From Patescibacteria group bacterium (lineage in GTDB: Bacteria; Patescibacteriota; Microgenomatia; UBA10105; UBA927), in contig DATKGN010000004.1 in NCBI GenBank assembly GCA_035510735.1, forward strand, positions 243,810 through 307,809: DNA of 64,000 nucleotides. The letters run 5' to 3'. Below, piece by piece: positions 1-64,000 of the stretch. The translations under genes and the position numbers were made by a program. The stretch's first letter is position 1. Each line of letters starts with the position of its first letter. The notes below the pieces were generated by a model. The model was not told the DNA's origin. It saw nothing but the letters and a program-made list of their open reading frames with translations, and searched no databases.

Positions 1-23
1 TATATTTCAACAATAAAATTCTT

Positions 24-566
24 ATGATTCCGACAGAAGATCAGGCGAAGGCCTTGTGGGATAAATATGCATTGCCGGAAAAAAAACGGTTGCATGTAAC
101 GCTTGTTACCCGCGTGGCATTGTTTCTTGCCAGGAAATCAGTGGAGGCAGGCGTCGTTACTGATATTAATATTCCGTTACTTCGGGCCGCGGCGCTTCTC
201 CATGATATTGATAAAGCAATCCCAAGGTTGCTAGGGGAACAACACCCTGATACCGCGGTACGCGTATTACGTGAAGAGGAAATGAGTGAGGTAGCTGAAG
301 TTGTCCGTCGGCATCCGCTTCATGCGATTGTAGACCCTACTATTGCGCCCAGAACGCCTGAAGAAAAAATTCTGTATTTGGCCGATAAGATGGTAAAGTT
401 TGAGATTCTAACGGTTGATAAACGATTCCAGCTTTGGCGGGATGAACAATTACCCCGGGAGGCTGTGGAGATGCTTGACGCTTGTTACCCGAAAGTGAAA
501 GAACTTGAGAAGCAAATACTCGGTAGCATTGGAGTTTTACCCCAAGAGGTTACATCGCTTGCTTGA
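24..566 (+). CDS. HD-domain phosphohydrolase (YqeK-like)
   Basis: ORF 180 aa. His...HD...D pattern (HVTLVTRVA...LLHDIDK). N-terminal layout is typical of the YqeK/HD hydrolase family. Confidence 0.55.
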   Translation: MIPTEDQAKALWDKYALPEKKRLHVTLVTRVALFLARKSVEAGVVTDINIPLLRAAALLHDIDKAIPRLLGEQHPDTAVRVLREEEMSEVAEVVRRHPLHAIVDPTIAPRTPEEKILYLADKMVKFEILTVDKRFQLWRDEQLPREAVEMLDACYPKVKELEKQILGSIGVLPQEVTSLA

Positions 567-620
567 ATGACGCAGACTCTGTACAATGAAGGCGACTTTG
601 ATTCTTAAAAAGGAGGATCC

Positions 621-1226
621 ATGAAACGAATACTATTTGTGTTTTTTGCAATACTACTGATGCTAGGAACGGGTTCTTTAATGTCCGTGCGGGCGGCAAC
701 TAAGGTACAACCAACCGTTACGATGGAAAACAAAACCGTAACATCGACGAACGCTGCAATGTCGCAAACAGGAGATCAGGGACAACCGGTAGAATATGCA
801 CTGCCGTATCCCGGAATGTTGCCAGATAACCCATTATATTTTTTGAAGCAGGTTCGTGATTGGATTATGGAAAAAATTATCGCGGACCCGGTCCGCAAGA
901 TTGAGTTCTATGTCCTTCAAAGCGATAAAGATATAAACGCGAGCGTATTTTTGAATGCAAAAAAGGAGAGTGCGCTCGGTCTCACATCCATGATGCTTGC
1001 ATCGAAAAATATGCAGATGGCCGTTGCTATGACCACGACATACAATACACAGGGACAAGCGATCCCGGGATATGTCGTTGATCAGCTCGGAAAGTCTTTG
1101 AGTAAGCATGAAGAAGTGTTGACGGATTTAGTGACTAAAGTCAGTGCGGATGAAAAACCACGTTACAATGCCGCACTAGCTGATGTCAGAGAGATGGAAG
1201 CAGAAGTTGCGAAATTACTTCAATAA
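621..1226 (+). CDS. Secreted hypothetical protein (N-terminal signal peptide)
   Basis: ORF 201 aa. Hydrophobic N-terminus MKRILFVFFAILLMLGTG...A. RBS aaaggagga upstream. No recognisable catalytic motif. Confidence 0.4.
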   Translation: MKRILFVFFAILLMLGTGSLMSVRAATKVQPTVTMENKTVTSTNAAMSQTGDQGQPVEYALPYPGMLPDNPLYFLKQVRDWIMEKIIADPVRKIEFYVLQSDKDINASVFLNAKKESALGLTSMMLASKNMQMAVAMTTTYNTQGQAIPGYVVDQLGKSLSKHEEVLTDLVTKVSADEKPRYNAALADVREMEAEVAKLLQ

Positions 1227-1503
1227 ATTGTTCAGTTTAACAAATACGATTATTTCGTTTCTGTGATACGAAAATATCGTATTGAGTAATTTTTGTTTAA
1301 CTTCATTGAATCAGTGTCATTTCTGTCACCAGAAGGGTTGTGAACTAAAGTAATTACCGAACTTTTTCCTCAAGAGTTTTCAGTTGAGGCTACGATTTTT
1401 TCTTGCCCACCTTTGATATAGAAGTTGCTAGTTGACGCTGCTTATTTAGTGTCTTAGTATTTGTTTTGGCACCATAGGTAGCGTTTATAATTTCACGAGT
1501 GAA

Positions 1504-1950
1504 ATGAAGTGTCCATACTGTAATTACGATAATACTGACGTTTTAGAGACGCGGGATAGTGAAGACCTAGCGGTGACGCGCCGGCGCCGCAATTGTTCAA
1601 AATGCGAGAAACGGTTTACGACATATGAACGGGTTGAGACGGTGCCATTGACTGTTGTTAAGAAAGATGAACGGCGAGAAACCTTCGATAGGGAAAAATT
1701 AAAACGGGGAATTTGGCGGGCAAGCGGAAAAACCACGATAAAAACAGAAGACATCGACCGGATTGTCGATGAGGTTGAACGGGAATTAATCGGTGGCGAC
1801 ACAACAGAGGTTCCGAGTAAAAAGATTGGCGAACTGGTTGCAAAGAGATTAAAAAAATTGGATAAGATTGCGTATATAAGATTTGCGAGTGTATTCCGAC
1901 AATTTGTAGATATCGAAGATTTTGAGCGGGAAGTGAAAAAACTTTTATAA
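1504..1950 (+). CDS. nrdR: Transcriptional repressor NrdR (zinc ribbon + ATP-cone)
   Basis: MKCPYCN...C-x2-C zinc ribbon at the N-terminus followed by an ATP-cone-like region, about 148 aa. Sits immediately upstream of a ribonucleotide reductase gene. Confidence 0.88.
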   Translation: MKCPYCNYDNTDVLETRDSEDLAVTRRRRNCSKCEKRFTTYERVETVPLTVVKKDERRETFDREKLKRGIWRASGKTTIKTEDIDRIVDEVERELIGGDTTEVPSKKIGELVAKRLKKLDKIAYIRFASVFRQFVDIEDFEREVKKLL

Positions 1951-2017
1951 AAAAGTTTTTCATCCCAGAGTGTATTAAAGGATTACGTACTAAAACATTT
2001 TATATAAAGGAATATAT

Positions 2018-4483
2018 ATGGAATTGACCGGCCTCCGAAATACCGTATTTTTAGACCGCTACTCCTTAAAGGATGAAAAAGGCACCCCTATTGAAAAATC
2101 ACCTGAGGAAATGTGGCGACGGATTGCACATGCAATTGCCGGCGTTGAACCAAAAGCAAAACGGACGTACTGGGAAGATAAATTTTACGGAGCGATGCAG
2201 GATTTCGTTTTTGTCCCGGGTGGTAGGATTTTATCCGGGGCCGGTACCGGATATAAAGTAACATTCTATAACTGTTTCGTCCTCCCGTCACCCCATGATT
2301 CACGTCAGGGCATATTAAAAACACTGACCCAAATGATTGAGATTATGTCGCGGGGAGGCGGAGTAGGTATCAACCTCTCAAGTCTTCGTCCGCGCGGCGC
2401 ACGGGTCTCGAAGGTGAACGGATTTTCATCAGGTCCTTGTAATTGGGCGGAACTTTTTTCCGTCGCAACCAAAGATATCATCCAGCAGGGCGGGAGCAGG
2501 AGGGGTGCTCTCATGCTCATGCTTTGGGACTGGCACCCGGATATTGAGGAATTCATTACCGTCAAACAGGATTTAACCCGCATTAACGGCGCCAATCTTT
2601 CTGTGTGTGTGTCCGATGCGTTTATGGAAGCGGTGAAAAAAGATGCCGACTGGGATTTGATGTTCCCGGATAAAAATGATCCGGATTATGACACCAAATG
2701 GGATGGCTATATGCCCAATTGGCTGGCGCTTGGGAAAAAACCGATTGTCTTCAAAACGATTAAGGCCCGTGCTCTCTGGGATCTTGTGGCACAGGCTGCA
2801 TGGCGAAGTGCAGAGCCAGGTGTCGTTTTCATGGAGCGGTATAACAAATGGTTTAACAATAACTACTTTGAATACGTGAACTGTGTCAATCCCTGCGGCG
2901 AAGAAGGCCTACCGAGCTGGGGCGTTTGTAATCTTTGTTCCATCAATCTTGCCGCTCTTGTTAACGAAAACGGTGAGATGGATTATGCCCGGCTTGAGGA
3001 AGTTGCACGGATTGGTGTCCGGTTCCAGGATGACGTCATCGATGCGGATTTTTATGTATTTGATGAAATTCGGAAGGTCCAGCAAAAAGGTGAGCGCCGT
3101 ATCGGACTTGGGACCATGGGTCTAGGCGACGCACTTATTAAAATGAAACTCCGATACGGATCTCCCGAGAGTTTGCCGGTGATCGACAAAATTTATAAAA
3201 CGATACGGGATGCTGCATACGATGCCTCTGTTGATATCGCAGTGGAAAAGGGACCGTTTCCGAAAATTAATATTAAAAAACACCTCGAAGGATATTTTAT
3301 TAAACAACTGCCTGACGAGGTACGGAAAAAATTAAAGAAACACGGAATCAGAAACAGTATGCTGTTGCAGCAGGCGCCGACGGGATCAACGTCCCTTCTG
3401 TCCGGAGTTTCAAGTGGCATTGAGCCGGTGTATGAATTTGAATTTATACGGCGTGACCGGTTGGGAGAACACACGCTCCGGCATCCGCTCTACGAAGCAT
3501 GGTTTGAGGATTTTAGTAAGACGCATGGTAGGGAACCGACAAAAGAAGAGCGCCCATTACAGTTTGTTTCAGCTAATGATCTGACGCCGGAAGATCATGT
3601 CTATGTTCAGGCAACTATTCAAAAATATGTTGACGCATCAATAAGTAAAACCGTAAACGCGCCGAACACCCATACGGTTGAAGACGTGAAACGACTCTAT
3701 ACGCTTGCATACGAACAGGGATGCAAAGGTATTGCGTATATGCGTGAAGGGAGCCGCCAGGGTGTTTTGACACGGAAGGAAGAACCCAAAAAAGAAGAAG
3801 CACCCAAACCGGTCGTCGCCCCGATGCCCGAGGTGAAGCCGCGTCCTATGGTCGTCCATGGGTCCACGTATCAAGTTGAGACGCCGGTTGGTCAGGCATA
3901 CGTTACTATCAATACCAATGGCGGCAATCAGCCGCTTGAGATGTTTATAAACGTCGGTAAAGCCGGAAGTGACGTCACCGCTATGGCGGAAGCAGTTGGT
4001 CGGTTAACCTCGTTAATCTTCCGTATCTCATCACCGGTTCCCGCAATTGAACGGGCACGGAAAATTGCGGCGGAACTCGTCGGAATTGGCGGAGCACGAT
4101 CTATGGGATTTGGAGAGAACCGAGTAAGGAGTCTTCCGGATGCGGTTGCGAAAGTTATTGACCGCCACTTTGGATTTTTCGCAAAGCATCGGCTGGAAAA
4201 TGCAGTGCCTGCAGGAGCAACGGTTCGCGCAGACAGTAAGCCGGATGGAACAAATGGTCATACAACACAGCAGGTTGTTACCGGATTGAACGGAGACGGA
4301 CATATGCATATTGCGGCGCCGGCTGTTGAACCTGCTCAGGAGCCTTTGAGTGCGCCTGCACAGATGCTTTTGACTGAACGCCGGGTGGTTACTGTAGATT
4401 TATGTCCAGGCTGCGGTGAGGCGAGTTTGGTTTTTGAAGAGGGATGCAAGAAGTGTTACAGCTGCGGTTATTCGGAATGCTAA
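2018..4483 (+). CDS. nrdJ: Ribonucleoside-diphosphate reductase, class II (adenosylcobalamin-dependent), NrdJ
   Basis: 821 aa. Characteristic NPCGE...CNL active-site cysteine region (VNPCGEEGLPSWGVCNLCSINL). C-terminal CxxC...CxxC tail. Follows nrdR. Confidence 0.88.
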   Translation: MELTGLRNTVFLDRYSLKDEKGTPIEKSPEEMWRRIAHAIAGVEPKAKRTYWEDKFYGAMQDFVFVPGGRILSGAGTGYKVTFYNCFVLPSPHDSRQGILKTLTQMIEIMSRGGGVGINLSSLRPRGARVSKVNGFSSGPCNWAELFSVATKDIIQQGGSRRGALMLMLWDWHPDIEEFITVKQDLTRINGANLSVCVSDAFMEAVKKDADWDLMFPDKNDPDYDTKWDGYMPNWLALGKKPIVFKTIKARALWDLVAQAAWRSAEPGVVFMERYNKWFNNNYFEYVNCVNPCGEEGLPSWGVCNLCSINLAALVNENGEMDYARLEEVARIGVRFQDDVIDADFYVFDEIRKVQQKGERRIGLGTMGLGDALIKMKLRYGSPESLPVIDKIYKTIRDAAYDASVDIAVEKGPFPKINIKKHLEGYFIKQLPDEVRKKLKKHGIRNSMLLQQAPTGSTSLLSGVSSGIEPVYEFEFIRRDRLGEHTLRHPLYEAWFEDFSKTHGREPTKEERPLQFVSANDLTPEDHVYVQATIQKYVDASISKTVNAPNTHTVEDVKRLYTLAYEQGCKGIAYMREGSRQGVLTRKEEPKKEEAPKPVVAPMPEVKPRPMVVHGSTYQVETPVGQAYVTINTNGGNQPLEMFINVGKAGSDVTAMAEAVGRLTSLIFRISSPVPAIERARKIAAELVGIGGARSMGFGENRVRSLPDAVAKVIDRHFGFFAKHRLENAVPAGATVRADSKPDGTNGHTTQQVVTGLNGDGHMHIAAPAVEPAQEPLSAPAQMLLTERRVVTVDLCPGCGEASLVFEEGCKKCYSCGYSEC

Positions 4484-4516
4484 ACGGGACTTCAAGCTCT
4501 CAATAAACACCTATAT

Positions 4517-5581
4517 ATGAATGTGTGGGTCCACAGGATTTTCTTGGTGTTCTCCGTAGTTTTCCTCTCTTTCGTGATTCTTGAGGGATTATTAAGACTT
4601 TTTCATTACACGTATTATCCGTTACATATATTAATGTTAGGTATATCGGATAGCGATAAGTCCGGTGTAACGGATGCCGTGCACTCGAGTGACTGGCGTT
4701 ATTATCATACTTTTTTAGATAAATCGAATACGTATGATCCTTGGTTAATGTGGAAGCCAAATCCCCAATTTGAAATTCACGACGCTTCAGGTTCTGCCCG
4801 GAAATTCTTTAACGCAATGGGGTATACCGGCCCTGAAATTAGTCCCAATAACAGTAATCATCGTATTGTCATTATTGCGCTCGGAGATTCCAATACATTA
4901 GGTCCCGGACAATTTGATAATCAAACCGATGAAGAAGTGAGTTGGCCGGGATATTTGCGTTCATTAGTAGGTAACCGGGTGGAGGTTCTAAACGGGGGCG
5001 TATGGGGGTATTCCTCGTTTCAGATTTTCCGTCGATTTAAAAACGTTATTCCGCTTAAACCTGATTTGGTTATTATTAGCCCAAGTATGAATGATAATCA
5101 TCTTGTCTTAACCCCCGATTCATCATATAGTCTGTTTACTGTCGGGGATGACTATGCTTTGTTGCATGTGAAACTTGTTCAACTGCTACAAGCGGGCTAT
5201 GATGCAGTTGTTGCAATTATAAATAGGAATGCTTCTCCGCGCCTGCCGCGTGTTTCATATAATGAATATCAACAACTTTTGAACAATACAATTACGGTTG
5301 CTAAGAAAAATAAAATGCATGTACTTTTTATAACAAGACCTTATTGTTTTTTTACACTGCAGTCATATATTCATCAACTCGCGACCAGGTTAATGGAATA
5401 TAATGAATTTATGAGACAAAGAGCGCGTGAGGAGAATATTCCGGTTCTTGATTTTGAAAAGATATATGCAGGTAAATGTAATTTGTTCAGCGATCCGGCT
5501 CACTTTAACGAAGAGGGATATAAAAATGCTGCAAATCTGCTATATGCGGAGTTGCAGAAGTTACAATTGATTCATAACTAA
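4517..5581 (+). CDS. SGNH/GDSL-family hydrolase, N-terminal membrane anchor
   Basis: N-terminal TM helix, then the GDSL block IIALGDSNTLG, then a downstream GxND-like block (SMNDNH). Confidence 0.55.
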   Translation: MNVWVHRIFLVFSVVFLSFVILEGLLRLFHYTYYPLHILMLGISDSDKSGVTDAVHSSDWRYYHTFLDKSNTYDPWLMWKPNPQFEIHDASGSARKFFNAMGYTGPEISPNNSNHRIVIIALGDSNTLGPGQFDNQTDEEVSWPGYLRSLVGNRVEVLNGGVWGYSSFQIFRRFKNVIPLKPDLVIISPSMNDNHLVLTPDSSYSLFTVGDDYALLHVKLVQLLQAGYDAVVAIINRNASPRLPRVSYNEYQQLLNNTITVAKKNKMHVLFITRPYCFFTLQSYIHQLATRLMEYNEFMRQRAREENIPVLDFEKIYAGKCNLFSDPAHFNEEGYKNAANLLYAELQKLQLIHN

Positions 5582-5585
5582 CCTT

Positions 5586-6131
5586 ATGCCAATCTATACC
5601 CGTACCGGAGATGCAGGTACTACAGCGCTTTTTGGCGGCAAGCGGGTGTTAAAATCCGAAGCCCTTGTTGACGTCTACGGATCCGTTGACGAATTAAACA
5701 GTTGGGTTGGACTTATTACCTCACAGATGAAAGAGACTCATCTTATAAAACTTTTTTCGGAAATTCAGTCGGATTTATTTTCCGTTGGCGGGTGTCTTGC
5801 TGGATGGAAGACAGAATTGAATATGCTTGAGACGCGTGTTACACAAATGGAAGTTGAGATTGATGCAATGGAAAAAGAATTGCCGCCGCTTACAAATTTT
5901 ATTCTTCCCGGGGGATCACAGCTCGCAAGTCAGATCCACGTTGTCAGAAGTGTTTGCCGGCGCGTTGAGAGACAGGTTGTTGCACTTACCAAAACACAAA
6001 CGGTTGACCCGCGCATTATCAAATATTTAAATCGGTTATCCGACTTGTGTTTTATGCTCGCACGGTTTATAAATAAAAACGAACATGCTGAGGAAGTAGT
6101 GTGGTCTGGAATTCCAAGGCAGAAAAAATAA
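5586..6131 (+). CDS. pduO: PduO-type ATP:cob(I)alamin adenosyltransferase
   Basis: N-terminal IYTRTGDAGTTALFGG signature of PduO-type corrinoid adenosyltransferases (EC 2.5.1.17). About 180 aa. Confidence 0.8.
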   Translation: MPIYTRTGDAGTTALFGGKRVLKSEALVDVYGSVDELNSWVGLITSQMKETHLIKLFSEIQSDLFSVGGCLAGWKTELNMLETRVTQMEVEIDAMEKELPPLTNFILPGGSQLASQIHVVRSVCRRVERQVVALTKTQTVDPRIIKYLNRLSDLCFMLARFINKNEHAEEVVWSGIPRQKK

Positions 6132-6185
6132 AGTAAGGAATCGAGGAACGCTGTGTAAATCAGCGGCTGTGCCGCAACCGTGGGC

Positions 6186-6213
6186 CCCTCCTTCGCGTAA
6201 AGCTTCGGAGGGC
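6186..6213. repeat. Hairpin repeat family 2 copy (CCCTCC-TTCGCGTAAAGCTTC-GGAGGG)
   Basis: Perfect 6 bp stem with a conserved loop. Near-identical copies at 20560-20588, a variant at 30644-30700, and a reverse-orientation copy inside tsaD at 15184-15209. Confidence 0.6.
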
Positions 6214-6258
6214 AAGCCGGGAACTCCTCCTTACCTATTATCCCGAGCAGGAGTTTTT

Positions 6259-6690
6259 ATGGTTACTAAAAAGTTATTCGGCATCATACTCTTCATTTGC
6301 TGCGCATTTTTCCTTGCTTGGAGAATTACTTCATCGTTACCTCAAAGCCGTACGGTTTCTTCTGTAAGAACTACACAATCGATAAACAAAAATTCCGTTC
6401 GTGTGTCGTTGACACTCGATACAGGAGAAAAAATTGCAACCTACGACGGTATTATTGCATCCAATGCATTTGACGCGCTCATTGCCGTTACCCGGGCACA
6501 TGCAATTTCTTTAATCACGAAAAAATATGACTTCGGTGTGTTTATCCAACAAATTGGCACATTTCCAAACACAAAAGATAACGCGTGGGTTTATTATGTC
6601 AACGGAGTATCAGGTGATGTTGCCGCAGATAAAAAAACTGTTAAAAACGGCGATACCGTTCTTTGGAAGTATACAAAACCGCTGTATTAA
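6259..6690 (+). CDS. Membrane-anchored DUF4430 / transcobalamin-like C-terminal domain protein (putative corrinoid-binding)
   Basis: Start taken at ATG 6259, which has an RBS gagcaggag; the tracked ORF starts at 6169, and those upstream codons translate the hairpin repeat. TM helix then a C-terminal W.YYVNG...G......NGD.VLWKY block typical of PF14478. Confidence 0.5.
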   Translation: MVTKKLFGIILFICCAFFLAWRITSSLPQSRTVSSVRTTQSINKNSVRVSLTLDTGEKIATYDGIIASNAFDALIAVTRAHAISLITKKYDFGVFIQQIGTFPNTKDNAWVYYVNGVSGDVAADKKTVKNGDTVLWKYTKPLY

Positions 6691-6696
6691 GAAATT

Positions 6697-7206
6697 ATGG
6701 AAACGCTATTATTTATTATTCTCGGAGTGTTATCAAGAATATTGCCTCATGCTCCCAATATGACTGCGGTTGGAGGAGTTGCTTTGTTTTCAGGTGCAAA
6801 GTTCAATACGAAAAAAGCGGTCACTATTACATTACTTACCATGTTGATAAGCGATTTCATTATTGGGTTTCATTCGCTTATGTTTGCGACGTATGGAGGC
6901 ATGATTCTTGCGGTTTTTGTGGGCAAATGGATTAGTCAACGCGCAGGCGCTCGCCGAATTATTGCCGGAACGTTCTTATCATCGGCGATATTTTTTGTCA
7001 TCACCAATTTTGCCGTGTGGGCAGCGACTCCGTTGTATGCAAAAACAATGAACGGGTTTATAACGTGCTACATTATGGCGCTGCCGTTTTTTAGAAATTC
7101 CATTACAGGAGACATGTTGTATTCAATATCATTTTTTACAATCGATGCAATATTTAACTATTACAAATTCCCATTATTCCATTGGCCGAGAAAATTATTT
7201 TCATAA
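6697..7206 (+). CDS. Small polytopic membrane protein, possible ECF-type S-component-like vitamin transporter
   Basis: 169 aa with about 5 predicted TM helices and no soluble domain. Immediately follows the DUF4430 gene (7 bp gap). Function inferred from context only. Confidence 0.3.
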   Translation: METLLFIILGVLSRILPHAPNMTAVGGVALFSGAKFNTKKAVTITLLTMLISDFIIGFHSLMFATYGGMILAVFVGKWISQRAGARRIIAGTFLSSAIFFVITNFAVWAATPLYAKTMNGFITCYIMALPFFRNSITGDMLYSISFFTIDAIFNYYKFPLFHWPRKLFS

Positions 7207-7212
7207 ATTATT

Positions 7213-9486
7213 GTGCCGAAGATTCAGGAAATTAACACCAATACCGCGCAGAAGACAGACAATGCTGTTGGCACGATGGTAAACGGCGTATGGGCGGTAG
7301 TTGCTGATAGGTATGTACAGTCCCTAAATCGTGGGTTTAATCAACCATTTGGAATAAACTCGCCATTCGGAGATATTGATGATGATCAAAATATGACCGG
7401 CAAACAGCCCCAATGCATCGGGGCGTGCAGTGAATACAGTAAAAAAAGCGAGCTGGATGGATTATTAAACGTATCGGAAAAAACCGGAGGAAATGTTAAG
7501 GCTGTTGCCCTTGAGGCCGCTGAAAATGCACTCTCTTATGAGTTGGAGTTTCTCGAGAAGAGGACGTTGTCTAAAGCGAACTATGATAAAAAGGGGAAAC
7601 ACGGGATGGTAAATAAAGGCAGAGATCTGATTGATTTGGTTGAGACAACGGGGCGGCAGGATCGGTATGAGAAACTTGAAAACGATATAGATGGAAAAAG
7701 AATGGGATTTGTAATAAGTGAGGAAGATGTTGAGAAGGGGAGACACTATATTGATGTGTTTTATAATAGAAAAAATGAAGTAGAGGAATTGGCTATCCAA
7801 TTTGACGGGAGCATAGAGGATCTCCATAGGTTGAACGATAATCTTGCTCTATTAACCGGCGAAAACGCATCGATTGATGAGACTGATTTTTCAAAACCAT
7901 TATTTTCCGACAGAGAAATTTCTTTAGAAGAAATTGTTCATGCCATAGAAGAAAGCTATATAAATGAAGAAAACCGTCAGAACGCGGGCGAATATCTTAC
8001 CCGCCTGCGCCGCGATACTTCTGATTTATCGCACTTGGATGAGTATCAGGAGCGTGCGCTGAAATTAGCAAGTCAAATAGAACAGGAATTATTATCAAAA
8101 GGCAATCTCCGTGAAGGATTAGCCGCACTCGTGTGGAGTCTTGAAGCTGTTGCAAACGGGGAAGAATTCAACGTACCAGAACACTCGTACTATAAAAATA
8201 TTTCTGATACTCCTCAACAGGAGTCAATTGTGACAACTCGAACGGACGAATTAGCAGCAGAGTCGCACATTAATCACCTTATTCCAATACGACTGAATGT
8301 TACAGAGGACAATGAAAAAATTCAGGATTCTCTTGTTGTTTCTCTATTCAGACGTGTCATTGAAAGTGAGCAAAATCAAGATGACTTTCTTCGACTTAGC
8401 CGCGAACCAGCTTTTATCTTTGACAACAATGCTGATGTATCCCCGGTTTGGCGCAAATTTGCAAGCACCACACTTCATATTTCCGAACAATCTGCTCAGA
8501 AACTCGAAGATCATATCGCCGGAGTTTATAAGATTATGGGTGACCAAAAACGAATAATTGATTTTGTATCAACGACGGGGATTGCAACAGTAGGTGCACT
8601 TGCAAGCTTACACATAATAGGAAATTTAGGCGCTATACCAGTCGGGACTGCAGAGAATAAAGATCTAGATGGCGCAGAAATTAATCACGAAGAAATTTTT
8701 CCTAACCCTTTACGTATACAAAAAGAACCAGTGTTCGAATCGACAGTCACGGTGTTAGAAAAGAGCATGTATACGAAAAGTGAGAAAAATCTGATATTTT
8801 CATTATTTCTGAAGGATACCGATGGTAAAGAGGGTAAAGATATTTCTCATGAAGGAGAAGATACGGAGTTAATTTTGCTCGCAAAAATAATTGAGCTTAT
8901 GAATATGCGTGGACAGGATGTGACGACATTCAAAAAAATAATCGACTTTGTACGGATAATTGACGCGCTTCCGGTTGAAAAACAGGTAGTGGCAATTCAG
9001 AAAGAAGAGGAGCAAACTGTTACGGTTCTTCAACTCCTTTGGGAAACGGTTCAAGAGTTAATTAAGCCGGTTAATGAGTCCGAACGAACACGGGTACGAA
9101 ATGTAAAAAACGAAGGTAAATCCGAACCTAACGAAGCCGTTGAACAGGTTTCCTTTACCATTGGTATATGGATGATGCTAAAAATTCTTAATTATTACAA
9201 TGCGCTTGAATCGTTACGCTCCTTTGTTGCAAAACCTCACCAGAAGAAAAATCTGCGTGAAGCACTTGCGGAGGAACAACCTGAGGGATTGATCCAAAAA
9301 GAACCGGCCCCGTGGCTTCTCGCCGCGATTATTTTATATTTGGCGAGAATTCGGGAACAGGGCATGAGAACAAAGACAGTTCAGCAAAAAATGAAAAAGA
9401 AAAAGAATTCCGGAAGGCCTATTATGATCGCGAAAAGACCCTTGTCGGGATACTGGGGAGGCCTCATATTTGCCTTCTGTTCGTGA
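7213..9486 (+). CDS. Large acidic hypothetical protein (757 aa), coiled-coil-rich, C-terminal hydrophobic segment
   Basis: GTG start. Strongly E/D-rich, with no catalytic motif recognised. A lysine-rich stretch precedes a C-terminal hydrophobic segment. Confidence 0.45.
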   Translation: MPKIQEINTNTAQKTDNAVGTMVNGVWAVVADRYVQSLNRGFNQPFGINSPFGDIDDDQNMTGKQPQCIGACSEYSKKSELDGLLNVSEKTGGNVKAVALEAAENALSYELEFLEKRTLSKANYDKKGKHGMVNKGRDLIDLVETTGRQDRYEKLENDIDGKRMGFVISEEDVEKGRHYIDVFYNRKNEVEELAIQFDGSIEDLHRLNDNLALLTGENASIDETDFSKPLFSDREISLEEIVHAIEESYINEENRQNAGEYLTRLRRDTSDLSHLDEYQERALKLASQIEQELLSKGNLREGLAALVWSLEAVANGEEFNVPEHSYYKNISDTPQQESIVTTRTDELAAESHINHLIPIRLNVTEDNEKIQDSLVVSLFRRVIESEQNQDDFLRLSREPAFIFDNNADVSPVWRKFASTTLHISEQSAQKLEDHIAGVYKIMGDQKRIIDFVSTTGIATVGALASLHIIGNLGAIPVGTAENKDLDGAEINHEEIFPNPLRIQKEPVFESTVTVLEKSMYTKSEKNLIFSLFLKDTDGKEGKDISHEGEDTELILLAKIIELMNMRGQDVTTFKKIIDFVRIIDALPVEKQVVAIQKEEEQTVTVLQLLWETVQELIKPVNESERTRVRNVKNEGKSEPNEAVEQVSFTIGIWMMLKILNYYNALESLRSFVAKPHQKKNLREALAEEQPEGLIQKEPAPWLLAAIILYLARIREQGMRTKTVQQKMKKKKNSGRPIMIAKRPLSGYWGGLIFAFCS

Positions 9487-9498
9487 TATGATAAACGT

Positions 9499-9936
9499 AT
9501 GAATGACCTGCCTCAGGATGCCCAACAGCCGAAAGCAGCGAGTGCTCCGCCCAGTGCAGTTACGGTTACGCCATCCGGTGCACGGGAAATTGAACCCGGC
9601 GGCACGGCCCCTCGGGAAGGTCTAAAGGATGCGACGGGCAATGAAATGCAAATCCCCAAGGAAGTTGCCTCAGCCGGTGTAAGAGTGCATCCTACGACAA
9701 TCGCAATACCCCAGTCAGTTGCGCAGATGGGTGTGAAGCCGACAGGGAATAATATTCCGGTTCAAACGACAACGAGTGTTGTTTTACCTCTATCCGACGA
9801 TCAAATTGCAACAGGGCTTCACCAAAGTATGACCAATTCGGTGCGGTGGCTTGCAGAATGGTGCGTGAGAAGATTGAAGCAGCTTCATGTTGCTGTAACA
9901 TCAACGCACGGAAAATTGATAAAAGTTAAGGAATAA
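9499..9936 (+). CDS. Hypothetical protein
   Basis: 145 aa ORF between the acidic protein and the TraG-like ATPase. No motifs recognised. Confidence 0.3.
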   Translation: MNDLPQDAQQPKAASAPPSAVTVTPSGAREIEPGGTAPREGLKDATGNEMQIPKEVASAGVRVHPTTIAIPQSVAQMGVKPTGNNIPVQTTTSVVLPLSDDQIATGLHQSMTNSVRWLAEWCVRRLKQLHVAVTSTHGKLIKVKE

Positions 9937-9942
9937 TTATCT

Positions 9943-12303
9943 ATGGACCAACAAATGTCGGGTAAATTATTGGACTTTACATACCGGTTGCAGGTCTTGG
10001 GTATCAGTTTTCTATTGATTGCGGTTTTTGCCGGTGCACTTATTTTATTGGGGTATATCATTTTTTTACTCTGGAAGTACCGAAACCGCGAAGAAGAATC
10101 TCTGGAAACCGTCGTCATGCAGGTCGCGGTACCCCGCGATAATGAGATAAAAATTGATGCGGCAGAACAGATGTTTTCCAGCATCCATAGCATCGCTCAT
10201 GGAGGATTTTGGTCGTTTTTGAAACCGAACGAGCATGTATCGTTTGAAATCGTTGCGAAACCGGAGGATATACGTTTTTATATCGCGGTACCGAAAAAAT
10301 TGACAGATCTCATTGAAAAACAGATTCATGGTGCCTATCCCGGTGCGGATATTAAGGAAGTGGAGGAATATTCTATATTTTCCGAGAACGGGAAAGTCGC
10401 GTTTGCGGGACTCGTGCTCGCAAACGCTGATTATATGCCGATCCGGATTTTTCGGGATTTACCGACCGATCCATTATCATCAATCACCTCAGTTCTTGCA
10501 AAAATGCGCCCCGGGGAGGCAGCCGCAATCCAGGTACTTATCCAGCCGGCTGAGGGCAAATGGCGGGAAAATGGGAGATCCTATATTTCCAAAATAAAAA
10601 AAGACGAATCAAATCCTGAGAAAGCAAGTTTTAAAGTTGACCCGAAATCCCTTGAAGCAATCGAACAAAAAACGAGTAAGCCCGGATTTAATACGGTGAT
10701 CCGTTGTGTCGTATCATCAACAGATCAGGAAACGGCAAAGATGCATTTGGATAATCTTCTTGCCAGTTTGAGTCAGTTTTCTTCGGATCATAATCACCTG
10801 ACGAAAGTAAAATTGCCGTTTAAACAATTATTTATGGTGGACTTTGTCTATCGGTATTTTCCGATCATGAATTTTCCGTTGTTTAAACAATTCAGCGTTC
10901 TCAATAGCGATGAGCTCGCTAGTGTATTTCATTTTCCCAATAAGTCAATCGAGACGGCACACATTTTTTGGCTCAACGCAAAGAGGGCACCCGCGCCATC
11001 TCAAATTCCGATGAGCGGTATGTTTTTGGGCAGATCCCGGTATCGTGGAGTTGAGCGGCCGATTTATATTGACGAAGAAGATCGACGACGGCACATGTAC
11101 ATTATCGGAAAAACCGGTACAGGTAAATCGCAACTTCTCGAAGAGATGATTGTGCAGGATATAAAAGAAAATAAAGGAATCGCGGTTATCGATCCGCACG
11201 GAGATCTCATCGACGGCGTCATGAGCAGAATCCCGGCGTCACGGGCGGAAGACGTTATCTATTTTGACCCATCGGATTCCGATCGGCCGCTTGGGCTCAA
11301 TATGCTTGAGGCAAAGACCGAAGAACAAAAGCATTTTGTCGTTACATCAATCGTCGGGCTTATGTATAAGCTCTATGATCCTATGAAGACCGGAATCATC
11401 GGTCCCCGATTTGAACATGCCATCCGAAACGCGATGCTGACCGTCATGGTGGAACCCGGAAACACATTTGTTGAGGTCGTCCGCGTACTTACAGATGCCG
11501 CATTCGTTCAGGAATTATTGCCGAAACTGACGGATCCGATTATTCGTCGTTATTGGACGGATCAGATCGCACAGACGGCGGATTTTCATAAATCAGAGGT
11601 ATTGGATTACATCGTCTCTAAGTTCGGCCGTTTCGTTACAAATAAGCTGATGCGTAATATCATCGGCCAGTCGCAATCATCATACGATTTCCGGAAAGTG
11701 ATGGATGACGGAAAAATATTATTAGTTAATCTGGCTAAAGGGAAAATCGGAGAGGAAAACAGTAATTTTCTGGGACTTATCCTTGTCCCGCGGATTCTTA
11801 TTGCCGCAATGAGCAGACAGGAAATTCCTGAGGAAACACGGCGCGATTTTTACTTATACGTTGACGAGTTTCAAAATTTTGCAACTCCGGATTTTGCCCA
11901 GATTCTTTCCGAAGCCCGAAAATACCGGTTAAATCTTATTGTCGCGAACCAATTCATCGGTCAGATGGAAGAAGAGGTAAAAAACGCGGTATTTGGAAAC
12001 GTGGGATCAGTGATCGCATTCCGGGTCGGCGTTACTGATGCGAATTATCTTCAACATGAATTCCAACCGACGTTTAATGAAGCGGACCTCATTAATATAG
12101 ATAAATTTAATGCGTATATGAAAACAAACGTGAGAAACGAGCCGGTCAAACCGTTTAGCATGGATTTGACGAAAGATATGACAAAAATTAACGCAGAAAA
12201 AAATGAAAAGATAGCGGAAGCGATTATTCAATTATCACGATTAAAATACGGGCGTTCAAAGGAATTGGTTGAGGCTGAAATATCGCATCGCGCGAGGCTA
12301 TAA
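9943..12303 (+). CDS. TraG/VirD4/TraD-like coupling-protein-family ATPase, membrane anchored
   Basis: N-terminal TM helix. Walker A IIGKTGTGKSQL, a DPHGD box (compare DPKGD/E of T4CPs), Walker B LYVDEFQNF. 786 aa. Confidence 0.6.
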   Translation: MDQQMSGKLLDFTYRLQVLGISFLLIAVFAGALILLGYIIFLLWKYRNREEESLETVVMQVAVPRDNEIKIDAAEQMFSSIHSIAHGGFWSFLKPNEHVSFEIVAKPEDIRFYIAVPKKLTDLIEKQIHGAYPGADIKEVEEYSIFSENGKVAFAGLVLANADYMPIRIFRDLPTDPLSSITSVLAKMRPGEAAAIQVLIQPAEGKWRENGRSYISKIKKDESNPEKASFKVDPKSLEAIEQKTSKPGFNTVIRCVVSSTDQETAKMHLDNLLASLSQFSSDHNHLTKVKLPFKQLFMVDFVYRYFPIMNFPLFKQFSVLNSDELASVFHFPNKSIETAHIFWLNAKRAPAPSQIPMSGMFLGRSRYRGVERPIYIDEEDRRRHMYIIGKTGTGKSQLLEEMIVQDIKENKGIAVIDPHGDLIDGVMSRIPASRAEDVIYFDPSDSDRPLGLNMLEAKTEEQKHFVVTSIVGLMYKLYDPMKTGIIGPRFEHAIRNAMLTVMVEPGNTFVEVVRVLTDAAFVQELLPKLTDPIIRRYWTDQIAQTADFHKSEVLDYIVSKFGRFVTNKLMRNIIGQSQSSYDFRKVMDDGKILLVNLAKGKIGEENSNFLGLILVPRILIAAMSRQEIPEETRRDFYLYVDEFQNFATPDFAQILSEARKYRLNLIVANQFIGQMEEEVKNAVFGNVGSVIAFRVGVTDANYLQHEFQPTFNEADLINIDKFNAYMKTNVRNEPVKPFSMDLTKDMTKINAEKNEKIAEAIIQLSRLKYGRSKELVEAEISHRARL

Positions 12304-12371
12304 AAAATTAACCTCTTTACAAATAATGCAAATACGGTAATCTGCTAAGTATGACAGTTATTTAAAACTTC

Positions 12372-13769
12372 ATGGATATACCCTCTGAGTCTTCGGGAAT
12401 ACCGAAACTACCATCACACGCAGTGTACATTTTCAACATGTCGGAAGACGTGTGGCCATTTATTAATTCAATGTCGGATAAAAAAGTCCGCGCGAACGAA
12501 ATTCAGTGGAATGTATACCTCGCCGACATGCGTCTTTTTATGTTTTGTAATGAAGATACGCAGGTATATTTCGTCTGTCCTCAGGGAGTGAGCGAAGAGT
12601 TTTTATCCTATTACAAAGAACTGTTCGGAAACAGACGGATAACCATACTTACGACAGCTATCCACAGCGGCGCAATTTGTGACGATATCCTCCACGATGA
12701 GTCGGTTATGAAAAAACTCATCGAAGTGGCCAACTCTTCTCAGCGGTTGACCATAACGAGTTATGCGACAACACCGGAATTTCTCCGCTTGATGAGGGAG
12801 CTAAGGAGCCGCGGACTGACAGTATATACGCCTGAGGCTCCGGAAGAAGAGGACGGGTGGACAGTAAATTTCTACGGAAGTAAATCCGGTATTCGGCAAC
12901 TCGCTCAACAGAGTCAAAATGCGGAACCGGATTTCCAGATGGCAAACGGCCTCATTTGTGTCGGAATCGAGGACGCTGCAAAAATTGCGGCGAAACGATA
13001 CATTAAAGAAAATGGTGTCGTTATAAAGACGAACAAGGGTCATGCCGGGATGGGTGTTGTCATTTTCCGTCCTGGAGATTTACCTCTTGATTATTTGTCA
13101 TGTGAACAAAAAATTCATTCTCTATTGGCAAAAGAAGCGTATTGGAATAAATTTCCCATTATTATTGAGGATTTTATTCAAATACAACCGGCGATCGGCG
13201 GCGGTAATCCAAATGTAGAGTTTAAAATTCTAAAAAACGGCAGAGTCGAGTTTTTATATTATTGCGGAATGCGGATGACCCGTGACGGTGTATTCAGCGG
13301 CGTAGAAATTCATAACGAAGTTGTGTCCGACAGAGTGGGAGCACAAATGGTTGATACAGGATTTTTTATCGGTGAAAAATATGCAGCGGCAGGATATAGA
13401 GGCTACTACGATGTGGATTTTGTAGCGGGAAGAAACGGGCAACTATATGTCACAGAATCAAATGTCAGAAGCACGGGGGGTACGTTTATCTACGAGATTG
13501 CGCTAAAGCTTTTTGGTAAGGATTTTATGTATACGACAAATATACTCTCGAATAACAGTTATGATATTTCCGATCTCAAGCCTCAAACGTTTACCGGTAT
13601 CCGGCGTAAGTTTCAACCGATCCTTTTTAACAAAAGCACCCGTGAAGGGCTTATTATCGTATCGGAAAATATTCTCCGTATCGATAAACTTGCGTACGTT
13701 ATTTTCGGAAAAACGAAGCGGCGCGTCTATGAGTTGGAAGAACAGATGGAGGCATTACTTAGAGCATAA
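12372..13769 (+). CDS. Putative ATP-grasp-fold enzyme
   Basis: VIKTNKGHAGMGVVIF glycine-rich loop and a downstream ESNVRSTGG block resemble ATP-grasp motifs. Assignment is tentative. Confidence 0.3.
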   Translation: MDIPSESSGIPKLPSHAVYIFNMSEDVWPFINSMSDKKVRANEIQWNVYLADMRLFMFCNEDTQVYFVCPQGVSEEFLSYYKELFGNRRITILTTAIHSGAICDDILHDESVMKKLIEVANSSQRLTITSYATTPEFLRLMRELRSRGLTVYTPEAPEEEDGWTVNFYGSKSGIRQLAQQSQNAEPDFQMANGLICVGIEDAAKIAAKRYIKENGVVIKTNKGHAGMGVVIFRPGDLPLDYLSCEQKIHSLLAKEAYWNKFPIIIEDFIQIQPAIGGGNPNVEFKILKNGRVEFLYYCGMRMTRDGVFSGVEIHNEVVSDRVGAQMVDTGFFIGEKYAAAGYRGYYDVDFVAGRNGQLYVTESNVRSTGGTFIYEIALKLFGKDFMYTTNILSNNSYDISDLKPQTFTGIRRKFQPILFNKSTREGLIIVSENILRIDKLAYVIFGKTKRRVYELEEQMEALLRA

Positions 13770-13839
13770 GGTACGGCTTTGATATAATACAGAAGCCTCC
13801 GATAAAATAGTGGCAAATTAGTAATAAACATTATATATC

Positions 13840-13911
13840 GGAGCCGTAGCTCAGCGGTAGAGCGCTACTCTTATAAAGTAGATGTCCTTGGTCCGAATCC
13901 AAGCGGCTCCA
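13840..13911 (+). tRNA. tRNA-Ile, anticodon UAU (TAT)
   Basis: Folded by hand. Acceptor stem GGAGCCG/CGGCTCC is a perfect 7 bp; D arm GCTC-AGCGGTA-GAGC; anticodon stem CTACT/AGTAG with loop CUUAUAA (U33, A37); variable loop 5 nt; T arm CTTGG-TCCGAAT-CCAAG; discriminator A. CCA is not encoded. Confidence 0.8.
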
Positions 13912-13912
13912 C

Positions 13913-14437
13913 ATGGAATTAGTTGTTCTCGTTGATGATCAAAATAACGAATTAGGGACACGCCCGAAAGATGATGTTCATTCGAATCATACGCCGCTCC
14001 ATCGCGGATTTTCCCTTTTTCTGTTTAATAATAAACATGAATTATTGATCACCCGTCGTACGCATACAAAAAAAACGTTTCCCGGTGTGTGGACGAATAC
14101 AGTCTGCGGTCATCCCGGTCCGGGTGAACAGGTCATTGATGCGGCTAGGCGCCGGTTAAAAGAAGAGATGGGGGTCGGGGGCGTTGATGTGAAAGAAGTG
14201 TCACCGTACCGATATAAGTTTACCGATATTCATGGAATTGTGGAAAATGAAATATGTCCAATTCTCATTACATTTGCCGATGTGAAACCAAAAATAAATG
14301 AGCGGGAGGTGGCGGGGTGGAAATGGATTCCATGGAAAGATTTTCTCACCGAAATACAGCTTAATCCATCGTCGTATTCACCGTGGAGTATTGAAGAGGC
14401 GGAAATTATTAAAAGATTAAATCTTCTCAACGGATAA
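13913..14437 (+). CDS. idi: Isopentenyl-diphosphate delta-isomerase type 1 (Nudix family)
   Basis: LHRGFSLFLFN...TFPGVWTNTVCGHP...GE...AARRRLKEEMGV matches the IDI-1 active-site region. 174 aa. Confidence 0.75.
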   Translation: MELVVLVDDQNNELGTRPKDDVHSNHTPLHRGFSLFLFNNKHELLITRRTHTKKTFPGVWTNTVCGHPGPGEQVIDAARRRLKEEMGVGGVDVKEVSPYRYKFTDIHGIVENEICPILITFADVKPKINEREVAGWKWIPWKDFLTEIQLNPSSYSPWSIEEAEIIKRLNLLNG

Positions 14438-15622
14438 ATCAGGAACTGCCGTGATATCGTGCCAGTTGGTGGGCGAACCCCTGAAATACGCATAGCTTGC
14501 AATATATACGGCGTTATCGGTGCACAGTGCTACCGGTGGCACAAACATTGTTATATTGTTATATTGTTTTATTGCTGAGTTCATTTTTTCTCTTAGCCGC
14601 AGATTAGCGGCAACGCCTCCCGATAAAAGAATTGATTTCGCCTGATGTATAGAAGCTGCATGGAGAGTTTTTTTCACCAGCACATCCGTTATGGACTCCT
14701 GGACTTCATAGGCTAATGCGCTTGTCATTCCGGCCTCCGAGCTGGAATCTATTTTTTTCGGGGTGGATCCCGGGTCAAGCTCGCCTCGCTGACGCGGCGA
14801 AGCGGGCCCGGGATGACATTTATTCCATTCTCGAAGAACCGCAGTTTTCAGTCCCGAAAAGGAAAAATTAAGCGATTTATCATGCATTAACGGACGCGGT
14901 AACTTAATTCTTCCCGTTGTCATTCCGGCCTCTGAGCCGGAATCTATTTTTTTCGGGGTGGATCCCGGGTCAAGCCCGGGATGACATTGAGAGGCCGCTT
15001 CCTGAATTGCCGGTCCTCCGCGGTTTTCAAATCCCAACAGTCTCGCCGTTTTATCAAACGCTTCTCCCGCCGCGTCATCGAGCGTACCTCCGAGCCATGT
15101 TAAATCCTTAATAGATTTCATGAGATAAAGCTCAGTATGACCGCCGCTAACGACAAGAGAGATGGCGGGAAACTCGATGCTTGCCCCGCGAAGCTTTAGC
15201 GAAGTGGGGTTGTCCCTCGACTGCGCTCGGGACGAATTTTGTCCTTCGTCATTGCTCAGGACAAAATTCGCATACATGTGGGCGAGAACGTGATTAACGG
15301 GGATGAGGGGTTTACCGGTCGTAAACGCAATTGTTTTTGCCGTTTCAACGCCGACGAGAAGAGAGCCGATGAGTCCCGGTCCGACGGTGATTGCGATTTG
15401 ATCGATCGATGCAAGCGTTTCCTTTGATTGTTTAAGGGCTTCTTCAATTGTCGGGATAATGCAGACAAGCTGCTCGCGCGCAGCCACTTCAGGGACGATG
15501 CCGCCGTATTTTGCGTGCATGAGTGTCGAACTTGCAACAACACTTCCCAGGATTGTTGTACCGTTCTCAACAACGGCCGCCGCCGTTTCATCGCAGGATG
15601 ATTCTATACTCAAAATTTTCAT
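14417..15622 (-). CDS. tsaD: tRNA N6-adenosine threonylcarbamoyltransferase TsaD, with three in-frame repeat-element insertions
   Basis: MKILSIESSCDETAAAV...HAKYGGIVPEVAAREQ and SGGHTELY core motifs. 401 aa, above the ~335 aa I recall for TsaD (from memory). The extra peptides coincide with the palindromic DNA elements. Confidence 0.88.
   Translation of the reverse strand: MKILSIESSCDETAAAVVENGTTILGSVVASSTLMHAKYGGIVPEVAAREQLVCIIPTIEEALKQSKETLASIDQIAITVGPGLIGSLLVGVETAKTIAFTTGKPLIPVNHVLAHMYANFVLSNDEGQNSSRAQSRDNPTSLKLRGASIEFPAISLVVSGGHTELYLMKSIKDLTWLGGTLDDAAGEAFDKTARLLGFENRGGPAIQEAASQCHPGLDPGSTPKKIDSGSEAGMTTGRIKLPRPLMHDKSLNFSFSGLKTAVLREWNKCHPGPASPRQRGELDPGSTPKKIDSSSEAGMTSALAYEVQESITDVLVKKTLHAASIHQAKSILLSGGVAANLRLREKMNSAIKQYNNITMFVPPVALCTDNAVYIASYAYFRGSPTNWHDITAVPDLSVEKI
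14723..14818. repeat. MITE-like palindromic element family 1, copy B (96 bp), in frame within tsaD
   Basis: Termini TGTCATTCC...GGGATGACA. Internal hairpins TTCCGGC/GCTGGAA and ATCCCGGG/CCCGGGAT. Has a 28 bp extra hairpin relative to copy A. Translates as ...CHPGPASPRQRGELDPGSTPKKIDSSSEAGMT. Confidence 0.75.
14919..14986. repeat. MITE-like palindromic element family 1, copy A (68 bp), in frame within tsaD
   Basis: Same termini and hairpins as copy B, near-identical. Translates as CHPGLDPGSTPKKIDSGSEAGMT. Confidence 0.75.
15184..15275. repeat. Composite hairpin insertion inside tsaD (family-2 loop motif plus two further palindromes)
   Basis: Contains CCCCGCGAAGCTTTAGCGAAGTGGGG (reverse complement of the family-2 loop), GTCCCTCGACTGCGCTCGGGAC, and the 11 bp stem GAATTTTGTCC...GGACAAAATTC. 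Encodes the extra TsaD segment VLSNDEGQNSSRAQSRDNPTSLKLRG between HMYANF and FPAISLVVSGGHTELY. Confidence 0.6.
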
Positions 15623-15636
15623 TATAGTTGTATATT

Positions 15637-16083
15637 TTACTCAAGTCCGAGGAGTTTGGCCAATTGACTTGTGGAGGGGGTGTGGATTTTAGGAATTTCA
15701 ATTAATTGTGCGCCAATATGGTCTGCCTGTAACTGTTTTTTTTCTTTCATCGGATCACCCTCAGTAATCGCAATGACGGACGGATGAATCCGGTTCACAA
15801 ATGCAACATAATTAGTATCTGTTTTCATCGGCGGAAGGGCGATAACTTCATCAACGAGAGTTAAGCTTTCAAGAATTTCTTTGCGTTGTTGTTGTGTGTG
15901 GACCGGCCGTGCTTCGCCTTTCATATGGCGAACATTTTCGTCTGATTCGAGAGCGACAATAAGGTAATTACCGTACGATTTTGCCTGTTTCAGGAATGAG
16001 ATGTGTCCGAAATGGATAAAATCGAAGCAGCCGCCGACAAGTACTACTTTCTTATTGTTTTCTCCAATGTTTATGTTATTCAT
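15637..16083 (-). CDS. Cytidylyltransferase-like (HIGH-family nucleotidyltransferase, RibL/TagD/HldE-domain-II-like)
   Basis: VVLVGGCFDFIHFGHISFLKQA is the (H/T)xGH nucleotidyltransferase motif. 148 aa. Confidence 0.6.
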   Translation of the reverse strand: MNNINIGENNKKVVLVGGCFDFIHFGHISFLKQAKSYGNYLIVALESDENVRHMKGEARPVHTQQQRKEILESLTLVDEVIALPPMKTDTNYVAFVNRIHPSVIAITEGDPMKEKKQLQADHIGAQLIEIPKIHTPSTSQLAKLLGLE

Positions 16084-16107
16084 AGGTTATCACTCGATTG
16101 TTTCATT

Positions 16108-16174
16108 GTTCTATTGTTGTATTGTTGAAAGACGTTAGGATCAACGTAGCAATTTAACAATATAGCAATAGAAC
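16108..16174. repeat. Intergenic 19 bp imperfect inverted repeat with ATTGTT direct repeats
   Basis: GTTCTATTGTTGTATTGTT ... AACAATATAGCAATAGAAC separated by about 29 bp. Each arm carries three copies of ATTGTT at 8 bp periodicity. Lies between two same-strand genes. Confidence 0.5.
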
Positions 16175-16179
16175 AATTT

Positions 16180-17604
16180 TTATAGAGTACCACGTAAATA
16201 TACCGCCTGCCACGGTTGAAAATTGGAATAAAATGTCGTCTTTTCAAGTGTCTGGTTGCCTCGTGTGACCGTATAGTCAAATGACGCTTTGGCGCCCCAA
16301 GCGGAAAAATCGACCTGTTTTATCGTTCCTTTGGGGAGAGTCGGGTCGTCCTGGTAAAGGTCGGGTGGAGGAGGCGTGACTCCCCAGAGTTTCTGGTTGG
16401 TTATTTGTGCATTCCTTCCGTCGCTTGTACCGTACAAATCAAATGTCAGGTTTAAATTTGTTGTATCGGTTTTTGCCTGGATGAGAATATAGCCGGGGGT
16501 GTCATTTTTGAATTTCAGATCAACAGAGGGGCTGTAGACTGTGGCATCAAGCCCCGCTTTGAATCCGCCCTCTTCATAGTAGTGAACGCGATAATCATGG
16601 GCGTGGCGCTCAACAATCGGGAGACCGGCGTTGAGGGCCGCACGAAACAGTGTAGTCGACACCTGGCAGACGCCGCCGCCATCGCCTAATATTGTGTGCC
16701 CGTCTTTGATAATATATGCCGATTGATATCCGGTTGCGGCTGTTATATCGCCGACTGCGTCATCAAAAGAAAATGTTTCGCCCGGTTTGATCAGTATGCC
16801 GTTTACCCGCGACGCGGCAAGGGCGACATTATGAATGCGCCCTGGGATTGATCCTGCAAATTCTGAGTATCCCGATGCAATGAGTTCTTTGATACCGAAT
16901 TGATTTGCATTGCTTGTTGATACATCAGGTTTTACCGTGTCGACAGGGAGGTTGATTGCTATGTATTGCTGATCTGTTTTTGCCACCGTTAAAAATGCCT
17001 GTTGAATCCGTTGAAGAGCAAGAGGGCGATTGAGCGCTAAACCGTCCTTGGAAGGTTTAAATGCGGTAACTTTATTATTGGAAAACGCAAATAATGCGTT
17101 TTCAACCGGAATATCGATCTGTTCTGATAAAGAATCCAGCAAATCATTAATAATGCTCTCCTTCCAACGGAAATACGGCTGTAAATCCACTTTTTTCTGG
17201 AAAAATTTGGTATAGAGATTTGATAATATTCCGTCCGAACGGCCTATTAAGTAAGCCTGCGTTGCTGAGAGATCGGCGTCATACCCCAAATCGATATCGC
17301 TTCCGGAAACCGTCGCAATCGTTGATTTAAACCGTAATTCAAATTTGGCTGAGGCAAAGGGCTCATTCTTTTGATTCCAATAGGTTGCGACTTCTTTTTG
17401 TGTTTTATCGCCGAACCAAATGCCACCCACGTAGACGTTCGGATACACTTTGTTTTGATAGTACGCGTCAAACATCGCGATACTTCCCCATGTTAGGGCA
17501 TATAAGATGATCACAATGCTCGCTAAAATGAGAAACCATCGGGGAAGCATATGAAGAAATTTTGGGGTAATCGTTTTTTTTGTCTTGTTCTTTGAATCGT
17601 GCAT
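16180..17604 (-). CDS. VanW-family protein, N-terminal membrane anchor
   Basis: VanW core DGHTILGDGGGVCQVSTTLFRAALNAGLPIVERHAHDY. N-terminal TM helix. Confidence 0.7.
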   Translation of the reverse strand: MHDSKNKTKKTITPKFLHMLPRWFLILASIVIILYALTWGSIAMFDAYYQNKVYPNVYVGGIWFGDKTQKEVATYWNQKNEPFASAKFELRFKSTIATVSGSDIDLGYDADLSATQAYLIGRSDGILSNLYTKFFQKKVDLQPYFRWKESIINDLLDSLSEQIDIPVENALFAFSNNKVTAFKPSKDGLALNRPLALQRIQQAFLTVAKTDQQYIAINLPVDTVKPDVSTSNANQFGIKELIASGYSEFAGSIPGRIHNVALAASRVNGILIKPGETFSFDDAVGDITAATGYQSAYIIKDGHTILGDGGGVCQVSTTLFRAALNAGLPIVERHAHDYRVHYYEEGGFKAGLDATVYSPSVDLKFKNDTPGYILIQAKTDTTNLNLTFDLYGTSDGRNAQITNQKLWGVTPPPPDLYQDDPTLPKGTIKQVDFSAWGAKASFDYTVTRGNQTLEKTTFYSNFQPWQAVYLRGTL

Positions 17605-17662
17605 GGTATGATAATTGTACTAGATATTCTTTGGTATGTGCTAATAGTTATTTATTTGCCTT

Positions 17663-19267
17663 ATGGATGATCAACCATTAACAACCGGCACAGTCGTGAT
17701 GAGCGATATTCCCCAATCCCCGCAGGAGACAGTCCCGCCACCGGATTTAGGAATTACTCCGTCGCCTGTGTCTCCCGCGCCCTCTGCGCCTCTGGAGCCT
17801 CCTCAGCCGGCAGCCGCGCCGCCTCCCGATCAGGCGTTTGTCGTCCCATCGGCCCCGACGAATGCTAACCCGTTTATACCACAAACAGTACCTGAGGATA
17901 TACAAAATCAGGCTCCTGTAGAAATTCCGGCGTCTCCACTACCGGCAAGGAATCCGTGGATTAAACGATTTCTTCTTATTGGGGTCATTCTTATCGTTAT
18001 AGCTGTTGCGGTTCTCGGGTTAAATAAACTGGGAATCGGCGGCTCCGCTTTATCAGGTAATGCGAGTCTCACATATTGGGGTCTATGGGAAAATGACGCC
18101 ACAATGCAAAGCGTGCTTGCCAGTTTTGAAGCCGCGCATCCAAACGTGAAAGTAACCTACACTCAGCAATCACCACAACAATACCGGGAGAGGCTGCAGG
18201 CCGCGCTCGGCAGGGGAGACGGGCCGGACGTATTCCGATTCCATAATACATGGGTTCCGATGCTCGCAACCAGTCTATCTACGGCTCCCAGTACGATTAT
18301 GACTGTGCCGCAATTTAACTCGACGTTTTATCCGGTCGCCAACGATGACTTGGTCGGGGGATCCGCAATTTACGGGCTTCCCATCATGATTGACGGCTTG
18401 GGCCTCTATTATAATGAAGACCTGTTTGCCGCAGCAGGCGTCACGCCGCCGACGACTTGGGAGGATGTCCTCAACATCGTTCCGAAATTAACAGTAAAAA
18501 ATGATACGACCATCGTAACGTCAGCTATTGCGCTCGGGACGACCGGTAATGTCGAAAATTACAGTGATATTGTGGCTACTATGATGCTCCAAAACGGTGC
18601 AAAACTGTCCATTCCGTCTGATTCAAAGGCCCAGGAAGCGTTGGTGTTTTATCGTAAGTTTTCGAACCCCTCAGATCCTGTGTATACATGGAATGATTCC
18701 ATGGATAATTCCATCTATGCGTTTGCCAACGGGAAAGTGGCGATGATTTTGGCGCCGTCCTGGCGCGTGTTTGATATTAAACAGATGAATCCACAGCTGA
18801 ATTTTAAAGTTGTGCCTATTCCACAACTACCGGGAAATACCATTAACTGGGCTTCTTATTGGGTCGAAGGTGTTTCTTTAAAGAGTAAGCATCAGGCACA
18901 GGCTTGGGAGTTGGTGCAATACATGACAAGTCATGACGTTGTCTCGAAATTTTATACCGAGGCCGCCAAGACGCGATTATTCGGAGAGCCGTATGCCCGT
19001 GTGGATCTGGGCAACACCATTGTTGACGATCCGTATGTCGGAGCGTATATTAAGGAGGCGCCGACGGCAAAATCGTTCCCGCTCGCATCCCGAACATTTG
19101 ATAACGGTATAAATGATAAATTAATCAAATATCTCGGAGACGCGATAAATGCAGTCGGAGCGGGTACATCTCCGAGTGACGCATTAAATACAGCAGCAAG
19201 CGGGTTTGCTCAGGTTTTTTCTAGTTATGGTTTAACGACAGGTCCTGCTCCGACTACAACTCCGTAA
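17663..19267 (+). CDS. Extracellular solute-binding protein (SBP family 1-like), Pro-rich N-terminal linker and TM anchor
   Basis: Pro/Ala-rich low-complexity N-terminus, one TM helix, then LTYWGLWEND...KVTYT. SBP-like fold signature inferred from motif spacing. Confidence 0.55.
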   Translation: MDDQPLTTGTVVMSDIPQSPQETVPPPDLGITPSPVSPAPSAPLEPPQPAAAPPPDQAFVVPSAPTNANPFIPQTVPEDIQNQAPVEIPASPLPARNPWIKRFLLIGVILIVIAVAVLGLNKLGIGGSALSGNASLTYWGLWENDATMQSVLASFEAAHPNVKVTYTQQSPQQYRERLQAALGRGDGPDVFRFHNTWVPMLATSLSTAPSTIMTVPQFNSTFYPVANDDLVGGSAIYGLPIMIDGLGLYYNEDLFAAAGVTPPTTWEDVLNIVPKLTVKNDTTIVTSAIALGTTGNVENYSDIVATMMLQNGAKLSIPSDSKAQEALVFYRKFSNPSDPVYTWNDSMDNSIYAFANGKVAMILAPSWRVFDIKQMNPQLNFKVVPIPQLPGNTINWASYWVEGVSLKSKHQAQAWELVQYMTSHDVVSKFYTEAAKTRLFGEPYARVDLGNTIVDDPYVGAYIKEAPTAKSFPLASRTFDNGINDKLIKYLGDAINAVGAGTSPSDALNTAASGFAQVFSSYGLTTGPAPTTTP

Positions 19268-19269
19268 GT

Positions 19270-20169
19270 ATGGCTTTAATGATCTCTGATTATCTTTATG
19301 CAACGGTTGCCTATGCTGATATATTTGATTATCCGCTCTCTACGGACGATCTTTACTATTGGTGTATCCAGCGGGTCCCGCGGAAAAACTTCCGTACGTC
19401 TACTGTGCCCGGTGTTGACCGTTCCGGATATCAACTATTTTTAAAGGGACGGCAAAGCGTGCTTCATACGTACGAAGAGCGTCATGGCGGGTCAAAACGT
19501 AAATGGGAGACTGCACGGCTTGTTGCCCGATGGCTTCAACTCATTCCCACAATATTTCTCGTCGGTGTGACGGGAGGAGTCGCCGTTAATAATGCGGAGC
19601 GGCATGATGATATTGACCTGTTTTTTATCACCGCGCGCGGCACATTATGGATAAGCCGCTTACTTGTGACGATTGCCGTTGATCTTTTGGGTATGCGTCG
19701 GAAGCCGGGCGCCACCAATGTTGCCAATAAAATTTGCCTCAATATGTTTATGAGCGAAGAGGCGATGTGTCTTTCAAAGGGAGAGCAGGACCTATTTAGC
19801 GCCCACGAGGTATTGCAGATGGAGCCCCTGTGGTCGAGAAAAAACACCTATTGGCGTTTTTTACAGGCAAATATTTGGGTAAAAAAATACCTTCCCGTTG
19901 CATGGAATATCAAACAAACCGGCCATAATCAACATCCGAAGATTTCCCACTGGTGGACCAGGTGGTCCCGGAAGGTTCTCCGGCTTTTTGAAACACCGGC
20001 AAAATATTTCCAACTCTGGTATATGGCGCGCAGGAGGACACGTGAAATTATACGGGATGGCGTTTTACGGTTTCATCCGCATGATGCGAGGGCGTGGATA
20101 CGCCATGCGTTTGAAGTTCGGTTAGCCAAACGAAAAATACCTATTGACAAGATTTTTTATACCCGATAA
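19270..20169 (+). CDS. Nucleotidyltransferase-fold (Pol-beta-like) domain protein
   Basis: GVTGGVAVNNAERHDDIDLFF fits the hG[GS]x9-13Dh[DE]h minimal NTase motif. Confidence 0.4.
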   Translation: MALMISDYLYATVAYADIFDYPLSTDDLYYWCIQRVPRKNFRTSTVPGVDRSGYQLFLKGRQSVLHTYEERHGGSKRKWETARLVARWLQLIPTIFLVGVTGGVAVNNAERHDDIDLFFITARGTLWISRLLVTIAVDLLGMRRKPGATNVANKICLNMFMSEEAMCLSKGEQDLFSAHEVLQMEPLWSRKNTYWRFLQANIWVKKYLPVAWNIKQTGHNQHPKISHWWTRWSRKVLRLFETPAKYFQLWYMARRRTREIIRDGVLRFHPHDARAWIRHAFEVRLAKRKIPIDKIFYTR

Positions 20170-20170
20170 A

Positions 20171-20197
20171 ATAGCAGTCACTTCTTAAGACTGCCAA
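20171..20197 (+). promoter_or_regulatory. Degenerate CIRCE-like inverted repeat (HrcA operator candidate) upstream of groES
   Basis: ATAGCAGTC-N9-GACTGCCAA against the CIRCE consensus TTAGCACTC-N9-GAGTGCTAA (7/9 + 7/9, correct 9 bp spacer). Lies 53 bp upstream of the groES start; a TATATAAAT -10-like box and RBS aaaggagga follow. Confidence 0.4.
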
Positions 20198-20249
20198 CGA
20201 CTTCCAGAAAGTTCAAAGAAGTATATAAATTATTTTTAAAGGAGGAATC

Positions 20250-20546
20250 ATGGCCAAGTTAAATATAAAGCCGTTGTTTGATAATGTTCTCATTAAGCCC
20301 CTAGAAGCTGAAGAAAAGCTTCCTTCAGGAATTATCCTTCCCGATAGCGCGAAAGAAAAACCCCAGATGGGTGAAGTGATGGCCGTAGGCCCGGGATCTG
20401 TTGATGAGAAGGGCAAAGAAGTGAAGATGGTCGTGAAAGTCGGCATGAAGGTTATGTATAAAAAGTGGGGAGGCAATGAAGTTAAAGTAAACGGCGCCGA
20501 ATGGATGCTCGTTGAGCAGAAGGATATATTGGCAATTGTTGAATAA
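20250..20546 (+). CDS. groES: Co-chaperonin GroES
   Basis: 98 aa, MAKLNIKPLFDNVLIKPLEAEEKLPSGIILPDSAKEKPQMGEVMAVGPG. Confidence 0.95.
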   Translation: MAKLNIKPLFDNVLIKPLEAEEKLPSGIILPDSAKEKPQMGEVMAVGPGSVDEKGKEVKMVVKVGMKVMYKKWGGNEVKVNGAEWMLVEQKDILAIVE

Positions 20547-20559
20547 GAATATAAATGTT

Positions 20560-20588
20560 GTCCTCCTTCGCGTAAAGCTACGGAGGAC
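20560..20588. repeat. Hairpin repeat family 2 copy between groES and groEL
   Basis: GTCCTCC-TTCGCGTAAAGCTAC-GGAGGAC. Same loop as 6186-6213. Confidence 0.6.
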
Positions 20589-20621
20589 TTAAGACTCGCT
20601 AAATCAAAATAAGAATTTTGA

Positions 20622-22304
<1,683 letters not shown>

Positions 22305-22334
22305 ACCCAACATTGTAACTAAGTGTATAAACTC

Positions 22335-22362
22335 AAAACCCCGCTCCCAAGCGGGGTTTTGG
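22335..22362 (+). terminator. Rho-independent terminator after groEL
   Basis: AAAA-CCCCGC-tcccaa-GCGGGG-TTTTGG. GC stem followed by a T-run, 31 bp after the groEL stop. Confidence 0.8.
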
Positions 22363-22369
22363 TAGAAGA

Positions 22370-23593
22370 ATGAAGAAAGATTATCTGCATCTCAAAGAGG
22401 TTGATCGTCAAGAGCTTCTTGTTGTTTTGTTGGGATATTTCGGTAATGCTTCAAGTCTGGCGGTAAATGTACAGCGATATCAAAAAGCAGGCAGCAAAGA
22501 TTTTTTGATTGTTGAAATGGATAAGGAAAGTAAAATACAGAAAGTGAGTTTATCTAGTCACTTTCCAGTAACTAAACTCGAGGAAATAGAAAGCCTTATT
22601 GAAAAAACTCTTTTAAAAAAAAATTCGAGTGTTGGGCATACAATACTTTTCTGTCATGAACCGATAAATGGTTACTTTATTTATAAAGATGAATTTCAAA
22701 TTTTACCAGTACCAAAGGAGGCTCCTCGTCCGGAAGTCTCTTGGGCTGATCATCCCTTCGTTTTGGAGTTTAGATACGAGGGTTCAGATAATCCAAGTGT
22801 AGACTCAATTCGTAAAGGTAATAAGATAACAACATATACACGAATCCTTAATTTACTATTAAACCGAAGCGTAAGCGCTGGTTGGAAGTATGCTCGATTT
22901 GAATGGATATACAATACCGATGATATTCGTCATATGACTTCTCAATGGAAGCAGGTGGGGTATACCTTTCAAGGTGTGAATTTCGACGGTAGTTCTTTTA
23001 CGAGTATAGTTGACATACCAGAACTAAAAAGAGTCGCTAATACAGATTATTATAAAGAATTCTATAGAGGAACTGGAGAATTGCAGCTACCTGATAATCT
23101 CGAGTCATCTCTGGATTCGGCATTTAATCTTCCGGAGGAATTATATAAGAAATTTTTTATGTCTATTAGTTGGCTATCATTTTATAATCATCTTTGGAAT
23201 GTTTCCGCTTCTTCTGCTTTTATAGCTTTAGTTTCTGCGATTGAATGTTTAATTAGAAATTCGGAAATATGTAATGTTTGTCATCAAAATTATGTGGATG
23301 AACTTGACTTTTGTCCAAATTGTAAGCAGCAAAGATACGGATTAACAAGAAGTTTTAAGGAATTTTTAGTGGATTTTATTCCTAATATAAAGAGTTTCCC
23401 TATCGAAAAAAATACTCTATATAATACGCGTTCTCAATTAGCCCACGGTTTAGAACTATTAATGTCCGATTTACAACCTTGGGGTTTTATTATGGGAGCC
23501 AAAGAACAAGAACAACGTGATTTACAAAGTAACTTGTATCGATTGACTAAAATTGGTATTTATAATTGGTTGCAGGTTAGTGGCCAAAAATAG
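22370..23593 (+). CDS. Hypothetical protein with zinc ribbon and HEPN-like Rx4H motif; candidate defence/toxin effector
   Basis: CNVCHQ...CPNCK zinc ribbon followed by NTRSQLAHG (R-x4-H) in a helical C-terminal region. The AT-rich patch appears confined to this ORF's N-terminal half. Confidence 0.4.
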   Translation: MKKDYLHLKEVDRQELLVVLLGYFGNASSLAVNVQRYQKAGSKDFLIVEMDKESKIQKVSLSSHFPVTKLEEIESLIEKTLLKKNSSVGHTILFCHEPINGYFIYKDEFQILPVPKEAPRPEVSWADHPFVLEFRYEGSDNPSVDSIRKGNKITTYTRILNLLLNRSVSAGWKYARFEWIYNTDDIRHMTSQWKQVGYTFQGVNFDGSSFTSIVDIPELKRVANTDYYKEFYRGTGELQLPDNLESSLDSAFNLPEELYKKFFMSISWLSFYNHLWNVSASSAFIALVSAIECLIRNSEICNVCHQNYVDELDFCPNCKQQRYGLTRSFKEFLVDFIPNIKSFPIEKNTLYNTRSQLAHGLELLMSDLQPWGFIMGAKEQEQRDLQSNLYRLTKIGIYNWLQVSGQK

Positions 23594-23844
23594 TGTTCCA
23601 TTAGTTCGATATTTTGGATATACTTTTCAATTTGTTATACCCCATTAATAATATTTTATACGCGGCGGTTTGTATCGGACTTGCGAATCTTCCGTATAAA
23701 CAATAAAGGGACAAGAGACCAAGGCAGTTTAATAATCTTGTCTTATAAAGACTCGCACTAATTTCCACAAATGGGGCTCTAATTCGAAGTAAATATGCAA
23801 TTAAGTATCTTAATAAGATATAATTTTGATTAAAGATAAATAAT

Positions 23845-24726
23845 ATGGGTGGCGAAGCGAACGAATTATTGATTCAAAGACAAGCGGGAATGCTCAGTGA
23901 GTTTGACGCTGTTATCCCACCCGACTCTGTACCGTTGACCGGGCTACGAGAATACATTCATAAAGATCCGATGTCTCATAATCGGAGTCCTTTTATATTG
24001 GCTAGCGGGTATCTATATGTTCATTTATCTAATTCAACTGATGAGAGAGAAAGATTACGCAGACTATTTGATATAGAACCTTCACTTATTAATAAGAGTG
24101 TCATGGATGTAATCAAATCTAAATTAGCGTCAGCGCAATTTAAACACCCGGGTTGGAAATTAGTAACAGATATATTGTATTCTGCTTTGGATTCCGCAAT
24201 TACTAAGCCAATAACGCATAAATTTGTTTTAAACTCACGTAGCCAAGTTTTAGGATGGGGAGAATGCGCGTATGCTGAGGATAGCTTCGCATCAGCATTA
24301 GATATATTTGATTCTGGCTTGGACGAAAAATTAGCATTTTTTTGTGATGAAAATGAAGAACCTGTTATAGCTCAAAAGATTGGCAAAGATGTTAGATTTG
24401 ATGGAGGTCGAGAGTCAACAGCCACGGCGATAGCGCTAAAACCATTAGCGGTTCAAGAGATTTTGGTTCCTCCTGGTACTTTGTTAGGTATTCGAACACG
24501 GAATGAATCGTACATCGGATCAGCGACGGATTTACTTGCCAGTACTTCATACATTACAGGTGTTACACCATTAAGATTCTCTACAATGGTAATCGATAAT
24601 CCCGATGAAGCCCTAGCGACTTTTGGGAAACAATATGCAGCATTACAAAAAGAATGTAAAAATGGCGTCGCTCCGACTATTCAATCTTTTATTGATTACT
24701 ATCGCACTAATATGCGAACACAATAG
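23845..24726 (+). CDS. Hypothetical protein, downstream of the HEPN-like protein
   Basis: 293 aa ORF with no recognisable motif, separated by a 250 bp AT-rich spacer. Confidence 0.35.
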   Translation: MGGEANELLIQRQAGMLSEFDAVIPPDSVPLTGLREYIHKDPMSHNRSPFILASGYLYVHLSNSTDERERLRRLFDIEPSLINKSVMDVIKSKLASAQFKHPGWKLVTDILYSALDSAITKPITHKFVLNSRSQVLGWGECAYAEDSFASALDIFDSGLDEKLAFFCDENEEPVIAQKIGKDVRFDGGRESTATAIALKPLAVQEILVPPGTLLGIRTRNESYIGSATDLLASTSYITGVTPLRFSTMVIDNPDEALATFGKQYAALQKECKNGVAPTIQSFIDYYRTNMRTQ

Positions 24727-24832
24727 GCTTGTGAATCGTTAATTTTAGCTTGTCCTCTGTTGCATTCTTCTTGAAGACTATGAAATGCACGGTTTCCGAT
24801 GAAGATCTTTGACACCCGTGTGCGATTGGATT

Positions 24833-25933
24833 TTAGGATGTGGTCAATAAAGATATTAAGTCTTTGGTGAGTAATTCCAAATCGGAAAGGCTTACCGTTT
24901 CGTTCACAGAATGATCATTCTCAACCCCTGTTGAAACGACAAAGACTTCAAGTCCCTTTTCTCCCCGCAGCGGATTTGCGTCACTTGCGACGAACGTTTC
25001 CTTTGTCTCAAATGTACCGCCGTGTTTTTCGATTATATGTTTATATTTTTGCACCAACGGCTCGTCTCCTCCTATTTCATACGCTACGGCGAGCTGATTC
25101 GTAGTAAACGTAACCTCTGCGCCGTTCCTCTTAGCAGCAGAATCAAAAAGTGACTTGAGGTGTGTAATGCGTTTGGCTAATTGTTCTTTGTTGAGGAAAC
25201 TTCTCACTTCCCCTTGGAGCGTAACATTGCCTGGCACCACATTTCTCGCTTTTCCGGCGGAAACGGTACCGATATTTAATTTCGTTCTTCCGTTATCAAG
25301 GTCACCAATATGGATGTCATTACCAATATCGAGAAAGACGGAGAGCGCATTTACGCCCTGTGATAAATCCTTGCCGGGATGGGCTTCTTTCCCCTTAATT
25401 TCAACATCAAAAGCCACATACGCTGCGCCTCGGGAAACTACGACGCCGGCTTTGAATGCGTTATCGTACACAAGGCCGCGTTTAACGTGGTAACGCGTTA
25501 AATCGAGCGCTTTTGCTCCCCGTGAACCGATTTCTTCCTGCACTGTACACGCGAGAATGAGCGGGGGATGCTTCTTTTTCCCGTTCACAATCGACCGTGT
25601 CGCTTCGAGGATGATCGATATACCGGCTATATCGTCTGCCCGCAGATTTGTGCTGCCGTCGCTGTGTAATATGTCTCCTTCTTTTACGGGTACGTGTCCT
25701 TTACTTAGCGGAACGCCATCCATGTGGGCGTTCAGAAGTATGGGTTCGCCTTCGCTCGGCAAATAACCGATAACGTTTCCGATTTCATCTACGTTTACTT
25801 CCAATCCTAAGGAGATTAATTGTTTTTGAAGATATGAAGCTACTTGTTGTTCCTGTTCTGACGGGGAATCGATGCGAGCGAGCTCCCGGAAGGTTGTTTC
25901 AATGGCCTCAATCATAACAAGGGTATTATACAC
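24833..25933 (-). CDS. M20/M42-family metallopeptidase
   Basis: NAHMDGV (metal-binding His/Asp), DDIAGISIILEA, and a Glu-rich catalytic region (VQEEIGSRG) typical of M20/M42 aminopeptidases. Confidence 0.65.
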   Translation of the reverse strand: MYNTLVMIEAIETTFRELARIDSPSEQEQQVASYLQKQLISLGLEVNVDEIGNVIGYLPSEGEPILLNAHMDGVPLSKGHVPVKEGDILHSDGSTNLRADDIAGISIILEATRSIVNGKKKHPPLILACTVQEEIGSRGAKALDLTRYHVKRGLVYDNAFKAGVVVSRGAAYVAFDVEIKGKEAHPGKDLSQGVNALSVFLDIGNDIHIGDLDNGRTKLNIGTVSAGKARNVVPGNVTLQGEVRSFLNKEQLAKRITHLKSLFDSAAKRNGAEVTFTTNQLAVAYEIGGDEPLVQKYKHIIEKHGGTFETKETFVASDANPLRGEKGLEVFVVSTGVENDHSVNETVSLSDLELLTKDLISLLTTS

Positions 25934-26145
25934 CGGATGACAAAAATTCCGATAATCCTAAATATTGAATCCCCGCATTCCTAGTTTTTTATGTTCTCCA
26001 CATGTTTACCCTGATTTTTTGTTATAATGACGCCTCAAAAGGCTATGAATCCACACGAAACACCCCCTGTTATATTTTGACTTATTTAGCCTATAGTGAT
26101 ATATTCCTTACTACTATTTAGTAGCTATAGTTAAACAATACTCAT

Positions 26146-27432
26146 ATGGGTGTCGAACAAAATCCAACCAGCTCTCCTAGCAAATCCGTTTCCCATTTGG
26201 TGAATGCAACTTTTTGGATGATTGAGGCTTTTGAACATCGTAAAGATATGACTCAACCGTGGGATGACCATGCGATAAATGGGTTACTTGCGGAACGCAA
26301 AATGGTTAATTTGCAAAATGCCCATAGTGCAGTCGTTATCGCACTGGAGCCGTACATTAGTGCGTTACGAAATGATGCATACGTTGTAGATATTGGCATC
26401 GGTGACGGACAATTATACCCGCTATTTTCAAGTGAAAAACATATCCGTCTTATCGGAATAGAGCCCGAACGACAAATGGTAGAACGAGGCGTGACACAGG
26501 GGAGACTGCCTAAAGATATTCAAATAGTAGATACATTGCCGCCATATGATGATATTCCTGATCGATCCATTGACCTTATGTACAGCGTTTCAACGTTTCA
26601 CGCAGTGTCGGAAACTCTTCTTCGATCAATCATCCGAAATTTAAAGCAGAAATTCCGGGGCGACGAACAATTTGTTGGAGTACAAGATATTGGAACAGGG
26701 AATACGTACCTACAGCACGTTTCCCGGGAAACGATGGACAGCATTAGTGAGTATATTTTACGTAAGTACGCGTTGTCTTCGTTTGATATCGGAAAACTAT
26801 TCGATCACGGTGGGTTGTTAGGACTGTATCACGAGCGGGTTCTTATGGACGTTTATCGTTCGATTTCGCATGCTGGACGTGTTCGAAATCAACGAATTGT
26901 TACCATCAATACTCCGAAGGAAATAGAGCAGCTTTCCTTCCACAAATCTTGGGATATGACACGGGAAGTTATCCAGGAAATCGCTCAATATAGGCATTCA
27001 AGCAATAATTTGACGAAATATCGCACCGAAGACGAAATTCGGGCGTATATCAAAACTGGGGATAAAAAGGGAGTTATGAAGATGATACATGCGCTTCACA
27101 GATATCTTAAATTGTTACACGAAATGCCTGATTCATATTTAAATAATCCCATATTTCAAAGAGCAAGGGTTGGTATTAGTGCGCTACTTGGATCTGTGAA
27201 GCAGGATATATATGAAGGCTATTTACAGTATGTTTTTAGTTCAGAGGGGTTTTCAGTTACCCCAAAACGTGCTACTACCTACCGGGAATATGAAGTACAT
27301 GATCCGGTCATATATCCTCCATATGCGTCATCCAGTATAGATGGAAGTTTAAATGGTGTTCCCTCACCGGGAAATCTGAGCATACTTATGAGTACGAGAG
27401 TTTTTGTGGCGGAAAACAAAATGCATGAATAG
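26146..27432 (+). CDS. Hypothetical protein with possible class I SAM-methyltransferase-like motif
   Basis: YVVDIGIGDGQLYPLF resembles MTase motif I and a later IGIEP resembles motif II. No DPPY/NPPY-type motif, so it is unlikely to be a DNA amino-MTase. Confidence 0.3.
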   Translation: MGVEQNPTSSPSKSVSHLVNATFWMIEAFEHRKDMTQPWDDHAINGLLAERKMVNLQNAHSAVVIALEPYISALRNDAYVVDIGIGDGQLYPLFSSEKHIRLIGIEPERQMVERGVTQGRLPKDIQIVDTLPPYDDIPDRSIDLMYSVSTFHAVSETLLRSIIRNLKQKFRGDEQFVGVQDIGTGNTYLQHVSRETMDSISEYILRKYALSSFDIGKLFDHGGLLGLYHERVLMDVYRSISHAGRVRNQRIVTINTPKEIEQLSFHKSWDMTREVIQEIAQYRHSSNNLTKYRTEDEIRAYIKTGDKKGVMKMIHALHRYLKLLHEMPDSYLNNPIFQRARVGISALLGSVKQDIYEGYLQYVFSSEGFSVTPKRATTYREYEVHDPVIYPPYASSSIDGSLNGVPSPGNLSILMSTRVFVAENKMHE

Positions 27433-27462
27433 TGGTGGCTCCGAGAACCGTTTGCCTATGAT

Positions 27463-28494
27463 TTGCGCATATACTATGCTTACGCTATGGCAGAGCAAGT
27501 CTATAACGAACCGGGAAGTTCTAAGAACGCATTTGAAATCCTCAAACCGCACATTGTCCCCGGCGTCGGACTCGCCGATCTTATCGGCGTTATGAACGCC
27601 CAACAACTTACGCATGAATTTGCGTTCAAAAACGTCGGAGATATTGCCCAGTGGCTTACGAAGAGTTGGTTTGCCAAATTGCCGGAAAAACTTGTAGGAA
27701 TTCTTGAAATACCAAACCCAGGGTTTGAAGAGCGGTCACCCCAACCTCTCATTTATGAAATTCCCGGAGAACATATTAGAGTGAACAAAAAACGGATTGT
27801 CGTTCATGGTGTATTTCATGCGCCGAATTACAATGAAGATGCTCCAAATATTGAATTCCCCGGGATTCTTAGAGATTATGCAAACTTCACATATACAGTG
27901 GGAGATAATTGGTTTTCAGAACAAGGGCTCGATAAGGTTTTTGGCATTTCCAATGTATGTACCCCGTTACATGACATGACGGGTTACGCATTGTCTAGGA
28001 GTACGCTTTTCGACAAAAGTCATCCAAGACCAAAAAACTTAATTGGAAAAGTTGTATATGGGTATAAATTCGCAAAGTATTTTGGTAACGAGGTTTATGG
28101 GGGAGCGAGTGAATTTCACGAAATGAATAAATTTGACGAAAGTAATAGATTATTTGAACGATATACGAACAATTTTCAGGATTTGCTTTTATTAAAGTAC
28201 TTATATAATAACTTTAAAATGCCGGAACCATTACAAATGGAAGTCAATATAGCATTGGATAGTCGTACGAAAGGATTGGGTGAGCAAAATAGAAACGGAA
28301 CAATTCAGAGGTCTCTTCTTCAAGCGTATGAAGTATCCGGTTTACTACCAGAAACAACGTTAGAAAAAGATCATAATTACATCCACGTACTTGTTGGAAT
28401 TACTCATGAACATCAGGTGGTGTACGCCCTTCAACATCCTGATTACGATCCGTTTCAAGCGGTTATCGCGGCTCAAGAACTTATTACGCGGTAA
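27463..28494 (+). CDS. Hypothetical protein
   Basis: 343 aa ORF with no recognisable motifs. Confidence 0.35.
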   Translation: MRIYYAYAMAEQVYNEPGSSKNAFEILKPHIVPGVGLADLIGVMNAQQLTHEFAFKNVGDIAQWLTKSWFAKLPEKLVGILEIPNPGFEERSPQPLIYEIPGEHIRVNKKRIVVHGVFHAPNYNEDAPNIEFPGILRDYANFTYTVGDNWFSEQGLDKVFGISNVCTPLHDMTGYALSRSTLFDKSHPRPKNLIGKVVYGYKFAKYFGNEVYGGASEFHEMNKFDESNRLFERYTNNFQDLLLLKYLYNNFKMPEPLQMEVNIALDSRTKGLGEQNRNGTIQRSLLQAYEVSGLLPETTLEKDHNYIHVLVGITHEHQVVYALQHPDYDPFQAVIAAQELITR

Positions 28495-28742
28495 ATCTTC
28501 AAGCAGGGAAGCGGTTTTTATATTCCGGTTTTGCGCGCGGTGCTATAATACGGGCTGGAGTTGAATATGCTACAGCAGAATACAGAGAATTTCTTCGGCT
28601 ATCTCTCAGAGACAGACGGAGAATAGTAGATTCTGAAATTAATAACGAGTGGTCACGAAAAGAAGATTCGCAATACTTCAACGGGTGGGCGGAAAATTTA
28701 CCCAATGGTCGGAATCGAATCGTTTGCGAAGAGCGGGGGATT

Positions 28743-29090
28743 ATGAACTATATGATCGGTGGCTTGATTGCTAAAGATGAATCGATTAACCATACCCCAC
28801 TATTATTGCTGGCAACACCCGAAGATTATTTTCATATCATAGATGTTGCGCTAGCAGATAAATTTATCCGTCCAAACGAGCTTGTTGATTTGCAAAAACA
28901 GGTGCGATCGGCAGAAGTCAGTGGTAATCACAATAACATACAAGCGGAATTATATAGATTACTTTCACTCGTGCGCGAACCGTATATTAATTTGCGGGTG
29001 CTTGGATATACGTACGCAGATTTAAAAATAGATTTTTCCAAACCTTTGGATGGGCCAGCCTACATGCCGATTCTGACACCGACTGTTTGA
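28743..29090 (+). CDS. Hypothetical protein
   Basis: 115 aa ORF with no motifs. Confidence 0.25.
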   Translation: MNYMIGGLIAKDESINHTPLLLLATPEDYFHIIDVALADKFIRPNELVDLQKQVRSAEVSGNHNNIQAELYRLLSLVREPYINLRVLGYTYADLKIDFSKPLDGPAYMPILTPTV

Positions 29091-29111
29091 TAATTTGGTA
29101 TACTAGCTGGC

Positions 29112-29996
29112 ATGAAACCTTTTTACCTCACAGAAATCACAACGACTGATGGATTAGTGCACCAGGGGATATTCTCTGCGCCGAAAAAACCGGGGAAACG
29201 TGCCATCCTATGGGTACACGGACTGACCGGCAGATTTTACGGCGATAAAGAGATCATGGAGGCGTTTGCGGATGAGTGCGGGAACCGTGGTTGGGGATTT
29301 GCGGCGTTTAACAACCGAGGGCATGACCACATTACCGGTATGCATAAAGTAGACCAGAAGAATCCCGGCGGATTCACGTATGCAATGGGAGGCGGGGGAT
29401 ATGAAAAATTTGAAGAATGTATTTTTGATATTCACGCGGGAGTTGATTTCCTCGTCTCCCGGGGATTCCCGGAAGTATTCGTCGTCGGACATAGCACGGG
29501 GGCGCTCAAAGTTATATATTCCGAAGGGACGAAGCCGCATGAAAATGTTGCCGGTGTTGTTTTGGCGGGAGCGATCAGCGATCGGCTAGGACCTGAAGTT
29601 GATAAAGAAAAATTATCAATTCAGATTGCCCAAATGGAAAAGTTAATTGCCGAAGGTAAAGGGGATGAACTCGTGAACGGACTCGCTTTCTTTCCCATGA
29701 CGCCGAAACGGTTCATAAGTTTATATAAAAAGGGATCCGCTGAAGATGTCGTTGATTACGGCGACGAAAACCCAAAGATGACTGCTTTTTCCAAAATCCT
29801 AAAACCAACGTTAGTTATCATTTCCGGCCAAGATGAAAATTTGGACCGACCAGCCGAGGATATACAAAAAGTGTTTGATGCAAAGACGCATGCGAAACAA
29901 TATAAAAGCATCATTATCCCGAGTGTTGACCATGGATTTACCGGGAAAGAAAAAGAAGCGGTGAATATAATTGTATCCTGGATTACGACGTTGTAG
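29112..29996 (+). CDS. Alpha/beta-hydrolase fold protein (paralogue of 44486..45379)
   Basis: Nucleophile elbow VVGHSTGAL (GxSxG) and a conserved HGLTG...FNNRGHD block. Clear paralogy to the ORF at 44486. Confidence 0.6.
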   Translation: MKPFYLTEITTTDGLVHQGIFSAPKKPGKRAILWVHGLTGRFYGDKEIMEAFADECGNRGWGFAAFNNRGHDHITGMHKVDQKNPGGFTYAMGGGGYEKFEECIFDIHAGVDFLVSRGFPEVFVVGHSTGALKVIYSEGTKPHENVAGVVLAGAISDRLGPEVDKEKLSIQIAQMEKLIAEGKGDELVNGLAFFPMTPKRFISLYKKGSAEDVVDYGDENPKMTAFSKILKPTLVIISGQDENLDRPAEDIQKVFDAKTHAKQYKSIIIPSVDHGFTGKEKEAVNIIVSWITTL

Positions 29997-30022
29997 CATC
30001 TATTTGTTATAATCCTCTTGAT

Positions 30023-30634
30023 ATGAAAAAATCGGCGTCGGTCGTTGTTTTAAAGCCCGGATACGCAAGATGGGAAGGATATGCATCACAGCGGGCGTGC
30101 GGAACGATTACTCTTATCAAGTCTCACAAAAATTGCATGGTCGATTTAGGAGTGCCGGGAGATAAAGGTAAAATTCTAAATGAATTAAGAAAGCAAAACC
30201 TCAAACCCAGAGATATCGATACCGTTATTCTCACGCATTCTGATGTTGATCACATTGGTAATATGAATCTGTTTCCGGATGCTACGTTTATCGGTGGAAA
30301 TGATGTGATACAAGGAGATTTATTTAAGGAATTTTTTAAAGAAAAATATACCGTTGATGAAAACATTTCCGTTATCCATACGCCGGGTCATGATAATCGG
30401 AGTATCACAGTCATAGTTAATGCTATAGATGGTGTAGTTGCTATAACCGGTGATTTATTTGAATACGAAAATGATTGGCGTACCGTTGATACGTCCAAAC
30501 CGTGGGAAGTCTGGAGCCAGGATACAAAACTTCAGACCGAAAGCCGCGTAAAAATTTGGAAACTTGCCGATTATATTGTGCCCGGCCATGGGAATATATT
30601 TAAAGTAGATAAATCCGTTCATTTGGATAGGTAA
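30023..30634 (+). CDS. MBL-fold metallo-hydrolase
   Basis: THSDVDHIGN is the HxHxDH motif. A downstream HTPGHD and a C-terminal PGHG also match. Confidence 0.75.
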   Translation: MKKSASVVVLKPGYARWEGYASQRACGTITLIKSHKNCMVDLGVPGDKGKILNELRKQNLKPRDIDTVILTHSDVDHIGNMNLFPDATFIGGNDVIQGDLFKEFFKEKYTVDENISVIHTPGHDNRSITVIVNAIDGVVAITGDLFEYENDWRTVDTSKPWEVWSQDTKLQTESRVKIWKLADYIVPGHGNIFKVDKSVHLDR

Positions 30635-30643
30635 TCGATTTAA

Positions 30644-30700
30644 CCCCCTTCGCAAATGGCTTCCGCCTTCGCTAAAGCTTCGTCGGACAAGTCGGGCGGA
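30644..30700. repeat. Hairpin repeat family 2, tandem degenerate variant
   Basis: CCTTCGCAAATGGCTTCCG followed by CCTTCGCTAAAGCTTCG, flanked by CCGCC...GGGCGG. Confidence 0.45.
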
Positions 30701-30823
30701 CAGGCAAAAATTGAATAGAATAGACCTTTGTGCTAGTATTTAGTGTATTCCACGGATGAGATACGAGGAAATGAGGAGGTCCCGATTGGGGCCTTTTGCC
30801 TTTGTTAGAGTTTCTGAGAAGAG

Positions 30824-31300
30824 GTGTTTTATACGACCGAACCAACGAAAACTACACCGCGATACCGCATAACAAAACCGGTGGTTGACGACATTGAGCC
30901 TCTTTGGAAATGGGGAGAGGAAAATTGGGAGCTTTGGAGCGATAGCAAACACAAATGGTATACGAAAAAATCTCTCACGAAATGGGTGAAAGACCCCCAA
31001 AAAGACATTCTTCTTGTTGCAAAAATTGATACGAAACCCATCGGTATGTGTATGACATATGTGCTTCGCGATTGGGCCTACTGCACGGGCCTTTTCGTTG
31101 ATAAAGAATATCGCAGTATAGGAATAGGTAAAACATTACTCACGGAAACCATGAAGCGTTTACGAAAACGTCGCATTGATCTATTTTCATTTATGGTCGA
31201 CGCACGAAACGCGAAGAGTCTCCGGTATTATAAAAAATTGGGTTTTGCGCGCGGTTTTGATAGTATCTGCATGTATAAAACATTGCGGAAAAGTTCCTGA
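30824..31300 (+). CDS. GNAT-family N-acetyltransferase
   Basis: Acetyl-CoA-binding motif A VDKEYRSIGIGKTLL. 158 aa. Confidence 0.65.
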   Translation: MFYTTEPTKTTPRYRITKPVVDDIEPLWKWGEENWELWSDSKHKWYTKKSLTKWVKDPQKDILLVAKIDTKPIGMCMTYVLRDWAYCTGLFVDKEYRSIGIGKTLLTETMKRLRKRRIDLFSFMVDARNAKSLRYYKKLGFARGFDSICMYKTLRKSS

Positions 31301-31318
31301 ATGGTATAAAAGAGTATT

Positions 31319-31645
31319 ATGACGGACATGATTCTTGTTTATATAACGTGTGCAAGCCCCGAAGAAGCTAAAAAGATCGGGATGCATTTACTGAAAAAGC
31401 GTTTGTGCGGATGTATTAATATCATTCCCGGCATGAACTCCGTCTATTTTTGGCCGCCGAAAACCGGAGTATTTGAAGAGGGCCACGAAACCATCCTGAT
31501 TGTGAAAACACTTGAGAAAAAATTTGCCGACGTTGAACGCGAAGTAAAAACAGTTCATGTATCCCAGACGCCGTGCATCATTGCAATTCCCGTATCAAAT
31601 GTTTCGAAAAAGTATTACGATTGGATACAAGGAGAAATACAATGA
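31319..31645 (+). CDS. cutA: Divalent-cation tolerance protein CutA
   Basis: MILVYITCASPEEAKKIG...CINIIPGMNSVYFW...HETILIVKT. 108 aa. Confidence 0.75.
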   Translation: MTDMILVYITCASPEEAKKIGMHLLKKRLCGCINIIPGMNSVYFWPPKTGVFEEGHETILIVKTLEKKFADVEREVKTVHVSQTPCIIAIPVSNVSKKYYDWIQGEIQ

Positions 31646-32385
31646 ATGGAAAATTGAAAGGAAAAGTCGCACTTGTCACTGGCTCGTCTCGCGGGATCGG
31701 GCGGGCAACGGCAATTCTATTTGCCAAAGAAGGAGCGAATGTCGTTGTTAACTATAAATCCAATAAGAAAGAAGCTGATGAAGTCGTTAAAATTATTGGT
31801 GACGGCAATGCGATTGCTATTAAAGCTGACGTGACACATGGAAGTGACGTTAAATTATTAATCAACGAAACAGTGAAGAAGTTCGGGGGCATTGATATAT
31901 TAATTAATAATGCGGGGGAAATATTCAGGCCCGGTGATTGGAAAAGTGATCAGGCAACCTGGCAAAAAACCATCGATACGAACCTTACCTCAGCATGGCT
32001 TATGATCCGCGAGGCGGCTCCCATCATGCAGAAAAACGGCGGGGGAGCGATTGTGAATACGGTTTCCGTTTACGGATTTTTGGGTGCGGCAGCGGTACTT
32101 GCGTATACGTCAGCCAAGGGCGGGCTCATCACGCTTACGAAGTCATTTGCCAAAGAGCTTGCCCCATCGATCCGGGTGAACGCGGTAGCTCCTAGTAACG
32201 TCATGACCGATATGGTCAAGGGCGCCGGTCCGGCGCTTATTGAACAATTCAGGCAGGAAACGCCGCTCAAGCGGATAGCTGAACCGGTCGAGCTTGCAAA
32301 AGCTATGCTGTTTCTGGTTTCGGATGATGCCAGCTACGTGACCGGGGAAGTTTTGGTCGTCGACGGGGGATATAGCCTCAAGTAA
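31642..32385 (+). CDS. SDR-family oxidoreductase (FabG-like)
   Basis: Start at ATG 31642 (RBS aggag), overlapping the cutA stop. TGSSRGIGRA cofactor motif, NNAG, and Y-x3-K. Confidence 0.85.
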   Translation: MNGKLKGKVALVTGSSRGIGRATAILFAKEGANVVVNYKSNKKEADEVVKIIGDGNAIAIKADVTHGSDVKLLINETVKKFGGIDILINNAGEIFRPGDWKSDQATWQKTIDTNLTSAWLMIREAAPIMQKNGGGAIVNTVSVYGFLGAAAVLAYTSAKGGLITLTKSFAKELAPSIRVNAVAPSNVMTDMVKGAGPALIEQFRQETPLKRIAEPVELAKAMLFLVSDDASYVTGEVLVVDGGYSLK

Positions 32386-32405
32386 CTTTCTGGTATACTC
32401 TGTTC

Positions 32406-33269
32406 ATGCCGTTTTATGTTTATGCGTGGATAGCAAACGCTTGTCTTGGTTTGGGTGCCATATCAGGAAAGCTTTCCGCAAAGCACCAGATAAAAAATCC
32501 GTGGTTATTTAATTTCGTTTGGGGTTTAATCATCACCGTTCTTACTCTTCCGTTTGCACTTGCGGCTCACCCCCATTTGCCAACCCATTGGGGTCAGCTG
32601 TGGCTCATGGGTTTTTTTTCCATGGCAGCAGGAGTTCTTTATATTTTTTCGCTGTATGCAGTTGATATTTCCGTTTTGGGGCCGATGTATAACCTGCGGA
32701 TTGTCATCAGTACTATTTTGGGATTCCTTTTGTTCCACGAACGGTTGGCTGGTTTTCAAATCGGTCTTATGGTACTCATTTTGATCGGCGGAGTTTTGAT
32801 AACGGTTGATGAACGGTTCAGTACTAAATCGTTTTTTAACCGAGCTATTGTACTTGTTTTAATTACGGTTACGATGTCTGCTATCTACGGCGCCACCATA
32901 AAGTATGCGATGCAATTCGAAGGATATTGGGAAGTGACCATGTGGGGGAATATCCTTGCGCAGGTTCTTTTAATCCCGACGATTTGGTTTTTTTGGCGGG
33001 ATATACGAAAGGTCCGGTGGCATGAGTGGAGCGGCGTTGTGGGGATTGGCGTATTTTCAACCATTGCATCTGCAGCGCAAAACGCGGCCTACGCCGTGAA
33101 TATCGGTATCACGACCGCAATACTTTCGGCTCCGTCATCCATGATTTTGGCAGTCATGTTGTCGCTCTTTATGCCGAAATTGCTTGAGAAACATACGATG
33201 AAAATATATGCGATCCGGTTTTCGGCCGCTGCCATCATGGTCGTCGCCGCGCTCCGTTTATCTTCGTAA
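32406..33269 (+). CDS. Polytopic membrane protein (DMT/EamA-like permease candidate)
   Basis: About 9-10 hydrophobic helices with no soluble domain. Confidence 0.35.
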   Translation: MPFYVYAWIANACLGLGAISGKLSAKHQIKNPWLFNFVWGLIITVLTLPFALAAHPHLPTHWGQLWLMGFFSMAAGVLYIFSLYAVDISVLGPMYNLRIVISTILGFLLFHERLAGFQIGLMVLILIGGVLITVDERFSTKSFFNRAIVLVLITVTMSAIYGATIKYAMQFEGYWEVTMWGNILAQVLLIPTIWFFWRDIRKVRWHEWSGVVGIGVFSTIASAAQNAAYAVNIGITTAILSAPSSMILAVMLSLFMPKLLEKHTMKIYAIRFSAAAIMVVAALRLSS

Positions 33270-33324
33270 TTTCCACTTCCGTAATTTGCCTCACGGCGCG
33301 TTTTTATGCTATGATCGAAAACAC

Positions 33325-34218
33325 ATGAAACAGAAGTTTTTTTTCCTCGTTGCTATCCTCGGACTTATTATTGTGGTTGGCGCAGTAATCCATTATCTGG
33401 GTACCCGCGGTCCAAAAATAGGTGAACTCCGGGTAGAAAGTCAACCGGATGCATCAATTTTCCTGGATGATAAAAATATCGGAAAAACGCCATTTCGTGA
33501 CAAAATTGATGTCGGCGATTATACATTGAAACTAGTTCCGAACTCGACAACATCGCAACTGAATTCATGGGAGGGTAAGGTATCAGTCGGTCAGAACCTC
33601 CTGACCTATGTGAATGCAAACCTTAGTGAGTCGGACCTTACGACAGCTGTCGATGAGGTGTGGCTGGAAAAAATAACGAGCAAAACCTCGGAGCTATCCG
33701 TAACGACCAATCCTGATGGTGCGACCGTGCTTGTTGACGATGTCATTAAAGGGGTGACTCCCTTATCGCTTCAGGATATAACAACAGGAGACCACGATAT
33801 CAGCATCACGAATACCGGTTTTCTGACCCGGACGCTCAAGATTAAAACGACTCCGGGGTATCGTCTTATCGCGAGTTTTAAATTAGCACTTTCTCCCGGA
33901 AGTCCGACTCCTGATACAGGGATTGCGGCATCATCAAGTGCAACTCCAGTGTCTAATGCTCTGCCCTCAAGTAGCAATGCTTCGTCGTCGGCGTCTCAAC
34001 AACCTGACCCTCCCAAGCCGTTTGTCATCATAAAAGATACTCCAACCGGATTTTTACGCGTCCGCATGGATGCATCAGTCAGCGCATCGGAAGCGGCGCG
34101 GGTGAATCCGGGTGATAAATTTACCATCGTTGATGATAAAAACGGCTGGTATGAGATAAAATATGACGGCACGAACACGGGGTGGGTCTCAGGTCAATAC
34201 ACCGAGAAAGTTCAGTAA
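33325..34218 (+). CDS. Membrane-anchored PEGA-domain and SH3b-domain protein
   Basis: Start at ATG 33325 (MKQKFFFLVAILG TM helix). PEGA-like GATVLVDDVIKGVTPL; C-terminal GWYEIKYDGTNTGWVSGQY is SH3b-like. Confidence 0.55.
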   Translation: MKQKFFFLVAILGLIIVVGAVIHYLGTRGPKIGELRVESQPDASIFLDDKNIGKTPFRDKIDVGDYTLKLVPNSTTSQLNSWEGKVSVGQNLLTYVNANLSESDLTTAVDEVWLEKITSKTSELSVTTNPDGATVLVDDVIKGVTPLSLQDITTGDHDISITNTGFLTRTLKIKTTPGYRLIASFKLALSPGSPTPDTGIAASSSATPVSNALPSSSNASSSASQQPDPPKPFVIIKDTPTGFLRVRMDASVSASEAARVNPGDKFTIVDDKNGWYEIKYDGTNTGWVSGQYTEKVQ

Positions 34219-35335
34219 CAAAATCGTTTGGGTCCTTTCTATATTCCTCCTTATTGCGGGATTTATTGTCATCAGCAGGGTGTTGTTGTTGGGTAGTTAT
34301 CCTGATTTTACCAATTATTATTACGGCACGATTGCATTTCTGCATGGGCAAAATCCGTATCTCGGGATGGCAAAGGTTTTTGCGCCGTTTGCCTATCCGC
34401 CGTTTCTTTTTATTATCCTTTCTCCGCTCACCGTATTGCCGTTTATTATTGCGGGTAAAGTGTGGGCAACACTTTCTATACTGTTTTTTTTGGCTTCTCT
34501 GTACGTACTTATTACTGTGTGTGATGGTCATAAACCTGACCACATGACGGTGATTGCAATAGCTATACTGGTCGCGACATTTTTTCCGGCAAAATTTGCA
34601 CTCGGTATGGGACAAATCAATATGCTCATTCTTCTGGGCGTCGCATCATTTTTCTATTTGGAAAAGAAAAAATTGGATTTCGCCGCCGGTATTGTTCTTG
34701 CGGTTGCTATGTCGGTGAAACTGTTTCCGATCCTATTTATCCCCTGGCTCATACTGCGCCGGCGTTGGCAAATTTTGGGCGGATGTATTACTGGGCTCAT
34801 GGTATGTTACGGAGTGCTTGAAATATTGGGTTATGGCAGACTTATCGGATATTATTATGTCCACGTATTTCCGGCGGTCGCCTCAGGGTGGAAAAGCGAT
34901 TATTACAACCAGTCGCTTAGCGGGTTCCTGGCGCGTGAAGTCACAAATGACGCCGTCCGGCGATTGGCGGAAATTGCAGCGGGCTTTGGAATAGTGATTG
35001 CTACATTCATCTCTATTGTCAGTTCGAAAGACCGGAAGCGATTTATTCTTGAGGGAAGTCTCGTTCTTGTTGCAAACGTACTTATCAATGCATTTTCCTG
35101 GCAACACCACTTCGTCTGGATAATTCCGGCACTTATCGCAGTATGGTTTGCAGTCCGGGAATTTCACGTGTCCTGGCTGCTTCGCACTATTTTGTTTGTC
35201 GGTTATGTTTTGGTGGCATCTAATATCCGTAATCCGGATGCGGTACCAGTATTATTAAGATCACACGTTTTCTACGGAGCGCTGTTGTTATGGGGAGGGC
35301 TTCTTTGGATCATTATGCGCCGATACCATAGATGA
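34163..35335 (+). CDS. Integral membrane DUF2029/GT87-like glycosyltransferase candidate
   Basis: Multi-TM. N-terminal YPDFTNYYYG...NPY resembles DUF2029 family proteins. The true start is uncertain (56 bp overlap with the upstream ORF). Confidence 0.45.
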   Translation: MTARTRGGSQVNTPRKFSNKIVWVLSIFLLIAGFIVISRVLLLGSYPDFTNYYYGTIAFLHGQNPYLGMAKVFAPFAYPPFLFIILSPLTVLPFIIAGKVWATLSILFFLASLYVLITVCDGHKPDHMTVIAIAILVATFFPAKFALGMGQINMLILLGVASFFYLEKKKLDFAAGIVLAVAMSVKLFPILFIPWLILRRRWQILGGCITGLMVCYGVLEILGYGRLIGYYYVHVFPAVASGWKSDYYNQSLSGFLAREVTNDAVRRLAEIAAGFGIVIATFISIVSSKDRKRFILEGSLVLVANVLINAFSWQHHFVWIIPALIAVWFAVREFHVSWLLRTILFVGYVLVASNIRNPDAVPVLLRSHVFYGALLLWGGLLWIIMRRYHR

Positions 35336-36251
35336 TGAGTACCACACATACGGACCAGAGAATAACCGTTGTTAACAGGGGTTTATCGGTTGTCAGAATT
35401 TTTTCAGGAGACTCTCCTTTGCCCTCATAAATGAGTTGCATGTAGCGCATAATACCGTACAGCACAAAAGGAATCGTTATCATGATCCATTTCCGATCCG
35501 GTAAATCCTGGGTAAACATCGTATAACCTTTAAAGAAAAAACCCTGATTGACCGGCCGTTCAAGAAATGTATAAAACGCGTACGTAATAAATGTTGAGTT
35601 TGCAAACATTGCAGTGTACGTATCAAGAAGCCGTTCAGAGTAATGGGAAAGGCTTGATCGCGTTTCATTTGGCAGGGTTCCTTTGTATCCCTGAATGAGC
35701 GTCAGTTCCGCGCGCCGTTTACCGATGGCGAGAAATAGAGCAAGCGATAACGTTGCAAGAGCAATCCAGACGGAAATATGATATCCGGTAGCAGCTTCTC
35801 CCGCGTAGACACGGATAAAGTAGGCTGCGGTGATCGTGAGGATGTCGATTACGGTAATATGTTTCAAAAACAACGTATATGAATACTCCAAAAGGATAAA
35901 AATAATAGACAGGGTAAAGAAGGTTTTATTGATGGAAAAGCTGATAATAAGCCCGCTCACAACAAGTAATCCGGATAATATATACGCCAACGGTTTCGGA
36001 AGATCGCCGCTTGCAATAGGCCGGAATTTTTTAAACGGGTGTTTCCGGTCATGATCGATGTCCATGACATCGTTGAACACATAATTTGATGAGGACAGAA
36101 GACAAAAAGCGATGAATCCCAATAGGGTGGAAGAAAACGCAGCGCCCTCAAAAATATGACCCGTCATCAGGATCGTTGCAAAAAGAGCGAGATTTTTCAA
36201 CCATTGTCGTGGTCTCGCTGTTTTGATAATTGCGAAAAGAAGGCTACCCAT
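35313..36251 (-). CDS. UbiA-family prenyltransferase (decaprenyl-phosphate phosphoribosyltransferase-like)
   Basis: ARPRQWLKN near the N-terminus, NDVMDIDHD (NDxxDxxxD) Asp-rich motif, multiple TM helices. Confidence 0.7.
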   Translation of the reverse strand: MGSLLFAIIKTARPRQWLKNLALFATILMTGHIFEGAAFSSTLLGFIAFCLLSSSNYVFNDVMDIDHDRKHPFKKFRPIASGDLPKPLAYILSGLLVVSGLIISFSINKTFFTLSIIFILLEYSYTLFLKHITVIDILTITAAYFIRVYAGEAATGYHISVWIALATLSLALFLAIGKRRAELTLIQGYKGTLPNETRSSLSHYSERLLDTYTAMFANSTFITYAFYTFLERPVNQGFFFKGYTMFTQDLPDRKWIMITIPFVLYGIMRYMQLIYEGKGESPEKILTTDKPLLTTVILWSVCVVLIIYGIGA

Positions 36252-37279
36252 ATCATAAATCCGCTGACGGCAAGTATGACAAAAAGCATCGCAAACACTT
36301 TTTGCTTACTTGTTATCGTAAGCGCAATTGCACCCAGTATAGCGGACACACCCCAGTAAAACAAGGCAATTTTTCGTTTCCCCCAACCGATATCTAAGAG
36401 TCTGTGATGAAGGTGACCACGATCGGCTAAAACCGGTGAACGGCTTTTTCCGATACGCCGCAGAAGTGTATAAACGGCATCAATCATGGGAATTCCGAGC
36501 ACAAGGAGAGCGGTGCCGACTTTGCCGTACGACAGAATTCCGAGGATCGCGAGTAAAAATCCCGCAAGTGTTTTCCCCCCGTAGCCCGGCATAATCTTCT
36601 GGGGAAAAAAATTCCACGGGATGAATCCCGCAAATGCTCCCGCTATAACAAACGCAAATATGGTAACGCCGATTTGTGATGGATCATGGATGGTAAACCG
36701 TAATGATAATAATCCGAGTACGCAGGCACTTATTGCGACAAACCCGGGCATTTGTCCGTCAACTCCCGCTGACCATCCGATGATATTCATCGTCCACAGA
36801 ATCCATAAAAAGGCAAAAAGATCCGCCCAGACGAAAATTGAATGCGTGCCCATGAACTGAAAAGAAATATGCAGGATATTTAAGTTAATGACTCCTCCTA
36901 TAAATGGATTGGTTACGTACGGTATGCCAACACCGGAAAATACGACAATGAGTGCCGCGGCTGCGTTTGTGGAAAAGCGAATATATGGATTAATATCTTT
37001 CCGGTCATCGAGTAACCCAACGATCACTAATATAACTGATCCTAAGAGCGTGCCCGCAATAACTTTGTTCATCGGAACAAAAAAGAGTGTTGCAAGGGCG
37101 ATACCAAAAAAAAGGGCTGCTCCGCCTGCTCTCGGAATGATGCCCTTGTGCGTGTGAGCCGGGTGATACCTGGCCTTGGGATCATCGACGAGATGATAGT
37201 GTTTCGCTAAATGTATGACTACGGGTGTTGCTATTGTCGTGAGAATGAGCGCGGATATAAATGGTAGAAAAAAATTCAT
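36197..37279 (-). CDS. Glycosyltransferase family 4 polyprenyl-phosphate sugar-1-P transferase (WecA/MraY family)
   Basis: Polytopic protein. C-terminal ADRGHLHHRLLD motif and a DDxxD-like LLDDRKD. Confidence 0.7.
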   Translation of the reverse strand: MNFFLPFISALILTTIATPVVIHLAKHYHLVDDPKARYHPAHTHKGIIPRAGGAALFFGIALATLFFVPMNKVIAGTLLGSVILVIVGLLDDRKDINPYIRFSTNAAAALIVVFSGVGIPYVTNPFIGGVINLNILHISFQFMGTHSIFVWADLFAFLWILWTMNIIGWSAGVDGQMPGFVAISACVLGLLSLRFTIHDPSQIGVTIFAFVIAGAFAGFIPWNFFPQKIMPGYGGKTLAGFLLAILGILSYGKVGTALLVLGIPMIDAVYTLLRRIGKSRSPVLADRGHLHHRLLDIGWGKRKIALFYWGVSAILGAIALTITSKQKVFAMLFVILAVSGFMIWVAFFSQLSKQRDHDNG

Positions 37280-37284
37280 GAATG

Positions 37285-37665
37285 TTATGTTACCAGAAAC
37301 AGAACTTTAATGACTGCGATAAATGAAAGTAAGTTAATAAGAAACGAAGACAAAAAAAGTACCTGGGTAAAAATGAGATATTCGCTCATTACATAGATAC
37401 TTATAAGGAGATTAATGAGGTATATACATAATGCGCCGAGCGGAAGAATAAATATCCAGACTGGTTGAGCGAGCTGGTCCGCACCCCAGGGTCGTGAATA
37501 CCAGAGAGGGACAAGCGGCGGCAGTATGGGCCATCGCCATATGATCGCTGCAATTGAGGCTGCGAGGAAAAAGAAAATGAATTTTGTCGCTAATTGGATG
37601 ACCCAATTTTTTTTAACGACTTTCCATGATGTTAATCTGTCGGCTGATTGAAATGATAATTTCAT
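37285..37665 (-). CDS. Small hydrophobic membrane protein
   Basis: 126 aa with 3-4 TM helices. 4 bp overlap with the upstream gene. Confidence 0.35.
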   Translation of the reverse strand: MKLSFQSADRLTSWKVVKKNWVIQLATKFIFFFLAASIAAIIWRWPILPPLVPLWYSRPWGADQLAQPVWIFILPLGALCIYLINLLISIYVMSEYLIFTQVLFLSSFLINLLSFIAVIKVLFLVT

Positions 37666-39017
37666 AATTTTGTATGACGGTCCGGTAGCATGGACTTTTG
37701 GGAAATATTCATGTTATAAACGATTTCGTAGCTTGCGTCGCCGTGAACAAGGAACGCCCTATTCGGATAGACTGGAATAGTTTTAACGATTTCAGACGGC
37801 GGGACTATGATGTCGCCGACATACCAGGGAAATGGTACATTATTCGGATCATAGAAAAAGACTTTCGTTTCATCTTTGCTGTAATATTTCGATTCAAAAT
37901 AGATAAGAGGATTATCAACCAGAACGATATCGTTTTTCCCCATAAGTGCATTTATCTGGAGAATCGTGCTTCTTGAATCAAGTTTGGGATGCTCCTGTGG
38001 ATACCAAATATTGAAGCCGATGATAAAAAGAAAAGCAATGGCCGCTGCCGCAATTTGCAGCGCATGATTTCTGATTTTTTCTATCGTAAGGGTAATGAGA
38101 AATACTTCGGCGATCGTCACTGGGATAACATACCGGATAACAAAAAGGGGTTTTATAAATGAGACGCCGATTGTAACGATAAGCGGAATGATTACCATCA
38201 TAAAAAAGAAACTGTTTCTCGCCCTGACATTTTTAGGAAGTAGGGCGATAATAAATAGAACAAGAAGAATACATGATAACCCCTCTGTAAACGACCATAA
38301 AAACCATGGGGTCCCTTCATATCCGATAAACATATTACCTAATACCGATAAAATAAGCCGGAGGTCTACGGGGAAGTACCAGGAGGATGAAAGTCTGGAC
38401 AAGTCGAGGATTACGTGAATGAGCCACGGAGCAAAAAGAACGACGGTTATTGCGAACGCGCGCACCATAGAATCGTTCAGGATAGTTTTCCAATGTTTCC
38501 AGTGATGTAATTGTTTCTTAACGAATATGTAATGAAGTATCTGAACAGCCGGGACGATAACCATATACGTATGTGTGTAAAGTCCAAGCGTTGTTGCGAT
38601 GATGTAGAGTAACATCCGGTCGTTCATATAGGCATACATTGAAGTAACGGCAAAAAACATATACCAGCCATAGGTGCGCGCTTCGACGCCGTAATATATA
38701 AGCATCGGGTTGAAGAAGAAAAACACCGGAAGGAACCACGACAGCCAATGTGATTTAAATAGTTTTTCTGACCAGTAGATGACGACAATTGTCGCGAGTG
38801 AAAAACCGATGAATGACAAGCTTCGTACGGCCACCTCACCCGTTCCGAAGATTTTCATCCAAAAGTGGAGGAGCAGGTAGTACAGAGGCGGCTCAAAGGT
38901 GACCTTCAAAAATTCCAAGGGCGACCGCTGTGCAAACAGCACTGAGAATGCTTCATCTCTCCAAAAGCTTTGAGTGAGGTAAAAGAGCGGCGTGTTATGG
39001 AAGAGAAAATTCATCAT
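37662..39017 (-). CDS. GT-C fold glycosyltransferase (GT39/ArnT/PMT-like)
   Basis: Polytopic. N-terminal loop with WRDEAFS (DE motif) and FGTGEVAVRSLSF, as in ArnT/PMT family proteins. Confidence 0.6.
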   Translation of the reverse strand: MMNFLFHNTPLFYLTQSFWRDEAFSVLFAQRSPLEFLKVTFEPPLYYLLLHFWMKIFGTGEVAVRSLSFIGFSLATIVVIYWSEKLFKSHWLSWFLPVFFFFNPMLIYYGVEARTYGWYMFFAVTSMYAYMNDRMLLYIIATTLGLYTHTYMVIVPAVQILHYIFVKKQLHHWKHWKTILNDSMVRAFAITVVLFAPWLIHVILDLSRLSSSWYFPVDLRLILSVLGNMFIGYEGTPWFLWSFTEGLSCILLVLFIIALLPKNVRARNSFFFMMVIIPLIVTIGVSFIKPLFVIRYVIPVTIAEVFLITLTIEKIRNHALQIAAAAIAFLFIIGFNIWYPQEHPKLDSRSTILQINALMGKNDIVLVDNPLIYFESKYYSKDETKVFFYDPNNVPFPWYVGDIIVPPSEIVKTIPVYPNRAFLVHGDASYEIVYNMNISQKSMLPDRHTKL

Positions 39018-39026
39018 TCTTTTAAA

Positions 39027-40508
39027 TTATACCTTTTCTGTCACGCGGTATTCCAATCGTTTCCCGAGAATCATGCGCGTATGTGCGTCCAGGCCTGGAA
39101 GCGCCGAAAGAAAGAAGGAAACAATCGGCACTGTAATCCATTGGAGGTAGAGGAACGGGAGTTTCCATGAAGTGAATTCTTTCGGCCGTGGAGGTTTCGT
39201 ACGCCAATCGAGAATGATGATAATCAAGAGAAAAATTAAGGATAATGTGAGAATGCCCGATGAAAGCTGGGCCAGATTGTGACCGAGGACCGTACGGCTG
39301 AATGCCTGGTTGACGAGAGGCGGGAGGACGCTTCCGATGGTGAGAATAAACCAATTTGACGGCCAAAATACATGTTGTTCGAGTAGGTTAAGTGTACGGC
39401 GCATCCTATCTCCTGCCGGGATTTCATTATGGATAAATGCATTTTGCATAACGAACGGTATATCCGATATACCCCAGGCCCATCGTTTGGACTGTTCATA
39501 TTGGTTGACCATTGTACGCCAGAATCCATGACTCTCTGCGGCATCAAGGAGTAGCGGTAAAAAGATGCTTTTCGTACTTACCTTTTCTCCGAGTGCGAAA
39601 TAGACCTTAAAGAACATGTGATAATCTTCAGGAATGACATCTGTGCCCCAATATCCGGCTTTGACGGCGGTCGCAAAAGATAGTGAGTAGGTTGAGAAAT
39701 TAATCAGTTTATTTTTTTGTGAAAGTATTGCAAGGTTTGAAATGCTGAACATGGTATTGACGACCCGGCTCGGGAGCGGGATACGCCAAATATTGTTGTA
39801 AAAAAGAATGGCACCCTGGTAAAAATGATAGTCGCGATCAGGATCCGTCAAAAAAAGATGAGAAAGGTAGGAAAAATATTTCGGGTGAATAAGCGCATCG
39901 GCGTCGCACGAGGTTACAGTGACAAATGCCAGTGGAATTTTCCATGATTTTAGTTTAGAAACGATTGACCGTGCGGCGAACGCCATGTTAGATGATTTTC
40001 CCGCAACTTCTCCAGCTTTCAATAGATGTTTTGTAACGATAAATTTTCCGAATTGCGGCGTAAACTCTTTTTGTAATAGTGATGTCGTTTCTTGGGAGAG
40101 TGTGTCTTTTCCTTCAGTTGCAAGTACGATAATAAGCCTTTCCTTCGGGAAATCCTGTTTTGCAAGAGATTCCAACGTCCGCTGTAAAATATGAATCGGC
40201 TCCCTGTATTCAGGGATAATGATGACGTGATACAGTTTGTTAAACGATTCCTGCATTTTGGCAAGCGCGAGCCAGTCTATCTTTACGTGTGCGTTCATCG
40301 TGACAAAAGACTTGATTGCGTGAAGCGCAAGTGTAAATGATTTATAAAACCAGAATACGTCGAAAGTGATAATGAGATACGCAACGAGCGCCGGGTGCCA
40401 AAAGGAGAGCCATAATGGCATTGTGATAAGAAACCATGACAGGCTCGGAACGACTATTTCCATCAGCCGCATGGTGAATGTTGGATGACGTATGAATAAT
40501 TGGCGCAT
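39027..40508 (-). CDS. Processive GT2-family glycosyltransferase (cellulose/chitin-synthase-like)
   Basis: D,D,D35Q(R)xRW architecture: TSCDAD, and YEQSKRWAWG (QxxRW). N- and C-terminal TM helices. Confidence 0.75.
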   Translation of the reverse strand: MRQLFIRHPTFTMRLMEIVVPSLSWFLITMPLWLSFWHPALVAYLIITFDVFWFYKSFTLALHAIKSFVTMNAHVKIDWLALAKMQESFNKLYHVIIIPEYREPIHILQRTLESLAKQDFPKERLIIVLATEGKDTLSQETTSLLQKEFTPQFGKFIVTKHLLKAGEVAGKSSNMAFAARSIVSKLKSWKIPLAFVTVTSCDADALIHPKYFSYLSHLFLTDPDRDYHFYQGAILFYNNIWRIPLPSRVVNTMFSISNLAILSQKNKLINFSTYSLSFATAVKAGYWGTDVIPEDYHMFFKVYFALGEKVSTKSIFLPLLLDAAESHGFWRTMVNQYEQSKRWAWGISDIPFVMQNAFIHNEIPAGDRMRRTLNLLEQHVFWPSNWFILTIGSVLPPLVNQAFSRTVLGHNLAQLSSGILTLSLIFLLIIIILDWRTKPPRPKEFTSWKLPFLYLQWITVPIVSFFLSALPGLDAHTRMILGKRLEYRVTEKV

Positions 40509-40604
40509 ATTAACAACCCAAGTGATTCGCTACATTATACCATTGTGAGGTAAATTTGTTGCCTCATTATGGACAGGAATAACGAAGGATGTGGTCATAA
40601 CGGT

Positions 40605-41444
40605 TTATGTCGGGAGTGTAAACAGCGTCCGGGCGTTTTTGGTTGTTTGCTCTTCTACTTCAGTGTAGGGGATATTGAGCAATTCCGCAATTTTGTGGGC
40701 CACGAGCGGAATGTTTTTGGGTTCATTCCGCTGCCCGCGGTGGGGGATGGGGGTCAAATACGGCGAATCGGTTTCCAAAAGTATCATAGAAAGCGGGATT
40801 GACGGGACAATGAGTTGCAGTTGTTTTGAAAAGGTGAGATTGCCGTCGATGCCGACAAATAGATTTCTTCGTTTCGCTTCACGAAGGTCCTGAAGCCCGC
40901 CGGAGAAACAATGAATGACCCCTCGCGGCATGGTTGGGACATTGTCCATGACGTCAAAGAAGTCTTCATACGCATCGCGGCAGTGCATGATCACCGGCAG
41001 ATTATGGTTGAGGGCAATGCGGAGTTGTTCCTCAAACAGAATTTTTTGTTCCTGTTTTTTCCCGGCGGCCACCTCGCCCTTAAATAAATGGTAATCCAGG
41101 CCGATCTCGCCGATTGCTATTATTGTCATTCCAGGCTTGACCTGGAATCCATCTTTGTTATTGCCCGAATCGGGATCCCGGATCGGGGTCCGGGATGACA
41201 ATATTAATTGTTCAAGAGCGTTAAGATCGTGTTCATGTGACGCTTCATATGGGTGAAAGCCGATACTTGCGAAAACAACACCAGCATTATTTCTCGCAAG
41301 TTGTATTGCAAGCGTCGAAGAAAACATATCAACGCCGGGACAGATAAACTGTTTGACCCCGGCTTTTTTGGCATTCCCGATGACCATGGCACGGTCGTCA
41401 TTGAACTGTTCAAACATGAGGTGACAGTGGGTGTCGATGAACAT
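40605..41444 (-). CDS. tatD: TatD-family metal-dependent hydrolase/DNase, with an in-frame repeat insertion
   Basis: MFIDTHCHL start and IAIGEIGLDY. The tracked ORF extends to 41582 through repeat copy D; the likely true start is ATG 41444. A 25-residue insert is encoded by repeat copy C. Confidence 0.78.
   Translation of the reverse strand: MFIDTHCHLMFEQFNDDRAMVIGNAKKAGVKQFICPGVDMFSSTLAIQLARNNAGVVFASIGFHPYEASHEHDLNALEQLILSSRTPIRDPDSGNNKDGFQVKPGMTIIAIGEIGLDYHLFKGEVAAGKKQEQKILFEEQLRIALNHNLPVIMHCRDAYEDFFDVMDNVPTMPRGVIHCFSGGLQDLREAKRRNLFVGIDGNLTFSKQLQLIVPSIPLSMILLETDSPYLTPIPHRGQRNEPKNIPLVAHKIAELLNIPYTEVEEQTTKNARTLFTLPT
41124..41200. repeat. MITE-like palindromic element family 1, copy C (77 bp), in frame within tatD
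   Basis: TGTCATTCC-AGGCTTGACCTGGAATC...ATCCCGGATCGGGGTCCGGGATGACA. Encodes SRTPIRDPDSGNNKDGFQVKPGMT. Confidence 0.7.
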
Positions 41445-41473
41445 ATATTTTATTGTCATTCCCGCGAAGGCGG

Positions 41474-41540
41474 GAATCTCGAATTCAAAAACTGGATCCC
41501 CGATCAGGTCAGGGATGACATTATTATTGAATCCTCGGGA
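41474..41540. repeat. MITE-like palindromic element family 1, copy D (67 bp), at the metG 3' end / tatD 5' junction
   Basis: TGTCATTCC-CGCGAAGGCGGGAATC...GGATCCCCGATCAGGTCAGGGATGACA. Overlaps the last about 17 nt of the metG ORF. Confidence 0.7.
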
Positions 41541-43062
41541 ACAAGGGCGGCTGGGATGTAATAGGTGTCCCTTGCTGAACATTTACCCAGCTGTCTTTAT
41601 AATTGGGATTTTTCGTCAATAACGCTTTACTGCCTAATATTGTTGCGATTTTTTGGGCCGTTGCCGGCAGAAAGGGATATATTTGCCACGCGACCTGATT
41701 TAGGCTGTCTGCCAAACCATATAATACCCAGTTAAGAGATTTTTTATCGGTTTTTGCTAATCGCCATGGTTGATTGACGTCAATATATTTATCAGCCTCT
41801 TTTATGAAATTCCAAATAGCTGTTAACCCTTCACTAAATTGGTACGCTTGTATGGCACGATCGAAATCAGACCATGCCTTTTTCCAATTATATATGTGTT
41901 CATCGGTCCGTAACGGGTGGGTTTCCGGATCCTGATCGATTGTTGGGATTTTTCCCTCGCAATACTTATCTATCATCGTGGTAATGCGGCTGGTAATATT
42001 GCCTAATCCATTCGCGAGATCTGCATTATACAATTCTTTAAATCTTCGTTCGGAAAAATCACCGTCACTGGTTGACGGAATTTCGCGCAAAAAATAATAG
42101 CGTACGGGGTCGGCTCCATATTTATTTATTAATTCGACCGGATCAATCACGTTGCCGAGGGTTTTACTCATTTTTTGGCCGTTTAATGTGAAATATCCGT
42201 GAATGAATACGGATTTTGGTAGTTTGAGTCCTGCGGAAAGTAAAAATGCCGGCCAGTAGACCGTATGAAACCGGTTAATACCTTTGCCGATCATATGTAC
42301 ATCGGCCGGCCACCATTTCTTGTATTTTTCATCATTCCACCCGAATCCGACGCCGGATTGATAAATGTTTAAGGCATCAAACCAGACGTACATCCTCTGT
42401 GTTGGATCTTCGGGAACTGGGACGCCCCAATTTTTTGCGCGTGCATTACTTCGGGAAACACTTATATTCAACAAAGGTTGTTTAAGAAAAGAAAGAATTT
42501 CATTTTTCCGGAAATCCGGAATAATTTTTATCGTATCTTCCGAGATAAGTTTGATGAGCTGTTTCTGATATGAGGAGAGGCGGAAAAAATAATTTTCCTC
42601 TTTCACCGTTTCCAATTTTTTTCCGGGGTGTTCGAAACATTCGCCGTTTTCATTGAGTTCATCTTTCGTATAAAATGCTTCACATCCGACACAATATAAT
42701 CCTTCATATGATTTTTTATAAATATCTTTTTTACACAAGTTCCACAGTTTCTGGCTTGCTTTGAAATGGTGGTAGACGTCGCTTCCTTTTTGCCAGACGT
42801 TGAAATCGCAGTTTAAGGCCTTCGTTAAATCGAAAAATTTCTGCGTATTATCGTCAATAAATTTTTGCACCGGAACGCCTGCTTTCTCCGCGGCCTGAAC
42901 ATTTTTGAGGGCGTTTTCATCTCCGCCCGAGAGGAGGAGTGTCTCATCTCCTAATAATTTGTGATAGCGGGCGACAACGTCTCCCTGCACGAATTCGAGC
43001 GCGTGCCCGATGTGTGGAGCTGCATTGACGTAGGGGATAGAGCAGGTGACGTAGAATTTCAT
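41524..43062 (-). CDS. metG: Methionine--tRNA ligase
   Basis: HIGH motif (PYVNAAPHIGHA), KMSKTLGN (KMSKS), and zinc knuckle CVGCEAFYTKDELNENGEC. Confidence 0.92.
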   Translation of the reverse strand: MKFYVTCSIPYVNAAPHIGHALEFVQGDVVARYHKLLGDETLLLSGGDENALKNVQAAEKAGVPVQKFIDDNTQKFFDLTKALNCDFNVWQKGSDVYHHFKASQKLWNLCKKDIYKKSYEGLYCVGCEAFYTKDELNENGECFEHPGKKLETVKEENYFFRLSSYQKQLIKLISEDTIKIIPDFRKNEILSFLKQPLLNISVSRSNARAKNWGVPVPEDPTQRMYVWFDALNIYQSGVGFGWNDEKYKKWWPADVHMIGKGINRFHTVYWPAFLLSAGLKLPKSVFIHGYFTLNGQKMSKTLGNVIDPVELINKYGADPVRYYFLREIPSTSDGDFSERRFKELYNADLANGLGNITSRITTMIDKYCEGKIPTIDQDPETHPLRTDEHIYNWKKAWSDFDRAIQAYQFSEGLTAIWNFIKEADKYIDVNQPWRLAKTDKKSLNWVLYGLADSLNQVAWQIYPFLPATAQKIATILGSKALLTKNPNYKDSWVNVQQGTPITSQPPLFPRIQ

Positions 43063-43074
43063 TATGTGGTCATT

Positions 43075-43410
43075 CTATCGTTTTTGCATGTATACCTCAA
43101 GGGAAATGAGGCAGGCGAGCAGTAGAATGGAATAATACAGATCTCTGAGCCCAAGGAAGCGGAGTAAAAAAAAGACGAATACCCCACCACCAACCAGAAT
43201 GGAACGTCGTACAATATTTGTTATAAATAATGTGAGACTGAACGTCGTTGCGAAAACTAAGAGAAAAAACGCCCCAAGCGGAACGATGAAGTCCGGGTCC
43301 TGGGTATTTATTAACCAGCCTAAGCCGCTTAAGCCGCAGATTCCGATTATAAGCCAGATTACATTATGGTTTGTGTGACCATGGAGCCTTGGCGCATCAT
43401 GTAATTCCAT
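43075..43410 (-). CDS. Small membrane protein
   Basis: 111 aa with 3 TM helices. Confidence 0.35.
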   Translation of the reverse strand: MELHDAPRLHGHTNHNVIWLIIGICGLSGLGWLINTQDPDFIVPLGAFFLLVFATTFSLTLFITNIVRRSILVGGGVFVFFLLRFLGLRDLYYSILLLACLISLEVYMQKR

Positions 43411-43432
43411 AAATCTAGCGTATCACATCGTC

Positions 43433-44467
43433 ATGTGGTATCGTGTGATCATCATGAATGACTTCATTATTATAATAGCAATCAATCTCCTTGGATTTAC
43501 CGTATTGGTATGGATTATCAAACATGAGCTCTCAAAACTCAATAAGAGCGGCGACGAAACGCTTGTGGCATGGCTCAAGAGCATGCAGGTGACGATTGAG
43601 CATACTAATAAGACATTAAACGACGCTATGCGCGGGACCTCGGTCGAGATGACGAGAACGCTGCAGTCGAACTCCCGGCAGCTTAATGAGAGGCTCGATG
43701 AGGCTGCCCGTGTGATCGGTGCGCTCAATAAAAACGTCGGGGAAATGTCGGAGGTCGGCCGCGGCATCAGGTCACTTCAGGAATTTCTTCAGTCGCCGAA
43801 ACTCCGCGGCAACATCGGTGAACAGGTCCTTAAAGATATGATCGGACAATCATTTCCCAAACAATCATTTCATTTACAGTATGCGTTTAAATCCGGAGTC
43901 AAAGTCGATGCAGTTCTCAAAACCGACGCAGGGCTTCTCTGTATCGATTCAAAATTCCCGATGGAAAATTTTACTCTTTTGCATAACGGAGAGACCGAAG
44001 CTATCCGTAATCAGGCAAAGCGCGATTTTATCTCTGACGTAAAAAAACATGTGAGCGATATCAGTAAGAAATATATATTACCCGAAGAAGGGACGATGGA
44101 TTTTGCCCTTATGTACATTCCGTCGGAATCAGTTTACTACGAAATAGCCAATATAAATGACCTCATGGAATTTGCCAGAGGCCAGAGGGTTTATCCGGTT
44201 TCGCCCAACACGCTTTATGCGCATCTCCAAGTGTTACTCTTATCATTTCAGGGAAAAGAGCTTGAACTGAAATCAAGGGAAATCTTCCGCTTGCTTCGTG
44301 CAATACAAAAGGATTATGAGAAAGTCGAAGATAATCTGAGTGTTCTTGGTAAACATGTCGGAAATGCTTATAATACAATGGGAAATGTCACAAGCGCATT
44401 TAATCTTTTGGGACAAAAACTCACACGGACGCAAAATTTCCGTGAGTTATCCGAAGAACACGCATAA
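43433..44467 (+). CDS. rmuC: DNA recombination protein RmuC
   Basis: N-terminal TM/coiled coil and the RmuC core LQSPKLRGNIGEQVLKDMIGQ...FPMENF...FALMYIPSESVYYE. Confidence 0.8.
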   Translation: MWYRVIIMNDFIIIIAINLLGFTVLVWIIKHELSKLNKSGDETLVAWLKSMQVTIEHTNKTLNDAMRGTSVEMTRTLQSNSRQLNERLDEAARVIGALNKNVGEMSEVGRGIRSLQEFLQSPKLRGNIGEQVLKDMIGQSFPKQSFHLQYAFKSGVKVDAVLKTDAGLLCIDSKFPMENFTLLHNGETEAIRNQAKRDFISDVKKHVSDISKKYILPEEGTMDFALMYIPSESVYYEIANINDLMEFARGQRVYPVSPNTLYAHLQVLLLSFQGKELELKSREIFRLLRAIQKDYEKVEDNLSVLGKHVGNAYNTMGNVTSAFNLLGQKLTRTQNFRELSEEHA

Positions 44468-44485
44468 TCGTATTTCCAATATTCT

Positions 44486-45379
44486 ATGTTGCAGGGACAA
44501 TTAGTTAAAACCATCACCTCTGACGGATTAGAGTTATCAGGATTTTGGATGGACCAAAAGAGTGAGGTTGCCGTTTTATATTCCCACGGAACAGCTGGGG
44601 ATTTTTATACTCACAAATTTATTGAAGTTGTGGGAGAACAATTGGCTTCCCAAAAAATTTCATTCCTCACCGCCAACAATCGCGGACATGATGTATTCGC
44701 AGATATCAGAAAGCATAACGGGGAACAAATTGATTGGGTCCAAGTTGGTGGTGCGTATGAGAAATTTGAGGATTCACTTTTTGATATAGCGGCCTGGGTC
44801 GAATTTCTATCAAAACATGGAGTAAAGAAAATTATCTTACAGGGTCACAGCCTCGGACCAAATAAAAATATTTTTTATCAATATAAAAAACAGGACCCGC
44901 GCATTATCGCCTTTATTCACCTGTCTCCGCAAAACGATGCGGGTTTGATGAGACATAAATTCGGAGAAGAAAAATATAAGTCAGTTAACCAAATGATTGC
45001 GAAAAAACTTGAGGAAGGAAAAGCCCGTGAAATGCTTCCCGATGAGTTTATCGAGGTGTGCCCGATATCCGTCGGAGCATACTCAGGATATTTTATGGAA
45101 GACGGAGTCGGCAATTTATTTCCATATCTTAGTCCCGATAATCCGAACTGGCGGGTTCTAGGGTCGATTAAAGAACCGCAGCTTCTTATATACGGAGAGA
45201 AAGATATATATATTTTGCCGTCCGTAGCGGATGCTGTGAAGATTTTCGGTAGTAAGGTTAAAAATTCCCAGAGTTTCACATCAAAAATAATAACAAACGC
45301 ATCGCATAGTTATGTGGGATACGAAAAAGAGTTAACGGACGAAATCATGAAATGGATAAAGCAAATGAAGCTGGTATGA
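44486..45379 (+). CDS. Alpha/beta-hydrolase (paralogue of 29112..29996)
   Basis: SHGTAGDFYTHKF...NNRGHD and the elbow LQGHSLGPN. Confidence 0.55.
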   Translation: MLQGQLVKTITSDGLELSGFWMDQKSEVAVLYSHGTAGDFYTHKFIEVVGEQLASQKISFLTANNRGHDVFADIRKHNGEQIDWVQVGGAYEKFEDSLFDIAAWVEFLSKHGVKKIILQGHSLGPNKNIFYQYKKQDPRIIAFIHLSPQNDAGLMRHKFGEEKYKSVNQMIAKKLEEGKAREMLPDEFIEVCPISVGAYSGYFMEDGVGNLFPYLSPDNPNWRVLGSIKEPQLLIYGEKDIYILPSVADAVKIFGSKVKNSQSFTSKIITNASHSYVGYEKELTDEIMKWIKQMKLV

Positions 45380-45957
45380 GAACGATTTTTATTATCCATG
45401 GAAGCTATGGCAACCCGCAAGAAAACTGGCTTCCCTGGTTAAAAAAAGAACTGGAAAAATTAGGGTATCGCGTATTTGTTCCAGAATTCCCTATTCCTAA
45501 AAATCAGGATTTGGCATACGGAGGTCACGATCTGTCCGCCTGGCTTGCTACTCTTAAAGAGTACGAACAATATATTGATGAACATACGATATTCGTCGCA
45601 CATAGTCGCGGGTGCATATTTATGTACCGGGTATTAGAGCAAATTAAACGTCCGGTTGCAGCAGTTTTTTTGGTTGGACCATGGATTACCTACCGATGGT
45701 ATCCGAAGGGATGGAATAAAATTGACTCTTTTCACGAGAAGCCATTTGATTGGGACAAAATAAAAAAGGGAAGCAGGTATTTTGAGATTTACCAATCAAC
45801 GAATGATGATACGCCGGTTACTGAGGGGAAAGATTTGGCTCAAAAATTAGATGCACAATTAATAATTGTTAAAGACGCTGGGCATTTTAACGTGGCATAT
45901 CATCCACGATTTAAGAAATTTGACCAATTGTTGGAAAATATAAAAAATAAATTATGA
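45352..45957 (+). CDS. YdeN/RBBP9-like serine hydrolase (PF06821-type), paralogue 1
   Basis: FIIHGSYGNPQENWLPWLKKEL and FVAHSRGC match B. subtilis YdeN YIIHGY...HWFPWLKKRL...LVAHSLGC. 201 aa. Confidence 0.7.
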   Translation: MDKANEAGMRTIFIIHGSYGNPQENWLPWLKKELEKLGYRVFVPEFPIPKNQDLAYGGHDLSAWLATLKEYEQYIDEHTIFVAHSRGCIFMYRVLEQIKRPVAAVFLVGPWITYRWYPKGWNKIDSFHEKPFDWDKIKKGSRYFEIYQSTNDDTPVTEGKDLAQKLDAQLIIVKDAGHFNVAYHPRFKKFDQLLENIKNKL

Positions 45958-47135
45958 AATTTGTATTATTTCACGGATCGTTCGGAAACCCTGAGGAAAA
46001 TTGGTTTCCTCAGCTTAAAGAACAATTGCAATTACTTGATCAGGAGGTCGTCGTCCCCACTTTCCCGTGCGATGATTGGGATGAACTGACGAAAGCGGGG
46101 CTGTCAGCGCCTCCGAAACATCAGAGTCTTGAGAATTGGTTTAAAGCATTCGACGAGATGTATAAAACGTTTGATAAAAATGAGAAACTTTGTTTTATCG
46201 GCCACTCGCTGGGGCCGCTGTTTATACTCCATGTGGTTGAGCGATACAATATCCAACTGGATTCTGCTATTTTTATCAGCCCGTTTATGTCCAAGCTCAA
46301 CAAACCCTGGCAATTTGACCATGTAAACGCGCCGTTTTACAAAACGGATTTTGATTATGAAAAACTCCGCAAACGTATTCCTGTTTCCTATGTGTTGTAT
46401 TCAGACAGCGATCCCTATGTTGAACGGGAGCAGCCCGTCAAATTTGCAGAACCATTACATAGTTCAATAATTCTTGTTAAGAAGGCGGGTCATTTGAATG
46501 CCGCCGTGAATTTAAACGAATTTCCCTTAGTATATGAGTTATGTAAATCTAGGTTGGATTTAAGCTTATACCAGCACTATATCGATCACCGACGGCAGTT
46601 GTTTGCGACGAATTATCTCAAAGGACGCCATGAAGAGGTTGTGTATCTCAAGCCGGAAGAAATATTTGATGAGGGATTGTTTCATTTTCGGAATTTGAGT
46701 AAGAAAGGATTCTGCACGTTTTTTACCGGTCTGTCACTTTGGGAAACACAGAGCGAATATTATAAAGAAGCGAGAAAAGCAGCCCTAAGAGTCAAAGATT
46801 TTACCCGCGTGTTTGTTGTTCAGGATTTGGACGATTTGAAACGTACAATATTATTACAACAAATCGATTTGGATTTGAAGGCCGGAATTAAAATATTTCT
46901 TGTCATGATGCAGGATATTGAAAAAGAGGTACGTGAGCTCGATTTTGGGATTTGGGATAATGATTATTTGTGTGTTGTGCGGTTTAATAAGGAAAAACAG
47001 GTTGAAGTGAAGTTAAGTAGTAGAAAACAGGATATTCTTGAAGCCGAAAAGTGGGAAAAAATTATTTTGGCAAAAGCGGAAAAAATTACGGGTATTGATA
47101 ACGACATCAATACGTTTATAAAAAAACACTCATGA
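45954..47135 (+). CDS. YdeN/RBBP9-like serine hydrolase with about 190 aa C-terminal extension, paralogue 2
   Basis: VLFHGSFGNPEENWFPQLKEQL and FIGHSLGP. The extra C-terminal domain is of unknown function. Start overlaps the previous stop. Confidence 0.6.
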   Translation: MKFVLFHGSFGNPEENWFPQLKEQLQLLDQEVVVPTFPCDDWDELTKAGLSAPPKHQSLENWFKAFDEMYKTFDKNEKLCFIGHSLGPLFILHVVERYNIQLDSAIFISPFMSKLNKPWQFDHVNAPFYKTDFDYEKLRKRIPVSYVLYSDSDPYVEREQPVKFAEPLHSSIILVKKAGHLNAAVNLNEFPLVYELCKSRLDLSLYQHYIDHRRQLFATNYLKGRHEEVVYLKPEEIFDEGLFHFRNLSKKGFCTFFTGLSLWETQSEYYKEARKAALRVKDFTRVFVVQDLDDLKRTILLQQIDLDLKAGIKIFLVMMQDIEKEVRELDFGIWDNDYLCVVRFNKEKQVEVKLSSRKQDILEAEKWEKIILAKAEKITGIDNDINTFIKKHS

Positions 47136-47761
47136 CATTTGTTTTTATTCATGCATCATTCGGATCGCCAGAAGAGGCGTGGTTTCCATGGCTTAAGAAA
47201 GAATTAGAAGGGTTAGGTCATGAAGTATTTGCACCCCGATTACCGACAGATGAGTGGTCGAAAGTCACAAAATTACCCGTTGCAGAATACCGATCGAGTC
47301 AAAATCTGACGGTATGGACAGAGTCATTCGAAAAACTTCTACCGAAAATACAAAATCACAAAGAACTCTGTTTTGTGGGTCATTCACTTGGTCCGATGTT
47401 TATCCTTTTTATGGTTGAAAAGTGCGGATTATACGCAAAAAATGCGTATTTTATTGCTCCGTTTTTCCATCCGGCAACTGAGGAAGAGTTAAAGGATAAA
47501 TCGGCAGCCCTGATCCATAAAGCGAATATAACGTTTTATTATCATGATTTCGATTTTGCACGTCTTCGATCGTTAATCCCTCAATCAACGGTTATTTATA
47601 GTGACGATGATCCGAATGTCCACGAGTGGGAGGCGCTCGAGTTCGCAGAAAAATTAGGGAGTAAAACGATTAAACTGACCGGATTGGGACATATGGGAAT
47701 AGAATCACATCTTTTCAAGTTTCCGCAACTCCTTAATGCAATAAAACGGGACAATCCGTAA
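47132..47761 (+). CDS. YdeN/RBBP9-like serine hydrolase, paralogue 3
   Basis: VFIHASFGSPEEAWFPWLKKEL and FVGHSLGP. 4 bp overlap with the upstream gene. Confidence 0.7.
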   Translation: MTFVFIHASFGSPEEAWFPWLKKELEGLGHEVFAPRLPTDEWSKVTKLPVAEYRSSQNLTVWTESFEKLLPKIQNHKELCFVGHSLGPMFILFMVEKCGLYAKNAYFIAPFFHPATEEELKDKSAALIHKANITFYYHDFDFARLRSLIPQSTVIYSDDDPNVHEWEALEFAEKLGSKTIKLTGLGHMGIESHLFKFPQLLNAIKRDNP

Positions 47762-47775
47762 TATAATAACCCCAC

Positions 47776-48414
47776 ATGACATTCTTATTCATTCACGGTA
47801 CTTTTGAATCACCAAATAATGCTTGGTTTCCGTGGTTGAAAAACGAGTTACAAAAGATGGGCCATATTGTGATAGCGCCGCAATTTCCGGTGGACAAATG
47901 GTCGGAGATATCCAAGCAGCCTGTGTCCGAATACGCTCCTACGCAACAATTAGGTGCATGGTTTGATGTTTTCGAAAAGATTCGTAACACTATTAAACCG
48001 GATACAAAATTATGTATTGTTGCCCATTCATTAGGCCCCGTGTTTACGTTACTCGTCGCTCAAAAATATTCTATGCAATTAGCGAATGCATATTTTATTG
48101 CGCCGTTTTTTGAGGTGTACGGGAAATCCGACTATATTGAAAAGGCAAACGATTCGTTTTATCATCAACAATTCGATTTTCCCAAACTACGGAGGCTTAT
48201 TCCAAATTCAACTGTTCTGTACAGTGATAACGATCCATATATTGATAAACTTAAATCTGTAGAATTTCGGGAAAAATTGAAGAGCAAGATTGTAAGGTTA
48301 CACGGGTTAGGTCATATGGGATCGGAATCGGGCATGAAGGACTTTCCCCAATTACTCGATCTGATCAAACAAGATAGTAATATAATAACCCGACATGACA
48401 AAAGTATCCGTTGA
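47776..48414 (+). CDS. YdeN/RBBP9-like serine hydrolase, paralogue 4
   Basis: LFIHGTFESPNNAWFPWLKNEL and IVAHSLGP. Confidence 0.7.
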   Translation: MTFLFIHGTFESPNNAWFPWLKNELQKMGHIVIAPQFPVDKWSEISKQPVSEYAPTQQLGAWFDVFEKIRNTIKPDTKLCIVAHSLGPVFTLLVAQKYSMQLANAYFIAPFFEVYGKSDYIEKANDSFYHQQFDFPKLRRLIPNSTVLYSDNDPYIDKLKSVEFREKLKSKIVRLHGLGHMGSESGMKDFPQLLDLIKQDSNIITRHDKSIR

Positions 48415-51400
48415 TGAAGGCTCATTGAACGAACAGCAATTGAAAGCCGTGAAGCACGGCTCCGGGCCTCTTATGATTATCGCCGGGGCCGGGACTGGGA
48501 AAACAACCGTCGTTACGGAGCGGATAAAATATCTTATTGCAAAGGAAATCGTAAAACCCGAGGAAATTTTAGCCCTCACCTTCACCGAAAAAGCGAGCCG
48601 CGAAATGGAAGAACGGGTCGATAAAGCATTGCCGTACGGGGTCACGCAGATGTGGATTTCAACGTTTCATGCGTTTTGCGACAGGATATTACGGAATGAA
48701 GCCATTAATGTAGGCATTGACCCCGGGTACACACTCATGACAGAGGCGGAGACAATCATGTTTTTCCGGAAGAATATTTTCCGATTCGATCTTAACTATT
48801 TCCGTCCGCTCGGAAACCCGACGAAATTTATCGCCGGTATGGTCGGACATTTCAGCAGGTTAAAAGATGAGGATGTGACGCCGACGGAATATCTCAAATG
48901 GGCAAAATCCCCCGGAGGTAAAAATCAAAATTCCAAATCCAAAATAAATGCAAAATCCAAAATTCAAAATGGAGAAAACGATCAGAATGAAGGAGAAAAA
49001 TATTTTGAACTTGCAAACGCTTATAGAACATATGAAGAGCTTAAAGTGAAGGAAGGGGTTTGTGACTATTCTGATTTAATCAGTCAAGTACTACTTATTT
49101 TCCGGACGAGACCGAAAATTCTCGCTAACTATCAGAATCAATTTAAATATGTTCTCATTGATGAATTCCAGGATACGAATTTCGCGCAGAATCAGTTGGC
49201 CATTCTCCTTGCGGGTCGGAGAAAGAATATTACGGTTGTCGGCGATGATGACCAGGCGATTTACCGCTGGCGAGGTGCGGCCGTCTCCAACATGATTCAA
49301 TTTCGGGCGTCATTTCCGAAAGCAACCATTGTCGTGTTGACTTCAAATTATCGGTCGACAAAAGAAATACTTGACCGTTCATACGACCTGGTCCAACACA
49401 ATAATCCCGACCGGCTGGAAGTCGCGGAAAAAATTGAAAAGAAATTGGAGAGCGCGCGAAGAATAAACGGGGAGAAGATTCAGGTTTTGTTCGCCGATCG
49501 CGTGGAAAACGAAGCGGATGCCGTCGCGCGGAAAATTGTTGATGTCATGAAACAACATAACGAATATTCATACTCGGACATTGCTCTGTTAGTACGTGCG
49601 AATAATCACGCGGATCCGTTTGCGAGAGCTTTTGCACGGTCGGGAATACCCTATCAATTTTTAGGGCCGGGACAACTGTACCGGCAACCGGAAGTGAAGG
49701 ATCTTATCGCATATCTCAAGGTTCTTTACAACTTTGAAGACAGTGTCGCGATGTACCGGCTCTTAACCATGGATTGGCTGAACTTGCCTCCGCGAGATGT
49801 AGCGTCACTGTCAAATTACGCAAAACGGTATGGAATTTCCATTTTTGAAGCATGCGAAGCGCTATCTGGGAACGCGCCGCAAAATTTTCTTGATCCGCTG
49901 CTCCCTTCGGCTCGCGTTGCTCGCTCAGGGCAAGCGCAACAAGATATTGCTAAGTTTAACCTGAGCGAAGCCGAAGGTCTCGATAAGCGATCTTCGAAAA
50001 TTTCGCCTCGCGTTCCCACGCGTATTCCTAGGCCTTTTGTAACTGATGAGACGCAAAAAAAGGTTATACAACTGGTTGCCATGATCCATAAACACCTGGG
50101 ATTAATTAAAAGAGAAACAGCGGGGCAGATTCTCTATTATTTTCTTGAAGACACAGGCTTACTCAAACGGCTTGCGAATTACGAATCGGTTAAGGATGAG
50201 AAAATTGCGCTTAATATTTCCAAATTTTTCAACAAATTGAAGACGTATGAAGTTGAGCACGATGATGCAAGCGTTTTTACCGTCGTCGACTGGATCGATT
50301 TATCCATGACACTCGGAGAATCACCGATGTCAACGGACGCCGACTGGAGCGATAATAATGCCGTGACACTTATGACGGTTCATTCCGCAAAAGGGCTCGA
50401 ATTTCCTGTGGTTTTCCTCGTTAATTTAGTGTCACAACGGTTTCCGACGACACAGCGGAAGGAACAGATTCCTATTCCCGAAGCGCTCATTAAGGAAGTA
50501 TTGCCGACCGGGGATTTTCACACACAGGAAGAGCGGCGGCTTTTTTACGTCGGAATGACCCGCGCACGCGATCTCTTATTTTTAACCGCGGCAAAATTTT
50601 ATGGTGAGGGGAAACGGGAGAAAAAGTTATCGCCGTTTATCGCGGAATCGCTGGGGACTGGTTTTGAGGATTCTATCGTCATCGATGAAGGGCGTAATAC
50701 AAAGCAGTTATCTTTTTTGGACTGGGCGAAACCGGAAGAACCTACAAAAAAAATGGTAGGTCACCCGATTTCGTATCTTTCTTATTCACAGCTTGCAACG
50801 TTTGAAACGTGCCCGCTTCAATATAAATATCGGTATATTATAAAAATTCCGATTCCGCCGTCTGCAGCTTTGTCGTTCGGTGATACTATTCACAAAGTCG
50901 TGCGCGCATTTTATGAACTTGTAAAAAATGGAGAGCATCCGACCCTGGAAACATTATTTCAGCTGCTTGATGAACATTGGGTGTCAGTCGGATTCGGTAA
51001 TAAGGCGTATGAAGCAAAGCTGAAGGCACACGGTAAAGAGTTATTGGAGGGGTTTTTCAAAAAGGGATATGATCCGAAAACTATTCCGATAGCTCTTGAG
51101 GAACCGTTTAAGATAAAAATTACCCCAGAGCTTACGCTCGGGGGAAGAATTGATCGGATTGATAAACATGAAGACGGCACGATAGAAATCATTGATTATA
51201 AAACCGGTCAAGCGCCAAAGAGCCGGGATGCGGCACGCGATGAACAGTTGACAGTGTACGCGCTTAGCGCTGCACAAGGTGGCATCTATAAAGACCCGCC
51301 AAAAAAGGTCATCGTTTCGTTTTATTTTTTTGAAGGCCAGGAAAAATTGTCCGCGACAAGAAATCAGGAGGAGTTGGCCCTTGCCCGTAAAGAGATTTTT

Positions 51401-51499
51401 GAAAAAGCAAAGCTCATGGAACAAAGTGATTTTGCCCCGACGCCCGGAAGACACTGTGATTTCTGCGAATTTCGTCTCATCTGTGAAGCGTGGAATTAA
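48395..51499 (+). CDS. UvrD-family helicase fused to C-terminal PD-(D/E)xK RecB-like nuclease (AddA-like)
   Basis: Walker A IIAGAGTGKTT, helicase motifs (VLIDEFQDTN, VGDDDQAIYRWRGA). C-terminal GRIDRIDKHEDGTIEIIDYKTG nuclease motif and CDFCEF...C cluster. Confidence 0.8.
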   Translation: MTKVSVDEGSLNEQQLKAVKHGSGPLMIIAGAGTGKTTVVTERIKYLIAKEIVKPEEILALTFTEKASREMEERVDKALPYGVTQMWISTFHAFCDRILRNEAINVGIDPGYTLMTEAETIMFFRKNIFRFDLNYFRPLGNPTKFIAGMVGHFSRLKDEDVTPTEYLKWAKSPGGKNQNSKSKINAKSKIQNGENDQNEGEKYFELANAYRTYEELKVKEGVCDYSDLISQVLLIFRTRPKILANYQNQFKYVLIDEFQDTNFAQNQLAILLAGRRKNITVVGDDDQAIYRWRGAAVSNMIQFRASFPKATIVVLTSNYRSTKEILDRSYDLVQHNNPDRLEVAEKIEKKLESARRINGEKIQVLFADRVENEADAVARKIVDVMKQHNEYSYSDIALLVRANNHADPFARAFARSGIPYQFLGPGQLYRQPEVKDLIAYLKVLYNFEDSVAMYRLLTMDWLNLPPRDVASLSNYAKRYGISIFEACEALSGNAPQNFLDPLLPSARVARSGQAQQDIAKFNLSEAEGLDKRSSKISPRVPTRIPRPFVTDETQKKVIQLVAMIHKHLGLIKRETAGQILYYFLEDTGLLKRLANYESVKDEKIALNISKFFNKLKTYEVEHDDASVFTVVDWIDLSMTLGESPMSTDADWSDNNAVTLMTVHSAKGLEFPVVFLVNLVSQRFPTTQRKEQIPIPEALIKEVLPTGDFHTQEERRLFYVGMTRARDLLFLTAAKFYGEGKREKKLSPFIAESLGTGFEDSIVIDEGRNTKQLSFLDWAKPEEPTKKMVGHPISYLSYSQLATFETCPLQYKYRYIIKIPIPPSAALSFGDTIHKVVRAFYELVKNGEHPTLETLFQLLDEHWVSVGFGNKAYEAKLKAHGKELLEGFFKKGYDPKTIPIALEEPFKIKITPELTLGGRIDRIDKHEDGTIEIIDYKTGQAPKSRDAARDEQLTVYALSAAQGGIYKDPPKKVIVSFYFFEGQEKLSATRNQEELALARKEIFEKAKLMEQSDFAPTPGRHCDFCEFRLICEAWN

Positions 51500-51501
51500 T
51501 G

Positions 51502-52374
51502 TTAGTGTATAACGAGAGGATAATAAATATTTGTGCCGCCGAATCCTTCTTTGAATTTCGTAAATCCTTTCCATTCTAGATTTTTGCCCGGAATCCGTTC
51601 GTCCCAAACGCCGACAAAATCAAATGACCGGCACTTATGTTCCTTTGATTCTTTGAGCGCTTCCCATACGAGGAGCGTCGGAGCGTAGAGTTTTTTTCCC
51701 TTTTTTATAGCCCCGGCGATCCAATAGTATGCGATGTTGTCCCAGAAAAGGAGAAGAACACCACCGACGGGACGGTGATCGTCGTCTCGTGCATATGCGA
51801 GGAGTATGGATATATTTTTCGGATGAAAGATATTCCACAATTCTTTAATGCCCGTTGTCGTAATAAATCCAAACAGTCCGCCTGATTTATTTTTAATGCG
51901 GATGAGATCATTGATATTCTCAGATTTTTTAACAATGACGCCAAGTTTCAGTGCTCTTCGTACTGCACGGCGTTTCGCTTCGGAAAACGAGCCGAAGATT
52001 GTATTCTTATTACGCGTCAGATCAACCCGGAATGTTTTTGTAGGAAGGAACGGCGTGGTGTTAATTGTTACGGATTTGGCAAGCGTTTTGCACCACGCAT
52101 CAAGTAGTTTTTGATTTTGATTTTCTACGGGTTCTATAACAAGGTTTTTTATATGATTCGCCTTAATGATTGAAACGAGTTTCTTTGGATTTGGCAGCTT
52201 GAGAGGCCGGTGAACTTTCATCATCCCCCCGAAGAGGGGAAATTGCCGGTAAAAAATATTTACACCGTCCAGACTGACGGCCTTCCAGCCCAACAGCCTG
52301 ATATATTGTGCGTACTCATCTGATTGTTGGGGTTCCATAGCCTGTATGACGTAATTATATTTTTGCCTGGACAT
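51502..52374 (-). CDS. FemAB-family peptidoglycan peptide-bridge aminoacyltransferase, paralogue 1
   Basis: FemAB-like C-terminal block ...YYWIAGA...FDFVGV...KGFTKFKEGFGG. Confidence 0.65.
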   Translation of the reverse strand: MSRQKYNYVIQAMEPQQSDEYAQYIRLLGWKAVSLDGVNIFYRQFPLFGGMMKVHRPLKLPNPKKLVSIIKANHIKNLVIEPVENQNQKLLDAWCKTLAKSVTINTTPFLPTKTFRVDLTRNKNTIFGSFSEAKRRAVRRALKLGVIVKKSENINDLIRIKNKSGGLFGFITTTGIKELWNIFHPKNISILLAYARDDDHRPVGGVLLLFWDNIAYYWIAGAIKKGKKLYAPTLLVWEALKESKEHKCRSFDFVGVWDERIPGKNLEWKGFTKFKEGFGGTNIYYPLVIH

Positions 52375-53368
52375 GTAAATAGGCCCACCTTATCGTATCG
52401 GCCGCAGTGTAGAGGTGGTAGAGAAGCGGATTGACAACAAGATCAAAGGATCCCGCAAATTCGATAAGCTGTGGTTTATATCCTTCTTTAAAACGATGGA
52501 ATCCGTACCATGGGTCCTTTGTGTCGGGATTGGGTCCCATTGCACCCCAGAGATCAAATTGTTTGAAACCTTCTTTTTTTGCCCATTTGGCGATCTCCCA
52601 TAACATGAGGTTCGGTGCCATGATATCGCGGTTTATCCGGGAGGATGTTCCATAGGGATAGTAGACCGTATCGTTCCACAAAAAAACGATCCATGCGGTG
52701 ACAATAGTTCCCTCATACGTTGCCGTAAATAATTTGGCGATATTTTTCTCTTTAAACAATCGCCACATCGTGGTATGGTAATGCCGGTTATGGGCATAAA
52801 AACCCTGGCGTTTCGTCGTCTCTTCAGAGAGAGTTACGTATGCGTTAAACGCTTTTTCGCTTGAATCCTCGCGGATTACGACGCCGTGTTTTTGGGCAAC
52901 TCGGATGTTGTATCGGGTTTTCGGATGCATGGCCTTGAGCAAGTCATCCTCTGATTTTGTCAGATCAAGCACGAATGTGTATTTGGTGAATAATGGATGG
53001 TGTGACTTACGGAAGAGTGCCGATAGGGGTATTTTGGCATCCGCAGCCTGTATATTTGGTTCAAGTTGGATATAAATTGCATTTTTTTCGCGACCCAAAT
53101 TACCCAGCGCCTCAATCATATCAGAAACCGGTTCCGGGCCTTTCGGGAAATAGCCAATGGTATAGGCGACATGCGGCACTTTATGGAACGATATTTGCCA
53201 TCCCTCAATGAGCTTATTATTGTTGAATACGCCGAGCCGCGCGATATCGATATTCATGCTCTTACGGAATTCGCCCCACTCCCAGGATTGGAGAGGATGT
53301 GCGACTAGCGCATCCCATTTTCCTCTCTCGGAATCATCGACGGGACGGATTGATCTGTCGGCCTTCAT
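52355..53368 (-). CDS. FemAB-family peptidoglycan peptide-bridge aminoacyltransferase, paralogue 2
   Basis: FemAB-like ...YYPYGTSS...FDLWGA...YGFHRFKEGYKP. Tandem with paralogue 1. Confidence 0.65.
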   Translation of the reverse strand: MKADRSIRPVDDSERGKWDALVAHPLQSWEWGEFRKSMNIDIARLGVFNNNKLIEGWQISFHKVPHVAYTIGYFPKGPEPVSDMIEALGNLGREKNAIYIQLEPNIQAADAKIPLSALFRKSHHPLFTKYTFVLDLTKSEDDLLKAMHPKTRYNIRVAQKHGVVIREDSSEKAFNAYVTLSEETTKRQGFYAHNRHYHTTMWRLFKEKNIAKLFTATYEGTIVTAWIVFLWNDTVYYPYGTSSRINRDIMAPNLMLWEIAKWAKKEGFKQFDLWGAMGPNPDTKDPWYGFHRFKEGYKPQLIEFAGSFDLVVNPLLYHLYTAADTIRWAYLHVQAKI

Positions 53369-53614
53369 GATGTATATTATCTATCTTTTATTCCTATGAT
53401 ACAATGGGATTAAATGAAAAGAAGAGCAAAAAAAAGAGCCTACCAACAGGCTTCTTCTGAGGCTATTGCGTGGCTCCCGATCGACAGCAGGTTGTTCCCA
53501 TTTTTTTCATTTACCCATGTCAGGGGGGTTGCCCGGGTTTTTCTGATTTTGGAAATGATTCTCTCTGTCGGCGTTGTCGTTGGCACGCTGGCACTCGTTA
53601 TCTTGCGGTTTACC

Positions 53615-53815
53615 CTAAAGTAAGAGGTCGTCATCCTGAAACCCCCGGTCACTATTGAGTGATACATTTAATTCCATGACATGGGCGGGAATGTCAGCGA
53701 TGAATCGTGAAATCATATTTTGTGTCCGCGTGCCGAAAAACAGCCCCCCCTGTTGGCGTACATTAGGTAGAGTTTTTCTTTTTGTCCTTGTGCTTTTTCA
53801 CTGTATTTCAAAGTA
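53615..53815 (-). pseudogene. Remnant of a UvrD-family helicase C-terminus (frameshifted stub)
   Basis: Minus-strand translation gives ...AQGQKEKLYLMYANRGG/LFFGTRTQNMISRFIADIPAHVMELNVSLNSDRGFQDDDLLL*. This is close to the C-terminus of the intact helicase at 56619-58487 (KLYLTYANRRLFFGTRTQNMISRFIADIPAHVLELNVSLNADRGFNDDDMLL*). One frameshift falls in a G7 run. No helicase core lies upstream. Confidence 0.6.
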
Positions 53816-53872
53816 AAGATTCCTGTTTTTTTGCATATTTGTATAAAAGCGGTACAATGTGCCCAAAGAGTA

Positions 53873-55380
53873 TGGCAACAGATGGATATTTACTTGGGTA
53901 TGATTTAGGCAGCTCGTTTATCAAAGCCTCGCTTATTGATAGTAAAACCGGCATCCTCATCGCAAAAGCTGCATCCACTGATAAAGAATTAACGATAGAT
54001 TCTCCGCACCCCGGTTGGGCCGAACAACATCCTGACATGTGGTGGAAAAACATTGTTCAGGCGACATTAAAAATTAAAATGCAGGTAGGGAATAAATTAA
54101 AAGACGTGAGAGCGATTGGTATAACGTATCAGATGCATGGATTGGTTCTCGTCGATAAACATATGAACGTGCTGTATCCATCAATTATTTGGTGTGACAG
54201 CCGCGCTGTAGCACTTGGCGACAAAGCATTTAAAAAAATCGGCCAAAAAACATGCCTTACCCATTTCCTAAATTCTCCAGGTAACTTTACTGCTTCAAAA
54301 CTCGCATGGGTGAAACAGAATTTACCTCACATATATAAGAGGATATATAAAATCATGCTTCCGGGGGACTATATTGCATATAAGTTTACCGGAGAGGTAA
54401 AGACAACCGTCACAGGGCTTTCGGAGGGAATTCTTTGGGATTATCAGAAGCAGGATATCGCGGATCTGGTACTTAACTATTACGGCATCCCGAAAGATTT
54501 TATTCCGGACATCGTGCCGACATTTTCGATACAGGGCAGACTCACAGCGGAAGCGGCAGAAATGACGGGCTTGCCGGTCGGAGTACCGGTTTCTTATCGC
54601 GCCGGGGATCAGCCAAACAATGCACTCTCCCTGAATGTTCTTAATCCCGGAGAAATTGCAGCAACCACCGGGACATCGGGAGTAGTCTATGGCGTCGGCG
54701 ATAAGCCTATTTTCGATAAAAAGTCCCGTGTAAATGTATTTGTCCATGTAAATCATACGAAAAAGACACCCCGTTACGGTACACTTTTGTGTTTAAACGG
54801 TGCCGGAATTCTCAATTCGTGGTCGAAAAATAAGTTATTTACGCTCAGTAAAGAGGGTCTCAGTTACGACGAAATGAATCATATGGCTCTCCTCGCGCCA
54901 ATCGGTTCTGATGGACTTTGTATTTTACCATTTGGGAACGGGGCGGAACGTACTCTCGAAAACAAAAACATCGGCGCATCGATTCATGGGCTTAATTTAA
55001 CAATTCACACCAGAAGACATATAGCCAGAGCAATTCAGGAAGGCGTTGTTTTTGCGATGAATTATGGACTTCAGATTATGAAAGACATGGGACTTTCAAT
55101 AAAAGTTATTAGAACCGGTTATGCCAATATGTTCCTAAGTCCACTGTTTGCTCAGGCCTTTTCAACTCTCACGAACTCGGTGATTCAGCTCTACAATACC
55201 GACGGTGCTCAGGGTGCCGCGCGTGGAGCCGGTATCGGAGCAGGTATATACCCGTCCGCTCGAGAAGCATTTAAACATTTAGAAATTATGAAAACAATAA
55301 AGCCAAATTTTTCCCAACGGGGCGCATATCTGGAGGCATATGCGCGATGGGAGACATGTTTAAAGAAAAGTTTACTATAA
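53873..55380 (+). CDS. xylB: FGGY-family carbohydrate kinase, xylulokinase-like
   Basis: GYDLGSSFIKASLID...DSPHPGWAEQHPDMWW FGGY N-domain signature. Adjacent to xylose isomerase. Start chosen at ATG 53873; the track ORF begins at 53782. Confidence 0.75.
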
Positions 55381-55403
55381 AAAATTTATTATGAAAGGAC
55401 AAT

Positions 55404-56609
55404 ATGAATAAACGAAAACTTTCCATGCCCTTTTGGTGTGTAGCAAATTCTGTAGGTGATCCATTCGGAGCGCCAGTAATGGACAGTGTAACTCCTTTAG
55501 AAGTCTGTGATATTTTATGCGATGCCAAATCGAAGGGGTTAATCAACTTTACCTCAACTCATGACGATAACCTTGTGGATTGGGATCCGACAAAACCGGA
55601 AGATGATCTCGACAAAAACAGCGTTACTTATAAGACTCTTCGGACAATCAAAAAGAAGATGGATGCTGTGGGGCTTAAGATGAAAATGGTAACCTGCAGC
55701 CTGCACGGCGATCTGATTTTTCGAAACGGAGGACTCACGAATCCGGATCCGGAGATTAGAGCACTGGCTGCTCAAAAAGTCATGCGAACTATCCGGATCG
55801 GAAATTTTTTCGGTGCGGAATATCTGACGTATTGGGTGGCACGTGACGGATTTGAGTGTCAGTTCGCCATACCTTGGGATAAATGTTACACGTATATCGA
55901 ACAGGGCCTTAACCTGGCTACGCGGTATATAAAGGAAAATAATTTTTCCATTAAAGGCGGTACGATTGAGAGTAAGCCGAACGAACCGCGCGGAGAAATG
56001 TTTCTTGCCACCACAGGCCATGCGCTCGCGCTTGTCAGCCGTCTGGAAGATCCTGATTTTTGGGGAGTAAATCCGGAAATACTCCAGCATGAAGGAATGA
56101 CGAATTTGTCGGCAATTAATGCAATTGCTATGGCAGTTCACGCAAAGAAACTTCCCTTTCTGCATCTGGGAAATCAGAAACCCGGACAGTTTGATAATGA
56201 CAATCCTACCATGACGGGTATGGACGGAGTGAAGGAAATTATCGGAGTGTTCTGGATGTTACGGAAGCTTAATTGGGGCGGACACATTGAGTTTGATAAT
56301 CATGTACTACGAACCGACGCGACGCCCGGCAAAAAGAACGCCATTGCCGTACGGAAAGCATTTATCAAACACAATGTGGAAAGCTATAGATTGGCTGAGA
56401 AGAAAGCCGATGAGCTTGCCGGCAACAAGACGCTCGATAAACTCTATGAGCGGATTTGCGGTAAAAAATCCGCATTGACAGCAGCCTTAGATCGGTATGA
56501 TTTTAAGGCTATCAATAAAGCAAAAATCTCGTATGACAAATTGAATACGACTCCGGTGAACATTGCTGAACTTGATTACGTCGTCAACAAAGCGCTCTTA
56601 GGTGAGTAA
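55404..56609 (+). CDS. xylA: Xylose isomerase
   Basis: IESKPNEPRGEMFLATTGHALALVSRLEDPDFWGVNPE matches the XylA EPKPNEPRG...TVGHALAF...NPE region. A WVARDGFE block resembles the FWGGREG motif. Confidence 0.8.
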   Translation: MNKRKLSMPFWCVANSVGDPFGAPVMDSVTPLEVCDILCDAKSKGLINFTSTHDDNLVDWDPTKPEDDLDKNSVTYKTLRTIKKKMDAVGLKMKMVTCSLHGDLIFRNGGLTNPDPEIRALAAQKVMRTIRIGNFFGAEYLTYWVARDGFECQFAIPWDKCYTYIEQGLNLATRYIKENNFSIKGGTIESKPNEPRGEMFLATTGHALALVSRLEDPDFWGVNPEILQHEGMTNLSAINAIAMAVHAKKLPFLHLGNQKPGQFDNDNPTMTGMDGVKEIIGVFWMLRKLNWGGHIEFDNHVLRTDATPGKKNAIAVRKAFIKHNVESYRLAEKKADELAGNKTLDKLYERICGKKSALTAALDRYDFKAINKAKISYDKLNTTPVNIAELDYVVNKALLGE

Positions 56610-56618
56610 AAAGGCAGG

Positions 56619-58487
56619 TCATAGTAACATGTCATCGTCATTGAAGCCACGATCGGCATTCAGCGATACGTTGAGCTCTAATACGTGGGCCGGAATATCC
56701 GCGATAAACCGGGAAATCATATTTTGCGTCCGCGTACCGAAAAATAATCTGCGGTTTGCATACGTAAGGTATAATTTTTCTTTCGCGCGGGTTAAGCCGA
56801 CGTAACACAGGCGCCGTTCTTCCTCGAGTTCCTCCTTATCCATGAGCGTCCGGCTGTGGGGGAATAGCCCCTCTTCCATGCCGACGATAAACACGATATC
56901 AAATTCAAGGCCCTTGGCTGCATGGAGCGTCATAAGCGTGACGGCGTCGCGGTTTTCTTCGCGCAGGCGGACGTTTTTGGGTTCATACTCCTGTTCGACG
57001 AGTGCGACGGTTTCCAAAAAATCCCGTAACACAGGAAATTCAGTTGCGACCGAACGGAGTTCCTTAATATTCTCGAGTCTGTATGCTTCTTCCTCGACAT
57101 TGGCGTCATACAGCTCCAGATATTGTGTCGCTGCCAAAATTTGATCAAGAAGTTCAAGCGTTGTGAGGTTGACGAGCTTGTTATCGTGTGCAATTGTTTC
57201 AAAAAACTCGAGGAATTTTGTGAGCCGTCCTTTTCCCAATTTTTCAATACGGTTGTAGGAAACAGAATCCTTGGGATTTGCGACACAGCGAAGATAGGCT
57301 AATACGTCCTTGATTTCCTTTCGTTCATAAAACCGGGTGCCTCCGACCAGGTGGTAGGGAATTCCTGCATGTAAAAATGCCTCCTCCAACACGCGGGACT
57401 GCGCATTGGTTCTGTATAAAACGGCAAAATCGTGAAACGGCCGACCTCCGGCCTGCAAAATCGTCTGGACGAGAAATGACGCTTCATCGTGCTCGGTGCG
57501 CGCTTCATAGAGTGTGATCTGTTCGCCGCCGGTTTTTTCCGTCCAGAGTTTTAATATTGTGTGCGACGTATTTTTGGATATAACGCCATGGGCGGCATCA
57601 AGAATTTTTTGTGTTGAGCGGTAGTTTTGTTCCAGGTGAAATTCATGAGATTGTGGGTAGTCGCGTTTAAAGTTCGTAATATTGCGGAAATCAGCCCCGC
57701 GCCAGCGGTAAATACTCTGCGAGGCATCACCGACAACGCAGATGTTGTGATAGCGGCCTGATAAATATTTTGTTAACAGATATTGCGCCTTGTTCGTATC
57801 CTGGTATTCGTCCACCATAACGTAATGATATTTTTCCTGATAATATCCCAATACTTCTTTGTTTTTTTGAAAGAGCTCAACGGTTTTTGACAGGAGGTCA
57901 TCAAAATCCAATGCTTCGTTATTCTTTAACAATTTTTGATAGGCCAGATAGATTTGCGCAACGGCCTCCTGGAAATATCCGCGCGCGTACTGCGGATATT
58001 CGGTGGCTGATATAAGCTCATTTTTTGCTTCACCGATGGTGTGAAGGACCGCATTGGGATTAAAACTTTTTGTGGATAAATCGAGCGACTTCATCACCTC
58101 TTTGATTGCATCAACCTGATCCTGTTCATCGTAAATAGCAAAATTCGGCGCGATACCGATGCGCACTCCATCGCGGCGCAGAATCTTGACGCACAATGCA
58201 TGGAACGTTCCGGCAAAAGGCATATCAGTCGATCTTCCGAGGAGTTTCCGGATCCTGTCTTTCATCTCGTTGGCCGCTTTATTGGTAAACGTGACCATGA
58301 GGATTTCATGAGGGGACACGTGTTTTTCGCCGATTAAATAGGCGACTTTATAGGTTAAGACTCTCGTCTTTCCGCTCCCCGCCCCCGCGAGGATGAGAAT
58401 AGGCCCATCGCAAAGTTTCACAGCTTCAATTTGGTCCTTGTTTAAGTCGTTGAGTAAGCTCTTTGCCATAGAGTATAATCTTATCAT
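56619..58487 (-). CDS. uvrD: ATP-dependent DNA helicase, UvrD/PcrA/Rep family
   Basis: Walker A ILAGAGSGKTRVLT, motifs VMVDEYQDTN and VGDASQSIYRWRGA, C-terminal GLTRAKEKLYLTYA. Confidence 0.88.
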   Translation of the reverse strand: MIRLYSMAKSLLNDLNKDQIEAVKLCDGPILILAGAGSGKTRVLTYKVAYLIGEKHVSPHEILMVTFTNKAANEMKDRIRKLLGRSTDMPFAGTFHALCVKILRRDGVRIGIAPNFAIYDEQDQVDAIKEVMKSLDLSTKSFNPNAVLHTIGEAKNELISATEYPQYARGYFQEAVAQIYLAYQKLLKNNEALDFDDLLSKTVELFQKNKEVLGYYQEKYHYVMVDEYQDTNKAQYLLTKYLSGRYHNICVVGDASQSIYRWRGADFRNITNFKRDYPQSHEFHLEQNYRSTQKILDAAHGVISKNTSHTILKLWTEKTGGEQITLYEARTEHDEASFLVQTILQAGGRPFHDFAVLYRTNAQSRVLEEAFLHAGIPYHLVGGTRFYERKEIKDVLAYLRCVANPKDSVSYNRIEKLGKGRLTKFLEFFETIAHDNKLVNLTTLELLDQILAATQYLELYDANVEEEAYRLENIKELRSVATEFPVLRDFLETVALVEQEYEPKNVRLREENRDAVTLMTLHAAKGLEFDIVFIVGMEEGLFPHSRTLMDKEELEEERRLCYVGLTRAKEKLYLTYANRRLFFGTRTQNMISRFIADIPAHVLELNVSLNADRGFNDDDMLL

Positions 58488-59174
58488 ATGAAAAATTTAT
58501 TTATTGCCGGTAATTGGAAGAGTAATAAAACGAACGCAGAATCACAAGTGTGGGTCAAAGATATCGCCAGCAAATTGAGTGATATATCGGCGGATTTGTC
58601 AAAAATTCCCGTCGTCGTATGCGTCCCATTTACGTCTCTCTCTGTTATTAATTATGCGTTGAAAGCAGGTAATGTACCCCTTGCGCTCGGTACTCAAAAC
58701 GTCTCAAAGTTCGACGAAGGTGCGTATACGGGGGAAGTTACCGCCAAGATGGTTAAAGAAGTCGCCGATTGGGTTATCATCGGACACTCCGAGCGGCGGA
58801 AATATTTTAACGAAACCGATGAAGATTTAGCGATCAAAGCGCAAAAGGCAAAGGGAACTGGTCTCCGCGTGATTTTCTGTGTTCCGGATGATAAAACACC
58901 GGTCCCCACTGGGGTTGACGTCGTCGGATATGAGCCCGTCTGGGCAATAGGTACCGGTAAAACCGATTCACCGGAAAATGCTGCCGCGGTTGTGACTTCC
59001 ATAAAGGCAAAAACGAAGGTCGCTACGGTGATCTATGGTGGGAGTGTGACCGGCGATAACGTGGACACATTTGTTTCCCAATCTGCAATTGACGGAGTGC
59101 TTCCCGGCGGTGCAAGTCTGGATCCTGAAAAATTTTCACATCTCATTCACGCAGCATTGGCCGCAACGAAGTGA
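58488..59174 (+). CDS. tpiA: Triose-phosphate isomerase
   Basis: AGNWKSNKT, IGHSERR and YEPVWAIGTGKT motifs. Confidence 0.9.
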   Translation: MKNLFIAGNWKSNKTNAESQVWVKDIASKLSDISADLSKIPVVVCVPFTSLSVINYALKAGNVPLALGTQNVSKFDEGAYTGEVTAKMVKEVADWVIIGHSERRKYFNETDEDLAIKAQKAKGTGLRVIFCVPDDKTPVPTGVDVVGYEPVWAIGTGKTDSPENAAAVVTSIKAKTKVATVIYGGSVTGDNVDTFVSQSAIDGVLPGGASLDPEKFSHLIHAALAATK

Positions 59175-59190
59175 TGAGTGGTGTTCTTCT

Positions 59191-60231
59191 ATGCAGGCAA
59201 AGTTAAAACGGGTGTTTACGCCGGTAATCCGGAAAGTATTTTCTATCTTTCTGTTTGCTCTTGTTATCGCTTCCCTGTGTTTTATACTTCTTAGAGCCTT
59301 CCGTTTTATGGATACAACGGGTCTAACTCCCACTGTTGTATTCCGATTACTTGTCGATGATGGAGCTCCGCTTGCTTCATCCAATCATAGAACGAATATT
59401 CTCCTTATGGGCGTGGGCGGCGGTAATCACGATGGAGCCGATCTCACTGATACCATGATCGTTCTTTCCCTTGATACGAAAAATAAAAAAGCCGCACTTA
59501 TCTCCATACCCCGCGATATCTGGTCCGATACGCTTAAAGATAAGATAAATAGTGCGTACCATTATGGTGAGCAAAAGGAAAAGGGTGGAGGATTGGTATT
59601 ATCGCGGGTAATTGACGAAGATGTTATCGGAATGCCCATCCAATACAGCGTCCTTATTGATTTTTCCGGATTTAAGAATGTTATTGATTTAATGGGCGGT
59701 ATTACCGTGCATGTGAGTCAGACGTTCACCGATACTCAATATCCGATTCCCGGTAAAGAACATTATACCTGCCCCGGCGATCCGACGAATCAATGCGATT
59801 ATGAGACCGTACATTTCGATGCAGGTACACAGCGTATGGACGGGAATACAGCGCTTATCTACGTCCGGAGCCGTCACGCCGAGGGGTCGGAGGGGAGTGA
59901 CTTCGCCAGAAGCAGACGACAACAGGAAGTGCTTGTTGCGCTCCAGGATAAACTTGCCCACCCTCAAACGTGGGCCACATATCAGCGTCTCCTTGCATTG
60001 CCACAGGCATTAAAAACAGCAACGTCGACCGATATGAATATCGGCGAACTTCTTACGGTCGGTAAGCAGTTGTTGCATGTTAAACAATCGAATATAGAAA
60101 GGATTTCATTCGAATCTACACTCACCCAGCCGCCGGATTATTTATACGGGGGGCTTTTTGTGCTTGTACCTAAAGAAGATTGGGATAGTGTGCACACGTA
60201 TATACTACAAAAACTCGAGTTTGATCGATAG
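59191..60231 (+). CDS. LytR-CpsA-Psr (LCP) family protein
   Basis: Start at ATG 59191. N-terminal TM helix, then the LCP core NILLMGVGGGNHDGADLTDTMIVLSLD...ISIPRD. Confidence 0.78.
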   Translation: MQAKLKRVFTPVIRKVFSIFLFALVIASLCFILLRAFRFMDTTGLTPTVVFRLLVDDGAPLASSNHRTNILLMGVGGGNHDGADLTDTMIVLSLDTKNKKAALISIPRDIWSDTLKDKINSAYHYGEQKEKGGGLVLSRVIDEDVIGMPIQYSVLIDFSGFKNVIDLMGGITVHVSQTFTDTQYPIPGKEHYTCPGDPTNQCDYETVHFDAGTQRMDGNTALIYVRSRHAEGSEGSDFARSRRQQEVLVALQDKLAHPQTWATYQRLLALPQALKTATSTDMNIGELLTVGKQLLHVKQSNIERISFESTLTQPPDYLYGGLFVLVPKEDWDSVHTYILQKLEFDR

Positions 60232-60244
60232 TTTTGAATATAGA

Positions 60245-60300
60245 CCCATCTAATCAGATTTTTCACGTAAGAACGTTGTAAATCTGAGTAAGATGGGTTT
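60245..60300. terminator. Long hairpin between convergent genes (bidirectional terminator candidate)
   Basis: CCCATCTAATCAGATTT-(18 nt)-AAATCTGAGTAAGATGGG followed by TTTAT. Lies between the + strand stop at 60231 and the - strand stop at 60329. Confidence 0.5.
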
Positions 60301-60328
60301 ATATCAGGACAACTTCGCTAGGATGTAT

Positions 60329-61003
60329 TTAGAGCGCCAATCCGATAAGAACGAGCATGAAGGCGCCGCCTACGACGGAAGCACCCAGGACTGAAGGACC
60401 GGAACCGGTTACCGGCGTTGTAGGAGTCGAAGCGGCCGCTACTTCACAGATACAGTTTGTCTTGTCCGTACAACTCGGGTTACGGCATGACCCTGAGATA
60501 CACACGAGTCCTGAACTACAATCCGAATTGAGCGAACAACCGCTGTTGCACGAAGAGAGAACCGGTGTCGGCGTTGGTGTTGCTGTTGCCGAGACACAGG
60601 TACAGCTTGATTGATCGGTACAGCTTGGGTTTCGGCATGAACTGCCTGAGCAGACTAATCCGCTTGAACAATCCGCATTGACGGTACAGGAGTTGTTGCA
60701 TCCGGCTAAAGGCGTCGGTGTCGGTGTATTGGTGGGCGTTTCGCTCGGTGTACCGGTGGGCGTTGGGGTATCGGTTGGTCCGGGAGTGCCCGTCGGAGTA
60801 CTTGTCGGTGTTGCAATGGCAAATGATAGGGTACACGCGGGTTCTGCCGCTTTTGGCGTGATTTGCGGGACGTTCGGCGCTATAGGAGAGGTTTTTGTCA
60901 ATTGCTGGCTCGTCACAAACGTAAGGACGGCAAGTCCGATCGTAATGATACCGACCAAGAATACGTACCAATTATTTTTCAAATGTTTCATAGTTAATGC
61001 CAT
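60329..61003 (-). CDS. Cell-surface Thr/Pro-rich protein with duplicated Cys-rich module, N- and C-terminal hydrophobic segments
   Basis: Two consecutive copies of a roughly 38 aa module (CNNSCTVNADCSSGLVCSGSSCRNPSCTDQSSCTCV and CNSGCSLNSDCSSGLVCISGSCRNPSCTDKTNCICEV). TP-rich linker. C-terminal LVLIGLAL tail. Confidence 0.5.
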   Translation of the reverse strand: MALTMKHLKNNWYVFLVGIITIGLAVLTFVTSQQLTKTSPIAPNVPQITPKAAEPACTLSFAIATPTSTPTGTPGPTDTPTPTGTPSETPTNTPTPTPLAGCNNSCTVNADCSSGLVCSGSSCRNPSCTDQSSCTCVSATATPTPTPVLSSCNSGCSLNSDCSSGLVCISGSCRNPSCTDKTNCICEVAAASTPTTPVTGSGPSVLGASVVGGAFMLVLIGLAL

Positions 61004-62370
61004 TGACCGTCAGACCCAAAAATTTCCGATTCGACGGTAAAGTTCGTCGTACCTACCGGAATCGTATAATCAAGTGTATATTCGCCTGCGCTATTTTGTA
61101 TTGCCGTTTCGGTAAACGCGCCGCCGTTGACACGGATATGCGCCTTTGTTGCATTGCCACCCGCAACTGCAATCGTCACGTCATCGCCCGGTTGAAGAGC
61201 AGCGAGCCCTGCCGCATCCAGCACGGTAGTTCCTTTATAGACCTTAATATTCGTACATTGAGAAGCAGGAGTAGGAGTGGGTGTGCTACCCCCTCCGCCG
61301 CCACCCCCTCCGCCGCCACCCCCTCCGCCGCCACCGTTAGAGGTCGTCACTGTACAACCAATGGTATTTTGACCGCCACTCGAGGCACATGTCGTATAGT
61401 GCCAATTAGCACAAGCGTCTGCATTTTGTCCCTGATCGCATCCTACTCCGGCTGGCACCCATGTTTGGCCAGGCCCGGGTGTAGGAATTACACCAGTCTT
61501 TGGATCTGGGGTTGGGAATACGATCGGTGGTAATTTACCGCTTGCATCAAGGTTTGCCTGAGGGTTAGAGACAACTTCAACCCCTGGATTAGCTATGGCA
61601 AATTTAAGTGCTGCTGTTTCTGTATCCGGCAATGCAATAATGAACCGCTGACCGTTTGAAATATAGGTGCCGGCGATCTGTACAGGATTAGAGCCTGTGG
61701 TAGCCTGCCACTGCTCTTTCGTGGCAACTGTAGTGGTACCGCTTATCGTTCCGTAAGTATTTACTGGTGCAGTTGCCGCCGCGGCCGCCGGAGCTGCTGT
61801 TGCCGGAGCTGCTGTTGCTGCTGCCGCAGCCTGCTGAGCGTTATAGTTATCATTTTTCGCCTCCTGGTTTGCGTTAATGTGTGCACAATATCCGTTTGAT
61901 TTATCACATGCAAAACCAAAAAGGGTAAGGGTATTTTTTATACCAATGACTGCAACGGGCAGAGTAACGAGCATAAACAAGAGAAGCGTGATAACCCCCA
62001 CGCGGGATTTCTTTTTTTTGATCGTCTCATGCGGCGGAGTTACCGGTTCTGCCGGCGGACTTTGCTTCGGATCCGAAGGCTTTGCTATTTTTATTTCCTC
62101 CTCAGGTGGAGGGACGATAAGAGAATCTGAAGGAGGCGACGCCATAAAGGGAGAGCCCGAAAGCGGTGTAGGCGTTGGAGGATCCTGCGTGTGGCTTGGG
62201 GTGGCAGAATCCGGCAGTGTTTGCGTCGGTTGTCCGGCAGGTGATGCACTTAAGGGAGAATTGGTCGACATCGGGTCTGGTGGCGGAGGCGCGACCGACG
62301 CCGGCGCAGATCCCTGCGAACCTGCTTTACTACTTGTATCTGCTTGTGCTGTGTCTAAAATGTCTGCCAT
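60994..62370 (-). CDS. Surface/secreted protein with Pro-rich N-terminus, TM helix, poly-Ala/Thr and poly-Gly low-complexity tracts
   Basis: G17 run encoded by three 15 bp tandem repeats (CCCCTCCGCCGCCAC x3, 61289-61333). AAAAATAAPATAAPAAAAATAP encoded by repeated gccggagctgctgtt units. Confidence 0.5.
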   Translation of the reverse strand: MADILDTAQADTSSKAGSQGSAPASVAPPPPDPMSTNSPLSASPAGQPTQTLPDSATPSHTQDPPTPTPLSGSPFMASPPSDSLIVPPPEEEIKIAKPSDPKQSPPAEPVTPPHETIKKKKSRVGVITLLLFMLVTLPVAVIGIKNTLTLFGFACDKSNGYCAHINANQEAKNDNYNAQQAAAAATAAPATAAPAAAAATAPVNTYGTISGTTTVATKEQWQATTGSNPVQIAGTYISNGQRFIIALPDTETAALKFAIANPGVEVVSNPQANLDASGKLPPIVFPTPDPKTGVIPTPGPGQTWVPAGVGCDQGQNADACANWHYTTCASSGGQNTIGCTVTTSNGGGGGGGGGGGGGGGGSTPTPTPASQCTNIKVYKGTTVLDAAGLAALQPGDDVTIAVAGGNATKAHIRVNGGAFTETAIQNSAGEYTLDYTIPVGTTNFTVESEIFGSDGQWH

Positions 62371-62447
62371 ACCATAAATTCACCAGAAATAATCAGGCCT
62401 AACTATACATTAGAATGGATGAGTGTGAGAAGTCAATAAATAAAATA

Positions 62448-63776
62448 TTAATGGGTCGCGATGAGAGAGCCGCTTGCAAAAAGGCTAACTCCGAGGAGTA
62501 TTAAAAGGATTGCCGGAAGCTCATTGCCGGTCACCGGTTGTGGCTGTCCTGACAGCGTTGATTCCGGAGTTGTCGTTGCAGCTATCGTACCGGTATCGGT
62601 TGGGATCATTGTAATAATGGGCGTGATTGTGGGTGCAAGTGTTGCCGATGGTGTAGCATCACCTAATACCTGAGTGCCGCTTTTGAATACTTCAAATGTG
62701 TGGGTGATTGCAACGGTTTTCCCTAATTGATTGACCGATGTTATGGTAACGCTTTGTTTACCCGGCGCTAACGCTTTTGGCGGGGTATAGCTCCACAGGC
62801 CGCTCTCATCCACTTTTGCTGAGCCGCTCATTATTTGTGTGATGCCGACGCTTACACCCACATATTTACCGGGAATACCCGTCCCCTGGATAAGGGGATG
62901 CGTGGTTGCAAGCCCGGTACCCTGACCGGGAGTGGTTAGGGAAACTATAAATGTCCTACTCGTCGTATCGCCAAGAACTGCGGCCGTCGGAAGGACTGGT
63001 GTCGGCCGAAGCGCAAGGGCTGTCGTGCCCTGGACTTTTGCCTGTTGACGGCGGAAATCATACGTTTTTCCCAAAAGCATTTCCGGCACCGGAGAATCAT
63101 TAAGCGTATCCGTTATTGCAGTTGACTCAAGACCCTCGGCTTCGACGGTAATATGCTCGGTCATGCGGTCAACTGTCGGTAAATAACTTGTGACATCCTG
63201 TGTCCGGATTTGATTGAGCGGAATCAGCCAAAGACCTGTTGATTTGGTGAGTGTTGATAATTCCTGACTTCCGTCGATGGTCAGGTATATGAGCGCTCCG
63301 TCTTCGGGTCTGTCGGTGGTGGCATGAACGGTGCCGTATGCAGGCTCAAGACCGGTTGTGTTGGGCGGTAATGTTGCCGCGGTTTGAAGTGGGTACGCCT
63401 GACCGTTGTTGTCATAGTACTTGCTATTGGATAAAAGTTTGATTGAATAATTCGTTTGAGACTTGGCGTCACGGACGGTAATACTGTGGGTTGTGTATGT
63501 GCCGAGTTTACCGGTTGTATCCCGCTGGTCGTAGTAAACTTGATTACTTTTCCCGGGCGCTGAAACCAGGATCGTCCCCGTTGTCGGTAATTGAGTGGTC
63601 CATGATACGGTAAACGTGGAATCGCTAACGTTCGACATGTGGACATTTGACGGAGCTTGCGACCCTGAAGCATTAGACGGAGCGAGAAATACGTTTTGGA
63701 ACACAATGATAGTGCCGATAATGAATATTATTAAAAATAATCCTATGATGGTTGGAATTTTTGTCGGCAATCTCAT
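62448..63776 (-). CDS. Large secreted protein with FN3-like N-terminal domain and C-terminal membrane anchor
   Basis: N-terminal signal/TM. PSNVHMSNVSDSTFTVSWTT...YYD resembles an FN3/PAP-N-like domain. C-terminal LPAILLILLGVSLFASGSLIATH. Confidence 0.45.
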   Translation of the reverse strand: MRLPTKIPTIIGLFLIIFIIGTIIVFQNVFLAPSNASGSQAPSNVHMSNVSDSTFTVSWTTQLPTTGTILVSAPGKSNQVYYDQRDTTGKLGTYTTHSITVRDAKSQTNYSIKLLSNSKYYDNNGQAYPLQTAATLPPNTTGLEPAYGTVHATTDRPEDGALIYLTIDGSQELSTLTKSTGLWLIPLNQIRTQDVTSYLPTVDRMTEHITVEAEGLESTAITDTLNDSPVPEMLLGKTYDFRRQQAKVQGTTALALRPTPVLPTAAVLGDTTSRTFIVSLTTPGQGTGLATTHPLIQGTGIPGKYVGVSVGITQIMSGSAKVDESGLWSYTPPKALAPGKQSVTITSVNQLGKTVAITHTFEVFKSGTQVLGDATPSATLAPTITPIITMIPTDTGTIAATTTPESTLSGQPQPVTGNELPAILLILLGVSLFASGSLIATH

Positions 63777-64000
63777 GATAAGTCCTTAACACTTCATTTT
63801 ATAAGTCATCTTGAGCGTATGTACAAGATGGAGTTTAATATACTTTTTTATTCGCAATCGCCGAGAGCGTATCAACATCAATTTTTGATGACAATGGTAT
63901 AATAATTTGTTGAGTTGTGGCTGAAACCGTCGTAGTTTTTACTGTTTTTAAGAGTTCAAACGTTATCCATAAGCAGACAGTAAAAAATGTAAATACGGAG

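Follow-up and report, generated by a model that had tools for sequence, protein, structure and literature searches.

A pcrA 3′-end relic next to a xylBA pair in a Gottesmanbacteria-like genome, a candidate scar of recombination

In the window, the stretch of 64,000 nucleotides that was analysed, a xylB-xylA gene pair lies between the intact end of a pcrA-type helicase gene and a second, damaged copy of that end, here called the stub. The explanation that we favour, on balance and with some reserve, is that the stub is a recombination scar: a piece composed of a pcrA 3′ end, xylA, xylB and the remnant of a small ORF would have been imported and would have displaced the resident pcrA end. The source organism is uncultured and Gottesmanbacteria-like, and both alleles that meet at the locus stem from related Gottesmanbacteria lineages. 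The features of the region are as follows:

53414 to 53623, plus strand: small ORF of 69 amino acids, conserved, with a hydrophobic C-terminal half (ORF list)
53615 to 53781, minus strand: pcrA 3′-end stub, 54 codons plus stop, starting just past helicase motif VI (alignment)
53744 to 53750, minus strand: G7 run with a frameshift of +2 nt (the same in eight independent assemblies)
53782 to 53816, plus strand: R1, what is left of the 3′ end of another small ORF (VLVLFHCISK followed by a stop), of the occupied-site type
53830 to 53858, plus strand: promoter-like site of xylB, TTTGCA-17-TACAAT, outside the stub (scan and conservation)
53872 to 55380, plus strand: xylB-like FGGY sugar kinase, 502 amino acids from a conserved ATG (TIGR01312)
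55404 to 56609, plus strand: xylA-like class I xylose isomerase, 401 amino acids, convergent with pcrA (TIGR02631, PDB matches)
56619 to 56783, minus strand: functional pcrA 3′ end, the counterpart of the stub (identity to the ends of L081 and L120)
56784 to 56800, no strand: ancestry breakpoint inside pcrA (max-chi2 estimate 56793)
56619 to 58487, minus strand: intact pcrA/uvrD-type SF1 helicase gene, ORF of 622 amino acids (TIGR01073 pcrA, 1e-228)

The annotation of the region should be adapted to these features: 53615-53781 is to be labelled a pseudogene, as a fragment of pcrA, the small ORF at 53414-53623 is to be listed as a genuine gene, and xylB is to start at 53872. An exact-protein look-up of the 622-aa PcrA retrieved nothing, since the gene as deposited begins at a later start codon; its protein, P0121, is 100% identical to the PcrA of the window and is annotated with 616 aa. 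The only other UvrD-type gene nearby encodes a conserved AddA-like helicase-nuclease of 1034 aa, beyond both femX genes.

The stub was compared with the intact pcrA end. Local alignment paired positions 53781-53619 of the minus strand with 56783-56623, and a repeat search recovered the same pair in two segments, D1 (53619-53740 and 56623-56744, 75% identity) and D2 (53752-53781 and 56754-56783, 80%), the spacings of which, 3004 versus 3002, revealed an indel of 2 nt between the copies. The xylBA pair is thereby flanked by a direct duplication of 165-167 nt. The nucleotide identity is 72.8%, the longest run identical in both copies is 14 nt, and 48 of the 54 aligned codons specify the same amino acid (89%); the translated stub matches the intact PcrA in BLASTP with an E-value of 2e-32, and the similarity is therefore far beyond chance. 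The 44 nucleotide differences are distributed 9/2/33 over the codon positions 1, 2 and 3, and the synonymous and nonsynonymous differences are pS 0.90, which is saturated, and pN 0.095. An earlier note on this DNA had estimated a protein identity of about 85-90% combined with a visibly greater divergence of the DNA, and both estimates were confirmed by the computation, in which the similarity also held at the nucleotide level. The note had extended the helicase C-terminus over 53615-53815 of the minus strand. The homology to pcrA was verified, including the retained stop codon (53617-53615), but it stops at 53781, and 53782-53816 belongs to the small-ORF remnant. As had been noted, xylB and xylA lie between the stub and the intact copy, and no helicase core is found upstream of the stub, where R1 and the xylB promoter follow instead.

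The frameshift in the G7 run, also seen earlier, is accompanied by an adjacent R12G and a nearby T7M substitution, each of which is unseen elsewhere in the family (0/113 each), while the remaining four residue differences of the stub are ordinary family variants. Only T7M, R12G and the indel look as if they arose after inactivation, and the stub seems to have barely decayed. In the population variant L127, three of four SNPs fall inside the stub. Partial homology to pcrA, disabling lesions and the absence of the stub in L081, L083, L088 and L109 mark it as a gene-fragment pseudogene, and judged by its sequence it can be regarded as the non-functional relic of the pcrA end of a xylBA-free ("empty") allele. 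The stub itself probably does nothing: in and near it, no Rfam match was obtained at E-values up to 1 and no tRNA was found, and the single terminator-like hairpin nearby (53452-53437) is at chance level.

The order of genes in relatives was informative about the two alleles. In the empty allele the order is pcrA, small ORF, femX, and in the occupied allele it is pcrA, xylA, xylB, small ORF, femX. In 15 Microgenomates loci as well as in L129 and L130, pcrA is followed by femX without xylA and xylB, and a convergent small ORF was detected between the two genes in L001, L002, L129 and L130. The PcrA proteins of these empty-site relatives are 74-79% identical to that of the window. Among the relatives with at least 82% PcrA identity, L081, L083, L086 and L120 carry xylA convergent with pcrA, and P0134 has some convergent gene in its place. 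The position of xylBA between pcrA and its ancestral neighbours is derived. The small ORF of the window is likewise convergent with pcrA, its final 9 nt overlap the stop region of the stub, and it is also a gene call in L121-L128. Homologues with 46-62% amino acid identity were found with tblastn in L001, L002, L081, L083, L088, L109, L129 and L130, and in xylBA-empty genomes this ORF natively lies next to pcrA, downstream of it. The stub and the sequence downstream of it are colinear with the pcrA 3′ end and the downstream sequence of L001 and L002. In all four relatives that reach the junction of xylB and the small ORF (L081, L083, L088, L109), only about 50 nt lie there and the stub is absent (0/4). 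PilN/PilO-family genes are located nearby in syntenic relatives; they are no sign of competence in themselves.

The left junction could be placed exactly. From its first base, the window sequence 53782-53874 aligns with the sequence of relatives that runs from the end of the small ORF up to and including the xylB ATG (79/93 matches with L081, 75/92 with L083, 70/91 with L109). Occupied-type homology thus starts exactly at 53782, so that the stub has a small-ORF end on either side, R1 and the true one (R2); these share only 20 of 35 positions. At 53781|53782 the small-ORF remnant abuts sharply on pcrA codon K569, and this is probably an illegitimate junction. A microhomology CAA/AAAG at this point is only a guess, both parental sequences being unsampled.

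The ancestry of the right-hand copy was analysed next to that of the stub. The intact pcrA end is 0.88 identical to that of L120 and 0.86 to that of L081 at the nucleotide level, but only 0.73 to the stub, and the stub in turn is 0.64-0.73 identical to every sampled pcrA end. By these identities, the two copies are not each other's closest relatives. In a max-chi2 comparison of the window with L120, the breakpoint fell on position 56793, which is 10 nt away from the edge of the repeat (56783), and the observed value was not attained in any of 2000 permutations. The divergence is 25.0% on the side of the gene body and 11.3% on the side of the pcrA end and xylA, and a sliding identity profile agrees. 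In the comparison with L120, the final 54 pcrA codons have a synonymous codon identity of 0.68 and the gene body has one of 0.47 (p = 0.0045); the pattern recurs with L081, but not with L083 and L086. The ancestry switch lies within the homologous anchor that adjoins the insert, as in homology-facilitated illegitimate recombination (HFIR). We infer that the intact 3′ end, 56619-56783, arrived together with xylBA. A breakpoint analysis of pcrA with L001 and L002 was uninformative because synonymous sites are saturated. Taken together, the colinearity, the absence of the stub in relatives, R1, the identities and the breakpoint characterise the locus as a junction of a xylBA-occupied and a xylBA-empty allele.

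The genes xylB and xylA are the only genes of the insert, and their neighbours are housekeeping genes. The xylB product matched the XylB family TIGR01312 with an E-value of 1.1e-89 and 301 bits, under the cutoff of 380; the exact product is on record, and the amino acid identity within the clade is 84-90%. The xylA product matched TIGR02631 with 187 bits, under the cutoff of 447, among solved structures it is most similar to class I xylose isomerases (1bxb at 4.8e-45), and homologs with up to 89% identity occur in Gottesmanbacteria-type contigs. The promoter-like site upstream of xylB is conserved among the relatives that carry xylBA. The synonymous-codon identity excess of xylA and xylB is mostly 0.20-0.44, versus 0-0.17 in flanking genes, and by this measure the two genes are younger than the backbone. 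Codon bias was rejected as the cause of the higher third-position identity, the matched expectations being equal to those of the flanks (0.36-0.41).

In the favoured reading, a lineage with the empty allele would have taken up DNA from a related lineage with an occupied site. The captured piece would have contained the last ~165 nt of the donor pcrA, xylA, xylB with its promoter, and the terminal 35 nt of the small ORF of the donor. The join at the pcrA end of the piece would have been homologous, at or within ~10 nt of the repeat start, perhaps inside the shared AAAGAAAAA. At the other end, the donor small-ORF remnant would have been joined illegitimately to the resident pcrA, 167 nt before its stop codon, at 53781|53782. 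The pcrA gene would thus have stayed intact with a donor-derived end, and the resident end would have been pushed downstream with the native small ORF still attached, where it would now be decaying (+2 nt frameshift, T7M, R12G). In spirit this agrees with the suggestion of the earlier note that xylBA was acquired by integration into the helicase 3′ end: xylBA is derived, and pcrA was cut 165-167 nt before its stop codon and received a replacement end from the incoming DNA. While the structure, the switch of ancestry, the lack of the stub in relatives and the lack of site-specific machinery are direct results, the molecular route is inferred. Candidates are HFIR with linear DNA, a single crossover with a fragment that had been circularised, for which the circular intermediate [pcrA end ... 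R1] is hypothetical, and the repair of a break with donor DNA as the template and subsequent end joining. With 73% identity and a longest run of 14 nt the repeat is a poor substrate for RecA, and the "homologous" join may therefore itself have been mediated by microhomology.

Several points weaken the case for this import. First, the coincidence of the breakpoint with the repeat boundary counts for less than it seems to, since the conserved pcrA end is likely a crossover hotspot for any exchange of xylBA alleles. Second, no parental sequence is at hand, and no sampled pcrA end is closer to the stub than 0.73. A protein search with the 54-aa stub yielded only four short fragments with 69-76% identity, none of the C-termini of 120 PcrA homologs exceeded 48/54, and the ends of the empty-site L129 and L130, 0.69-0.70 identical at the nucleotide level, are no closer than others.

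That the import ran the other way is, in our estimate, rather unlikely, but it would have led to an identical final structure, and the direction is not proven. In this case xylBA would have been inherited vertically, and an occupied-site genome would have imported the last 167 nt of pcrA, the small ORF and some of femX1 from a xylBA-empty relative, with the anchor in the small ORF or in femX1 and an illegitimate join 35 nt inside the resident small ORF; the stub would then be foreign and R1 resident. The body of the window pcrA indeed groups with xylBA carriers (83-88% identity, versus 74-79% to empty-site genomes), and the favoured direction therefore needs a spread of xylBA, or its loss and regain, within the clade. 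All readable relatives with at least 82% PcrA identity are occupied and those with at most 79% are empty, which fits vertical inheritance of xylBA. FemX1 of the window is 63-64% identical to that of L081 and L083, versus 71% between these two, and the values for the small ORF are 59-62% versus 74%. However, these distances are within the clade's own range. The gene-by-gene identity matrices of FemX1 and the small ORF, tried as indicators of the direction, are flat (53-74%), and these genes cannot identify the backbone because they evolve too fast. The reverse import would moreover need a second, independent recombination for the ancestry switch at 56793, it leaves unexplained why xylA and xylB have diverged less at synonymous sites, and it would have brought no selectable function, yet it is carried by eight of eight assemblies.

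It is improbable that the stub is a leftover of the first acquisition of xylBA, by the common ancestor of the xylBA-carrying clade, and was deleted in all other lineages, for example via recombination between R1 and R2. These two are direct repeats around the stub, and a deletion between them would therefore give exactly the structure of the L081 type. However, they share only the 20 of 35 nt given above, at least four independent losses would be required, and R1 next to xylB already presupposes a donor of the occupied type. The backbone genes of the clade are saturated at synonymous sites, whereas the stub has suffered about three decay events in 167 nt and has kept every other family-conserved residue; with so little decay it cannot be of ancestral age unless it was under selection.

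Still less probable is the site-specific integration of a small genomic island at the pcrA 3′ end, which would have brought a replacement end in the style of attL and attR. Direct repeats of a gene 3′ end do bracket the insert, and the gene is intact. The specific signs of an island, including those that the note had proposed to look for, were not found. There is no integrase, recombinase or transposase in the 2.8-kb insert, among the gene calls overlapping with the window (L121-L128) or in syntenic relatives. The repeats, 73% identical, have no att-like identical core longer than 14 nt. No tRNA is present, inverted repeats around xylBA do not go beyond chance-size matches, and the GC content of xylBA does not deviate. 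The "element" would also end inside the small ORF of the host, and in relatives it is ordinary chromosome.

The note had further proposed a duplication of the pcrA end in place, or the replacement of a second helicase paralogue by xylBA, and purifying selection on the stub afterwards; this is very improbable and is refuted by the findings that follow. The third-position bias (9/2/33) and the 89% protein identity would fit it, but the biased divergence built up while both copies ended functional pcrA genes in separate lineages. The two copies are not closest relatives, the intact end being closer to L081 and L120 than to the stub. The stub is unique to this lineage (absent in 4/4 relatives reaching the junction), it has a frameshift and family-unique substitutions, and SNPs are concentrated in it. 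In none of the genomes examined was a second pcrA-like gene found between pcrA and femX, and the stub, still joined to the small ORF, is the orthologous pcrA end of the empty allele. The case illustrates that dN/dS between two copies in one genome can mislead, as the purifying signature came here from separate functional orthologs and did not arise after a duplication.

An assembly chimera of co-occurring occupied and empty strains has next to no probability: related strains do co-occur (L120 and L125 both come from run SRR8676595), but eight independent assemblies from different samples and three pipelines (Logan, ENA, JGI) agree in this junction and in the G7 run, and no shared k-mer at the junction could have misled an assembler. 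All eight span the stub and the G7 run and cover most or all of 53300-53950, with 100% identity over the covered part in seven and 99.5% in one; the stub structure is not an assembly artefact.

If the favoured import took place, it would have mattered because it delivered a putative pair of xylose isomerase and xylulokinase. The stub would be a neutral scar, and its value is therefore that of a marker: it would record the entry of a sugar-utilisation pair into a conserved site of an uncultured CPR bacterium without mobile-element machinery, with the exact junctions fixed. It is tempting to go one step further, although we think this somewhat doubtful, and to speculate that the conserved last ~165 nt of pcrA are a recurrent landing pad by which [pcrA end-xylA-xylB] spreads among diverged Gottesmanbacteria (CPR) species, the stub being the one case of an illegitimate far-end join. 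This would be direct sequence evidence that a catabolic trait recently passed between species of CPR bacteria by recombination, and the stub in the window would be a datable scar.

A recombination scar of this sort is a known and ordinary kind of event, and integration that is homologous on one side and illegitimate on the other has been documented (PMC3240628, PMC5361080). Islands inserted by integrases into the 3′ ends of genes or tRNAs likewise have 3′-end direct repeats around acquired genes and an intact target, but the integrase, the identical core, the tRNA and the discrete element ends are missing here. In the rhs, CDI and T6SS effector loci, C-terminal displacement leaves "orphan" 3′ ends (Jackson et al., 2009, PMC2935791; Kirchberger et al., 2017, PMC5361080), for which HFIR was proposed as the mechanism (PMC5361080). 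There, as here, an incoming module brings a new 3′ end and the old end is displaced downstream and persists as a fragment. In contrast to these loci, the two ends at pcrA are orthologs with 89% protein identity rather than alternative toxin domains, an immunity gene, an array and signs of diversifying selection are all absent, and the cargo is sugar catabolism. In a study of conjugation in E. coli, integration by a single crossover duplicated 109-950 bp of the homologous locus on both sides of the insert (PMC3240628), a range that includes the 165-167 nt around xylBA; unlike in such Campbell-type events, the circular intermediate is hypothetical in the present case. HFIR was described in transformable bacteria (de Vries and Wackernagel, 2002; Prudhomme et al., 2002; Meier and Wackernagel, 2003, as reported in PMC5361080 and PMC3240628). 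In the classical cases, recipient DNA between anchor and joint is usually deleted, whereas 165-167 nt are duplicated here, the anchor identity is only ~73% over the repeat, and the uptake of DNA is presumed. What HFIR and the pcrA locus share is a homologous anchor at one end of the integrated DNA, in our case the pcrA 3′ end, and the independence from a dedicated recombinase; at the other end HFIR has a non-homologous or microhomology join, to which 53781|53782 probably corresponds.

The 3′ end of the helicase gene pcrA was found twice, as an intact end at 56783-56619 and as a relic (the stub) on the minus strand at 53781-53615. As described in the earlier note, xylB and xylA lie between the two:

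56619-58487, minus strand: pcrA/uvrD-type SF1 helicase, 622-aa ORF (TIGR01073, 1e-228)
55404-56609, between the two pcrA ends: class I xylose-isomerase homolog (xylA)
53872-55380, between the two pcrA ends: FGGY kinase with XylB as best match (xylB)

The helicase is most closely related to those of Candidatus Gottesmanbacteria and other Microgenomates MAGs. In an alignment, minus-strand 53781-53619 paired with 56783-56623 at the 3′ end of the helicase ORF, and a repeat search independently recovered the same pair (53619-53740/56623-56744, 75%; 53752-53781/56754-56783, 80%). The repeat spacings are 3004 and 3002, and thus a 2-nt indel separates the stub from the intact end; a +2 nt change is located in the G7 run of the stub (53744-53750), verifying the frameshift that had been noticed before. 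The stub starts directly after helicase motif VI ('...TRA|KEKLYL') and retains its stop codon (53617-53615). The homology had previously been drawn to 53815; a pcrA 3′ end with its stop is indeed present, but the similarity ends at 53781. Eight independent assemblies, made from different samples by several pipelines, cover most or all of 53300-53950 with 99.5-100% identity to the window over the covered part; each extends across the stub and the G7 run and all agree there, so that an assembly artefact and a homopolymer error are excluded. Among the samples in which this population occurs are SRR8695230, SRR8676592, SRR8676595, SRR8693975, ERZ27248486, ERZ27247323 and JGI 3300014494.

Over 54 codons, the two ends share 72.8% of the nucleotides and 48 of 54 amino acids (BLASTP with the stub translation, E = 2e-32), in agreement with the earlier estimate of 85-90% protein identity and more diverged DNA, and the similarity thus persisted upon nucleotide realignment. 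The 44 differences are distributed 9/2/33 over codon positions 1, 2 and 3, with a pS of 0.90 (saturated) and a pN of 0.095. This pattern had been attributed to purifying selection on the stub after a duplication, an explanation that had to be given up. The intact end is, over 162 nt, much more similar to the pcrA ends of two relatives (L120, 0.88; L081, 0.86; third positions 0.70 and 0.69) than to the stub (0.73), while the stub has identities of 0.64-0.73 to every sampled pcrA end, with saturated third positions (0.33-0.46). Therefore, the third-position-biased divergence arose in separate functional pcrA genes. The stub and the intact end are orthologs from different lineages. Plus-strand ORFs run antisense to both ends (56602-56805, 67 aa; 53655-53816, 53 aa); most likely they are a by-product of a stop-free antisense frame and not genes.

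Relatives with a PcrA identity of at most 79% are empty at the site (L129, L130, L001). Two such loci, L001 and L002 (PcrA 78% and 74%), have the order LCP, tpiA / pcrA, femX, femX, AddA-like helicase-nuclease, without xylA and xylB. With tblastn, XylA/XylB were absent from all 80 fetched loci, and FemX follows pcrA in 15 of these. A small convergent ORF between pcrA and femX is seen in L001, L002, L129 and L130, and also in xylBA-carrying relatives. The counterpart in the window (53414-53623, 69 aa) overlaps the stop region of the stub with its end by 9 nt, in the same manner as the small ORF of L001 overlaps the pcrA stop region. The stub, together with all sequence downstream, aligns colinearly with the pcrA end and downstream region of L001 and L002; it is therefore a pcrA 3′ end that still lies in the original context without xylBA. 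The small ORF product has a hydrophobic C-terminal half, no Pfam family was found for it, and the ORF is conserved in several genomes of the Gottesmanbacteria type, where it is flanked by femX on one side and by pcrA (or xylB) on the other. A second UvrD-family gene, unrelated to the stub, lies 2 kb from it (48395-51499) and encodes a 1034-aa UvrD-like helicase with a fused C-terminal PD-(D/E)XK/Cas4-like nuclease domain (AddA/AddB-like matches). Two predicted secreted or membrane proteins with Pro/Thr-rich linkers are encoded on the minus strand at 60329-62370; one has a Cys-rich module in duplicate, the other 15 consecutive glycines.

In relatives with a PcrA identity of 82-88% (L081/82, L083/84, L086/87, L120), xylA is convergent with pcrA, and for P0134, a relative's PcrA seen at the protein level, some convergent gene lies beside pcrA. 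No second helicase was found at the site in the genomes compared, and a stub is missing from the four relatives that reach the xylB/small-ORF junction (L081, L083, L088, L109). In each of these, about 50 nt separate the stop of the small ORF from the start of xylB, and this interval contains only a conserved promoter-like site. At this junction the window is longer by about 200 bases, made up of the stub and 35 nt. The latter (53782-53816), directly 5′ of the stub on the minus strand, form another small-ORF 3′ end that includes a stop codon ('VLVLFHCISK*'). Alignment of 53782-53874 to the relatives starts at its first base and runs from their small-ORF end through the promoter to the xylB ATG (79/93 in L081, 75/92 in L083, 70/91 in L109); between the additional 3′ end and the genuine small-ORF end of the window, just 20 of 35 positions agree. 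The plus-strand order is small ORF, stub (reverse), occupied-type small-ORF-end remnant, xylB promoter, xylB, xylA, pcrA (reverse). The locus is thus a piece of an empty allele (pcrA, small ORF, femX) joined at 53781|53782 to a piece of an occupied allele (pcrA, xylA, xylB, small ORF, femX).

Several observations bear on the direction of the transfer. Between the window and L120, the pcrA body has diverged by 25.0%, the final ~170 nt of pcrA together with the 3′ end of xylA by 11.3%; max-chi2 places the breakpoint at 56793 (value reached in 0 of 2000 permutations), close to the repeat boundary at 56783. Synonymous codon identity at conserved amino acids rises from 0.47 in the body to 0.68 in the last 54 codons versus L120 (p = 0.0045), and from 0.47 to 0.67 versus L081 (p = 0.007), and thus more than protein conservation is at work at the pcrA end; no such change was seen versus L083 or L086. 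Across the clade, the excess of synonymous identity over the codon-usage-matched expectation is mostly 0.20-0.44 for xylA/xylB (0.09-0.15 for pairs with the L086 xylA) and 0-0.17 for the flanking genes, at equal expectations, which points to a cassette ancestry younger than that of the backbone. L124 (ENA ERZ27247323), a near-identical population variant, has 12 SNPs within 145 nt of xylB (54159-54303) and none elsewhere in 4.6 kb; the cluster resembles a short tract recombined in from a related strain and shows that recombination is ongoing at the site. Because of the breakpoint, the synonymous codon shift, the younger xylBA and the xylB tract together, it seems somewhat probable that a fragment comprising pcrA end, xylA, xylB and small-ORF remnant was imported into an empty site and displaced the resident pcrA end. 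The xylBA genes would then have been acquired at the helicase 3′ end, as proposed before, together with a replacement helicase end; a helicase paralogue was not replaced, the stub being the pcrA end of the empty allele. The reverse import, in which an occupied genome received a pcrA end with small ORF from an empty lineage, would yield an identical structure and is favoured by the grouping of the window's pcrA body with the xylBA carriers. It is considered less likely, and was retained since the sampled PcrA C-termini, pcrA ends and protein matches include no close parent of the stub, and femX1, the neighbour of the small ORF, and the small ORF itself evolve too fast to be placed. The conserved pcrA end is likely a crossover hotspot, which weakens the coincidence of breakpoint and repeat boundary. 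In the first ~100 codons of tpiA (58488-58800), nucleotide identity is 0.78 to L081 versus 0.50-0.66 to L083 and L086, while the second half is equidistant from all three; this may be another recombination boundary in the neighbourhood.

The stub has decayed little since its inactivation. Four of its six amino acid differences to the intact end are ordinary family variants; the other two, T7M and R12G, occur in 0 of 113 homologs and adjoin the frameshift, every other conserved residue being kept. In L127, another population variant, three of four SNPs over 1930 nt are within the stub (53756, 53766, 53767), one hitting an invariant Ala, which fits relaxed constraint. All detectable decay (T7M, R12G, the +2 nt indel and the three SNPs) is confined to 53744-53781, the first 38 nt and 12 codons beside the junction; in the last 42 codons the family-conserved positions are unchanged, and a 33-codon ORF from M22 is still present. 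This clustering could be due to error-prone synthesis at the junction, to chance or to residual constraint.

Neither XylB nor XylA reaches its NCBIfam equivalog cutoff; the solved structures that XylA matches best are class I xylose isomerases. Protein identity to L081, L083, L088 and L109 is 84-90% for XylA/XylB versus only about 60-66% for the neighbouring FemX and LCP; outside the group the next XylA homologs, Spirochaetales MAGs among them, are at ~74%. The promoter-like site before xylB (53826-53858, TTTGCA-17-TACAAT) is kept in all xylBA-carrying relatives (there TTGCAT-17-TACAAT); its -35 is part of a near-palindrome (TTGCATATTTGCAA in relatives) that could serve as an operator for some regulator. 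About 8 kb upstream of pcrA, xylBA carriers encode a GH39-family glycoside hydrolase (L081 1-607, L083 1-663), a family that includes beta-xylosidases; the matching position falls past the window's right end. In the library searched, no paper pairs Gottesmanbacteria with xylose.

No site-specific machinery is present at the locus. An integrase or transposase was found neither in nor around the xylBA insert, an identical att core is missing (longest identical run between the repeats 14 nt), tRNAs, Rfam matches and terminal inverted repeats were not found there, and the GC content of xylBA does not deviate. The apparent module has its ends inside host genes, and relatives carry it as ordinary chromosomal sequence. 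Its anatomy, one join in homologous sequence, one sharp non-homologous join and a direct duplication of the anchor of 165-167 nt, is compatible with three putative routes: homology-facilitated illegitimate recombination (HFIR), single-crossover integration of a circularised fragment, or a break in pcrA with repair templated on donor DNA and closure by end joining. Taken together, what is seen is a known type of recombination scar in a CPR genome; it is of interest for the clear resolution of its junctions and because it hints at a movement of xylBA among Gottesmanbacteria lineages through recombination. In E. coli, single-crossover integration of a circularised fragment duplicated 109-950 bp of the homologous locus (PMC3240628). 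For rhs, CDI and T6SS loci, in which 'orphan' 3′ ends are displaced, HFIR has been proposed (PMC5361080; PMC2935791). The outcome here resembles those orphan ends; in contrast to them, the old and new ends are orthologous here, and the cargo is catabolic.
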